From: the human T2T-CHM13v2.0 reference genome, Homo sapiens
Length of the DNA stretch: 64,000 nt
Direction: 5' to 3' (one strand)
Assembly: GCF_009914755.1 (NCBI RefSeq)
Contig: NC_060947.1
The notes under the pieces were generated by a model. It searched no databases and was not told where the DNA came from. It saw only the letters and a program-made list of their open reading frames with translations. Positions 1 through 64,000 of the stretch are shown here, one piece after another. Within the stretch, counting starts at the first letter, position 1. Each line of letters starts with the position of its first letter. The translations under genes were made by a program, and so were the position numbers.

Positions 1-477
1 ACACAAAAAGAGAAGACTAGGTGGAAGAGCCAGATAGTTATCCGAGAATCAAGATAGCTTAATAACACAAGCACCAAAGGAAGAATATTTCTAGATGGAG
101 ATGGTGGGTCAACTACCATGCTGCAGACAAGTGAGAAGGGACTTAGGACAAGGACGTTGTAGATGCCTTGCTGAGACATCTCAGTGAAATGGAAGGAGCA
201 GCAACAATATGCAATAGTTGAAGAGTAAGTAGGAGGAAGAAATTAAAGAAGGGAGGGTAGTAGATATGGCTCTCAGGAAGGGATTCTGTCATGTCTGTAT
301 CCGTAGCAGCTAGTACAAAGCCTGTCACATAGCAGCCACTCAACAAAGGACACTTAAAAATGAGTCACAGAAGTTTTAAACTTCCTTAGGTGAAACAACA
401 TAGCCTTTCCAACTCAATCTGTTTCAAGACTAAGGGACTGAAAGCCAGAAAAGGTAGGAGAAAGGAGAATGACTCAC

Positions 478-669
478 CTGATAACAAAGGCTTGATTTGC
501 TTAATTCTGGCAGCCATTGCTGGTGTGATTTTAGATTTGCCCTTAGAGTCTGAAGCAGTAGGTTCATCTGTCTCCATGGGAGCCAATGTGTCACCATCTA
601 GCCCAATGCCTTCTAATAAGCCCTGGGTAGAAGCATCCATACTTCCAGCTGCTCCATCCTGTTCCCCAT
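478..669 (-). CDS. HUWE1: HUWE1 coding exon 26, [10 protein letters not shown]...IKPLLS
   Basis: 192 nt, tag/gtgagt; lies in ORF 386..745. Confidence 0.96.
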
Positions 670-899
670 CTACAGATGTATAAGAGGGGAGCAATAGGAC
701 AATGTAGAGCCAACATTTACCTGGTTCCTTGAGAAGTACTGACAAGATTACCTATGGTTTTTGTTACTCTTTCAATTCCCATGGCTTCCTAAATTTGAAA
801 AACAAAAACACGACCCAAATATTTTACTGATATGCTCCTCTGGAGTTCTAAGTACCTAATGCTGACATCTTCAAATGACAGCATATGAATAGTATTAAC

Positions 900-1010
900 C
901 CAGGGCTACCTTGGAAGACTGTTGTAGGCACAGCCCAACCCAGGGGGTACCATTCACATGGACTACAGTGTGCACAGTACCCAATGCTGTCAATGTGGAT
1001 GCCCTACTAG
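900..1010. mobile_element. Possible MER91-like hAT DNA transposon relic
   Basis: ccattcacatggactacagtgtg resembles the MER91 core as I recall it. Confidence 0.35.
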
Positions 1011-1544
1011 AATGTTATAGCTTGTTAAGTTCAAACTAGACATCACAGATTACCACTGGACAATTTTATTTCCTAGCATTTAAGAATTATGTATATGAAT
1101 GTGACATGTGTCTTTTTCTTTGGTATATGCTTGCTCTTAGATCTAAGAATGAGCTTTATGCAAACTTATAAAACAAGTCACCAAGTTGTTCTCTTAACAT
1201 TCCAGAAAAACTGTGGAGAAGCTGAGTCGTTTTTGTTAAATGTGTTAAATTGCTAGAAAAAATATATCTGTTAGAGAGGCAATTCTTTGACAGTGAATCT
1301 AATTTCATTCTCAGTTCTTAGTCAATTTATTCTTTCCCTGAGTTAAATTTAGTATGTTTTGACTAAATTTGAAATTCTCATTTTGTCAGGTTTCTTTATA
1401 GTTTATTAATGTTATCCCATCCCTCACAATAACCAGCTGTCATATGTAAGTCCTTGTTTGTTGGTTCTAAGCCTATGTCAGCTTTATTAGTTCCTTAGAA
1501 ATTTCCCTTTCTAGTAATTTCTGTACAAGTTTTAAGCCTGATAC

Positions 1545-1843
1545 CTTTTTTTTTTTTTGGAGACAGGGTCTCGCTCTGTCATCTAGGCTTGAGTGCAGGG
1601 GTATACTCATGGCTCACCATAGCCTCAACTTCCTGGGCTCAAGCGATCCTCCCACCTCAGCCTCCCTAGTAGCTGGGACTACAGGCATGTACCACCATGG
1701 CCGGCTAATTTTTGTATTTTTTTTGTAGAGATAGAGTTTCGTCATGTTGCCCAAGCGGGTCTCGAACTCCTGGGCTCAAACGATTCACCTGCCTCAGCCT
1801 CCCAAAGTGTTGGGATTAGAGACGTGAGCCACTGTGCCTGGCC
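1545..1843 (-). mobile_element. Alu (AluJ-like)
   Basis: Poly-T then full dimer in reverse orientation. Confidence 0.93.
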
Positions 1844-1982
1844 TGATGCATTTTTATACACAGAATTATCTTCATTGCTTTCTTAATAGTTTATCCTTTT
1901 TTATTTCCTCATTGATACTGAACACCAGAGAAAAAACATTCTGGAAAAGTTGCTTGTATTCATTTTAGGTTTGTAGCATTAG

Positions 1983-2353
<371 letters not shown>

Positions 2354-2379
2354 TAATATAAAAGCAATCTTCTTTATAA

Positions 2380-2455
2380 AACAGCACTGTCGATAGAAAT
2401 ATAACATGAAACACATATATAATTTAAATTTTCTAGTAGCCACATTAAAAAGTAT
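2380..2455. mobile_element. MER3-like hAT-Charlie fragment
   Basis: gcactgtcgatagaaatataa...tttaaattttctagtagccacattaaaaagta. Confidence 0.6.
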
Positions 2456-2924
2456 TTGTTAATACCCTCTGATACAGTAATTTCTAGGAATCAATTTTAC
2501 ATTTGTAGAAAAGTAGATACAAAAATGTTCATTTTTTAAAAATAGCATATTAGAAACTTAACAGGGAATAGTTAATTCGTGTACCTTTATATGGTACCTA
2601 ACATTAAGTGAAGAAAGAGATCTACGAAATGTTTTTATCTAAGACACTGGCAAATGTATTCAGAGAAAAAAGACGGGCAGACACTTCCAAAATGTTTTTT
2701 TTTTTTTTTTGGTGGCAGAAATACGGGTAATTCTTTCAACTACATTTTCTAAATTTTACCATTATGTATATATGTTTTTATGGAAGAAATGACTAAAAAT
2801 TCGTGAGAGGATGAAAACTAGACTATGGATGATAGAACTAACTAAAAATTTTCATAATAAACCTATAAAGACGTAGGAACAAAACTTAGAAGTAATGACT
2901 AACATTTTAGTTTCTTAGAGTTAC

Positions 2925-3019
2925 CTGATCTTTTTCCGCCCTGGGTCGTACCTGCCTTCTCATCCTTTGGAACCAGTTTCTGCATATCTGCCTGGCCAAA
3001 TTCACACCCAGATGGTAGG
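2925..3019 (-). CDS. HUWE1: HUWE1 coding exon 25, [10 protein letters not shown]...TQGGKRS
   Basis: 95 nt, cag/gtaact; internal alternative donor after 2952. Confidence 0.95.
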
Positions 3020-3204
3020 CTGCAAAAAGAGAAATGCTGAGCAAAAGAAATATATATATATATATACTGATAATTCACCTCTTATATTGTAAATGGTCTC
3101 TAATTTGCTTGGCTGACACTATCCCTCCTATAGCAGGCAGGTTAAACTGAATGTAATAAAGCATCTATAATTCCTGAGGTAGCACCCCACAAGCTTTCCA
3201 ATTC

Positions 3205-3510
3205 TTTTTTTTTTCTTTTTTTTTTTTTGGAGACCCAGTCTCACTCTTTCGCCTGGGCTGGAGTGCAGTGGCATGATCTTGGGCTCACTGCAACCTCCAC
3301 CTCCGGGGTTCAAGCAATTCTCCTGCCTCAGCCTCCCAAATAGCTGGGATTACAGGCGCCCGCCATTACGCCCAGCTAATTTTTTGTATTTTTAGTAGAG
3401 ATGGGGTTTCACCATGTTGGCCAGGCTGGTCTCGAACACCTGACCTCTTGATTTGCCTACCTTGGCCTCCCAAAGTGCTGAGATTACAGGCGTGAGCCAC
3501 CGTGTCCAGC
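3205..3510 (-). mobile_element. Alu (AluS-like)
   Basis: Full dimer in reverse orientation. Confidence 0.94.
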
Positions 3511-3728
3511 CACAACTCAATTTTTTGTATCTGGCTAATAACAGGAACACATTTTAAACATCTACCATGACGACAAAGCATTTGTCATCAAGTTCCTAGG
3601 CTGGGAAGAGGGAAGGACAAGGAGGCCTCTGAACTCTCTTCCATACCCTCCTATCCCCAACCAAAGCAATCCTCCAGGCTCACCGAACTTAGATAACAAA
3701 GTAATAAGAGAGAGAGCCATTCTCTTAC

Positions 3729-3862
3729 CTGTTTGGGGTACACAGAGAGAGGAGGACAGTGCTTTCCCACACCAGGGAACAGTATAACTGGCTCAGCTTG
3801 CTCAAAACACTCAGACCCAATTGAGAGCCCCACTGGTTTACGGAGATGGAACGAATTTCACT
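3729..3862 (-). CDS. HUWE1: HUWE1 coding exon 24, [10 protein letters not shown]...LCTPN(S)
   Basis: 134 nt, cag/gtaaga, phase 0-2. Confidence 0.96.
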
Positions 3863-4949
3863 CTGCAATCATAACAAGAATTTCACCTTTGGGATGTTCT
3901 CTGAACAATTATACTTAAAAAAAAAAATTGACCTTCAACAGTTTTATAAGGGTAAGGGATTTTTCTTCATTGCTATTCTCAGAGTTATCCACCTCATCAA
4001 AATGTCCACACTCAAGACGACAGTTCCACAAGGTATCCTCTTACAATATTTACAAACTATTTCCACAACATCCGTTCTCATTGTTTTTTATAAAGTGAAA
4101 GAAAGGCATCAGAGGCTACTCTTTTTTTCTGAATCAAAGAAATGGTTTTACAGGTTCATTAACTACTTTCTAAATTATTTGGTAGGGGTATTATTATTTC
4201 CATTCAATTTCTTTACTTCAGTAAGTACCTAGATTTATTTAATTCCTTGAATGTTTCATTTTCATTTTATTTCATTTAATAAAGAAGTCATAAAAATCAA
4301 TCCCTAAGCTTTGTTAAGTAATTTAATTTTCTAAATCCTTTATACTTGTGCTTTTTTAAACTTCAGATTTGATTGATTCACAATTAACAGAGAACACACT
4401 CCTGCTCAATAGCATAAAACAGGGCTGTTGAACCCTGTTTTGTTTAATGTTGATACCATAAATCTTTAGAATCAATTATCTGAGGAATAAATGTAGTAAA
4501 ACTGTGAGGACATACACAAAATGCCTTCTTTCTGGAACTATGGATTATGGATTACAGGTCAAACGTTTGATATGTAGAAAATTTTTAGTAATTTGTTAAT
4601 TACTATTGATTTAAATGTTCTTTGGTAAAATGTCCTACCTATGCCATCCCATTATCAGACCTATAAGGACTGGTGGAAAGATTAGAAAGTACTAAGGCCA
4701 GATGAATACCCAATTGATGTTTGTCTGTAATAACATGTTTCGCTCTCAAGAAAGTCCACTTCATCACATAATAAGTTATATAGTCACTCAACTTTTTGAC
4801 AGTCAAAAAAATCTCATCCTAAATTGGACTGTTCTTTTAGCTGCTACCTCAGGCAGACCTCCTTTCAAGCATAGTAACCCTGCTAGGTGTATGCCCTAGA
4901 TATTTCACTGCCTTTAAATTAATATGTTCACCCCTAAGGTTATTTTTAC

Positions 4950-5195
4950 CTGTCCAACTCTGCAAGTATGAACAAACATCATGATGTAGGCATGGGCAGC
5001 AGTGAGTGCATGCAGCAGAGGTGTGGCCTGGGCTGAGAGGGTAGCATCAGCAACATTGCCTGCGCAAGCCAGTTCTCGCAACAACACTGAGCCCCCAGGG
5101 GATTCAATGGGGCGGTGTAAGGGCTCCAGGGAGGAGAGGATGGAGTCCAACTGAAGGAGACCCTCTTGAAGGACTTTGGGTTCATGTGACAGTGT
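4950..5195 (-). CDS. HUWE1: HUWE1 coding exon 23, [10 protein letters not shown]...TCRVGQ
   Basis: 246 nt, cag/gtaaaa. Confidence 0.96.
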
Positions 5196-5967
5196 CTGAA
5201 ACAGGAAGAATAATTAAAGTGTTAATATACAATGAACTTCAAATTCATCATGTCTTTTAATAGTCACAATGGAAGTGACAATTAAATGGAAGCCTCTCAG
5301 ATTTTGGATATGGCCATGGTCTCTCACCTGGTAAATGGTGGAACCCAAATATGAAGTCAGGTACAACATACCTTAACATCTCTTTCTAGAGCAACACACT
5401 ACTTTCAAACTTGGTGAGCCAATAACACTTAAAAGCTTATGATGGTCAAACTGAATACTGTTACGGCAAGGATTCTACACTATAGGATTAATTCCAAATT
5501 TTGCTCGATAGGAAACAATGTTAGGCAAAGTTCCAAAGCATGGAAGTGAGTCACTATTACACTGTTCTTTTCTTCTTAAAACAAAAGCGATTATTCTGAG
5601 ATAGGAATCAGGTAGGCAATTTGTTTTTATCAGACAACCCAAGGATTATACGACCCTTGTGATTTCCTCTCAAGTCTGGAGAAAAATCTGACAATAAAAC
5701 ACCATCACTTGCCATGCAAAGATAGGAGAAATCATGTGCCTTCCTATGGCTTTAAATAAATCTATCTATCCTTCCACAGCATCTTATAGGATATTTTCCC
5801 CTCTCTGTGATGAAGAGCATTTAATTCAATATTTCAAAGAGTAAAACAAAATAAACTAAATGAAGTCACGTCACAATTATGGATCTTTCCAAGTCTGTAA
5901 GCAAATGGATTTCTCATTCAGCAGGAATTACTTATCACTCTGCAGCCCAGCTAACAAAGGAGTTTCA

Positions 5968-7340
5968 CAGATTTAATGCAATCACTATCAAAATTCCAAT
6001 GCTGTTTTTTGTTTTGGTTTTGCAGAAATAGAAAAATCCCTTCTAAAATTTATATGAAATCTTAAGGGACCCCAAATAGCCAAAACAAGTTGGGGAAAAA
6101 TTTTTGGAGGTCTCACTCTTTTTGATTTCTATTACAAAGTTACAGTGATCAAAACTGTGATACTGGCATAAAGACAGACGTAAAGACCAATGGAATAGAA
6201 TAGAGAGCCCAGAATTAAATCTTCACATATATATGGTCAAATGATTTTTGACAAAGGTACCAAGACCATGCAATAGGAAAGGACAGACTTTTACCATATA
6301 AAAAATCTAATCAAAATGGATTAAAGACCTGAATATAAGAGCTAAGTTATAAAACTCCTAGAAGAAGCCACAGTGGGAAAGCTGCAAAACATCGGATTTG
6401 GCAATGGTTTTGTGGACACGACACCAAAAACACAGGTGTTTACACAGGCAACAAAAACAAAAAAAGAGAAGCTGAACTTTATCAAGATTAAAAATGTTTG
6501 TGAATCCAAAGACAACCAAGAAAAGGCAACTCACAGAACAGGAAAAATATATGCAAATCATATACCTGAGAAGAAATTAGTATCAGGTATTAATACGTGT
6601 ACAAGAATACACAACTCTTACAACTCAACAAAACAAATAACACGATTAAAAAAGAACAATGAATTTGAATAGACATTTCTACAAAGAAGATATATACATG
6701 GATAACAAGCACATGAAAAGATGTTCATTATCACTATGCATTAGGGAAATGCCAGTGAAAAACAAAATGAGATACACTTCCTACCCACCAGAATGGCTAT
6801 TATCAAAAAACAGAAAATAAGTATTGGCTAGGATGTGGGAAAATTAGAATTAAAAGTAGAGTCTCAAAGAGTTACATGTACATCCATGTTCACAGCATCA
6901 TTATTATTCACAACAGCCAAAAGGAGAAAGCAACCCAAGTGTCAATCAACAGATGAATGGATAAACAAAATGTGGTATATACACACAATGGAATATTATT
7001 AGGCCTTACAAGGGAAGGAAATTATGACACATGCTACATAATGGTTGAACCTTGAGGGCATTATGCTAAGTGAAAAAAGCCGGTCGCACATACAAAATAT
7101 TTTATGATCCCACTTATATAAGGTACCTAGAGTAGTCAAATTTAGAGACAAAAAATAGAATGGTAGTTGCCAAGGTCTGGGGAGAGGGGAGGATGAGAAG
7201 TTCAATGGCAGAATTTCATTTTTGCAAGATGAAAAGAGTTCTGGAGATTGGCTGCACATCAATATGAATACACATAACACTACTGAACTCTACACTTCAA
7301 AATGGTTAAGATGATACATTTCATGTTATGTGTAGTTTAC
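5968..7340 (+). mobile_element. Old L1 (L1M-type) 3' ORF2 and 3'UTR fragment
   Basis: agatttaatgcaatcactatcaaaattccaat, gaccaatggaatagaatagagagcccag, caacccaagtgtcaatcaacagatgaatggataaacaaaatgtgg. Confidence 0.9.
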
Positions 7341-7383
7341 CACTATGAAAAAATAAAGAAGCTTCATTTTTGGCAAAATATGA

Positions 7384-7520
7384 GCAATGAACTACCATGT
7401 CAATTATGCTTAAAATACATGACTATCGGGCTTGAAAAGGGGGGAATTAAGTATCGGCAATGAACTACATGTCAATTATGCTTAAAATACATGACTACCA
7501 AGCTTGAAAGGGGAGGAAAA
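7384..7520. repeat. Tandem duplication, period about 73 bp
   Basis: gcaatgaactac(c)atgtcaattatgcttaaaatacatgacta at 7384 and 7457. Confidence 0.9.
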
Positions 7521-7883
7521 TACATGGTTAAACATAACCATAAACATAAAATGTGTTTAAAATGCACCTATAACAAAGAAGGGAGAGGTACTAATAAAAC
7601 CCAACTAGAAAAGCTTTCTTGGAGATACACTTTTCCCTCCAATAAACTCTAATGATGTAGAACTACATACCCAACCGATGAACAAAGAAAAAATACTTTG
7701 ACTTTTCAATGAGAAATAACATGGCACACTATATATTAGTCACAAAATTCACTTATACAACATAACACAAATTTATTCATTATTTTTTAGTTGAAGGGAG
7801 ACCATAGTAAAAACATATATACAGAAGTATCGCAAAATTGATTTCCAGAAAGAAATGAAAACATTTGGCCAGATGCTTCTTAC

Positions 7884-8060
7884 CAATATGGATTTGCAGA
7901 CACCTGCAACAGCCTGACAGGCAGCAGATGTGGGAAAGTCAATGGGCAGATTGGGAAGACCCAAAATGGTAACCAAAGGCAACAGTCCTTTCTGATTCAC
8001 AAATTCCTGGCAGTGGTCATCTGTTGTATTGTTGCTCAGAATAGATTCCACAAATTTCAT
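7884..8060 (-). CDS. HUWE1: HUWE1 coding exon 22, [10 protein letters not shown]...VCKSIL
   Basis: 177 nt, tag/gtaaga. Confidence 0.96.
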
Positions 8061-8746
8061 CTAGGTAATAAAAATTTTTTAAAGAAGTTAGAGCCTGACA
8101 GGTGGAACTAAATGGCCAGCCTGGAATAAGGATGGGGTAGCCTTCTAGTCATGATATTAGTGTTTTCTATAGAGTATCAAAACCTCAGATAAACCAGATG
8201 TATGATACGGATTCTAAAACATCCAGGAAGTAAAGAATATCTACAATTTCTGCCCAATCTCCATTTTCAAGCACACCAAGAATCAGATATTTCGAGATAA
8301 CAGAGAAGTTAAGTGACTTGCTCAGGGCCACATTATGAATTAGTGGTACAATCATGTTTAATCTCTTAATTTGCTATTTAGTGCTCCTTGCCTACCTCTC
8401 TCCTGCAGGCAAACATCATGGAAAATTTCCCCCAAATGTGCTTATAATGCAAATGAAACGCATAATGCAAATGAAACACTGAACTCTGGAAGAGTTTGTT
8501 TCAAACAAAGAATTTTTTTAAGAGTAAAAAAGTAAAATGTGGGCAATAAACACACAGGCACAAGACAAACTATCTCTGGAAGTCTTGGAAGTGATTAGTA
8601 GGCTGAAACAAATGCTAAGAGGTCTCTCCCTTATTGGTAAACAATTCTGGGAAAATTCAAACTCTTCACTTTTTTGGTGAGATACCCAGGAAGTAATGGG
8701 AAAAAAGGGGGAAAATATATGTTGGACACATTTGGAAAACATATTA

Positions 8747-8929
8747 CAGGTTGTATATTTCATATTCGAAATGCTTGGGCACCATGAGTGTTTCAGATTT
8801 TTATTTTTGAATATTTGCATTATACAGTACAGGCTGAAAATGCTCCAGTGAGCATTTCCCTTCAGTGTTATGTTGGTACTCAAAAAGGTTCAAATTTTGG
8901 AGCATTTTGGATTTGGGATGATCAGCCTG
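8747..8929. mobile_element. MER46/Tigger4-type MITE
   Basis: TA-flanked TIRs caggttg...cagcctg; cgaaatgcttggg motif. Confidence 0.8.
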
Positions 8930-9212
8930 TACTAGACTGGCAAAACAAAACCTGTTACAGATTCCTGTCTGGATTCTAATGGAGAATGGTAACAGTGAAC
9001 AAAAAAATCTGGAATACAAAATAATGGGGCTTGTGTTGGCTAATTTCTGGCAAACCAGTCTAGAACAAAAACAAAAGGGTGGCACATCTTTCCCCTCTTA
9101 ATTGGATTCCAATTAAAATGAATACGGTAATTACTGGACTCTGATAACGAAACACATTTTCCAGAAAAGCACATATACATCTTTACTCAGTTTGCCCTGT
9201 GTTGAATCTTAC

Positions 9213-9270
9213 CACATTAAGGATGTAATCCATGAGGGGAATAGGAATACGTTCCTCTGTACCAACAACC
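9213..9270 (-). CDS. HUWE1: HUWE1 coding exon 21, (Q)[19 protein letters not shown]
   Basis: 58 nt, cag/gtaaga, phase 2-0. Confidence 0.95.
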
Positions 9271-9361
9271 CTGTTAGGGGAGAAAAGAGTGAGTTACACA
9301 GAAATTCACAATACCAATATTAAGAGAACAGAGGAGGAGGCACTGTATAAAATTCTAGGCC

Positions 9362-9474
9362 TTTTTCTATTTATTTATTTATTTGCTTATTTTTTTGAGA
9401 CAGGGTCTTGCTGTCACCCAGGCTGGAGTGCAGTGGCACAATCATGGCTCACTGCAGCCTTTGCTTCCCAGGCT
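9362..9474 (-). mobile_element. Alu monomer fragment
   Basis: gagacagggtcttgctgtcacccaggctggagtgcagtggc. Confidence 0.85.
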
Positions 9475-10507
9475 TATGGGGTAGAGATGAGCCTTTAGAC
9501 TCATATACCGCAGGAAAAAAACAGCTGAAATCAATCCTGAATCTACCTTTCCAAGCCTGACCAAGGTTGAAAGCATAAAGGGGACAACCAAGCCTTTAAA
9601 AACTCAACATTAGTATACATCACAAGAGAAGCTATCCTATCTTTGGCAAACTACTGTTAGGGAAATTTATCCACATGAGAACACTAAAAATAAGTTCAAT
9701 TAAAAGACTCAACATTTGCTTGAAGAAAGAGGCTAGACAAAGAAACACTTAAACATCATACGATGTTTTTGCATCACGTTTAAAGTTATGGAGAGTAGGA
9801 AATACAATTTAATTTAGTTCAAAGATTCATACACCTGAGGTCTCCCTTCCCTAACAATTGGTATTTGCAGCATGACAGTTCCTGAACTATCAAAAAACTG
9901 ATCAGGTCTTTTGTCTTTTCAGTTGCTTCAATATTGCACAGCAGATGAGAAGGCTACAACATGCCACAGCTGCAGAAAATGCAGCTCAATGCAAAAAACT
10001 ACACATATAGTATATTGTGATGAATCAAAATATACCTCTAAGATAAACCCCAGGAAGGAACAAATACTTTAGAAAATGGAGTATTTTGGACACAGGCCCT
10101 TGAAACAGATTTGGGCACAGGGTGCAGGAGAGCGGGATGGGGCAGAGACAGAGGGAGAGGTAGAGGAAGAAGACAAGAAAGTTGGCAAGAAGCTAGTAGT
10201 TCTCATCTTTGAGCAAGACAAAATGTAAACAAAGATTTGCCAGGCACAAGAACATTTGGCAGCAGAATATAGAACAGGAAAAGAGAGTGGAGAGGCATTA
10301 TGAATGACTTCAGTGACAAAAATACCCAGAACCAGGTTTGGGTAGGATGTTGTGAACCTCCTCAATGAAAAATGTGGGGAAGAACTTTGTAGAAAGGGAG
10401 TATACCTATAAGGCAAGACTGAAATGATTCCATGAGAAGACCACAAACCTTTCTTTAAGTTCCTCCTCAGAACCACTGCAGCATTCCATGTTACTTATAT
10501 CAATTAC

Positions 10508-10603
10508 CTATATAGATCCACCTCTATCGATAAGGAGTGCAGGTGTGGATCCCGCCCAGAGACACCCAACCCTTTGAAGAAGCCAGATATAATGGCAAAG
10601 AGC
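10508..10603 (-). CDS. Candidate in-frame 96-nt cassette exon (LFAIISGFFKGLGVSGRDPHLHSLSIEVDLYR)
   Basis: ttgattttactacttag| ... TAG|gtaatt; phase 2-2, open in the HUWE1 frame; no transcript evidence available. Confidence 0.35.
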   Translation of the reverse strand, partial: ALCHYIWLLQRVGCLWAGSTPALLIDRGGSI

Positions 10604-11945
10604 CTAAGTAGTAAAATCAAATGAGACCTATATGCCCCCTTCATTTGCTACATGGAAACTGGGGAGAAGAACAGAGAGAAAGCAAACCAATAGTGGTTCT
10701 TAATATAATTTCAGGAATAAATTTGTTCAGTAACCACTTTTCTCCTTCCCCTCATCTTTTGGCTCTCAGGCCCAAGAAGCCATACAGGAATAATCAAAAT
10801 GATCAACTCTTTCCAACAGGACTCAACTTACCAACTGATTTCAAGAAAAGTCCTTCTAAACTTCCTGTCTCTCTCCCTTTCCCCAAACATACACACATTC
10901 CCAAACTCTGGTCAATTTTCAGTATTTATGGTGGTGGAGCCCCAGCTCATGCCCCCATCAAAAGTAAAGGAGGATATCAATTTAGTGTCATAGTATGATG
11001 TATATGGGGTTTTTTGGGATGGGGGGATGGTCAGGTGCTTCCTCCAGCTTTTGAGGAGACAGCTGACTCTGACAAAGGAGCCCTCCCAGTGGGCCACATT
11101 TCAGGGAACAACTGCGTCTCTGCACTCATTGCCTTTAAATTCCAGACAATTGCTATTCAAGTTCTAAAGATGACAAAGACTTTATATAGTCCATTTCTTT
11201 CAAGCTGCTCATGAGTGGTGGGTGGTAAGCTAGGCACACTAATGCAATCAACCACAAAGTGAACCGTGATGCACCAACTACAAACCCTGGTTACTTAACT
11301 GCTAAGTATATTCATCCCCAGCAATATCAGATTTTCTGAGATCAAACAATTCAGAAGGCAGAAGAAAGGGGGCAAAAGACAGGTATTTAGAACTACTTGT
11401 GGTGAGTGAGTCTGAGTGTAGAAAGGCACCCCACGTACCTGGCGTAGACTATAGTGCCTAAGTTTCCTTACTCCAAATCTCCAGCACAAAACCATGTATT
11501 TCAAGAGTAAATACAAACACCATTTGCAAATACTAGCTGCTGATTTTGTAAAAAAAAAAAAAAAAAAAAAGAAAGGGTAGTGTCTAAGCCTGGAAAAAAC
11601 TCAGAAACCCAAGTCCATCAACAGGAAAATGGATAATCACTATACAATTATCACATAACAGAATACTACTCAGCAATGAAAAGTAACAAGTTGCTGACAG
11701 ATGCAATAACATGGATGAACCTCCAAAACACATCAAACAAAGAAGCTAGATACAAGAAGGTATATACGTCAGATATAATATACACATAAGACTTTATATG
11801 GTCATTTTATTTAAACATATTCTGGAATAGACATAATAATATGATGACAGAAGTAAGATGAGTAACAGTCTCAATTTTGGGCAGGGAAACTGGAAATGTA
11901 AAATCTGTATGGAAATCATACCTGAATTTAAACTGCTGATAAATT

Positions 11946-12398
<453 letters not shown>

Positions 12399-12864
12399 CT
12401 AAGCCCTTTCACCATATTGTGAGAAAGTACACAATTCCCCTATAACAATTGCCTGGGATAGAAGATAAAAAGAACTTTTGCTGTTAATATATTGTGGTTT
12501 TCAAAATGAAGCTAAGTTTAGACAGTCTCTTGCTTTTTCTTCCTTCCCTAATAATTTACTTAGTGACCCAATCTAGGCCTCTGAAGATGGCAAAAGTGAA
12601 AAAATGTATGTGTCAACATCTGTGAGACTCCTGGATTATCCAAATGAGGCAGTGATGAGCATCCAGAATGTAGAAAACTACTGATACTGGGGTACAGTAA
12701 CTACTAGAGTCCTCTGCATCTTAGAAGTTACATATAACTATCACTGTGGTAGAATATTAATGCTACTGGGTTTATATTTCTAATTTCTCTTCATTTTCAT
12801 TCATGTCTCATTAGGCCTAGCTCTCTAAGCATTTAAGACTTCAGGAATCCTTCATTTAAGGCTC

Positions 12865-13560
12865 TTTATTCATTTCAATAAACAAACCTACTGACTACCT
12901 ACTATATACAAAGTGATAGGGATACACTGGTGAATGAGGCAATGTCTTGCTCTTGAGGAGCTTATAGGTGAGTGAGGAAAACCATTAACATGTATGAATA
13001 ATTTTAACAAAACTGTTGGGAGAACACAAGATTGAGTTCTCATTTGGAGGTAAAAAACCAACCAACCAACCAACCAACCTACCTCCTTCAAGAATAAGAC
13101 ATTTGAACTAGCCTTACAGAAATCTGGTGGATGTAAAAGGAGGTGATGTGGGAATGGGGATGGCTGTGGATAGAACACAGTGATACATGATAGCCCAAGA
13201 AAGGAAAGGAGGGTAAGCAAATGAGGGTAGTGTGCTGATTAACTGTGTCAGCTTGAAATCTGGGCACATCAGATGTAAGGCATCTGGAAAATATCCAGGT
13301 AGGGACGTCACATGCAGATGAATATATATGAGCTTGAATTAAAACCACCACCACCTACACCTTAAAATTTTTCCTTATTTGTAGCCAGGAAAAGGAACCC
13401 CACACTCCAGTAGGGTCACTGACATTCAAGGGTGTGACAAAGGAAGCACTAAGACTCGTCTACAAAAAAAAGTCGTGCTTTTTTCCAGGGTGTCCTCCTC
13501 TTCTAGAAAAAGAACATTTAAAAGAGAACAAAAGATACTGCTAGAATGAAGATAGGTTTG
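12865..13560 (-). mobile_element. L2 fragment
   Basis: attcatttcaataaacaaacctactgactacctactat (reverse L2 3' end) and a purine-rich L2 body. Confidence 0.65.
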
Positions 13561-14327
13561 CCTTCTCAGACAGGGTAAGGTATCTGTTCAACAAAGCAAT
13601 ATACTTAGTAGTTAATGCCTCTCCTTAAAACACTTGACACCCACAGGCTCATCACTATTTAGAGTTCCAAGAGGACATACCAGTTTCGGATTCTAGGCCT
13701 TTGCTCCTGTTGTCAACTCCACCTTAAATTTTAAGTCCCAAGGTGCCATTCAGGACCAGCTCAAATGCATTCATAGCTGTGCCTAAAATGCTCAAGCTTT
13801 TCTCAGAATGACTTACCTACACACTAAAAGACCACTTATTATATGAGGGAGTGCAGGACTGTCCAGAAAGATCAATCCCATTTTCAGCATGCAGGTGACT
13901 AAAAGTTACAGGTATACAGTTACAGTTCATCCCTGGTATGTGAATACTGCTCAAAGAGCCTGGTGGACTACCCCCTACCAATCACTAAGCCTTTAAGCAA
14001 ACTCCCTGCTTCCATCTAAGCAGTCAATTCTTGACTATTTACAGTCATATAGTAAATTCCAAAGCCTTCTACTAATTAATCTGGAACGAACAGATAGTAA
14101 CAAAATGAACAAAAATAAAAAAACAACAAGCAACAACAAATCTTCACACACCCCTTAAGGACTTCTTAGGAGACAGGCTTCAAAAGTACATTGTTTTTCA
14201 CACGTGCCTGAAAAAAATCAAGCAGTCGATGTGGAATATCAAATCAACAAAGGGAAAATAAGGTCTCTGTGCAAAGTCCATTAACTTGATGGACCAAATT
14301 CTGATTCAATTTCATCAACAGCTTTTA

Positions 14328-14672
<345 letters not shown>

Positions 14673-14894
14673 GATCACTTCCTAAGGCAACCAATACAAT
14701 TAAATACCAAAGCACAAATGACACACAAGGGTCAAAAAAGGAAAAACTAATACATTCTTAGAACCGGTTAGAACTTTAAAATGATCTAATACAACTCTCT
14801 TGCTTTTTATAGATGAAAGTGTTCATTAAGACTTAGAGAGGTGATAACATGCCCACGATTATATGGCTAGATGATCTGTTCTGTAAACACTTAC

Positions 14895-15106
14895 TGCTGA
14901 TTAGGCTCAGTTTCATTTTGCTGGGTAGAATTAAAGCTCTGCATGGCCTGTACTTCCTCTTCCTCCTCATCCTCACTAGAGGCTTCTTCTGCGGCATGAT
15001 TAGACCTTGGGGGAGGAGCAGTGGCAGTGCCATCTGCCTTCTGGATTGATGGCTTCTGACAGATGTATTTGGGGTCCCTTCCAAGATTACAGATTTCTTC
15101 AAGTAA
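14895..15106 (-). CDS. HUWE1: HUWE1 coding exon 20, [10 protein letters not shown]...SSEDEEEEE...TEPNQ
   Basis: 212 nt, cag/gtaagt, phase 0-2. Confidence 0.96.
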
Positions 15107-15614
15107 CTGAAAGGCACAGGAAATAAGATTACTTATTAGTAATCATGGAATGGGGAGGAGGAGACAGCTAACATATTTAGAGCGTTTTCTATGTGTTGTG
15201 TATTTGCCCAAACACTTTGTATACATGTTATATACATAATTCCCAGAATATGGTCATTAATTACATTTTATAAACAAGGGAATAGAAGTGCTGCAAACTT
15301 AAATAATTTGTTGAGCGTCACACGGCTGTATAAGTGACTGACGAACCTGACTCCCTGTCCCAATTCACCAAGCACCAGGAACTTATATACCAATTTCAAC
15401 AACAATTCTAAAAGGAAACTGGCAGAGCTAATAAGGCGGGGGTGGGGGGCAGCCACAGGGATCAACAAACGGAGACTAGAAAGGGTAATATGCTTTACAA
15501 ACTTAATCTAAGCCATGTCTGCTTGTCCATATAATATATAAAAGAAATCATTATATACAGGTTACATTAAATGGAAAAAAATTTTTAAGGAAAACAATTC
15601 TCAATCTAAAATAC

Positions 15615-15888
15615 TTTTTTTTTTTTTGGAGACAGAGTCTTGCAGTGGCATGATCTTGGCTCACTACAACCTCCGCCTCCCGAGTTCAAGTGATTCTCCT
15701 GCCTCAGCCTCCAGAGTAGCTGGGACTACAGGCACACGCCACCAAACCCGGCTAACTTTTGTATTTTTCATAGAAACGGGGCTTCACCATGTTGTCCAGG
15801 CTGGTCTCAAACTCCTGGCCTCAAGCGATCCACCAGCCTCAGCCTCCCAAAGTGCCAGGATTACAGGCGTGAGCCACTGCACCCAGGC
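15615..15888 (-). mobile_element. Alu with internal deletion
   Basis: Reverse dimer. Confidence 0.92.
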
Positions 15889-16104
15889 TAAAAAAATTTT
15901 AACAGAGACTTCTTTCTAAGATGAACTAAAATGACAACATCTTTTTATAAAGGACCAACCTAAGGACATGGAAACAATGAGGCAGACATAATGCTCTTAC
16001 AGCTATAGCCCAAGAATCCTAATGACCTCTAGTAGGCCAATCTTCTAAAACCTTCCCCTTCTCTGCTCTCTCATGCTCATGGTCACATCCTTATCACTTT
16101 CTAC

Positions 16105-16196
16105 CTTGATGATGGCAGTCGTTGCATCTGTTTTAAGGGTGGGCTGATGTCTCATGAGCTCATCGACAGCACTCCCCAGGTTGGATGCAGTATCCC
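16105..16196 (-). CDS. HUWE1: HUWE1 coding exon 19, [10 protein letters not shown]...TAIIK
   Basis: 92 nt, aag/gtagaa. Confidence 0.95.
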
Positions 16197-16309
16197 CTTA
16201 AGGCAAAAAATGAACTGTTAGAATTAGAAAGACTGAAGAAAATAGAGCTTGGGCTCTTTTCTGTACCAACATATAAAGTGGAAAGAAGAAACTGAGCCTG
16301 GTTATGATT

Positions 16310-16565
16310 TTCTTTCCTTTAAAGACTTTATGTCACCCAGACTGGAGTGCAGTGTCACGATCTCCTGGACTCAAGCGATCCTCCCACCTCAGCCCTCCAA
16401 GTAGCTGGGACTACAGGTGTGCGCCTCCGTGACTGGAGAAATTTTTTTTTTGGTAGAGATGGGGTTTGGCCATGTTGCCCAGGCTGGTCTCAAACTCCTG
16501 AGCTCAAGTGATCTGCCCACCTTGGCCTCCCAAAATGGTAGGTGTGTGCCACTGTGCCAGGCCAG
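16310..16565 (-). mobile_element. Degenerate Alu (AluJ-like)
   Basis: Reverse Alu with deletions. Confidence 0.88.
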
Positions 16566-17330
16566 GCTGTTGTGATATTTTTTTCCTATTTTTTTTTTTT
16601 GGTTGTGATTTTCTAATGCCACAACTTCTTTAATGAATTTACACCCAGCCCCTATCCCCCCAAATCACTAGGGAAAAGGAAGGAATCAGTTTAGTAAACT
16701 ATTTTAAAGTAACTATGTGTGCTGCACTCTACTCTGGCAATCTTTGCTGTCAAGATCTAAACTAGTATTACAGAGTGAGAGAGAAGAAAGATGTACAAAC
16801 CATTAACCCTCTGGCTGCTCCAGTTAAGAATGATAGTGTCTAAATGCTACAGTGGTGGTTGAAAAGTACAAAGCACATTTTTGAAAACTGTAATCTTTCT
16901 GGAGCCCTACCTTTTTGCTAATAATCTCTCAATTATCTGGTCTCAAGTATACTGAGTAAAAAAAAAATATCCATGTGTCGTTATCTTAGAGAGTTGGACA
17001 TCAGAACACTAGATTACCAGATGAACACCTCAGGACTCCATATTTCTCATTGCTGCAGACCAGATGGTGAACCTGGAAATCTACCACTGCTTCTTAATAC
17101 CTATTTTCTACCAGTACCATGAAAGTACAATGGTGAACTGTTGAGAAGCATGGAAATATTATGAGCAGAGAAGCTGAAGTATTCCTTCTGAAGTATAATA
17201 GAATGTATGATGATAATTCCCATTAAACTTAGCACACCTAACCAGTAAAACGATGAGAGAGATGATCAAGGAAGAGTTTCCTTGCAAACTAAATCAATTT
17301 TCTACTATAAAATAAATCTTAACAACTTAC

Positions 17331-17508
17331 CAAGGGGATCAGAACTTCTCCTCCTCCGCATGGCTGGGAGGTAATCTGGAGACAGAAGAACTTTGAAGAG
17401 GCGTTCAAAAGGCTGACACTGAACAAAAGACTGAAGACCTCGGGCATTCAAACAGAGTGCACTGAATACATTTGGGAGGGAGCCAAGGACTTCACGGGTA
17501 GCAGGAAC
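17331..17508 (-). CDS. HUWE1: HUWE1 coding exon 18, [10 protein letters not shown]...RRRRSSDPL
   Basis: 178 nt, tag/gtaagt. Confidence 0.96.
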
Positions 17509-17700
17509 CTAAAGAGAAAACAAAGTGAGCTTGAATGCATCTAAAAGAGTGTAGATGCTAGGAAAATCCGGCCATGGGTATCAAGCTGAGATAGAAGGAA
17601 TTTTGACAACCAGGTCCCAATTAGATTCAACACTACACACAGAAGAGATAGGATTTTCACGCCCTAAGACATTCTTTACAGAGTAGCAGAAAAGACTTAC

Positions 17701-17807
17701 ATCTTTGATAAGCAGTGCATGCAGCATGACATCTGTCAATCCATTGTCCTGGAGTGAGGAGAGCAGTGATGGTTCTTGAAATACAAACACAGTCACCACT
17801 TCAGTAG
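17701..17807 (-). CDS. HUWE1: HUWE1 coding exon 17, [10 protein letters not shown]...ALLIKD
   Basis: 107 nt, tag/gtaagt. Confidence 0.96.
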
Positions 17808-18626
17808 CTAAAAAAAGATGAGAAAATATGGAAAACTGAGAGATTCCTCACAGAAACTGAAAACAAAACACCAAAAGCTTAAAAAAAAATACATACTCAA
17901 TGTCTAGCAATTTAAACCCTTGTGCTTACTATGAAATTAAAGATCCTAATACTGCTCCATCAGAGATTCAATACTATAAAGAATCTAGTGACTACACTTA
18001 CAGGATTTTTATGGGCATATTTTTACATAAATGAGGTTACACTGTTTTATATATTTTGCTTTTCCCCCACAACTGTCATACCGTATAATGTCCTCTCCCG
18101 ACACAACGACCCATTCATTTTGAATGGCTGCCTACTATTCCACTAAATGCATGTACCACATGTATAAAAACCAGTCCTCAATTGTGAAAATGATAAACCT
18201 AAACATATATCCGTTTTTGTCTGCTTTTAACAGGAAAAAAAATCTATGATGTGGGCTTGCTGGGTTAAAGCAAATGCAAGCTTTACTGATGAAAATAGAT
18301 AAACTGCCTCATACAAAGGTTATTCAACAATTTTAAACTATCACCAGCAATGCAAGAGTCCTTGAATATTAATCTGATCAGTTTTTGACATTATAATATT
18401 TTAAAATGTGCAGTAATAACTACCAAAGCTTCTGGAACATGGGAAAAACTCTACTCAAGAGGAAATAGTACAGCATTAAAGTATTTATTAAAAAGTAACC
18501 AAACAAGCTATGAAGAATTAACAGAAAAAAGAATTCAGTGAAAACGAAAGCAAAAAGGATAAACGAAGCCAATATCTAGCTTTGTGAAGACACTGGAAAA
18601 GCTTATAAACCTATAGAAAATAGAGC

Positions 18627-18846
18627 AATAATATAAATTAGAAACAAGAGCAGTAATATACATTAGGAATGAGAAAGGAGATTTAACTAGATACAGAAAA
18701 AAAAAATTTATTCTACAAAGTGTATGCCAACAAGTGAAATAATATAAATTAGAAAAAAGAGCAGTAATATACGTTATGAATGAGAAAGGAGATTTAACTA
18801 GATACAGAAAAATATATTCTACAAACTATATGCCAACAAGTGAAAT
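18627..18846. repeat. Tandem duplication of about 110 bp within an old L1 fragment
   Basis: aataatataaattagaaa..agagcagtaatata...tgccaacaagtgaaat present twice. Confidence 0.9.
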
Positions 18847-18860
18847 GTATAGTTTAATAA

Positions 18861-19221
<361 letters not shown>

Positions 19222-20199
19222 TCCAGAATTTTTAAAAGGGGAAAAAAAAAAAAAATCCAGGTAATAGAGAGGCACCAAGCCAATAGTTTTATTAAACCTT
19301 CTAGGAATAATTAAGACAAAGCTTCCCAACTCATAAGACTACAATAACTACAATAACTTTAATTAAAAAACCTGATGAAGAGGAATATACATACAACACC
19401 CATAAACCATGTATACAGAACAAACTTGTTTATGGTGATGCCTAAGATCTAAAAGAAACCAGAGGATTTTCTATTCAAGATGGTGAATACAGCATCTCTC
19501 CTTTATCCCAAATGCTAGGGGAATGGCAGATATATAGCAGTTACCGGGGACCAACAGTTTTCAATGGCCTTTGGGATTCCTCATGGGCTATAAACTTCTG
19601 AAAAATTTAAGTCCTTTTTGGGGTTCCTATTGGTATGACACTCCCCTCGATTGACTTACATTTGTAGAAATGTATGAATTCTATAGAGTTACTAAAATTG
19701 AGTATTTAAAAACTAAAATTAGTGTTCTACAAGCAATTACTAAGACATCAAACCTGTTATTTTATCAAGAAGTCGCAACGACACTATGCACTGGGACCCC
19801 TATACAAAAACACTGATAACCAAGAATTAGAATTAAAGGGTATATACACGCACAGAGCAACCAGCTGTGTGTGGAACCAAGCAACTAAGAAATGGAAAAA
19901 AGGTAATTAGGGTTTCCAGGAGAAAGTTAAAAGGAATCAGAGAAATAGAAGAAAAAAAAAAAAAAAAAAAAGGCAGAAGCAGGAACTATATACAGATAAG
20001 AACAAGAACCAGTGTGACACCATGGTTATCTACAATAATGTAGCATTAGAATACAATGAAGAAAACAGCCACCAACTTCTGAAAGAGAAGTCTGACACCT
20101 TAAAAATTACCCACAGATGTACTTCAATAGAACTGAAAATGAATCCAACAGAGTTTGGAAAGTCAAGGTTACAGAGAAGAGAGTAAAAGAAGGCAGAAG

Positions 20200-23100
20200 G
20201 TCATCACAGTCCCTGGGCCCAAATGCCATTGCATCCCCATGCCACTAGCCCTACTCAAACCCTAGCCTCCCAATATGTTCTTTGTGCCCTGTCGTGCCAT
20301 CGGCATCATCACCAGTGGGGGCTCACCATACCAGAGGTAAACACTCCTTTTCTCACTGGCAAATCAATTTTATTGGGCCACTGCCCCAATCTGCTGGCAC
20401 AAATCGCTATGCCCTCACAACTGATTGTTATACAGACCCATTCTTGGCTTATCCTTCCTGCCCAACTACTGCCAACACCACCACTATTATAGCCCTCAGT
20501 TAGTTCCCTTTGGGCTTCTGGTAACACCGACTCTGACCAGGGTACGTACGTTACCGCTCATTCAGTCTGGGCATGGGCCTTTTCAAACAAGGCATCACCT
20601 TGGAGCTTCCATTTTTTTTTTTTTTTTTTTTGAGACAAGGTCTCACTCTGTTCCCCAGGCTAGAGTGCAGGGGTGCAATTATAGCTCACTACAGCCTCAA
20701 CCTCCAGTACTTAAGTGATCCTCCCACCTCAGCTTCCTGAGTAGCGCACCAGCATGCCCTGCAAACATTTTTATTTGTTGTAGAGACAGGATTTCACCAT
20801 GTTGCCCAGGCTGGTCTCAAACTCCTGGGCTCAAGGCTCAAGCAATCTGCCTGTCTCAGCATCCCAAAATGCTGGGATTACAGGTGTGAGCCAGTGCCTG
20901 GCCCATCTGTTGTACTGTTCACAGAAAGCAGGCCTAATAGAGGCATAATGGCTTGTTCAATGCTCTCTTAAACTTACTAAATGGACAATGGTCTCTTAAA
21001 TGGATCTCTCTTTTGCCGATTGCCTTAGTTGTATGACATCTGAAAAAACACAATTAGTGCTTCCTTTGTCCCCTTTCTAGCCTCAAAATGAGATACTTTC
21101 CATCTATGAGTCTATAATACCCAAACAGAATCCCCCTCACTTAACGACACCTCCTCATTTGATATTGGTGCGATCCACGGTGGACAGGAGCCTAGGTTGA
21201 AAGTAGGTAACAGGATGGGACCCACAGAAAATTGAGGGCCCTCACCCTCTAAGACTATGCAGAAGGTCTCTGCCAAAGTCCTTTCCTAATATGATGGTTT
21301 TAAAGGACTGCTAACTGGAGATCCCTCTTCATAGGAAATGAAGGTCTTAGTCTCTCTGCCTGGGTTGACATACACAACTGTATGGTTCTTCCAAAGAGGA
21401 AAGAAAAATCTTAAGTTAGTTCCTAGTACCAACATTCTTAGACAGGAAGCCAGTTCTGGAACCACCTTATTACAGAGGTATTGAATGGGAGACTATTGCA
21501 GGATATGGGATGGCAATGCCTGTGATTCCCATAATAAACTGGCACTTCGGCATGCCAAAAGTCTACGCACCACAGGCCTGAAAATATCTTTGTGGAATAT
21601 TCTGGCTCTAGTTGGCCTGTCTATACCTCATTTGGCTCATGGTCTGGGTCTGGGATACTACTACCCCAGCTCAATGCCAAACTTCTTGGGCTCCTTTTTG
21701 CCCATGCTGTGATCCCACTTGTTTAGGGGTAATCAGTGCATAGCTTCCCTATCTGAAATTATTCTAAAACTCTTGTAGGCAAAGGGATACTGAGTTACTT
21801 TTATAATAATTTCTCAAGTGCGAGCCTAGGGCTTCTATCCATCCAGCATACCAAAGCATCCTAGATGATGATTTCAGTACAACTGACAGTCCCAGCCTTG
21901 ACGCTAACACCCTCAAGATGGTAACTGCCCTTGTAACTGCCCCCACATAACTCATCATAACTCCACTGCCCCATCAACTCTTTGACAGCCCACACTCCAC
22001 TTTCACTATTTACACTCTAATTTCACTATTCCAGTCACTACCTATATTTCCTGCTTCCCCTCACTCAACCTGATAGATTGTATCTATGTATTAGTAACAG
22101 AGAATGCCACCTACATACTAAACCTCCAGCAATACTAACAGATACCCTAGCCCAGGCAACTACTCATACAACTATATCTTGCTCCCTTGGAGGATTTCAA
22201 TACTCATATTGACAACTTGCTACACTCTCTGGTTAAGTGGTCAATCATAAGCATGATGACATTAGCATAGGCTACAAACAGACCCGAACAGATAACATGA
22301 GGGGTAAGGCAGGAGGTGAGAAAGAAGAGAGGGGAGTTGGGGAAGTTAAATGGGATACTACAAATGAAATACAGGTGGCTAAAAGTGGCATAGAAGAGCC
22401 AGAGGTCGGACACGTGAGGGAGAAGGAGTCAGAATATTTAGTGGGTTTGAGTGTGAAATTATAAGCAGGACATCGTGACCTCACTGGGTGCTTCCATATT
22501 AAACTTCCCCCTTAAGGATTTCATGTCTTTCCCAGCCTCTGCCACCAACTGATAGTACATACAATGATGCCCCCCTGTTGAGAATGTCCACCCTGATATA
22601 AGTTTGCCCCCTAGAAACTCCAACTTCCAACCTCTTGGGCTACTGATTCTTCTGTGTTACAACTCCTGCTCAGCAGGGTTATACATTTTATTCAGCGATC
22701 CTGTTCCCTTCTACCCATACAAGCTGACCTATGTACTATGGACATTTAGTGCCCAGGGCACCTCAAATTCAACTAGAAAGTCTAGCTGTTTTATCAAGTC
22801 TTGCCACAAAAAGGAGCACTTTTTACCTATTCTGGGCCTCATCAGAATCTTTGGTGTAACGGGCACAAGTTTAGGTATTTCCAATTCTGTAACACAGACT
22901 CAACTCATAGAGGTTACCGAGACATGTTGTAACTCCTGACAGACCACATTAACCAAACAGTTCAGGCCTAAGAAGCCCTCAATGAGGGACAAAGCAGTTT
23001 AGTTACTATGATAGTTGATAACAGACTGGCATGAAACTACCTACTGGCATTTCAAGATAGTGCTTGTGCCTTAAAGGGACTTCCTGTTGCATGATCATTA

Positions 23101-23330
23101 ATAAAGAAAAGGTATCCAGAATAGTTCAACAAAAATAAACCCAAACTGCCAATTATATTATTAAAATACTCCAAGAGGTTCTCAGAACTCCCTGATGTCT
23201 TTCCTGGGCCATCTCCTTCCACCTGGAGTGAAAGGCTCTGTACTATCATTTGGGGAGCTAAAATAACAATGGCTAGTCTAATTATTTAGGTTTCGCTTTG
23301 CAAATTTGTTCTCTCTCAAGTACAAGTGTA
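20200..23330 (+). mobile_element. Decayed endogenous retrovirus internal region: integrase and env
   Basis: WQINFIGPLP (20357), DSDQGT (20529), HLLYCSQKAGLIE (20904); fusion peptide FLPILGLIRIFGVTGTSLG, VDNRLA*NYLLA and a frameshifted CX6CC (23065-23090). Confidence 0.85.
20612..20903 (-). mobile_element. Alu (AluJ-like) inserted in the ERV integrase
   Basis: Splits the W-S-F-H / L-L-Y codons. Confidence 0.92.
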
Positions 23331-23819
23331 TTTTATGGGAAAACTGGGAGGTTGCTATGCTAATTTAAATGTGAGGGATGAATTAAGAAAACCATAGGGA
23401 AGGAAGTTGGACCTTCACTGACCTTTGATTTAGTGCTCTAAGTCTCATTTCCTGCCCGTGTCCCTCACTTCTGGCATCATCCTCATAGGGCTCACCTGCT
23501 CCTCACCACTATCCCAGCACCTAAGCACTATATCCTCTTGCTGCCTCCCTCTTTTAAACAATATCCCTGTCAATGGCAATTGCTCCTTCTTCTAAGCTTC
23601 CCATTTATAGAAAAATGCCTGTGTATCCTTTTCTCTTTCTCTCTGTTCTGGACTTTCTCCCAGAAGACGGGCATTCTCCCTGCCCCTGGCCTTGAGACGT
23701 CCCCACCGTAAAACAAATCTTAAAAAAAAACAAAAAAACCCCAAAGAACTATTGTCTGAATTTTGCCATCTGAACATAACCTTAGCAGAGAGCTTTTCCA
23801 TAGCATGGTAGAGTTGCTA

Positions 23820-24160
23820 CACCACAAGAAGACTTCCTCAACCTGACAAAATTGACAAAACCTTCAACACAAAACCTCTGCTAACTTCATTCTTAATGGT
23901 GAAATATTAAATGCTTTTCCCTCTAAATTCAGGAACAAAGCAAAGAGGCCCATTCTTATTTCTATCCAGCACTGTATCAGAAATCTTTGCTAATGTCATA
24001 AGACAAAAAAAAAGGCACAAAGACCATAAACAAAGTAAAAATGCATTTGCAGATGACAAGATTATGTAGAATATTCTAAGAAAACAAAACAAGTATGTAC
24101 TAATAAGTGAACTGTGCAAGATTAAAAGATACAAGGTTAATATACAAAAATCCTAAATTT
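23820..24160 (+). mobile_element. L1 ORF2 fragment
   Basis: aatgcttttccctctaaattcaggaacaaagcaaagagg; tttgcagatgac (FADD motif). Confidence 0.85.
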
Positions 24161-24522
24161 CTTCAGCAAGGGGGCAAGGAAGTATCTAAGTTGTAGTAGC
24201 CAAAACTAGTCTCCCCAACACCCCAAACTGTAAAACACAATGCTTGCTACTACAAGGAGACTTTCCCTATTTCCACGTCTCCTACTAAATTCCTTTAGCG
24301 TTTTAAGAATTCTAGCACAGATAAACAAAATGTATGATAATGTTACTTACTACAAATGTACTACTTATCGAAGGTATATTCAGCACCCAGAAAATAGGTA
24401 TTTACTTAAAACTGAATTCTGACCTTTATTTCATCACCAATAAGACAGATATCTACCCGGCCTCTCTGTTTTATATCCTTGCAGGATTTTACTATTGACA
24501 TTTGTCTACTGTCCAGGTAGAC

Positions 24523-24890
24523 AGTAGAGATGGGGTTTTGCCATGTTGGCCAGGCTGGTCTCAAACTCATTACCTCAGGTGATCTACCCGCCTCGGCCTC
24601 CCAAAGTGCTGGGATTACAGGCAGGAGCTTCCATGCCCGGCCTCTCTGTGTTTTATATCCTTGCAGGATTTTACTATTCATATTTGTCTACTAAAAATAC
24701 AAAAATTAGCCAGGCATGGTGGCAGGCACCTCTAATCCCAGCTACTCGGGAGGCTGAGGCAGGAGACTCGCTTTAACCCGGGAGGCAGAGGTTGTAGTGA
24801 GCCAAGATTGCGCCACTACATTCCAGCCTGGGCAATAGAGTGAGACTCTGTCTCAAAAATAAATAAGTAAATAAGTAAGTAAGTAAATAC
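24523..24890. mobile_element. Alu with inverted left arm (24523-24642, minus) and forward remainder (24687-24890, plus)
   Basis: Arms read in opposite orientations; duplicated flank. Confidence 0.9.
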
Positions 24891-24952
24891 AGAGAGAGAG
24901 AGCTCTGCCAGGTTATCCCAAATTGTTATAACCAACTATCAACTCCACTTAC

Positions 24953-25033
24953 CTAGGAGGAAGAGTGATGGGCCATAGTATTCTGCATTGCTGATGATGT
25001 GTTTCAGGGAGGTAGGCAGAGAACCATCCATCA
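24953..25033 (-). CDS. HUWE1: HUWE1 coding exon 16, [10 protein letters not shown]...PSLFLL
   Basis: 81 nt, tag/gtaagt. Confidence 0.96.
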
Positions 25034-25514
25034 CTAAAAGAAAAGTGAACATTATGGAGAATACGAATAGTCTGGAAAGGTGTGAGGAGTGGGGATAATT
25101 GAGTGATATGTTATGTATTATCACACTGTGGTCCTCAAAGCCTGTGTTAATTCTAATCTAATGGCCCCCAGTTGTCTCCTCCTATTTTATTATTTGTCCA
25201 TGCAATAGGCTTTCTAACATGGGTTAAAAAAAGAAAGAACACAAACACTTAAGAGTCAGAAAGGGGTAATAAGACGGAATTAAGCACAGAGTCGAAAGCT
25301 GGAAAAGGGGAAAAAAAGGGTAAATCATTATGAAAATAGCTAAGCAACACTTACATCTAGGAAAAGTGACACAAAACAACTAAAAGCTATTGAAAATGGC
25401 ATGGCCTTTACCAAAGACTGCCTTGTAAAACAACAGGTGCCAGAATAGTATGAAAAGAACCAATCTTTGAGAGAGTAAAATATCCTCCAAAAAAAGTTAT
25501 CTGGAATCAAATAC

Positions 25515-25616
25515 CATGTCGTATGCCATCTGAGAAAGCAGGGTCTTGGATGGCCTTCTTGAGGAAATTCAACATGGATTTCAGAAGTGCTGCTCGTTGT
25601 GGAATACACTGGACTC
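25515..25616 (-). CDS. HUWE1: HUWE1 coding exon 15, [10 protein letters not shown]...DGIRH
   Basis: 102 nt, cag/gtattt, phase 1-1. Confidence 0.96.
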
Positions 25617-26143
25617 CTGGCAATGAAGAAAGACAAAAGAATTATGCTGAGTTCGCCATTAAACCACAATGATCAAGCACATAAAACAAAATTTTAAGAG
25701 ATCCAAATACACTATAATAAAATTAGAAGACATTCGAAGTGAGGTCTCTGAATGTTAGGAAGAATACTTAATTAAGCTTTGAAATTGGAAAAATTACTAA
25801 TACTTTTAATTTTACCAATACTAAAAGTCTAAAGTAAAAAAGAAAAATTACAAAGTAAAAAGGTTCAACTTTTTTTTTACCTCACTCAGTTCCCATTTTG
25901 GATATTATCTGCCCTCCAACATGGCTGTTTTGATAATCAATGTGCAAATTGTTGGAAAAGTATAAAATGCTATGAAAGACATGTTAATATAAGAAAATGG
26001 AACACCAGAATGGTGAAGGAGCATGAATAGTCATGGGATGCTAACCTCCAAATGTACCATTTAAGTTCTGCCTAAAGCCGCCTTCTTCAATAGTTTAATA
26101 ACTCTACCACTCTGAAAGACTGCACATCTATGTGTGTACGCAC

Positions 26144-26392
26144 CAGGACGGGGGCCAGGGCCAGGGCCGGGGCCAGGGCCGGGACCAGGACCGGGGCCGG
26201 GGCCGGGGCCAGGGCCGGGGCCGGGGCCGGGGCCGGGGCCGGGGCCGGTGCCGGGGCCGGGACTGGGACCAGGGCTGGGGCCAGAAGAGATGTTAGTGCT
26301 GCTGCTGGAACCTGATGCCCTTAATTCAACATCCAGCCTGTGCTCCATAGAGATGGATGAGCCTGGACTGCTTTCCATAGCCACATCTGCAA
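26144..26392 (-). CDS. HUWE1: Putative HUWE1 alternative cassette exon encoding a Ser-rich plus (GP)16 insert (83 codons; 81 if the acceptor at 26386 is used)
   Basis: Acceptor tactttag|ttgcag|, donor CTG|gtgcgt, 249 or 243 nt, phase 1-1, no stop in the HUWE1 frame. Confidence 0.8.
26151..26282 (+). repeat. Interrupted (GGGGCC)n hexanucleotide repeat, 22 units
   Basis: 12 perfect GGGGCC units, longest pure run 5 (26217-26246); variants AGGGCC, GGGACC, AGGACC, GGTGCC, GGGACT, AGGGCT. Confidence 0.97.
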
Positions 26393-26571
26393 CTAAAGTA
26401 CAAGTTATGATAAAGAAACTTACTAGAATAAAAGGTACCACAAAAAGAAAAATTTTGTTTGAGAAAATTTCTTCCATTAATGTGAAATGAATATAAAAAT
26501 GAAGATCAGGAATACTGAACCCCAAAATGAAAATATATCACTAGTTGCATGTATTAATACGTACATACATA

Positions 26572-26574
<3 letters not shown>

Positions 26575-26608
<34 letters not shown>
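26575..26608. repeat. (TG)n microsatellite; (CA)n in the pre-mRNA
   Basis: About 17 dinucleotide units. Confidence 0.97.
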
Positions 26609-26613
<5 letters not shown>

Positions 26614-27089
26614 AACAATCCTACAGAAGTCCTTCAATATTTCTCACCTACCAAATTGGGGAAGAGGGGGAGAGTGGTAAGTAAAATGTGCAATTTCATA
26701 TACTACTAGTTGGTAGTATACAAATAGGTACAGCTTTTCAAAAGAGTAATTAATAAATATAAAAAGCATGAAAAGATTAATACTCAATATTCCGATCTGG
26801 AAGAATGTCTATGAAACACTGAATGAGCAATGCAAGATGAACAGTATGTTTATGATCTCATCTTCCCATTCTAAAATACTACATACATACTTAACATCAA
26901 CATGTATTTGAATATGCATAAAAAAGCCTGGAAAGATCCGCACCGAAACTAGTAGCTATGGTAGGTAAGTGAGCATTCATTTTTACTTTATACACTTGAA
27001 TAACTGAGTATAAGATACACAATCATTGACTACAGTTTATAAAATGTATTAAGGCTCCATCAGTGATAAAATACTATTTACATTTTGAA

Positions 27090-27270
27090 ATCACTGCAGC
27101 CTCAAACTCCCAGGCTCAGATGATCCTCTCAACTCAGCCTCCCAAGTAGCCGGGACCACAGGTGCATGCCACCCCACCCGGCTAAGTTTTGTATTTTTCG
27201 TAAAGACAAGATTTTTGCCATGTTGCCCAGGCTGGCCTCGAACCCCTGGGCTCAAGTGATGTGCCAGCCT
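27090..27270 (-). mobile_element. Alu fragment (AluJ-like)
   Basis: tcactgcagcctcaaactcccaggctc...ttgcccaggctgg. Confidence 0.88.
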
Positions 27271-27761
27271 AACGGATGTTGTTGCCTACCCAACAACCTT
27301 TTTACCTCTCCTTTCTCTTCTCAAAATAGGTAAAGTTTTAAAAGGTCCCATTTTAGTCTCTCTCTCTCTACCAAGCATATTTCTAACACCTAGGATGTTA
27401 TCAGGCACTGCGGCAGTGAAAAAGACAATATCCTGATCCCATGGAGCTTGAATTTTAGTAGAAATAAGACAATAAGAAATACATAAGAAAATTACGTGAT
27501 GAAATAAAACAGATTAACACCACAGCTATAGCATCTGCTTTACCTGCCATCTCTACTCCAAAGAACTAGTACCTTTCTTTTCTTATTATCTTTGTGAAAA
27601 ACAAATTTGCAAATCACTTACATAGAAAAAAAATTTTTGTTGCTGAAAGTATATACTCAAGTTAATTGTGTACTTTGGAATTTATGAGGAAGAATGAAAA
27701 CTGGGGTGGGATGACAAAAAATCTCAAGCACAAAAATACTGACTTAATAACTGTTAATTAC

Positions 27762-27867
27762 CATCCATATCAGTTTCCATTTCCTCTCCTTCTTGTGTAG
27801 TATTGGGTCTCTGGATCTTTGGCTTGATCACAAACGGACATTCTTTTCGGCACAAATCTACTTCATG
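27762..27867 (-). CDS. HUWE1: HUWE1 coding exon 14, [10 protein letters not shown]...METDMD
   Basis: 106 nt, tag/gtaatt, phase 0-1. Confidence 0.96.
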
Positions 27868-28090
27868 CTACAATCAAGAGAAAGGTTATAAGAAAATCAA
27901 GTATATATATATATATATATTTTTTCAGGGATTAAAAACTATTATAATGGAAAAACACTGCAAGCAGATACACAGTTGATTTCTAGAAACAGAAGAGACT
28001 GTAAGATCGCTCTTTAGGGTTATCAGGACAATCCTTAGGTTCAGCTCTGAGTATTAAATTCTGTGCAAAGCATTCCTTGTATAATAATAC

Positions 28091-28231
28091 CTCAAGTCTA
28101 TAAATGAAGATAGAAAGTCCACTATGGGATTGAAAAGCTGCCATATCCAGGTTGGTGATAAGGTCAACCACTCTGACGGCTCTGGTGACAAATGTTATCT
28201 GGTCCTGTTCATCGCCAAGAAACTTTATGAC
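28091..28231 (-). CDS. HUWE1: HUWE1 coding exon 13, [10 protein letters not shown]...FIYRLE
   Basis: 141 nt, tag/gtatta. Confidence 0.96.
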
Positions 28232-28844
28232 CTATCACGGAGAAAAAGAGGCAAAAACAATGAACTATAAAGACACAAAGTTGTAAAAATTGCATGCTTT
28301 TGTATACATGTAGTCTGGGGCCTCAGTAAGGCAGCACAGTATGGGGGAAAACATGTGTTTTATTTTTGGTGCCTGCCAAATGACAGTTCTATGACTTCTG
28401 CGACTCAACCTCTGAGGTAATGGGGACATCAATTACTTTGCAGGATTAAGTAAGATATTTAGGGAGAAAAAAGCTGGTGCTCATTGCCCTGCACATAGTA
28501 AAGGCTATTACTACTACAACACAACTTACAAAGTACCCTGACATATATTTTCCCTATGGTTGTGTAAAGGCATGATAACATGTGGCAATGTTTTAACCAG
28601 AACCCATGACCTCCTGACCATTCTACACTATGATAAAAGTCTCAATAATGGAAGTAGCTGCTCTTAAACATTGTTAATTAGATAACTAGAAAGCCAAACT
28701 GGCCTTCTACTTAAGTATAACTTTTTCTGGATAAGCTTTCTTATATTATTTGCCCTCACTGTGAAACACCCCAAACTTGCATCTCTACACCCTTAGTTGA
28801 TTTCCCCATGTAGTTTAAAAAAAAAAAAAAAAAAAGTACAGCAC

Positions 28845-28972
28845 CTTCAATAAGGCTTCCATCATTCCACAGGAGACCAAGGCTTCACCACCAGCATCGT
28901 AGCTGGCCAGATGGTATAAAAAAGAGAAGAGAGCAGTGGCAAACTGGTGAGGGTATGGATCCATGGAAGGAT
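28845..28972 (-). CDS. HUWE1: HUWE1 coding exon 12, [11 protein letters not shown]...MEALLK
   Basis: 128 nt, tag/gtgctg. Confidence 0.95.
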
Positions 28973-29103
28973 CTACAAGGGAGGTGGGGAGAGGGAGAAC
29001 AAAAACAAGCTCAAAATTGCTGTTAAGCAGGCAGGATATTAAAAAGACAAAGGCAGAGGGCAAATGTTTCTTCTTGCCTAAGATAATCACCATCAAAACT
29101 TAC

Positions 29104-29254
29104 CAATCATGGCCTGGATACAGTTCCTTACAAGCACTGGCAAAAATCCATGGTAGGAGGCAGTTCCAGTACAGTCAATAATACTGCTGAGTTTGGGAGT
29201 TCTCTCCAAGTGGACAATTGATGTTAATGTTCGTAAAGAAGCTGCTTTAATCTC
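29104..29254 (-). CDS. HUWE1: HUWE1 coding exon 11, [10 protein letters not shown]...CIQAMI
   Basis: 151 nt, tag/gtaagt. Confidence 0.96.
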
Positions 29255-29511
29255 CTATTAAATTAGAAGGTAAACACATAATGTGTCAAATATAATAAGA
29301 TGACTGAACCAAGTTCCAGTTGCTAATATCCAAACTTTAAAATATAAGTCATTCTACTGGTAACTGCTTGAGGGGATGGAGGTCTGTTGAGAGCAACAAT
29401 GAAAATCTAGTATTTGTTAGTTTTGCAGTTTAATACCCAAAGAGGGAAGTACTGGGAGTTCTTTCTAACCCTCTGGGAAAAACCAAAAGGCAAACAAGTA
29501 TAAGCCTGATA

Positions 29512-29855
29512 TACAGAGAACATTAATGCAGGATCCCTGATTCAAAAATCTGAAATATTCCCAAATCCAAAACTTTGGGAATACCTGCATGCCAGAAGTG
29601 GAAAATTCCACACCTGATCTCATGTGACAGGTCACAGTTAAAATGCACAAAATTATTTGAAATATTGTATACAATTGCCTTAAGACTACGTATATAATGT
29701 GTATACGAAACATCAATGAATTTCGTGTTTAAACTTGGGTCCCATGCCCAAGATGTCTCATTATGTATATGCAAATATCCCCTCCCCCCCCAAAAAAGTC
29801 TCAAATCCAAAATACTTCTGGTCCCAAGTGTTACAGCTAAGGGTTACTCAACCTG
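29512..29855. mobile_element. Tigger4/MER46-type MITE
   Basis: Ends ggtcccaagtgttacagctaagggttactcaacctg+TA; ggaaaattccacacctgatctcatgtgacaggtc core. Confidence 0.82.
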
Positions 29856-29867
29856 TAAAATACTTAC

Positions 29868-29968
29868 CATAAGCTGCTTATCCGTTATCTGAAGGACATC
29901 TACCAACTCCTCTATCAAGCCATTATACAAGATACTGTTTGCTGATTCCTGCAAGGCATTGGAATACA
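29868..29968 (-). CDS. HUWE1: HUWE1 coding exon 10, VYSNALQES...TDKQLM
   Basis: 101 nt, cag/gtaagt, phase 1-0. Confidence 0.96.
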
Positions 29969-30504
29969 CTGCAAAAGGAGAAACAAACACTTTAGGCAAG
30001 AAGGCAGTGGTCAAGCCACTGCCCAATAACAAACTTTTTGGTATCTATAGGTTCTGGGGAAGAATTCCATTCCCAACCAGCAATGGAGGGCAGAATCATC
30101 ACCAAATTAAATTCTGAAGGACTGGATCAAATACAACTGATAATCTCTAAACAGACACTGAATTGACAGATTCCACTACTAAAGGTATTATTAGTCTTGA
30201 GAAAGAATTTTGGGGATGGAAATAGGAAAAGCTCTGAGTTAATTTTTCATAACATTACTACTTGATGTAACTCCACTATGCCTTCAATATAAGATTTCCA
30301 TTTTAGCCTCTTCCTATGCTTCTGCTTTTACTGTAAACACTTGTAAAGAACAGAATTTATGGACCATTGCAGAGTAAGTCAGAAATTTGTGTGACACTGT
30401 AGTAAAACTTCAGAATGTGTGTAATTCACATTCAATGAATTCCACGATGAGGTTAATACCGGACACAGTACCCTGAAGCATAAACTAATGGGATTTAGGC
30501 ATAT

Positions 30505-30870
30505 TCATTTAGTTTTCAACAAAGATTTCCTGAGCACCCACTAACATGCCAGAAATCATGCTAGATATGAGTACACATAAAAGAGCAAGAATTTCACGCC
30601 AAGAAACTCATAGTTTAAGAGAAGGCAAGTCATAACATAATGAACATCAATAATAACAGCAATGGTTACCATTTTATATCTTCTATGTGCTTGTTCTGTG
30701 CTAGATTGCTTTCTAGGTTTTCATTTAATCTTTAGACCAGCCTCTACGGTGAGTACCTCAATATTAAACGAATAAGCTGAGGCTGAGAGGATAAGTGTGG
30801 CTAATAATCTACAGAATCAGGGACAGAGTACAGGACTGATTACAAAACCACGTGTTTTCCATTTTACTGT
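30505..30870. mobile_element. L2 3' end plus MIR fragments
   Basis: tcaacaaagatttcctgagcacccact; ctgaggctgagagg MIR core. Confidence 0.55.
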
Positions 30871-31286
30871 GCCACAGTAAAAGAAGTTAAATGCACAGTA
30901 TTGACTACTGAATATTTTGTGACTTAATTCAAAATGATATCCCTGAAAGGATGAGAGAGGAGGAAGACACAATGGCAAGAGAAAGAGTAGGGGGACAGTG
31001 AACGATAGCTACAAGCATATCTATTAAAAAAAAAAAAAAGAGACGAATACCAAGAATAAACCCAGGTGACATGTCAATCAACATCATCATACCCTCTTTC
31101 TCGTCCAACATTAAGGAGCTCAAGGATAATGAATAAATACAGTGAACACTGGGAGGGGTGGAAGTATTTAAGTTGCTACCTAGGTAACTATAATAGGACT
31201 CATAGCAACAAAGATGAATGAAGTTCAAAGGAAATCAGGCCCAAACTGTCTAATACGGCCTGGTAATTAAAGTATTCTTCTCTTAC

Positions 31287-31386
31287 CTAATATAGATATT
31301 GCATGCAGTCTGGCCTGAACTGCCTGCAATCGCTTCCTGTGATTAGAAAAGCCATGGGCCAGTCGTATGTGTGTAAATAACAGCAT
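31287..31386 (-). CDS. HUWE1: HUWE1 coding exon 9, [13 protein letters not shown]...HAISIL
   Basis: 100 nt, cag/gtaaga, phase 0-1. Confidence 0.95.
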
Positions 31387-31765
31387 CTGTAGAGAGATAA
31401 GACATACATTTTAAAAACATCAATGAAAAAGGTGAATATTCTTTATGAGGGCTAACTCAAAAAACAACACAACTAAACGTTTTCTCCTTTGATATCCGAA
31501 GTGTTCAGAAAGCTACCACCACTTATTACCTGCTCACGGTGAGGTAGTTTATGTTTTCCTCAAACTCTCATAAGGCCTAGGAAGTTATTAAGTGTTAACC
31601 TCATAAAAGACAAGGAAACTAAGGCTCAGAGAAGCTAACAATTTGCCCATGGTCTGACTCCAAAGCTGACATTCTTTCTGCTATGCAATCTCCCACCCCA
31701 GTACATATCATTAATCTATTTAGATAACAACCACATCCTGTGGATGTTTTAAAGCCACATCATAC

Positions 31766-31834
31766 CTGCTTATCCTTAGGAATGCTGTACATTTTGGTAA
31801 GAGATTCCATGATTTCAGAAGGGCTTTCTGAAAT
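31766..31834 (-). CDS. HUWE1: HUWE1 coding exon 8, ISESPSEIMESLTKMYSIPKDKQ
   Basis: 69 nt, tag/gtatga; preceded by an 84-nt intron. Confidence 0.95.
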
Positions 31835-31918
31835 CTACATTAAAAAAAAAGATATAGTTAGGAACAAAAAGTGAACCAAACATTAAGAAACGAGCCAAGA
31901 GTCAAAGATTCCTCTTAC

Positions 31919-31966
31919 CTTGTCAAGTTGCTCTATGTGAATATAATGTAGTGTGTTACTAGTTGT
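31919..31966 (-). CDS. HUWE1: HUWE1 coding exon 7, TTSNTLHYIHIEQLDK
   Basis: 48 nt, tag/gtaaga. Confidence 0.94.
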
Positions 31967-32838
31967 CTAAAATTAAAAAAGACAAGAGAGCTGTAAGGAG
32001 TCACTGAACACTCTAGCTTCCCCTTCCATAGAGCTCCAAAGGGCTGTCTGAAAACCAAGATGTCACCTAATAGGCTGAAGCCTAAGTGAATGCTCTTAAA
32101 ATCAAGGTAAATTGAGAATCTTCCAAAACATCCATCTTATATGTAGAATATTCTTAGGAAAGCTCCTTTAAAACCAGTAGTATCAAACTATAATGCACAT
32201 AGCCAGGCACATTTCATATTCTTCTTTGTCCTTTTTTAACCCTCCACTGACTTAATATCCATAGCAGTATTAATAGCAAAGACCAAATTCATGAAAATAT
32301 TTTCTCTCTGAATATGTATTAGAGTTGCTTTCAAGGCAATTAAGCTAGAAAGATTATTTATTTATTGAATAGTATAGGTAGAAGAGAAATTGTATTTTCA
32401 CTAAGCTACTTCTAAACCAAACTCTTTAGTACCTCCTCAAACAATACAAAATGACCAGATAATTTAAGCAGGACACTATCCACAATACATAAAGACTTTT
32501 GCAGGCTTCCTAATTAGAGAAACCTGAGCCATCACCATCCAAACTACTATACTACATGTTGGAATTCTCAGAGACTGTGGGAAAAGCACATAGGTCATAG
32601 CAGTGCCTCATAATGGATGGGACTTGCATCTTTTGGCAGCTCCCAACATAAGACCCAACCCTATCAGAGTTGGGGATGCAATTAACACTCCTGAGGAGCT
32701 GCTAGGTATATTTATAGTTTGCGAGGGCAGCAGTGTAGCTCAAAACCATTTATTCATTTAACTGAGGAGTTCTAGAAGAGGCAATCCCAGTTACAGTAAA
32801 TTGTAGACTTTGTCAGAACAAATCTGAATCAGACTCAC

Positions 32839-32916
32839 CCTTTTCTCAATTTTGACCTCGGCCCCAGGATCTGCATAGAATTCAAAGTGTAGTGTAGTTG
32901 CACTGGGTGGATATTT
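32839..32916 (-). CDS. HUWE1: HUWE1 coding exon 6, [26 protein letters not shown]
   Basis: 78 nt, cag/gtgagt. Confidence 0.95.
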
Positions 32917-34587
32917 CTGTGTATAAAGCACATCAAAGAATCAGACATTGAGTTTCAACTGATTATAAACATTATCCCCCACATCTTCCCTCAAAGTCCT
33001 AGCCACTTGTTCAACTTATTGTGGCAGAAGAATAAGCAGTACATTCAGTACCTACAGTGCCTTTAACTGTTTGTCTTAGAGCAGAGCTCAGATAGGATGA
33101 GACTTTTCAAACAGAATCAAAAGGACAGAGCCCAGAGCTCCCAAACCTTCTGCATTTCATACTTATAAATTTCCAGTTTCCCTTTAAGAGATCAATTTTG
33201 ACTGTGGCTATTCCCAAGGGGGAAAAGAGGGGCAAGACTGCCAAGCAGTAATGAATAAGAATCCAAGAAAGGATGGAGAACAAATACCAGGGCCCAGAAA
33301 CCAGCTAAAGAATGGAAAAGAACATTCCTACGAAAAACCTTGTACCTATCATCAGCCTTCTGAAATATTTAATTCAAAGTATGCCTCATAGGCATATCTT
33401 CATAATTCTTCAAACACTTTCCTTCTATACCATTCTACACCACTTCTCATGGTATGTTTTCTGCACAGGTAGATACCAAGACAACATAAACCAGACCCTG
33501 ACAAAACATTCTCTTTAACTCTAGAAAAGCAACATGATGAACAAAATTAAGATGACAGCAGAATGCCCACTAAAATGTCTCACTGAAAGACACCACTTGC
33601 AGTGGTTGCCTCTGGAAAATTAAGAAGTTACCACTGCATACCTCTTTATACTCTGAATTTTTTAACATGTATATGTATTACTTCCTTTTAAAGTACACGT
33701 TAACCTTTATGTTGTCATAATTAGAATTCCAAACTCTGAATATACTTCAAGATTTATGTAGTTTTGATTATTAAACAGACAACACTCACCTACTGTATCA
33801 CCCAATATCTCTTCATAAAATAATCACTAAAGAAAAGTATGCCAGCTAACGTGGGAAAGTAACTTGATCTAATCTGTGGTTTTCTGAGACCAGAAAAGAG
33901 CCATTCTCTTTAGGAAAAAAAGGCTTGCTAAGATAAATACACTAAATTTCACTGCAGCCATTTGTGCTAAACACGACAAACTGACAAGACAAATCCCACG
34001 TGGAAAATATAGTTGCTTCCAGATGCAAAATAATTATTGAAAATCAAATTGTGTTTTGTAGCTCCACAGCAACATATCAAAGCAGAAAGGAGGATGGCCT
34101 GAGCTCATAACTTAAACATGGGTGAAAGGCAGAGAGATAAACAAGGAAAGCACATAAAACATTATAAGTTCTCAATAAACCTAATGGTAGAACTGCTCTC
34201 CAAGCAGCCATTCCTAAATCACACCACACTGTCCAGAGTTCTGATACAATAGTTCCAGTGTGAGAATGCAAGCGAACATACTTTCTGGGATTTAAAAAAA
34301 ATCACATTAAAATTAATTCAACAAATACAGCTACCTACTCAAGAACTGGGTATGAACACACACTCTATTTCTCAGATTTTTTTATCTACCACCAGCACAT
34401 CAAGAGCCCAAGCACTGCTAGACTGCTTCCTATAGACGTGGTTCAGCTATGTCTGAACTGATCTTAGGTTCCTCAAAGGTCTCGATGTGAAGGCGTCACT
34501 TCATATACCACAATTCATTGTAAAGTAAGGTTCACAGAGAGGCCACAGCTCTGTCAAAAGACACCCATATCCCAAAGAGTTACTTAC

Positions 34588-34650
34588 CATCATATGCAAG
34601 TCTCTGCAACATTCTGCAAGTCCAAAGCCATTCTCCTTTCCACCCCAGCT
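34588..34650 (-). CDS. HUWE1: HUWE1 coding exon 5, [21 protein letters not shown]
   Basis: 63 nt, aag/gtaagt. Confidence 0.95.
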
Positions 34651-34694
34651 CTTGAAAAAGGAAAAAGATAGTGTTAAGACAGTGCTTATGGTGA

Positions 34695-34742
34695 CTTTGC
34701 GCCACTGCACTCCAGCCTAGGCAACAGAGTGAGACCTTATCT
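34695..34742 (+). mobile_element. Short Alu 3' fragment close to an exon acceptor
   Basis: gcgccactgcactccagcctaggcaacagagtgagacc. Confidence 0.85.
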
Positions 34743-35674
34743 CTCTTTCTCTCTATGTATATACACATACATATATATATTTAAGAGTGTGTGGCTGCTT
34801 GGAACATAATGTTGAGAAGACATCCAATGTGAAAGTCAAACAAGAGGAAAAAACGAACAGAAATAAGAACTTAAGAATCAAGGCAAGATGGTCTGCCTAA
34901 AGGTGATTTCTTCAATGAGATCAATTTCACTGTTCAGTGAGGATGCTCCTAGGAAGAACTCAAGCAGCAACTGCCAGCCATTATATTCCATACCCCTGTA
35001 GTCACGTGTGCTGACAGGTCCCTCCTGTCCTATCAGGCCTTGCCTGAGGCTCTGCCTACTCACCTTCCGCACTAGGGAGGAAAGCACTAGGGAGGAAATC
35101 ATGCTTTCCAGTTCCTCTCTTTTTGACATGAGCTGAGTTACAAAGCAGATTCTACCTTATTTATTACTACTGTACTTTGCCACTCAAATCTAAAACCTCA
35201 TCAACAAGCTCCTGAGATAATGGGGGGAGTGGCTCAACTGGCTTCTAAATACAAAACTTCAGCCACATAGTCTCACTTACTAACTAGCCTGCATCTTAAC
35301 AGCCTTTAAAATATCACTTTAACATTAAGAGCATTAACGTATTTTTATTTTTAAATCATTCATAATTATTTTACATATATTACATAAAATATGTATTTAT
35401 ATATGTAAAAAATATATATCTCCCTGCCTCATGGGGCAAGGCATATAGTTCAGGCAAACAATTGACGAAGTGAAAGAAATGAGATATTATTTGAAACAAA
35501 TTTATTAATTTGTTATGTCAAACTGAAGAGATTTTTATATTACAAATATAAAACATTTCATATAAAAAGATATTTTGTATATTTTTAAAAAATTATAAAT
35601 ATGTAAATTATATAAATTTTATATAAAATTTATAAAAATAAAAATTATATATATGTAGCTATATATGAAGAGAG

Positions 35675-35970
35675 TGTGAGAGATAGACAAGGTCTCCCTC
35701 TGTTGCCTAGGCTGGAGTGGAGTGCAGTGGCACAATCACAACTCACCACAGCCTCAAATTCCTGGGGTCAAAGGATCCTCCTGCCTCAGCCTGCCACACA
35801 GCTAGGACTACAGGCATATGCTGCCACCACGCCAGGCTACATTTTAAAAATGTTTGTAGGAGCCTTGCCATGTTGCCCAGGCTGGTCTCAAATTCCTGGC
35901 CTCAAGTGATCCTTCTGCCTTGGCCTCCCAAAGTGCTGGGATTACAGCTGTGAGCCACCTTGCCCAGCCA
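35675..35970 (-). mobile_element. Alu (AluJ-like) next to an AT-rich low-complexity tract (35340-35665)
   Basis: Reverse dimer. Confidence 0.9.
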
Positions 35971-36786
35971 AGCATTATCATATTTTTAAGTCTGGCATGA
36001 TTGAAGCACAAAATGCTACTTATATTCTATGTCTTCATTTTATTCCTGTCTAGTGTGGGTCCCAATCACCTCGGATCTGGGCTGCCACCATGAACTAACA
36101 TGGCTCTCTCTCTACATCTAAGTGTTTCCTCTTTGTTAAATGCTATTATATCACTACTTGCCAAAGAAGTCTCAAAAACAAACAGTGTAAACCACTGAAG
36201 ATGCCAGTCACAAAGGTACATACTATAGAATGCTATTTCTAAACCTGTAAATAAATAAATGAATAAATAAAACATCATCTGACTATCCTGTGAGAAATAA
36301 GCTTTCTCAAACTACACTTGATCTACTGGCAGCATTTCTCAATCCAGGTATCATATATGAAACACAGAACATGGTGAATGATCATTTTATTCTCCAAATA
36401 ATGGTACATAACTAGCACCACCTTAGATGCACAAGAGAGAAGTCTCTTTGCTACATTAATAATGGATACCTTAGGGCATTAGGGCTTACTTCTCTAGTGA
36501 AAACCTAAGTGAGAAAGTCTGCCTGGACACAGATATGTATATCCCCCACTCCCAGCTGGTTAAAAACAGACTGTTCTACTAGGAATGCTGTCAGTGAAAA
36601 TGGCAGAATGGGGAACCCCATAAGCCCACACCTTCACAAAAACAGTGAATAAACTGACTGTCGGAATTCAAGTCTATCAGAACTCTAAAAAATAATCAGA
36701 AGTTTAAAACAACTAGGGAAGTTTAAGGCAATGAGACAAGAATCTGTAAAATACAAGGTTCGACATTCATTAAGATGTTTAACAGA

Positions 36787-37127
<341 letters not shown>

Positions 37128-38454
37128 TCACTGTAGCATTATTTACCACAGAAAAATACTGGAAATTACCTAAGTAAGAAGAAAACTGTGAAGTAAATTG
37201 AGATAACCATAGATGGCACAATTGACAGTACCTAAAATATTCACAGACAGAAGGTATAAAATCATACTGTAATGGAATCAATTTCTTCTTTCATGGCATT
37301 AGTCTCATTCTTGAAAATATCTTGCCACTTCAAGCAGCATACAACCATGCAGTTATACTTTCTTTCAATGCTTGTATAACTTCATGTTTTTAACATTTCA
37401 GCTTTTTATTACATCTTAATTTTACTTTGATGAGGTAGAATCTACCTTAATTGCCTCCCAAAGAGTAAGCCAGTTTTTACAACACCATCTTATTTGAATA
37501 ATCCATTCTTTTTCTGCTAATCTGAAATGCCATCTTAACCATAAATTCGATTCTTACACATTGGATCTGCTTCTGGAACCTACTGATTGGTCAATTCCAC
37601 TCTTAATTACCACACTATTTAAATTACTATAGCTTTATAAAATGGTTTAATACCTAATAAGTACTTCATTACATTTTCAATATTTTCTTGGCTCTTCCCA
37701 GGACATCTAGTGAAGACGAAGACACATGCAATTTGCTGAAAACCATAAAGTAAGGATGAGGGTATAAAGGCTTGATGCTACAGAGAACAGACAGGTAAGT
37801 CAAACCAAAAGTCTGAATCTGCAAGGCAGAATAAGCTTGAAAGGCTGTGTATCTACACAATTATTTTCCTTTTGTTTCTTCTGTTATTCCAACTAATTGT
37901 TTCAGAATACTTTTATTAGTGTCACCACAAAATCCTTCTTGCCAACTTTTGCAACTTGATAAAAAACAAGCACCTTTAATTAGAAAGTTTTGGTAAGCTG
38001 AGATCCTTAAAAAACCCTGCCAACTCAAACGTGACTCACGAAAGTCTGTGCTGTTGTTATATTTATGAACTAGTAACATTATATGAAATATAAAGAAATG
38101 TTTCTTGTGAAGAAATATTCATCAGATAAAGACTAAGAAAATATACCAAAATGAGTAGATACACAATTATGATAAATTTTGTTGCATACATAAAACACCA
38201 AGCACCTATTTTTATCAGGAAGACAAGTTTGTTTCGCTGCCAACAAAATCAACATATTAAATGTTAAGATTCTAGGGTACTTTTTAGTCAGTACTATTCA
38301 GAATAACACTAGTTCTTTGCCCTTATTATTATTAATTTATTATCTATTTATCTTGCTTTCTCAAGTACTAAGTAAGCTTGTTTTTATTTAAAAAAACGAA
38401 CATGACCATGCTCAAAGAATCCCCAAATGCCTAAGACAGGAAGAACAGATATTA

Positions 38455-38763
<309 letters not shown>

Positions 38764-38959
38764 TTACTGTAACATCCTAGCCCTTAAGTAGATAACCCAT
38801 AAATAACTATATTCATTATGCCACAGAGGCATATACAACACTACCTCACACTAGACAGGATTTGCTAAATATTCAGACATCAGGAAAAAGGCTTGATGCT
38901 CTCTAAGATGGAATTATAAGAATTTGATAAAAGTTTGTAACTTAATAAAATAGACTAGG

Positions 38960-39150
38960 CCAGTGGTTCTCCCTGGACCAGCAGGTTAGTATTAATATTA
39001 CCTGGGAACTTTATAGCAATGCAAATTCTGAGGCCCACTCCAAGCCTAATGAATCAGCAACTCAGGAGTTAGGTGGGATGGAGGTGAGGAAGACTAATAT
39101 ATTTTTTAATAAAGTGATTCTGATGCATCCTCAAGTTTACTAGACCTAGA
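38960..39150. mobile_element. MER5A-like hAT element
   Basis: cagtggttctc...cctgggaactt...aatgcaaattctgaggccc...gtgattctgatgca. Confidence 0.75.
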
Positions 39151-40429
39151 GTATACCAGACCTTCACAAAAGCCAGCCAACTGGCTTTCAACTGATTCAA
39201 CAAGTCTTTCTGGAGAATTTTCCCTACATCTGTAGTTAACTAATCACTGTTCACATTCACAATTAGCCCACATCACTGGGTTGACCTAGTCATTAAAAAC
39301 TACTATGAGGAAAGACACCATATCCAAAGTCACTTTTCATAAAGACCAAAACACGATATTCAATCTTTTATATAAAAGCATTGACTGAACCATTTTTGAA
39401 AACATCACATACAAAACACAATAAACAAAGACAATATACATGAAGATTAGGGGAAAAAATACTTTTAAGATGACAAAGGACTAATATCTCCAATATGGTT
39501 TTACAGAGTAGGAAAAAGTAACCAAATGGAAAAATGGACAAAAGATAAAACCTTTCACAAGAACAAATCCTAATGGCCAAGCATAAAGATGCTCAAAATC
39601 ATTACTGATCAGTGAAGTGCCAATAAAGTCACACTGAGATTTCTGGGACTCTATCTTATGATCTCCATATCATCTCTTATAATATCATATTAAATGTATC
39701 AGTAACTAAATTCATATATAAGATTGCTTAATGTAGCATCATTCATAACAAATATAAGTATGCATCAATAGGGAACTTGAGTAAAATATGGTACATCCAA
39801 AGCATGGAATACTATGCAGCCATCAAAAGAACCCTATAGTTATACAGGTGACTTTAAAGTGATTTTTGAACAAGGTCTGAAATAAGAAAACAAGGATGTA
39901 AGGTATCCTGCATTTGTAACTGAAGGACAAAAACACCCTCAACAGTCAATATAATATGAAGATAATATATAGAGAAGAATACATTTGAGGTTATGGGGAG
40001 GTGAACCAAGAGGGAAAAGGCTGTACTGAAAATAATCATGTGACAATATGCATGCACTTATAAAATAATGCATGTGTAACATTTTAAAAGAAAGCAAATA
40101 CAAAAGAATGGCATGTAGTTTCTCTGGTTGACATCCATCTACAAATGACAGCTGTTTATTAAGTACTTCCAACATGATGGCATTAACCCTACAGGTTTTA
40201 TTTATGACTTCCTTTACTCTGATCCTAAAAAAACTATGAGGTAGATATTGTAACCCCCAATTTACAGACACAGAAACAGGTTAATATTTGTTGGCAAAAG
40301 TAGGTTTCACATCCAAATCCAGGTTCTTATACACATGCAAGTGAATGTGTTTGTTGCAAAGGAAGTTGCCTGAAAAGACTGAAAAGACATGAACCAAGAT
40401 TTCTATGAGCATTGTTAAAGAAGCCCACA

Positions 40430-40737
40430 AGGACAGGCAGTGGCTCACGCCTGTAATCCCAGCACTTTGGGAGGCCAAGGCGAGTGGATCGCCTGAGCTC
40501 AGGAGTTGGAGACCAGCATGGGCAACATGGCGAAACCCCATCTCTACAAAAAATATAAAAAATTAGCCGGGTGTGGTGGTGCATGCCTGTAGTCTCAGCT
40601 ACTAGGGAGGCTGAGGTGGGAGGATCAATTGAGCCTGGGAAGCGGAGGATGCAGTGAGCTGATATCGTGCAACTGCACTCCAGCCTGGGTAATGGAGTGA
40701 GACTCTGTCTCAAAAAAAATAAATACATAAATAAAAG
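40430..40737 (+). mobile_element. Alu with TSD aaagaagcccaca
   Basis: Full dimer, clear TSD. Confidence 0.94.
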
Positions 40738-42274
40738 AAGCCCACATGAACAAGTCAAGTTTTTAGAGAAATTTTACATTTTAGAGAAACATGAAATTTT
40801 TAAATTTTAATGAGGGATATTAGTATTGGAGGTACCATTACTAAATACCTAATTATCTCTAAACCTCAAAAACCTGTAAAAATCTTTTATTGCAAAGCAC
40901 CAAACACATCAATCTATTACCAAAGGCTGCAATGTACTGCACCTGTCAAGATTCCAAATTCTCCAGGACTAGAAATTAACCTCCAATCTACAATCTCTTT
41001 AGATCAATTCAGAGCAAAAAGTAGCAAGCCTCTCAAAGGTAAAAAGTGTCAAAAATGCAAAGGGACAAAAAAGCAATCATTTAAGCAGTCCTTTCTGTGG
41101 TAAAATCATCCAAAGGAAGAACAACAACTGGATCTGAATTACCTAAAAAACAAAACAAAGAAACATACCCGATACTTTATATATGTGAGCCACTTATACC
41201 AAAAACAGTTTGCATTTTAACTTCTACTTAAATTGTCAGAACATTTAATTAAAGTATGAAATATTAGTGTGTTTGTATCAGCCTAAAAGTAGGGTGATGT
41301 GAATTCTGTCAGATGCTATTGTGGTCCTATACAAATAACCAAATTAACATGATCAAAGCTGTATTTTTAATGACTTCTAGGTCTGTTAACTTTCTTAGCA
41401 AACTCTTATCAAAGATCTTAAAAGTCACCTGTATTTACCTCTAAATACGTTCCTAGGATTTATGTCAAGTGTGAAGAAAAGTTCTAAACACATTTTCCCC
41501 TCAAAACAGCCTACTGTCCCACTGTTCTAAGCAACATAAGGTATACTCTTTCATTTTGCAGATGTATTGTCTATTCCTGTGCCAACTGCAAGACTTGGCT
41601 TAATCATAAAAAGCCTTATGATAAAAACTTGGCTTTATAATAAAACCACTATAGCTTTATGATATTATCTGATACAGCAACTCACCCTGATTCATTATCA
41701 GTGTTTTCTCATTTATTTCTGTGTCTCAGTTGATGCTATTAACAGACTTCCACTTAATCAATTTGACTGATTTAAATGAGAAAGGGAATTATTTCACAAA
41801 AACTAAGTCGAATATTTTGCAAAATATTCATCTAAAAGGCAAGATGCTAAAATAAAAAGTGTCAAATTATGAAGAGATTCAGGGGTAAACTCTAAAAAAT
41901 TTAGAATCCTGTATGCAGGCTCCTTTTCTTCAATCGGTGCAACACCATAAAGTAATCACAGATTATAGTTGTAGTTTATGTCAGAAAACAGACTGCTTCT
42001 TACTAAGTCTTATGGCCCACATAAGATGGGAAAGGGAATTATTTTAGTTTTTAAAAAATCATATGTATCAATCACTTTTTAAACATTTCCTGCTTTAACA
42101 AGATTTTTAAAATAATTAAACTACCAATCATTGGTCCTAATTTCATTAAAGGGCTTCTACTACATTAAGTCTTCCCATTTAAAAAATGTTACTTGTCTCT
42201 ATTTAGACCATCTTTTAAATCTGTAAGTAAAGGTTTAGTGTTGGTCTAACAGATCTTAAATACTGCTGGTAAGA

Positions 42275-42532
42275 TTTATTTTCCCTTATCCATAGGGATA
42301 CATTCCAAGACCCCTAGTGGATACCCGAAAATACAGGTAGTGGCAAACCCTATATAATACACCCACACACACACACATTTTTTCCCTATACATACATACT
42401 GATGATAAAGTTTAATATATACTATAATACAAGTTATGTGAATGTGGCTTCTCTCTTAATATATCTTATTGTATTATACTGCAAGTAACTGAAACCATGG
42501 CAATCGAAACCTCGGATAAGGGGAGACTACTG
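42275..42532. mobile_element. MER44-like Tigger MITE
   Basis: cccttatccatagggatacattccaagacccc...ggataaggggagactactg+TA. Confidence 0.75.
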
Positions 42533-42639
42533 TACTTGTTCATGTATCTGTCCCATTATTGCCCATTCAGATTCCCTTCTATCAAAGGTATAACTTTTGA
42601 TGTCTGTTAATTTTTCTTTCTTGAAACTATATGTTGCAT

Positions 42640-43320
42640 TGTGTACATCTTTTTAAGTTTCAGAAATGGTACTGAGCAATGAAAACTGTTGCTTTTACTT
42701 TTTTATGCACTAACCACTATGTTTAGAAGCCATCAATGTTGCTGTATTATTTGGTCCACTGTTTCTAACTGCTACATACTCCATAGTGTGCATGTGCCAC
42801 ATTTTACTTATTTGAGTATCTACTAATGATGGATACCAAGGTTGCTTCCAACTCCTCACTACCACAAATGATGATGCAATACTCTGACAGAGATCACGTT
42901 TATGGAAATGATGCGATCTCACCTTTGAAATATATACCCATGAGAACCAGTCTACACTCCTATGAACAATGTATGAGGGTTCCCATTGCTTCACATACCT
43001 GCCAGGACTTACCATTATATAGTTTTCTAATTTCTGCAAATCTGATGCTTACAAAGCTGTACCTTGTTTTATTTTTATTTCTCTAATTACTGAGTATGGG
43101 CATCTACTCACATGAATTTCCTGTTCTATAAATTGCCTATCCATATCCTTTGCTCATCCTTGTTGATCTGGAAGAGTTCCTTGGATATTCTACATTAGCA
43201 GTCCCTTTTCAGTTTTAAAACACTGTTAAACATTTTTAATCTACCATGGGTCTGTTAACTTCTGTTGTACAAAGTGCTGCCTAATTTTGTATGCAGACCA
43301 GCTGCTTGCTATTACACCAA
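42640..43320 (-). mobile_element. Old L1 (L1ME-like) fragment
   Basis: caatgtatgagggttcccattgcttcacatacctgccagg. Confidence 0.75.
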
Positions 43321-43703
43321 TTGTTTGCAAGTTTTATTGGTCCATGACAAAATGAGGTTGTACCAGAATGTTATTTAACTACATTGGTAACTATACTATT
43401 TAGTACAACTGACATTTTTCTTGATGAAGGAAGCAGTGTGTTGATTTATATTCTAGTGTAAGGGCCTAAGGAGTAGCCTGGAGCTATGTGTTTTTTGTTG
43501 GGAAGTATATTTTTAAATACAATATTCAAAATTTTACTTTCAGGTTTATGCCATGGGGATTTTAAGAATTCTTTCCCCACCATTGTTATTACAACACAAC
43601 CTCCTACATTAACTGCTCTTAAATTTACAGTTTTAGCCAATATGACTTATTTTACAGACAGAATATTTGCTTATACTGTGAATGGGGTCTTTTCACCAAT
43701 CAT

Positions 43704-44003
43704 TTTCTTTTTTTTTTTGAGATAGAGTCTTGCTCTTGTCACACAGCCTGGAATGCAGTGGCACAATCTAGGCTCACTGCAGCTTCCGCCTCCCGGGTTC
43801 AAGCGATTCTCCTGCCTTACCGTCCTGAGTAGCTAGGATTACAAGTGCCCACCACCACGTCCAGCTAATTTTTGTATTGTTTTAGTAGAGATGGGGTTTC
43901 ACCATGTTGGCCGGGCTGGTCTCAAACTCCTGACCTCAGGTGATCTGCCTGCCTCGGCCCCCCAAAGTGTTGGGATTACAGGCGTGAGCCACCACGCCTG
44001 GCC
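43704..44003 (-). mobile_element. Alu (AluS-like) with TSD tcaccaatcattttc
   Basis: Full reverse dimer. Confidence 0.95.
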
Positions 44004-44171
44004 TCACCAATCATTTTCTAATTGGTTGCTATTAATACATGGAAGAGCTATCTGTTTCTGTATATTGATCTCTTGGCTACCTCACTGTGCTTTTACTAGT
44101 TATAATAATTTTACATTATCTCCCCAAGAAACAAAGAGACTCATCACCTACATACAAATAGTAACAAATAT

Positions 44172-44560
<389 letters not shown>

Positions 44561-45662
44561 TAATGTCTGACATTTTTGTGTGACTTTTGAATCCAATGGA
44601 AATGCCTCAGCTCCCCCATTATGACTTCTGGTAGGTAACTCTAGTTTTCTTAAAGTTTATATGAAGCTTTTGTTAATGAGATAAATTTTATCGAGTGCTT
44701 TGGAAGCATCTATTGAGTAATAGTTCCTTTTTCCTTTTAACTGTGGACTTGGGAATCCAATGTTAAACCTCCTTGTGGTTTTTAATAGTAAGAGGAAATA
44801 TTTACAGTATCTTAAGAAAACAGGTCACATGCATGTATACATGTGTTTCCAAATGCAAGAAAAAAATGCTCCAACTTTAAGGGAGGTCTCATAGGGATGA
44901 ATTATAGGTGATTGACATTTTGTCTACATTTTCCTAGAATTTTCAGAATACATGTTATATTTATAATTATACAAAACTAATTTATAAGTAATCATGGCAC
45001 CTGAATTAGCCTGAAAACTTGAATTACTTTGAGGTAAGCATTAAATATGCTTTTAAAAAGCCAGCCATAACACTTTTCTTCTAAGAAAGCTTTCCAACAG
45101 TGGGTTACCTCTCAAAGCTAAGTATGTATTAAGAAGTTGCCTCTGGGAACACTGGACAATAGTTTGGTAGAGCTGAACTTTTATATGAGAGCTTCTGGCT
45201 TCAATTACAATCACTACGACTTACTGATCACAGCACTGAGTACCCCACAATTCATTTCATTCTAAATCAACCCTGAAGTAGATATGTTAAATTCCCAGAA
45301 GAGGAAACCAGTGTCGGCGCTAGTAAGCAGGGCCAGGACTCAAATCTAGATCTTATTATTGCATTATACTTCCTTCTCACACAGAATTGAATCTAATTTT
45401 GAACTTTCCTTTCAGAAGTGAAATTGCCACTTTTGAACAGAGAGATTTTGTTTGGTGAGCAGAGATTAAAGAATTCCTTCAAAATTACTTAATAACTGAG
45501 AATACTTAGGTTTTAAAACAGGGCACCAATAGTTCTAACTCAATTAGGCCAGTGAAGTTAACTTAGGGATTCTAATATATTTTAACACTCCAAGAAACAC
45601 CTGTTGAAAGGAACCATATGCTCCAATTTTTGCACCCCTCCAACTCTTCACCCAAGACTCAC

Positions 45663-45815
45663 CTCTGCCAAATGTTGTAGCCGAGTTAGCAGCGGGGTCC
45701 TCTTGTCAGATCCCAGACGAGTGATGTAGTTTGATCTTTTGCTAAATACATATAGGAGATTGAGGACTGCCAGCACCACTTGCATATCAGAGGAAGCCAA
45801 TAAAGTTGTCAAATG
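45663..45815 (-). CDS. HUWE1: HUWE1 coding exon 4, [10 protein letters not shown]...LQHLAE
   Basis: 153 nt, tag/gtgagt, phase 0-0. Confidence 0.96.
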
Positions 45816-45919
45816 CTAAAGGGACAAAAAAGGGCAAAGCTCAAGGTATCAGGCACAACTGGCCTTGAAAACAAAACAAAATGTACTTGTCAACATTTAC
45901 AAAGCTATCAAGAAGTTTA

Positions 45920-46375
<456 letters not shown>

Positions 46376-46499
46376 TTAATTAAAACAGGGTCCTTCATAT
46401 AGAAGCTAAAGATATCGATAACAGCTCGTGGCAATTATATAACATATAAGTGTTACAGTACAGTATATGCTCATAAGGAACCTGAGTGACTACTCTGGA

Positions 46500-46800
46500 T
46501 TTTGTTGTTGTTGCTGTTTGGAGACGGGGTCTCTCTGTTGCCCAGGCTGGAGTGCAAAGGCATGATCATAGCTCCCTGCAGCCTTGACCTCCTGGGTTCA
46601 AGCAATCCTCTCACCGAAGTCTCCCGAGTAGCTAGGACTACAGGCACGCACCACCACGCCCCGCTAATTTTTGTATTTTTTGTAGCGATGGGGTCTCACT
46701 ATGTTGCCCAGACTGGTCTTGAACCCCTGGGCTCAAGTGATCTTCCCGCCTCAACCTCCCAAAGTGTCAGGATTACAGACATGAGCCACTGCACCTGGCC
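46500..46800 (-). mobile_element. Alu (AluJ-like)
   Basis: Full reverse dimer. Confidence 0.92.
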
Positions 46801-47710
46801 TTACTTTGGCTTTTAAATACAATTAAAATTCACCAATACATTGAAGCAGTTGGTCAGAATTAAAATCAGTATGTAATATAGCTAGAAATGAACCAAGGCA
46901 TTTCCAGTTGCCAATTATACCGAAGGTCATGGACTTCCATGGGCAGCATATCTATTTCATCTTCAACAGACTGCCTATTTACCTCCCACTTAAAGCTCTG
47001 TATGTTAGGCCTTTAGTTCAGTTATCCCACTTCTTTTCCTAAGCCATTTTCTTTTAAGTTGTTTGTTCTGATTCTGTTTCTCTACTGAAGACGTAGGAAA
47101 ACACACCTAAAATTAACAGGGCACCTAACTAATGATGATAAAAAGTCTAAAGTTGGGCTTCTATAAAAAGAAAATAATTTCTTCTTACAGTGATTTTTAA
47201 CCAATTAAAAAGCTCACTGATTGCTGCACCTACCTTACTCTTCAAGGACACAAAGGATGCTATGAATATATATTTTGGGATGGGTGTGGCAGAGTACAGA
47301 GAGACTTTAAAGCAGCACACTAACACTTAGAGGAGTAGTAAGTACATTAATGTGATGAGAAAATCAAACTATTTCTAGGAATTTAAAAGTAATGTGGGGC
47401 TGCTCTAACAACCTAGGGCAAAAATCAATTCATGCAAATTTCCTTAAATACTTTAATACATATATAACATTTCTCATTCATTTCTTGAATCTTGAAAAGG
47501 CAAAGCAAAGGTGATAGTACAGAATCTTCCCATCAACCCTATGAAGGATAGTATCTATATCCAAGAAACATTCTACTATTATCTTTGACAATGAAAAACC
47601 CAGAGCTCCACAATGAAAAGGAAAGAAGCAATAGAAATAGCAATTTCCTTATTTCTGGATGTACACAATTCTAGTCAAGAACAGGGTACACAGGCTTTAA
47701 CCTCCCCTAC

Positions 47711-47917
47711 CTCTATGGAACTGTACAGATGCCGGGAAAAGCTGTACTCAATGAGCAAGGCTGTGAAGTTCAACACAGCCAAGAGAAGCATTTTCAGTTG
47801 CTCTCTTTCTGGCCTATCACATACGAGCATCCATGACATATTCTCCACTGTCTGTCCAGCATCTGCCAGTATTCCATCGAAGCGGTCCAACAGGTCCACC
47901 CAGTGATATAACTCGCA
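47711..47917 (-). CDS. HUWE1: HUWE1 coding exon 3, [10 protein letters not shown]...YSSIE
   Basis: 207 nt, cag/gtaggg; lies in ORF 47675..47968. Confidence 0.97.
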
Positions 47918-48554
47918 CTGGAGAGGGGAGGAAAAAGAGGATGTAAGAATAAGGTAGAAGCGCCGCATGGGTGCTTTCTAACTGAGCTTTGTTACAAGAG
48001 ATTGCTGAGCATGACACCTAGACAAGTTCACGTCCCACCCTTGCCCATATGAGAAAGATCATACTCTGAGCTAAAAGTGCTGTAGTTCATTGTCATACCC
48101 ATCTAGATATATGTGCTAACACCAATAGACACCATAAAACCCCTAGAGCTAGGTCTTTAGATGGAGAACTCCGGTTACATTCTAAGATCTACGAAGACAA
48201 GAGAACTATCCTTGCCAGAATCCATTTTATCAGAAAAATTCATTTTTAGAGTTATCTAATAAAAATTCTTCTAAACTAAAAATCCAGAAATTATCTCAAA
48301 CTTATATTGTCAAACCACAGGAATTCTGTGATTGAGATTCTTAAGCATCACCTGTGAAATCAATTCTCCATCCTCAGCCAGCAAAATTTTCCTTGCCACT
48401 GGTTTAAAGCTGTGTTAGGCACATGGCACATGCTAGATGCTTATTAATTGCTGAATGAGGCTATCCCATTGTGGTTTCTTATTCCATATCAGAGCATACA
48501 AAATGATGTATTAGTATGGTGAGTCCTGTCTTTTGGGAGCTTGACTTCACATAC

Positions 48555-48653
48555 CTTTCCAATGTTCCATGTTTTGATCTGCTGCAGTTCCAAGAGAAGT
48601 TGCTCATCATTACAAACTTTGAGTTTGTCTATTAAGGCTCTGCAGTCTGCAGG
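48555..48653 (-). CDS. HUWE1: HUWE1 coding exon 2, [10 protein letters not shown]...TWNIGK
   Basis: 99 nt, cag/gtatgt, phase 0-0. Confidence 0.96.
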
Positions 48654-50039
48654 CTGAGAAAAGAAAAGTATTCACAAAAGATGTTTTGGAATGAGGGAGT
48701 TGCAAATAAGGAGAATCAGAAAAGGAACCCTTAAGCTCACACAGCAATTTTCCTTTTGCTAGGATTTACTACTTAAGAAAACGAGATGTGCCAGACAATC
48801 TCTTGGGATTAAAATGGAAACCTCATGAGAAAATGCTTTTATTCCCCCAACAATCCACCTGGGCTTAAAAAACAAAAAAAAACAAAAAAAAACAAAAAAC
48901 AAAACAAAAACCCACCTTGGATTTGGATAAAGGTAGATGCAGACAAACTATTTGGAAAGGTGCTGACAACAAAAACAATAATAAGTTAAACATCTAAAAA
49001 AAAAAAAAAAAACAATTAAGGAATCTATACCATGGTCTGAAAGTTAACCAGAATGCCTGGTAGGTTATATTGAATCAGAGACTGAAAAGTCCTAGTGAAT
49101 TCACAATTAAAGGTGAAGATTAGCACTAGCTATATTTTTCTGTTACATAAAATCCTTCACTTGTAAGATGGTAAACAGCTTCCGAACTTCGTAAAACTAG
49201 GACTCCATTCTTTCTTGGGGTTCCTATTTCCATACATTTCTGCTCTCTTCTACTGATGAATGGGTCCATTTGTCAGGTAACAAGGAGTGGATTGAGCATT
49301 TATAGTCAAGTTTCTGAAAGTGGAAGGAGGGAAAGGGATAGGGGCTGGGAGAGAGAAGCCTTCCGTTAATGAATGGCAGCTGGGAGAAGTGATTATTACA
49401 CTTGTTCTTTAACTCCATAAAGGCAGTACAGCATCCTGGGAATGGACCAGAGGTCTGGAACCAAACAAGTCTGGATTCACTTTTTAACTTCATGTTTACT
49501 AAGCTGTTTGATCATGAGCAAGTCTAACCTCTAAGCCACAGCTCTCTTATCAGAAAAACAGACCTAATAGCTACCTCACAAATATGAAACTCAAACGTCT
49601 GCCACATACATAAAATACTTATCTCCCATTACAGGAGCTTAAATATTCAGAGACAGCATACTATTAAAAAGAGTATGACCCTTGGAATCAGGTAGTTGGT
49701 AAGCTACCTCTTTGAATCTCAGCATCCTCTTCTGCAAAATAAACTAACATGTACCTATATATCCAGCAATGCTGTCGTGAGATTCAAACTGGGAGAAACG
49801 TATTTTCGGCATCTGAAACAACATGGAACCTAACAGGGGTTTCTTTAAGCTAAGTCCAAACCTTTTCTCCCTCTAAGCATTATTAAGATCTACCTCAAAT
49901 GTTCATGGTAATTAAATATATGTAAAATCCTTGGCACAAAATCCTTCCATAAACCAGGCCTGCACTTTTTCCTCTTCTCCTCTAAGATGTAAGTTGAGGG
50001 AGAGGCAGTGAAGCAGCAGAAATAGATAACATGGAAATT

Positions 50040-50890
50040 TGAACCACCTGCTTATGCAGTTCACTTGTGCCTGCTGGACCTACTTGGGTCCAGCATCAAA
50101 CGTGTTACTTCTATTTCTAATGGAATGCAGCTGTACAAATCCAATTTTACGATGTGTAGGTAAGATGCAGTTCATGATGAACATTTGGATCCTGTAATAA
50201 TTTGGTATGTCCCATAACCAGGCATTCAGTCTTTACCAAGGCCCAGTAGCAAGCCAGAAGCTGCTTTTGTGAATGTAGAATAGCTGGTGGCAGAGGACAG
50301 CACAGCCAAGAATCTAGGGGTCTTACTTGTAATTCTATTGGGGCTTGCCAAAAGCACAACATGGCATCTTTAGCTGACACCTAAGTCAGTCACCTGGGTC
50401 TACTAGGTCATAATGTCCAAGTGATAGGGCAACTTGTATCATAGCCTGGACCTTTTGCAGAGTCTTTTCTAGATCCAAACCTTACTAACACTTTAGTGGT
50501 TCCCCACTAAATGTGTTAGAGGTTATCCAGTAAATAGGTCAAAATAGCATGCCTAAATGTGACCAACCAATATGTTGGCTCCAAAATCCAAACGCATCAC
50601 ACATTGTTCCTCTTTCTTCACAGTGTGTGGTACAAGGTACAGCAACTTCCCTCTCACTTTAGAAGGGATATCCCAATATTTCCCAAACCCTGGGGCCACT
50701 AGAAACTTTCCTAATGTGAAAAGGCCCTCAAGCTTCCACAAGGTTTGTTTCTGACTCTCTGGCACAAATATGTCTGAGGCATCTAAGGTGTGCTTGTGTT
50801 TTCTGCTCACAAGATCCAGTTAGCATAATGGCATCAATTTAATGTACCAGTACTATGGTCTCTGTTTTATCAGACTATCAAGGTCCCTTG
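50040..50890 (-). mobile_element. ERVL-family pol fragment (RT thumb/connection region)
   Basis: DIPSKVRGKLLYLVPHTVKKE and WQAPI...RPL..W...KQLLACYWALVKTE match ERV-L Pol motifs. Confidence 0.88.
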
Positions 50891-51499
50891 CATTTTGCAG
50901 GAGAAAGCAGCAAGCACAACGTTAAGATATAAGAAAGCATTTGCCAGTTCGATAGCTCAATAACAATTGCCAGGGTTTACAGTGATTTATTTCAATAGAT
51001 ACCAAATCTGGGGAAAAAATCCTTTGCACAGCTACTGATACACAAAGTGATCAATAAAAGCCTTTCATAATAGTACCTAGCATTGACCACAGTATGGGAA
51101 ATGGGGGCAATCATGTATGCTGCTCAAGGAAAATAGACAACTCAAGTCTTAAAAATGTCCATAACCAGTGACATAAAAATTCCACTTCTAGGAGTTTATG
51201 CTAAGTAACTTGCTAGTAACTAGGAAATAAGAGCCAGAAATCAGTATATGACTCCAAGAGCAACCCCTTACAATCCACTAGGTTAAAAATTGTTTTTTAA
51301 TTTGCATTTCTCCAATTACCCGCTAAGTTGAATCTTGCTGGACGTTTACTGGGTTTGTTCTTTTCTTAAATGCCCTATGCCCATTTTGTCATTGGGATAT
51401 TCATTTCTCCTGATTTAGCTACTGAAAATATTAACTACACTGGGTTACAAATATTTTCCCCAGCTTGTCATGTGTCTTCCCCCTCCCCCACCCCACCTG

Positions 51500-52515
51500 A
51501 GCTTATTAAGGGGTAAATGGTATACAAAAAAACTGCACGTAATTCATGCATACAACTGGGTGAGTTTGGATGTATGTATACACTCACGTTGCCATCACCA
51601 CAATCCAGGTAATAAACATATCCATCACCTCCAAGTTTCCTTGTGTCCCTACGTGTGTGTGCATGATTGTGTGTGGTAAGAATACTTAACGTGAGATCTA
51701 CCCTCGTAACAAATTTTTAAGTAGAGTAGTCCCTCTGTATCCACTGGGGATTGATTCTAGGACCCCCATGAATACCAAAATCTATGCTGCTCATCCTTTG
51801 TATAAAATGGCAATGGTATTTGTATATAACCTATACACATCCTCCTATATACTTTAAACCATCTCTAGTATTACAATACTGAATTCGATGTAAATAGCTG
51901 TTACACTGCATTGCTTCAAAATTTCTATTTTTACTTTTGTATTGTTCTTTTTTATTGTTTTTTCCCCCAAATATTTACTATCCAGTTGGTTCCATCTGCA
52001 AATGTGGAACCCACACACGGAGGGCAGACTATACTCAATACCTGACTGTTAACTATAGGCACTATGTTGTTCTACAGCAGATCTCTGGAACGAACTTGCC
52101 TGGTATAATTTTATACCCACTGAGCAGCAACTCCCCCTTCTCTCTCCCACCATTTCCTGGTAACTATCATTCTACTGCCTACCTTTACACCTTTGACTAT
52201 TTTAGATGCCTCATATAAGAGGATTCATGCACTATTTGTCCCTCTGCGGCTGACTTATTTCACTTTGCCTAATGTCTTCCAGGGATTAATTTCCAAAATA
52301 TATAAGGAACTCCTGCAACTCAATAGCAAAAAAATCCCAAATAACACAATTTAAAAACGGGCAAGGGTCTTGAATAGACATTTATCCAGATGTCTATTTA
52401 CATACAAATAGTTTTAAAATATATAAAAAGGTGCTCCCTATCAAGGAAATCAAGGGAATGCAAATCAAAACCACAATGAGATATTACTTCACACCTATTA
52501 GGATGGCTATTGTCA
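51500..52515. mobile_element. L1 3' end (minus, 51500-52284) with inverted upstream part (plus, 52285-52515) and nested MER2-like MITE (about 51722-52030)
   Basis: L1 motifs switch strand near 52285; gtagtccctctgtatccactggggattgattctaggacccc MER2-like end. Confidence 0.75.
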
Positions 52516-53296
52516 TGTCTTTTTAATTTTGGATACAGTATTTAACATTTCCATTATGGTTTTTTTCCTTTGTTTTAATGCTTGGAAAGACCATGCCCAC
52601 TTAAGACAAAGTAAACATTCACCTACATGTTCTACTTCTCCTATAGCTTATTTCTTTTAAAAACATTTGACTTTTGGTTTATCTAAAATTTATCGCAATA
52701 TAATAGTCCCACATGCTCTACAAGATAATCATTCTAGCATGGTTTCCTAATACTGTCCCTTCTTTCCAATTTATAATCCCTCTATTACCATATATCTAGT
52801 TCTTATATACACTAGGATCACTTTTCTAGGTCTTCTATTCTCGTAGCAGTAGATTCTTACATTGGTTCCACTTTAAATTTTTAAATTATAGTTTCTTAAG
52901 CAAGTTTTCTTTTTGTCCTTCAGTAAAAGACATTCAAGTACACAGTTGTCAAAACTTCTAGATGCCAAAACACATCAAAAACAAAATCAAAAGCAAATGA
53001 AGATATTTCCAACAGATATGAAAATGAGTACGTTCAATATATATGGCATTCAGTAAGAGAAACACTGATATTCCAATGTCAGATACAAAATGAATGGCAC
53101 AAGAAGATAACTGATATAGAACAGTGAAATACTTTCTTCCCCACTTATGAAATTAACAAAAATTTAAAAGACAATCTGTAATACTGACAAGGGTATATGA
53201 AGAAAGTGCTGCTCATACTCATTAGTACAATGCTAAATGAAAAGGGCAGGATAATTGTGTGTGCACATGTAATAATTTTTTAAAAGACTGGAAGAA

Positions 53297-53513
53297 GCCT
53301 GGGCAACAAGGCAAGATCCTGTCTCTACACAAAATAAAAAATTAGCCAGGCATGGTGGCATGCACCTATGGTCCCAGCTACTCAGGAAGCTGAGGTGGGA
53401 GCATCGCTTGAGCTGGGAGGTCAAGGCTGCAGTGAGCTGTGATCGTGCCACTGCACTCCAGCCTGTGTGACAGAGCAAAACCCTGTCTCAAAACAAACAA
53501 ACAAACAAAAAAA
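53297..53513 (+). mobile_element. 5'-truncated Alu (AluJ-like) with TSD actggaagaa
   Basis: Right arm plus (CAAA)n tail. Confidence 0.92.
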
Positions 53514-54406
53514 ACTGGAAGAAATGCAGCAAAATGTTATTGTTATCTTTTGGTGATACTTGCCAGGTACTTTTACATTTTTTGAAAACCAAGTGGCTTG
53601 TATTTACGATATGAACTAACTTATGTGCCAGATACTATGCTAAGCAATTGCCTCACATCAAGAAGGAAAAAATTTTCAGCCCCATTTTGCAGCTGTGGAA
53701 ACCAGGCAAGTTAATAACCTCTCAGCCACAAAAGTCTGGTAAGATTCAAACCTAGGTCTAATTTCAAAGCTTGTGCTCTCTGAACTAAGCACAAGGGGTC
53801 AACAGGACTATCACAATGCAATACCACTTCCTCAACCTTAGAAAGCAGTTCAAGCTAGCTGGTGGAATATTACTAGATTAAAGCTGGGATTTCTACTGTC
53901 GACAAAGGGTTAATTGATATGACCACCCAATACACAAGTTAAGCTGAATTGTGTGATTAAGAATCAGTAATAAAGACAAGCTAAAACACTGGCCTTAACA
54001 AAAAAACTAGTAAGAAAGATGTTACCACTTTCATTTTCTAAAAAACAAAATTGCAAGATCCCAGAAGTACATTAAAAATCTGAACCCATATCTGCTCTTT
54101 CCATTATACCACACATCCTTTCTGCATAGGAAGGAATTGCACAGCAGCCTGAGAGCTGACTTCAGGCACACACAGCTACGAAGAACTAACTGATCGGTGT
54201 TCACTTTCCACTGGTCTCTTGGCTATCCATTTTTTTGATCCAGGGAAGTTCAAAAGAAAATCTTACTGTTTCTAGACAAGTTGTTGTTTTACTGCCTTTT
54301 GTATATATGGGTGATGAGATTTGAAGAGCATGGATGAACTGTTCACAAATATTTTTTTATTTTTTAATGAAGAAAAAATAAGCAAAGTAAACTTTTGGAT
54401 ACTTAC

Positions 54407-54451
54407 AGCCTCAGTAGGTGTCTTCTTCAGTTTAGTCCTGTCTACTTTCAT
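54407..54451 (-). CDS. HUWE1: HUWE1 coding exon 1, MKVDRTKLKKTPTEA (whole exon 54407-54475 includes 24 nt 5'UTR)
   Basis: ATG at 54451-54449; acceptor ttttttcag above 54475; donor gtaagt. Confidence 0.96.
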
Positions 54452-56364
54452 GATTTCAATTTTCAGCTTTACGATCTGAAAAAAGAAAATCCCAAAAGAA
54501 GTGAGAACTTAAAGCTACAATCTTGAGCTCTACAAGCTTGGACACAGACAATACAGAATGAAGAGCAATGCAAAATGCTTAAAGTAAAAACACTGGAGTT
54601 ATGATGCTATGCCAACTCAGAGGCACAGCTATCAGGTAGAGAGAGGTAAAGAATCTCTCCAGATCAAACTGGCCCACATCCCTATGTTGCACAAGACTGA
54701 AACCAAATCAGGTCAAAATGAAAATTTTTTCTCTTTTACAAGCATCTCAAACTCTTAATTGAAAATAAGAGTGTACAATGTTTGCAACACATCTCAGGAT
54801 GGAAAAATTCACCATAGCCCTGCAGTTTCCTGATAACTTCCATTTCTAGGAATTAATCCAAAGAAAGTCGTAAAGATGTACACAAATATTTAACCACAAG
54901 AATCCATACTGCATGACCATGTATAATAGTAAAAGACTGAAAAAGACCTACTGTTCCATCACAAGGCTAAAAAAAAGATCAAATGTCCAAAATACGACTG
55001 GTTTAAAATGGAATGTCACACAACTGTTAAAAATATTGCAAACTATGTAATACACAAAGATGTTCATGATGAAATAAAAAGATTACAACACAGAACATAC
55101 GGTATAAAACTTATGTCTAAAGAAAACAGCTTAGAGGTGCTAGGCATCAGAATATTAATTCATTGTTAACCAAAAGGATTAAGTATGACTGTTTTACCTA
55201 TGCACCTTTTACTGTTCCTACCAATAAAAATGTATTAGTTGTATCATAAGAGCAAAGGCAAAACAACACTTTTTTCAACTAGAAAATGAAGTATAAGGAT
55301 CACAACAGAAATATTCTGAGCACAGAAAACAATCATTTTATTAAGCCATGTAATTTGGAAGGCTCAAAAGCAGACAACAGCCTGATCAGATCCACTGTAT
55401 AATCCCTAGATCTTTGATGGCAGACAAGTCCTCCAAAGCACAAGAAGAAATAAGTTTCTCCTGTTAGCAACTAAGACACATGCACAGAGGTAGAAGTGGG
55501 TTGCAGGCTCTTTACACACAAAAGATTCTGCTATTAACAATGTATTTAACTCAGTGGCAGTCACTAGAAATCAATGTTCCTCCCCCGAGAAGGCTGCCAT
55601 AATATAAAGCTGACCAATTACAGTATAAATTTTAGGCAGCTTTTTGCCTAGATTTAGTCCAATATACTCAGTACTATGGAAATAGCGTGTATTTGCCTGT
55701 ACGACCTGTATCCATTCAATCAGCAGGCATTCAAGGAAGAGTTTGTGAAAAATTCAGAATACGTTCTAAAACATTTCTGCAGAGACCATTCCTTAAGAAG
55801 AAAAAATGTTTTCTATGGTTGATATTTAGGGTGTGTAATTCCAGATTACTTTTTAAAAAGTTATCTCAGTATCAATACAAAATGAACAAAATGCCTGATG
55901 CCAACAACCTCAAAATATCTCAAATGAAGCCAACAGGATTCTGGCAACAATCCTGTCCATGTGGTGGAAACTATAAGCTGAGCTATTTGTACGCTTACTC
56001 TCAAGGCTTTTTTCCTCCCCTTTTCTCATAAACGTCTTACGCAAGTGGCTGTCACACTATTGTCGCTTCAGTCATTTGCAGGGAGGCTATTAAACTGCCC
56101 CTGCTGCAAGACGTAGCAGCCAGCCTCAATACAACTCAAATAACTGATGCTTTCCCTCTAAGATTAGGAACAAGGCAAAGATGTCTGTTATCATGACTTT
56201 TATTCAACATACTGCTGAAAGTTCTAGCCAATATAATACAGTAAGAAAAAGAAATAACAGGCACACAGATAAGAAAAGAAAAAATAAAAATGGTCCCTAT
56301 TTGCAGATGTCAAAGGATCATCCACATAGAAAACCCAAGAAATCTATTTTAAAAGCCTCCCAGA

Positions 56365-56945
<581 letters not shown>

Positions 56946-57635
56946 CTAGTAAAGATGTCAAATCTCCTAAAATTGTTATATAGGTTTAATATAATTCCTA
57001 TTCAAATCCCAGCAAGATGTTTTTTTGTAAATAAGCTGAGATTATTCTAAAGTGTATATGTTGTATAAGAACAACAATGGCTGAAACAATTTTGGAAAAA
57101 AATAAAAGAGGGAGGAATTGAATTACCCTACCCACTTTTAAGACTTACTATATAGCTACAGACATCAAGTAGTACTGATATATATACAAGTATCAATAGA
57201 GCAGAATAGAGAACCCAGAAATAGACTCATACAAATATGCCCAACTGATTTTTGACAAAGGTTAAAAAAAAAAACAATTCAGTCAAGGAAAGATAGTTTT
57301 ATCAACAAATGGTGCCAGAGAAAGCAGACATGCACAGGCAAAAAAGATGAACTTCGACCTAAGCCTCACACTTTATATAAAAAATTAACTCAAAATGAAT
57401 CACTTAAATATAGGACAATAAAATTTACTAGGAGAAAATATTTGCAAACCATATATAGTATCTAAAATACATAAAGAACTCTCAAAATTCAACAGTGAAA
57501 AGTCAAACAATCTCAGTAAACTAGGAATAGAGAACTTCTTCAAATTGATTAAAATATCTACAAAAAAAGCTACAACTAATATCTTAATGGTCAGGAACTA
57601 GGAGCATTCCCCCTTAAATAATCACAAACAAAAAA

Positions 57636-57929
<294 letters not shown>

Positions 57930-58110
57930 CTAAAGCAGTAAAGGAAATAAAAATTATAAAGATTGGGAAGGAAGATACAGAACTGTCTTTTTGTCAGAGA
58001 TGACATGATCATACATGCAGAAAATCTGAAATAAGGAAAAACACCCTGGAGCTAACAAGCAATTGCACCAAGTTTGCAGGATATAAGGTTAATATACAAA
58101 AGTCAATTGC

Positions 58111-58473
<363 letters not shown>

Positions 58474-61321
58474 TTATATTAGCACCCCAAAACTGAAAAA
58501 CTTAGATATAAATCTAACAAAATATGTATAAGGTCTATACAAGGAAGACTATAAAATTCTGATGAAAGAAATCAAAGAACAATTAAATGGAGAGATATTC
58601 CAAGTCCATGGATAGGAAGATTCAATACTGCCAAAATGTTAAGTCATTTCCAACTCCACAGATTCAATGCAACTCCAATTAAAATTTCAACAAGTTATAT
58701 GAATACTGACAAACTGATTCTAAAATTTATATGAAGAGGCAAAAGATCCACGATAGCCAACACAATATCAAAGGAGAAGAACAAAGTCAGAAGACCTACA
58801 TTACCCAAAATCAAGTCTTATCATAAGACAACAGTAAGTAAGAGTACTGTACCGGTAAAAGAATGAACAAATCAATGGAACAGAATTAGGGAGCCCAGAA
58901 GTAGACCCACATAAATATTGTCAACCGATGATCTTTGACAAAGAAGCAAAGTCAATATAATGGACAAAAGATAGTTTTTTCAACAAATGGTGCTGGAACA
59001 ACTCGATACATACATGCGAAAAAAAAAATCTAAACCGAAATTACATGTTTCACAAAAATTAAGTCAAAATGGATCACAGACCTAAATGTAAAATATTCTG
59101 CTCTGTAAAAGACACTGTCAAAAGAATAAGTGGACAAGCCAGACTGACAGAAAATATTTGCAAAAGACATACAAAGGACTGTTACCCAAGATACACAAAG
59201 AACTCTTAAAACTCAACAGTAAGAAAACAAGCTGATTTAAAAATGGGCCAATGGGCCAAAGACCTTAACATACACCTCACCACAGACAGACAGATGGCAA
59301 ATAAACATATGAAAAGATACTCCACATCATACGGCATCATGGAAATGCAAATTAAAACCATGATGATATATCACTACGGCCAAAACCCAGAACACTGACA
59401 ACACCAAATGCTTGTGAGGATGTGGAGCAAGTGGAACATTCATTCATTGCTGGTGGGAATGCAAAATAGTACAGCCACTTTGGAAGTCAGTTCAGCAATT
59501 TCTTACAAAACTACTCTTACCACATGACCCAGCAATCAATACTCCCTGGTATTTACCCAAAGGAGTTGAAAACTTATGTCCACACAAAAACCTGCACATG
59601 GATGTTTATAGTACCTTCATTCACTATTGTCAAAACTTGGAAGAAACCACAATGTCCTTTGGTAGGTGAATGGATAAACTGTGGTACATCCAGACAATGG
59701 AGTATTATTCAGTACTAAAAAGAAACGAGCTATCAAGCCATGAACAAACATGGAGGAAACCTAAATGCATATTAGTAAGTGAAAGAAATCAGTACAAAAA
59801 GGCTACATACTGTATGATTCCAACCACATGACATTCTAGAAAAGAAAAAACTATAGAGACAGTAAAAAGATCAGTGGTTGAGGAGGGTTAGTGGGGAGGG
59901 AAGAATGAAGAGGTGGAGCGCAGAGGATTTTTTGGCCAGTGAAACTACTCTGTATGATACTACAATGGTGGACACATGTTATTATGTGTCTAAACCCCAA
60001 AAGTATACACCATGAGTAAACCCTAATGTTAACTATGGCCTTTGAGTGATAATGATGTATCAATGTAGATTAATCAATTGTAACAAGTGTACCACTCTAG
60101 TGGGAGATGTTGATAACAAGGGAGGCTATGCCTGTGTGGAGGCAGGCAGTATATGGGAAATTTCTGTACCTTCTGCTCGATTTTGCTGGGAATGTAAAAC
60201 TACTCTAAAAATAAAGTCTATTTTAAAAAAACAATCCTCCAAAACAAGAGCACAGAGTAACTTATGCACTGAAATAAGCAAATCACAACCATTTTACTTT
60301 TTTAATGCAGATGAGTCACTGATGAATCTTCAAACAAATAAGCAACTTGCTCTAATGCTGTTTTGACCTAGTGTACTATACTAGTCAAGTGTCTGTAACT
60401 ACAGAAAGACTGGATAATTAATGCAGCCAAGTAATTTACTGGAGAGTATCTGATAGCTCACAGAACTGACAGAAGGCTAGAGCTCCACGTGCAGAAAACT
60501 AAGAGGAACCAAGGAAGCTAGGGAGCCTGGAACTACAGCCAGACCCCCCACGGAAACAGCTTAGCTTGGGGTACTTCTGCTGCCAACACAAGACTCTGGA
60601 TGCCTAGAAACTATGCTGGTGGCATAATTCTAAATCATCTCAGGTTATTTGCATGAGTGGCGCTAGACTCTAAGTCCCAAGTGTAAGCATTTGATGCACC
60701 CAATAAAATAACAGAGCCAATATGAATGCACACACACAAATGTTCCCATAACAAGTGCAGTCCTACCTTGGTGTCTATAATTCTACTGCAAGAAACATTT
60801 GTAGTTTAAAAAACCAAGACATCACTGTCCATGAGACATCAACTTTAAAAATTTAGAAGTTGTTGTGTTCTCATATTTCTAAAACTGGTTTCAACAGTGG
60901 GAGGGGGGAACGTTAGTATACTGAGTGTCCATTACAAGCCAGACAATACTGAGACTGGAGTTCCCCAAAGTGTGTTAGAATGTCTTGCTCTATAAAGGGA
61001 GACAAGAATCCTGTAATTTGGGAAATGTTATAGACAGAATTTCTCTTCCACTAGGGCAGTCACATAGCTAATTGACATTATTAATGGCTCTAAGACATCT
61101 TAGGTAAAGGAGGCTTATTAGCGCACAGAACCATTTTCTCAAGTGGCATCTACTCAAAGTCCAATTGAAGTATTCCAAAGAATACAGTTTGAGACATGCT
61201 ACCTAGGGAATTCATATGATATTTTTTCATACAGTCCTCACCACTCAAGTCAAGTTTTGCCTCTATTTACAGATAGAAAACTGAAGTAAGAGAGAAAAAA
61301 AGTACCTTTCTTGGTCAGTAA

Positions 61322-61688
<367 letters not shown>

Positions 61689-62424
61689 TCACCTTTTTTT
61701 AAAACCAGTTTTATTACTACAAAATATTGGCAGATAAGAATAAAAATTTGTGACAGATTCTTCTAGACTGCTGAATCCTATTTGTTTGAAAAAATTACTC
61801 CAAGAGAGGAAACTAGGGCCCAAGATGAGAAGCTGAGATGCTGTAATTTCACTAATGAAAGGAACAGTAACTGGGGAATGAGTTCTACCTCTTAGAAGTT
61901 AATCAGGTGAAAACCCTATTACATTTAAAAAAAAATCCTTCCATAAAAATAAGTTAGTTTGAAACAAATTCCTAGAAATGGCCTACTGCCTTTGTTGGGT
62001 CAGAACCAGAACTCAGGGCACCAAGCAATCTCTATATATAATAAACATTGCTTCCTAAACTTAGGTTAGAAAGATAGCCAACTTAAAAGAAAACAAGTGA
62101 ATTACTATGAATCACCATCCATATCTATTACCATTACTTCAATACTTTTATCTAATATTTTTTTTCACTTCCTTATTCCCCCAACCTTTCCTTACACCCC
62201 TGAGGTTTGAATCTTGGTTTTGTACAGTTTACCTGCAGAACAAGTGTACACAACTAAAATATCCTGAGGGAAGCCACTCAAAGCGTGACTCATATTCTAT
62301 AGTAATCACCTCCAGTTGATAATATTTAAAAATAATGACTTTCAATACTGAATCAGTTTAAGGGCACAGGACACCTGTAGTTCCCAAATCTGGCTCAAGA
62401 GCAGTTGGATGTAGTGAAAGACTA

Positions 62425-62585
62425 GCCTTACTAATCAAGTGTGGTCCAAGGATCAGCAGCACTGACATCACCTGGGAGTTATTAAAAGTTGCAGAATTTC
62501 AGGCCCCACCTAGATATGAGGAGTCAGAACCCGCATTTTAACAAGATCCTTAGGTGATCCATATAACAAAGTTTGAGAAGCACTA
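62425..62585. mobile_element. MER5A-like element
   Basis: caagtgtggtcc...cagcagcactgacatcacctgggag...aaagtttgagaagcact. Confidence 0.8.
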
Positions 62586-63172
62586 GATCAGAATACAGAC
62601 TCAGAAAACCTGGGCTAGAATCCCTGCTATATCACTTACTCACTGCATAACCGCAGACAAATCCACCTCTCTATGCTTGTTTCCTCAACTGTGTAATTAT
62701 TCTTTCCATTTAGTTCTTGGAACACTCTAATTTCTAAGTTCGCCGCTGGAATGTTTTTGCCACCCCTCCTTTCCCACAACTAGTTCCATTTGAGGAACTG
62801 ACATTTAAACTAAGACCCAGAGAGGCTTTCCATGACAACCCACCTCAAGTTGGTCCCACTGTAATTTTTCTATTATAGCACCCAGTTTATTTCCAATTTC
62901 CTTCATAACAAGTATCAACTGTAATTACTGGTTTGATTTTCTAAGATGTTAAGCTCTCAGTACCTAGCACGGTATCTTCCACATGATAGGTATGCAAATA
63001 TTTGTAGAATGGAGTTCAGGAAAGACGTATGCATTAAGAATAAAATCTGTGATTGTCAGCACACATATATTACTTGAAGCCATGGGTCTGGAGATGACTG
63101 CTTACAAAGAAGGAAAGGAGGAGGCCCGCAACTGAGTTATTTGCTCTAGCATTTAAAGGTAAGGCAAAGAAG

Positions 63173-63300
63173 GGGCCGGGTACAATGGCTCAAGCCTATA
63201 ATCTTAGCACTTTGGGAGGCTGAGGGCAGATTCCTTAAACGAGACCAGCCTGGGCAACATGGTGAAACCCCATCTCTACCAAAAAAAATACAATACAATA
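63173..63300 (+). mobile_element. FLAM/Alu left monomer
   Basis: ggccgggtacaatggctcaagcctataatc. Confidence 0.85.
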
Positions 63301-63530
63301 AAAGTGTAAAGGTAAGGAAAGAAGGAAAACCCAGCAATGGAGAGGCTAGTGAGGAAAGAGCAAAACTAGCTAATTATGCTATCACGAGAGACGAAAGATG
63401 GCAAGAGTGATCAACTGCATCAAATGTCAAAATGAGGTATGTCCACTGAAATTGGTAATAGAGACAATTTGACAAGCAATTGTTTCAGTGGGATGGAGGG
63501 AATGGAAGCCAGACTAGAGTCAGGGAATCA

Positions 63531-63911
<381 letters not shown>

Positions 63912-64000
63912 TTATGGGGTCACTGAAATGTAGAGGAAAAGGTAAATAAAGACACTAGCTTATGTTCTCAAGTGGCTGCAAACTGTCTTGAAAAGACGGA

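What the first reader, a model, noticed from the sequence alone, without database searches (positions are those of the whole stretch)
26144..26392. Exonised GGGGCC-type repeat: a frame-preserving HUWE1 cassette exon encoding endogenous poly-(Gly-Pro)
Seen: the phase-1 intron between ...ETDMD and GVQCIPQ... contains a segment with acceptor tactttag|ttgcag| and donor CTG|gtgcgt. It is 249 nt (or 243 nt), stop-free in the HUWE1 frame, and reads VADVAMESSPGSSISMEHRLDVELRASGSSSSTNISSGPSPGPSPGPGT(GP)16RP. In the 16-unit GP core all 7 deviations from GGCCCC are at third codon positions (5 CCC>CCT, 2 GGC>GGT). Caveat: the CCC>CCT changes are also ordinary CpG transitions. Known: GGGGCC is the C9orf72 ALS/FTD repeat unit, poly-GP is one of its dipeptide products and a biomarker, and the canonical HUWE1 protein lacks this insert. 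Inference: a regulated isoform carries a roughly 80-aa low-complexity insert in the acidic loop after D496. It could be a physiological poly-GP protein, cross-react with anti-GP antibodies, and be an off-target of repeat-directed oligos. It may already exist in predicted or minor transcript models.
Basis: partly seen in the sequence, partly recalled or inferred. Interest (0 to 1): 0.85.

Follow-up and report, generated by a model that had tools for sequence, protein, structure and literature searches.

The report
Ancient HUWE1 exon carrying Gly-Pro repeat
An optional, already annotated HUWE1 exon that dates back to early vertebrates has, on the lineage to humans, grown a run of sixteen glycine-proline pairs from the DNA repeat unit known from C9orf72 ALS/FTD, so it is a curiosity and a possible assay confounder, not a new kind of gene feature.

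Summary
On the minus strand, 26392..26144 is a 249-nt (243-nt with the second AG) phase-1/phase-1, stop-free segment with AG/GT sites. It reads VADVAMESSPGSS...(GP)16RP between HUWE1 D496 and G497. The hub table already lists it as an exon of other RefSeq transcripts.

The exon was not created by the repeat. Gene models or intron-less contigs from bison, pangolin, wombat, birds, tortoise, sturgeon and lamprey carry the same cassette with a conserved start (V-x-D-V-A/T-M-E-S-S-P-G). They have at most (GP)2 where human has 23 hexamer units.

One intron-less HUWE1 fragment on chr16 of the same genome joins upstream exon, cassette and downstream exon exactly at the predicted junctions. Its tract has 8 units. 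This is a fossil of the inclusion mRNA and suggests growth from 3 to 8 to 23 units.

The HUWE1 RNA carries GGCCCC, the C9orf72 antisense type, not GGGGCC. The tract is interrupted: 12 of 23 units are perfect and the longest pure run is 5. It was screened in ALS without expansion (He 2016).

No human RNA or protein data could be reached, so inclusion level, antibody cross-reaction and oligo off-targeting remain untested.

The parts
26144..26392 (-). HUWE1 alternative cassette exon, 249 nt, phase 1 to phase 1, 83 codons, no stop
   Evidence: The hub table lists 26144-26392 as an exon of other RefSeq transcripts. Both junctions are reproduced in the chr16 intron-less fragment.
26387..26392 (-). 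TTGCAG between two tandem acceptor AGs; using the second AG gives a 243-nt exon that starts D-V instead of V-A-D-V
   Evidence: The pangolin model P0004 reads ETDMD|DVTMESS, the distal AG. P0002, P0003, P0005, P0006, P0052 and the chr16 fragment use the proximal AG.
26355..26392 (-). Conserved start of the exon: V-A-D-V-A-M-E-S-S-P-G-S-S, the vertebrate-wide motif V-x-D-V-A/T-M-E-S-S-P-G-P/S-S
   Evidence: 37 of 49 database hits carry [DE][VM][AT]ME[STG]SP. At positions not fixed by that pattern: V1 in 35 of 38, G11 in 33 of 38, S13 in 34 of 38.
26283..26354 (-). Ser-rich variable middle part (ISMEHRLDVELRASGSSSSTNISS), conserved among eutherians and divergent beyond them
   Evidence: Alignment; identities of 77-96% to eutherian fragments.
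26145..26282 (-). In-frame hexamer tract of 23 units of GGCCCC type (12 perfect, longest pure run 5), encoding GPSPGPSPGPGT(GP)16RP
   Evidence: Other eutherians have GPGPRP or PGPRP here. The chr16 fragment has 8 units.
26151..26246 (-). (GP)16 core; its first five units (26217-26246) are the only pure (GGCCCC)5 run
   Evidence: The exact pattern match at G000:C23:52912217-52912246 equals window 26217-26246.
26393..26420 (-). Acceptor region: 14 of 20 pyrimidines at -23..-4, then AG
   Evidence: 26 annotated exons: mean 15.5, range 11-20. The translated upstream intron is nearly identical in another mammal: P0051 has FILTSFFIITFTL against human FILVSFFIITCTL.
26138..26143 (-). Donor intron bases GTGCGT; the 9-mer CTG|GTGCGT matches 6 of 9 consensus positions
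   Evidence: 26 annotated exons: mean 6.5, range 4-8.
27762..27867 (-). Upstream constitutive exon ending ...ETDMD plus one G
   Evidence: Hub table.
25515..25616 (-). Downstream constitutive exon starting (G)VQCIPQ
   Evidence: Hub table.
26575..26608 (-). (CA)17 in the sense RNA, 183 nt upstream of the acceptor; a candidate splicing-regulator site (inference only)
   Evidence: TRF and sequence. The link to CA-repeat-binding hnRNP L is recalled, not tested.

Best explanation
This is an ancient, vertebrate-wide alternative cassette exon of HUWE1.

When it is included, it inserts a disordered Ser/Pro-rich segment between D496 and G497. That point lies in an acidic surface loop of the first armadillo-like domain (ARLD1, aa 1-840), and the fold is not disturbed because the exon is phase 1 to phase 1 with no stop.

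The functional payload is most likely the conserved first 13 residues (V-x-D-V-A/T-M-E-S-S-P-G-x-S). This looks like a short linear motif with a proline-directed serine in an acidic setting. I infer that it acts in cis or in trans on ARLD1's peptide-binding surface.

The remainder is a spacer that is free to change in length and composition. In that spacer, a GGC-CCC-GGC-CCC-CGT-CCT ending (GPGPRP in other eutherians) became a slippage-prone in-frame hexanucleotide microsatellite. It grew to about 8 units by the time a piece of the mRNA was captured on chr16, and to 23 units (16 uninterrupted GP) in this human genome.

The (GP)16 run is most likely a tolerated by-product rather than the reason the exon exists.

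Shown: the exon anatomy, its deep conservation, the short tract elsewhere, and the spliced fossil.

Inferred: disorder, motif function, neutrality of the GP run, and present-day inclusion in human tissues.
For: 1. Anatomy.

2. Annotation: the hub table lists 26144-26392 among exons of other RefSeq transcripts.

3. Orthologues.
- A search with the non-repeat part of the exon gave 5 hits among 155 candidates. All 5 are HUWE1 fragments holding the cassette at 77-96% identity.
- A second search gave 49 hits among 917 candidates. Of these, 37 carry the motif, 3 are skip forms and 9 are other.
- Named carriers are bison, pangolin, wombat, many birds, a tortoise, a sturgeon and a lamprey.
- Junco has both forms modelled (P0016 with the cassette, P0048 without).

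4. Intron-less contigs. P0006 (529 aa on 1848 nt, 10 member sequences), P0003 (376 aa on 1629 nt), P0002 (234 aa on 1330 nt) and P0052 span many exons plus the cassette. They must therefore derive from spliced RNA.

5. GP run length is 16 in human and 2 in P0002-P0005. P0060 and P0065 have one.

6. Fossil. G000:C16:38406022-38406290 joins 35 nt of the upstream exon, a 156-nt cassette and 78 nt of the downstream exon with both junctions exact.
- It differs from the parent at 13 of 221 non-repeat positions plus one 3-nt gap.
- It has an in-frame stop and 8 hexamer units.
- It keeps the Thr codon seen in other eutherians.
- It is the only other copy of any of the three exons in the genome.

7. 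Tract-wide, 12 of 16 deviations fall at codon position 3.

8. The insert point lies in ARLD1. A basic pocket (K143, R144, Y391, H392, R431, R434) with peptide-like density, and a preference for phosphorylated substrate, are described in passages of PMC8476073.
Against: - No human RNA-seq, long-read or proteomic data could be queried, so present-day inclusion in human tissue rests on the RefSeq models alone.
- None of the three word-index searches nor the 1.84-billion-protein search returned a human-like spliced fragment with a long GP run.
- Many bird models are genome annotations with intron read-through, so they show conservation of the sequence, not use of the exon.
- The hit lists were drawn with words from the cassette. 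The 37:3 ratio therefore says nothing about inclusion level.
- The chr16 fragment sits inside a multi-copy element. The mRNA it records may have come from any cell that produced that element, and its tract may have changed length after capture.
- The excess at position 3 could mean selection for Gly-Pro, which would argue against 'by-product'. It could equally reflect non-independent slippage copies. CpG transitions alone (7 synonymous C>T against 2 Gly>Ser G>A) are not significant (p = 0.18).
- The motif's function is pure inference.
Confidence: 0.72

Rival explanations
1. Relic in humans. The exon is ancient, but in the human lineage the 138-nt, 89% G+C tract next to the donor has made it a rarely used, functionally negligible exon. 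On this view the RefSeq models record splicing noise.
For: - The splice sites are average to slightly below average: donor 6 of 9, acceptor 14 of 20 pyrimidines.
- The predicted fold pairs the tract into a long imperfect hairpin that reaches the donor.
- No human-like spliced fragment appeared in any of the four protein database searches.
- All structural work used the skip form.
Against: - The frame is intact over 83 codons.
- 12 of 16 tract deviations are synonymous-type.
- The non-repeat part is 77-96% identical to other eutherians.
- The fold is no more stable than shuffles (z = +1.2; 89 of 100 shuffles fold at least as well).
- The databases searched cluster at 90% or 50% identity and cap lengths. 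Full-length human isoforms could not appear, so absence there is weak evidence.
Confidence: 0.15
2. The Gly-Pro run is itself selected. It would act, for example, as an extended flexible or polyproline-II-like spacer that sets the reach of the conserved motif, or as a binding surface. Its growth in primates would then be adaptive.
For: - All 5 non-CpG transitions in the tract sit at the one synonymous site among four possible (p about 0.001 if independent).
- 16 uninterrupted GP pairs persist despite 7 nucleotide changes.
- The dead chr16 copy has more Ser and His codons in its 8 units.
Against: - Deviating units can be copied by slippage, so the events are not independent.
- The 5' six units of the same tract do carry Gly>Ser and Pro>Thr changes.
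- Tract length is at most 3 units in every non-primate sequence seen, and this part of the exon is the least conserved across vertebrates.
- Small length variation is tolerated in people (passages of PMC4865132).
Confidence: 0.08
3. One reading: a GGGGCC repeat in an intron was exonised, creating a new primate-specific cassette exon.
For: The repeat makes up 138 of 249 nt and guarantees an open frame. The exon is missing from the selected NM transcript (hub table).
Against: The same exon, with the same phase, the same start motif and the same ...[RK]PG end, is present in species with no repeat, from lamprey to bison.
Confidence: 0.02

Closest known systems
Conserved frame-preserving alternative cassette exons that encode disordered segments with short linear motifs
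   Same: Length is a multiple of three with no stop. Splice sites are weaker than average. The exon and its proximal upstream intron are conserved, both isoforms are modelled, and the insert falls in a surface loop.
   Different: Tissue regulation and the motif's partner are unknown here. The 3' half has been taken over by a hexanucleotide microsatellite.
C9orf72 GGGGCC/CCCCGG repeat and its poly-GP product
   Same: Same DNA hexamer. The encoded dipeptide is the one made from C9orf72 in a sense and an antisense frame (recalled). (GGCCCC)5 occurs exactly at only 12 loci in this genome, and this exon is one of them.
   Different: The HUWE1 RNA is the C4G2 type only. Translation is ordinary, in frame and inside a roughly 4450-aa protein, not repeat-associated non-AUG translation. 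The tract has 23 interrupted units rather than hundreds of pure ones. No expansion was found in 199 ALS patients and 136 controls (abstract and passages of PMC4865132).
Lineage-specific coding microsatellites (amino-acid repeat growth in disordered regions)
   Same: In-frame unit, shorter tract in relatives, interruptions at synonymous sites, and small population variation.
   Different: It sits in an alternative exon, so only one isoform carries it. The unit is a hexamer encoding a dipeptide rather than a trinucleotide.
TDP-43-repressed cryptic exon of HUWE1 (Humphrey et al. 2017, PMC5446763)
   Same: A non-canonical HUWE1 exon that matters to ALS/FTD research.
   Different: That exon is 85 nt (chrX:53551990-53552074 in their table) and causes a frameshift. 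This one is 249 nt and frame-preserving, so they are different exons.

Membership tests
Conserved alternative cassette exon | Canonical AG...GT boundaries in the host gene's strand and phase; length a multiple of 3; no in-frame stop | tested here: met
Conserved alternative cassette exon | Orthologous exon present in distant species | tested here: met
   37 of 49 hits carry the motif, from lamprey to eutherians.
Conserved alternative cassette exon | Both inclusion and skipping occur in real transcripts | tested here: inconclusive
   The skip form is the NM transcript and the PDB constructs (hub table). Inclusion is seen in RefSeq alternative models (hub table), intron-less non-human contigs and the chr16 fossil. 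No human RNA data were available.
Conserved alternative cassette exon | Regulated (tissue or stage) inclusion | not testable with these tools
   No RNA-seq resource was available. Six literature searches that paired HUWE1 with a splicing or repeat term found nothing on this exon. Two broader HUWE1 searches and the HUWE1 review passages read also found nothing.
Exonised repeat (exon born from a repeat) | Exon absent where the repeat is absent | tested here: not met
   The exon is present with 0-2 GP pairs in non-primates.
C9orf72-type pathogenic hexanucleotide expansion | Long pure tract, unstable, expanded in patients | tested here: not met
   12 of 23 units are perfect and the longest pure run is 5. 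There was small variance and no expansion in ALS cases or controls (passages of PMC4865132).
C9orf72-type pathogenic hexanucleotide expansion | Dipeptide made by repeat-associated non-AUG translation | not tested
   Here the GP frame is the host ORF's own frame. RAN translation is not needed and was not examined.
Coding microsatellite / amino-acid repeat expansion | In-frame unit, shorter in relatives, interruptions mostly synonymous | tested here: met
Poison (NMD) exon or TDP-43 cryptic exon | Introduces a stop or frameshift | tested here: not met
   The published HUWE1 cryptic exon is a different 85-nt frameshifting segment.

The most novel reading that the evidence does not exclude
The inclusion isoform is translated in some human cells and is a genuine physiological poly-GP protein with a primate-grown (GP)16 epitope. 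It is long enough to be bound by antibodies raised against (GP)8-type peptides. Independently of splicing, the abundant HUWE1 pre-mRNA offers perfect 18-30-nt GGCCCC targets to any oligo or RNA-guided tool aimed at the C9orf72 antisense repeat, and the DNA offers targets to tools aimed at either strand. In addition, the vertebrate-conserved DVAMESSPG motif may be a phospho-switch that engages ARLD1's basic peptide pocket, giving HUWE1 an isoform-specific autoregulation that no structural or biochemical study has yet looked at.
Probability: 0.2. Interest if true: 0.65.

Novelty: new member of a known kind. Interest (0 to 1): 0.42.

Why it matters
HUWE1 is an essential, X-linked intellectual-disability gene, and the structural papers read here used the skip isoform. 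An unstudied exon conserved since lamprey, inserted in ARLD1 some 60 residues after the arginines of a phosphopeptide-like pocket, is a concrete lead for isoform-specific regulation.

For the C9orf72 field, poly-GP is an assay target. An endogenous (GP)16 and a perfect C4G2 match in a highly expressed essential gene are cheap to check and worth knowing when repeat-directed reagents are designed.

For repeat evolution, the locus shows a dated three-step series (about 3, 8 and 23 units) of a hexamer growing inside a coding exon.

None of this is a new kind of system. The exon is already in RefSeq models, and the repeat has been genotyped in ALS cohorts.

Tried and rejected
Full-length primate isoforms therefore could not be examined, and the expansion could not be dated from orthologues.
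- The 1.84-billion-protein search gave 82 hits. Only P0051, P0060 and P0065 match the non-repeat part as HUWE1. I fetched 6 of the 82. Of the four others, P0056 matches only through the repeat part of the query (residues 34-81), and P0093, P0096 and P0114 are unrelated low-complexity proteins. The remaining 75 not previously fetched (P0051 had been fetched) were judged only by matched range and identity.
- The RNA fold of the exon with its flanks is no more stable than shuffles (z = +1.2), so there is no evidence for a special structure.
- The TDP-43 cryptic exon in HUWE1 is a different exon.
- Pfam finds nothing meaningful in the cassette peptide: two sub-threshold low-complexity matches, 15.6 bits against a cutoff of 100 and 13.5 against 27. 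It also finds nothing meaningful in six open frames flanking the chr16 fragment: five gave no match and one gave a sub-threshold hit of 12.9 bits against a cutoff of 25.
- There is no second LTR-like copy within 20 kb of the chr16 fragment, so it could not be dated from LTR pairs.
- The supplement of He et al. 2016, with repeat sizes and primers for HUWE1, could not be read, and Table 1 is not in the held text. Allele sizes in people are therefore not known to me.
- The 10 literature searches found no paper linking HUWE1 to poly-GP or describing this exon. Searches were too loose to be informative.
- Complex prediction and structure prediction were not used. A disordered, phosphorylation-dependent contact is outside what they can judge.

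Full report
**What is in the sequence**

Read on the minus strand (the HUWE1 strand), window 26392..26144 is flanked by ...tactttag|TTGCAG|ATG at the acceptor side and CCTG|gtgcgt at the donor side. With the single G left by the upstream exon (27762-27867, ending ...GATATGGATG) it reads 83 codons without a stop: VADVAMESSPGSSISMEHRLDVELRASGSSSSTNISSGPSPGPSPGPGT(GP)16RP. The last G then completes the Gly of GVQCIPQ in the downstream exon (25515-25616). Skipping it gives ...ETDMDGVQCIPQ..., the canonical protein.

Alignment to PDB HUWE1 chains (9plq, 9plr, 7jq9 and others) places the insert exactly between D496 and G497. It also shows that the solved constructs are the skip form.

Tandem Repeats Finder reports period 6, 22.0 copies, at 26151-26282, with consensus GGGGCC on the + strand. 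The hub table already lists 26144-26392 as an exon of other RefSeq transcripts.

**How much is chance**

The open frame containing the exon (158 codons) is the longest stop-free frame of the whole window on either strand. However, 65 frames of at least 83 codons lie outside the NM exons, and a repeat made only of G and C cannot hold a stop. An open frame alone would not convince.

All 26 annotated exons in the window have AG and GT where expected.
- The cassette donor matches 6 of 9 consensus positions (window mean 6.5, range 4-8).
- Its acceptor has 14 of 20 pyrimidines (mean 15.5, range 11-20).

These are ordinary, slightly sub-average sites, as is common for alternative exons.

**The third-position argument**

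Within the 16-unit core the 7 deviations are indeed 5 CCC>CCT and 2 GGC>GGT. But the core was defined as the stretch that translates to pure GP, so this is true by construction.

Taking all 23 units (codons 38-83), there are 16 deviations from GGCCCC: 12 at codon position 3, 4 at position 1 and none at position 2 (p = 8e-4 against one third).
- CpG transitions split 7 synonymous (C>T) to 2 Gly>Ser (G>A), p = 0.18.
- The five non-CpG transitions all fall on the one synonymous site of four possible (p about 0.001 if independent).

Since slippage copies deviating units, independence is doubtful. I take this as mild support for coding constraint, no more. Only 12 of 23 units are perfect and the longest pure run is 5 units.

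**The exon is old; the repeat is young**

A search with the non-repeat part of the peptide returned 5 proteins among 155 candidates. All are HUWE1 fragments that contain the cassette between ETDMD and GVQCIPQ. They are bison, giant pangolin and three unnamed entries.

A second search, with one of these and words drawn from the cassette and 15-20 flanking residues, returned 49 proteins among 917 candidates. I fetched all of them and classified them:
- 37 carry [DE][VM][AT]ME[STG]SP.
- 3 are clean skip forms (goose, junco, fairywren).
- 9 are other: 8 with a different, non-vertebrate-like loop, and one bird model with read-through.

Carriers include wombat, many birds, a tortoise, a sturgeon and a lamprey.

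At positions not fixed by my pattern, V1 is kept in 35 of 38 sequences, G11 in 33 of 38 and S13 in 34 of 38. The rest of the exon is variable and low in complexity. It ends in [RK]-P before the shared Gly in mammals, sturgeon and lamprey.

The 8 non-vertebrate-like fragments have a constitutive loop that also ends P-[KLI]-P-G before [VL]TCLPQ. This hints that the cassette descends from an older constitutive loop segment.

The ratio 37:3 says nothing about inclusion level. The words came from the cassette, fragments identical to the canonical protein are probably absorbed into its cluster, and many bird entries are genome-annotation models with intron read-through.

Where human has 23 units, bison, pangolin, P0002 and P0003 have ...SGPGPRP, a GP run of 2. 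Two further mammal-like fragments have ...CPGPRP. Wombat, birds and fish have no GP run. The repeat therefore expanded inside an existing exon, and 'exonised repeat' is the wrong direction.

**Evidence that the exon is spliced into mRNA**

Several unnamed entries sit on contigs far too short to hold introns:
- P0006: 529 aa from Met1 to the cassette on 1848 nt, with 10 member sequences.
- P0003: 376 aa on 1629 nt.
- P0002: 234 aa on 1330 nt.
- P0052: on 989 nt.

These are listed. In human the same residues are spread over more than 28 kb of this window. These contigs must derive from spliced RNA (or from retrocopies of it) in non-human mammals.

**A fossil in the same genome**

Searching the window's own assembly with the exon's non-repeat part found one other copy, on contig C16. 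Aligned to a spliced cDNA built from the window's exons, it covers three pieces in order:
- the last 35 nt of the upstream exon,
- the cassette,
- the first 78 nt of the downstream exon.

Both junctions are exact...GATATGGATG|TTGCAGATG... and ...CATCCTG|GAGTCCAGTG.... No other HUWE1 exon lies within 20 kb. Each flanking exon, searched alone, finds only the parent and this locus. So the single retro-derived fragment of this part of the mRNA carries the cassette.

It differs from the parent at 13 of 221 non-repeat positions plus one 3-nt gap (Jukes-Cantor distance 0.061). It has an in-frame TAA and keeps the Thr codon of other eutherians where human now has Ala.

Its tract has 8 units (GPSPSPSPGPSPGPHP). 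With recalled neutral rates of about 1-2 x 10^-9 per site per year, and most change on the dead copy, this suggests some tens of millions of years. That estimate is rough. The series of about 3 units (other eutherians), 8 (fossil) and 23 (this genome) fits gradual growth, with the caveat that the fossil's tract may have changed after capture.

The fragment lies inside a multi-copy element. Its two flanks each have at least 40 matches in the genome. At three other loci the flanks lie 2.5-3.5 kb apart, against under 0.5 kb here. The HUWE1 piece therefore seems to replace internal sequence of that element. I read the element as retrovirus-like from a purine tract followed by a high-copy segment, but Pfam gave no support. 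Whichever route captured it, spliced inclusion mRNA was the template.

**Which repeat it is at the RNA level**

GGGGCC is on the + strand and HUWE1 is transcribed from the minus strand, so pre-mRNA and mRNA carry GGCCCC. This is the C4G2 sequence of the C9orf72 antisense transcript.
- Reagents against sense G4C2 RNA would not pair with HUWE1 RNA.
- Reagents against C4G2 RNA would find perfect sites of up to 30 nt, in the pre-mRNA whether or not the exon is included.
- DNA-directed tools would see both strands.

(GGCCCC)5 occurs exactly at 12 loci in this genome (29 overlapping matches). One of them, by its position, I recall to be C9orf72.

**What is in print**

- He et al. 2016 (PMC4865132; abstract and passages) genotyped the HUWE1 G4C2 repeat in 199 ALS patients and 136 controls. 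They found only small variation and no expansion. The word 'exon' does not occur in the held text. Table 1 and the supplement could not be read.
- HUWE1 with 'poly-GP' gave one unrelated review. HUWE1 with 'poly GP' gave none.
- HUWE1 with GGGGCC or G4C2 gave 11 and 5 papers, with none but He et al. on this locus.
- A (GP)6 string gave 10 papers. Judged from the 8 titles and abstract openings listed (none was opened), one concerns collagen peptides and the other seven are C9orf72 dipeptide-repeat or model studies; none names HUWE1.
- HUWE1 with VNTR or 'cassette exon' gave nothing on this exon.
- The HUWE1 cryptic exon induced by TDP-43 loss (PMC5446763) is 85 nt and frameshifting, so it is a different exon.
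- Subscription journals and unread supplements may hold more.

**Mechanism**

Shown: an alternative, frame-neutral exon inserts 83 (or 81) residues at D496|G497.

Established context: ARLD1 spans aa 1-840. ARLD repeats bind extended peptides. A basic pocket (K143, R144, Y391, H392, R431, R434) holds peptide-like density, and phosphorylated substrate binds better (passages of PMC8476073).

Inferred: the conserved acidic, Ser-Pro-containing start of the insert is the functional element. It is possibly a phospho-dependent intramolecular or partner-binding motif near that surface. The tail is a spacer, and the GP run is a tolerated by-product of slippage.

The (CA)17 tract 183 nt upstream of the acceptor may recruit CA-repeat-binding splicing factors. 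That is recalled biology and was not tested.

**Verdict**

The feature is real, already annotated, and ordinary in kind: a conserved alternative exon with a lineage-specific coding microsatellite. Its appeal lies in the coincidence with the C9orf72 repeat and in an unstudied, very old HUWE1 isoform. Human inclusion level is the missing fact.

Noticed in passing
G000:C16:38406022-38406290 (L002:1467-1735): A 269-nt intron-less piece of HUWE1 mRNA (upstream exon, cassette, downstream exon) sits inside a multi-copy interspersed element. At three other loci the element's two flanks lie 2.5-3.5 kb apart. It looks like capture of host cDNA in place of internal element sequence. My reading of the element as retrovirus-like comes from recalled features only; Pfam was silent.
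   Followed up: partly
window 26575-26608: A (CA)17 tract in the sense RNA, followed by a UG-rich stretch, lies 183 nt upstream of the cassette acceptor. It is a possible binding platform for CA- or UG-repeat-binding splicing factors.
   Followed up: no
P0035, P0037, P0040-P0043, P0045, P0047 (database proteins): Non-vertebrate-like HUWE1 fragments have a constitutive acidic loop at the same place, 22-32 aa in the three where it could be delimited. In all eight it ends P-[KLI]-P-G before [VL]TCLPQ, like the end of the vertebrate cassette. The cassette may be an old constitutive segment that became skippable in vertebrates.
   Followed up: no
G000:C23:152578101-152578154 (-) and G000:C23:152627036-152627083 (+): Two further X-linked pure GGCCCC runs of 9 and 8 units lie in opposite orientation about 49 kb apart, presumably arms of an inverted duplication. 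In all, 12 loci in this genome hold (GGCCCC)5.
   Followed up: no
P0010, P0012, P0015-P0021, P0030-P0033, P0038, P0046 (bird HUWE1 models): Many deposited bird gene models read through the short introns on one or both sides of the cassette (for example ...ETDMEGEQRG...PPAVTDVAMESSPG...). The insert lengths in these models are therefore annotation artefacts.
   Followed up: partly
window 27100-27290: An Alu-like element in sense orientation lies in the intron upstream of the cassette, and a (TA)9.5 run lies at 27902-27920. Both are ordinary intron content.
   Followed up: no
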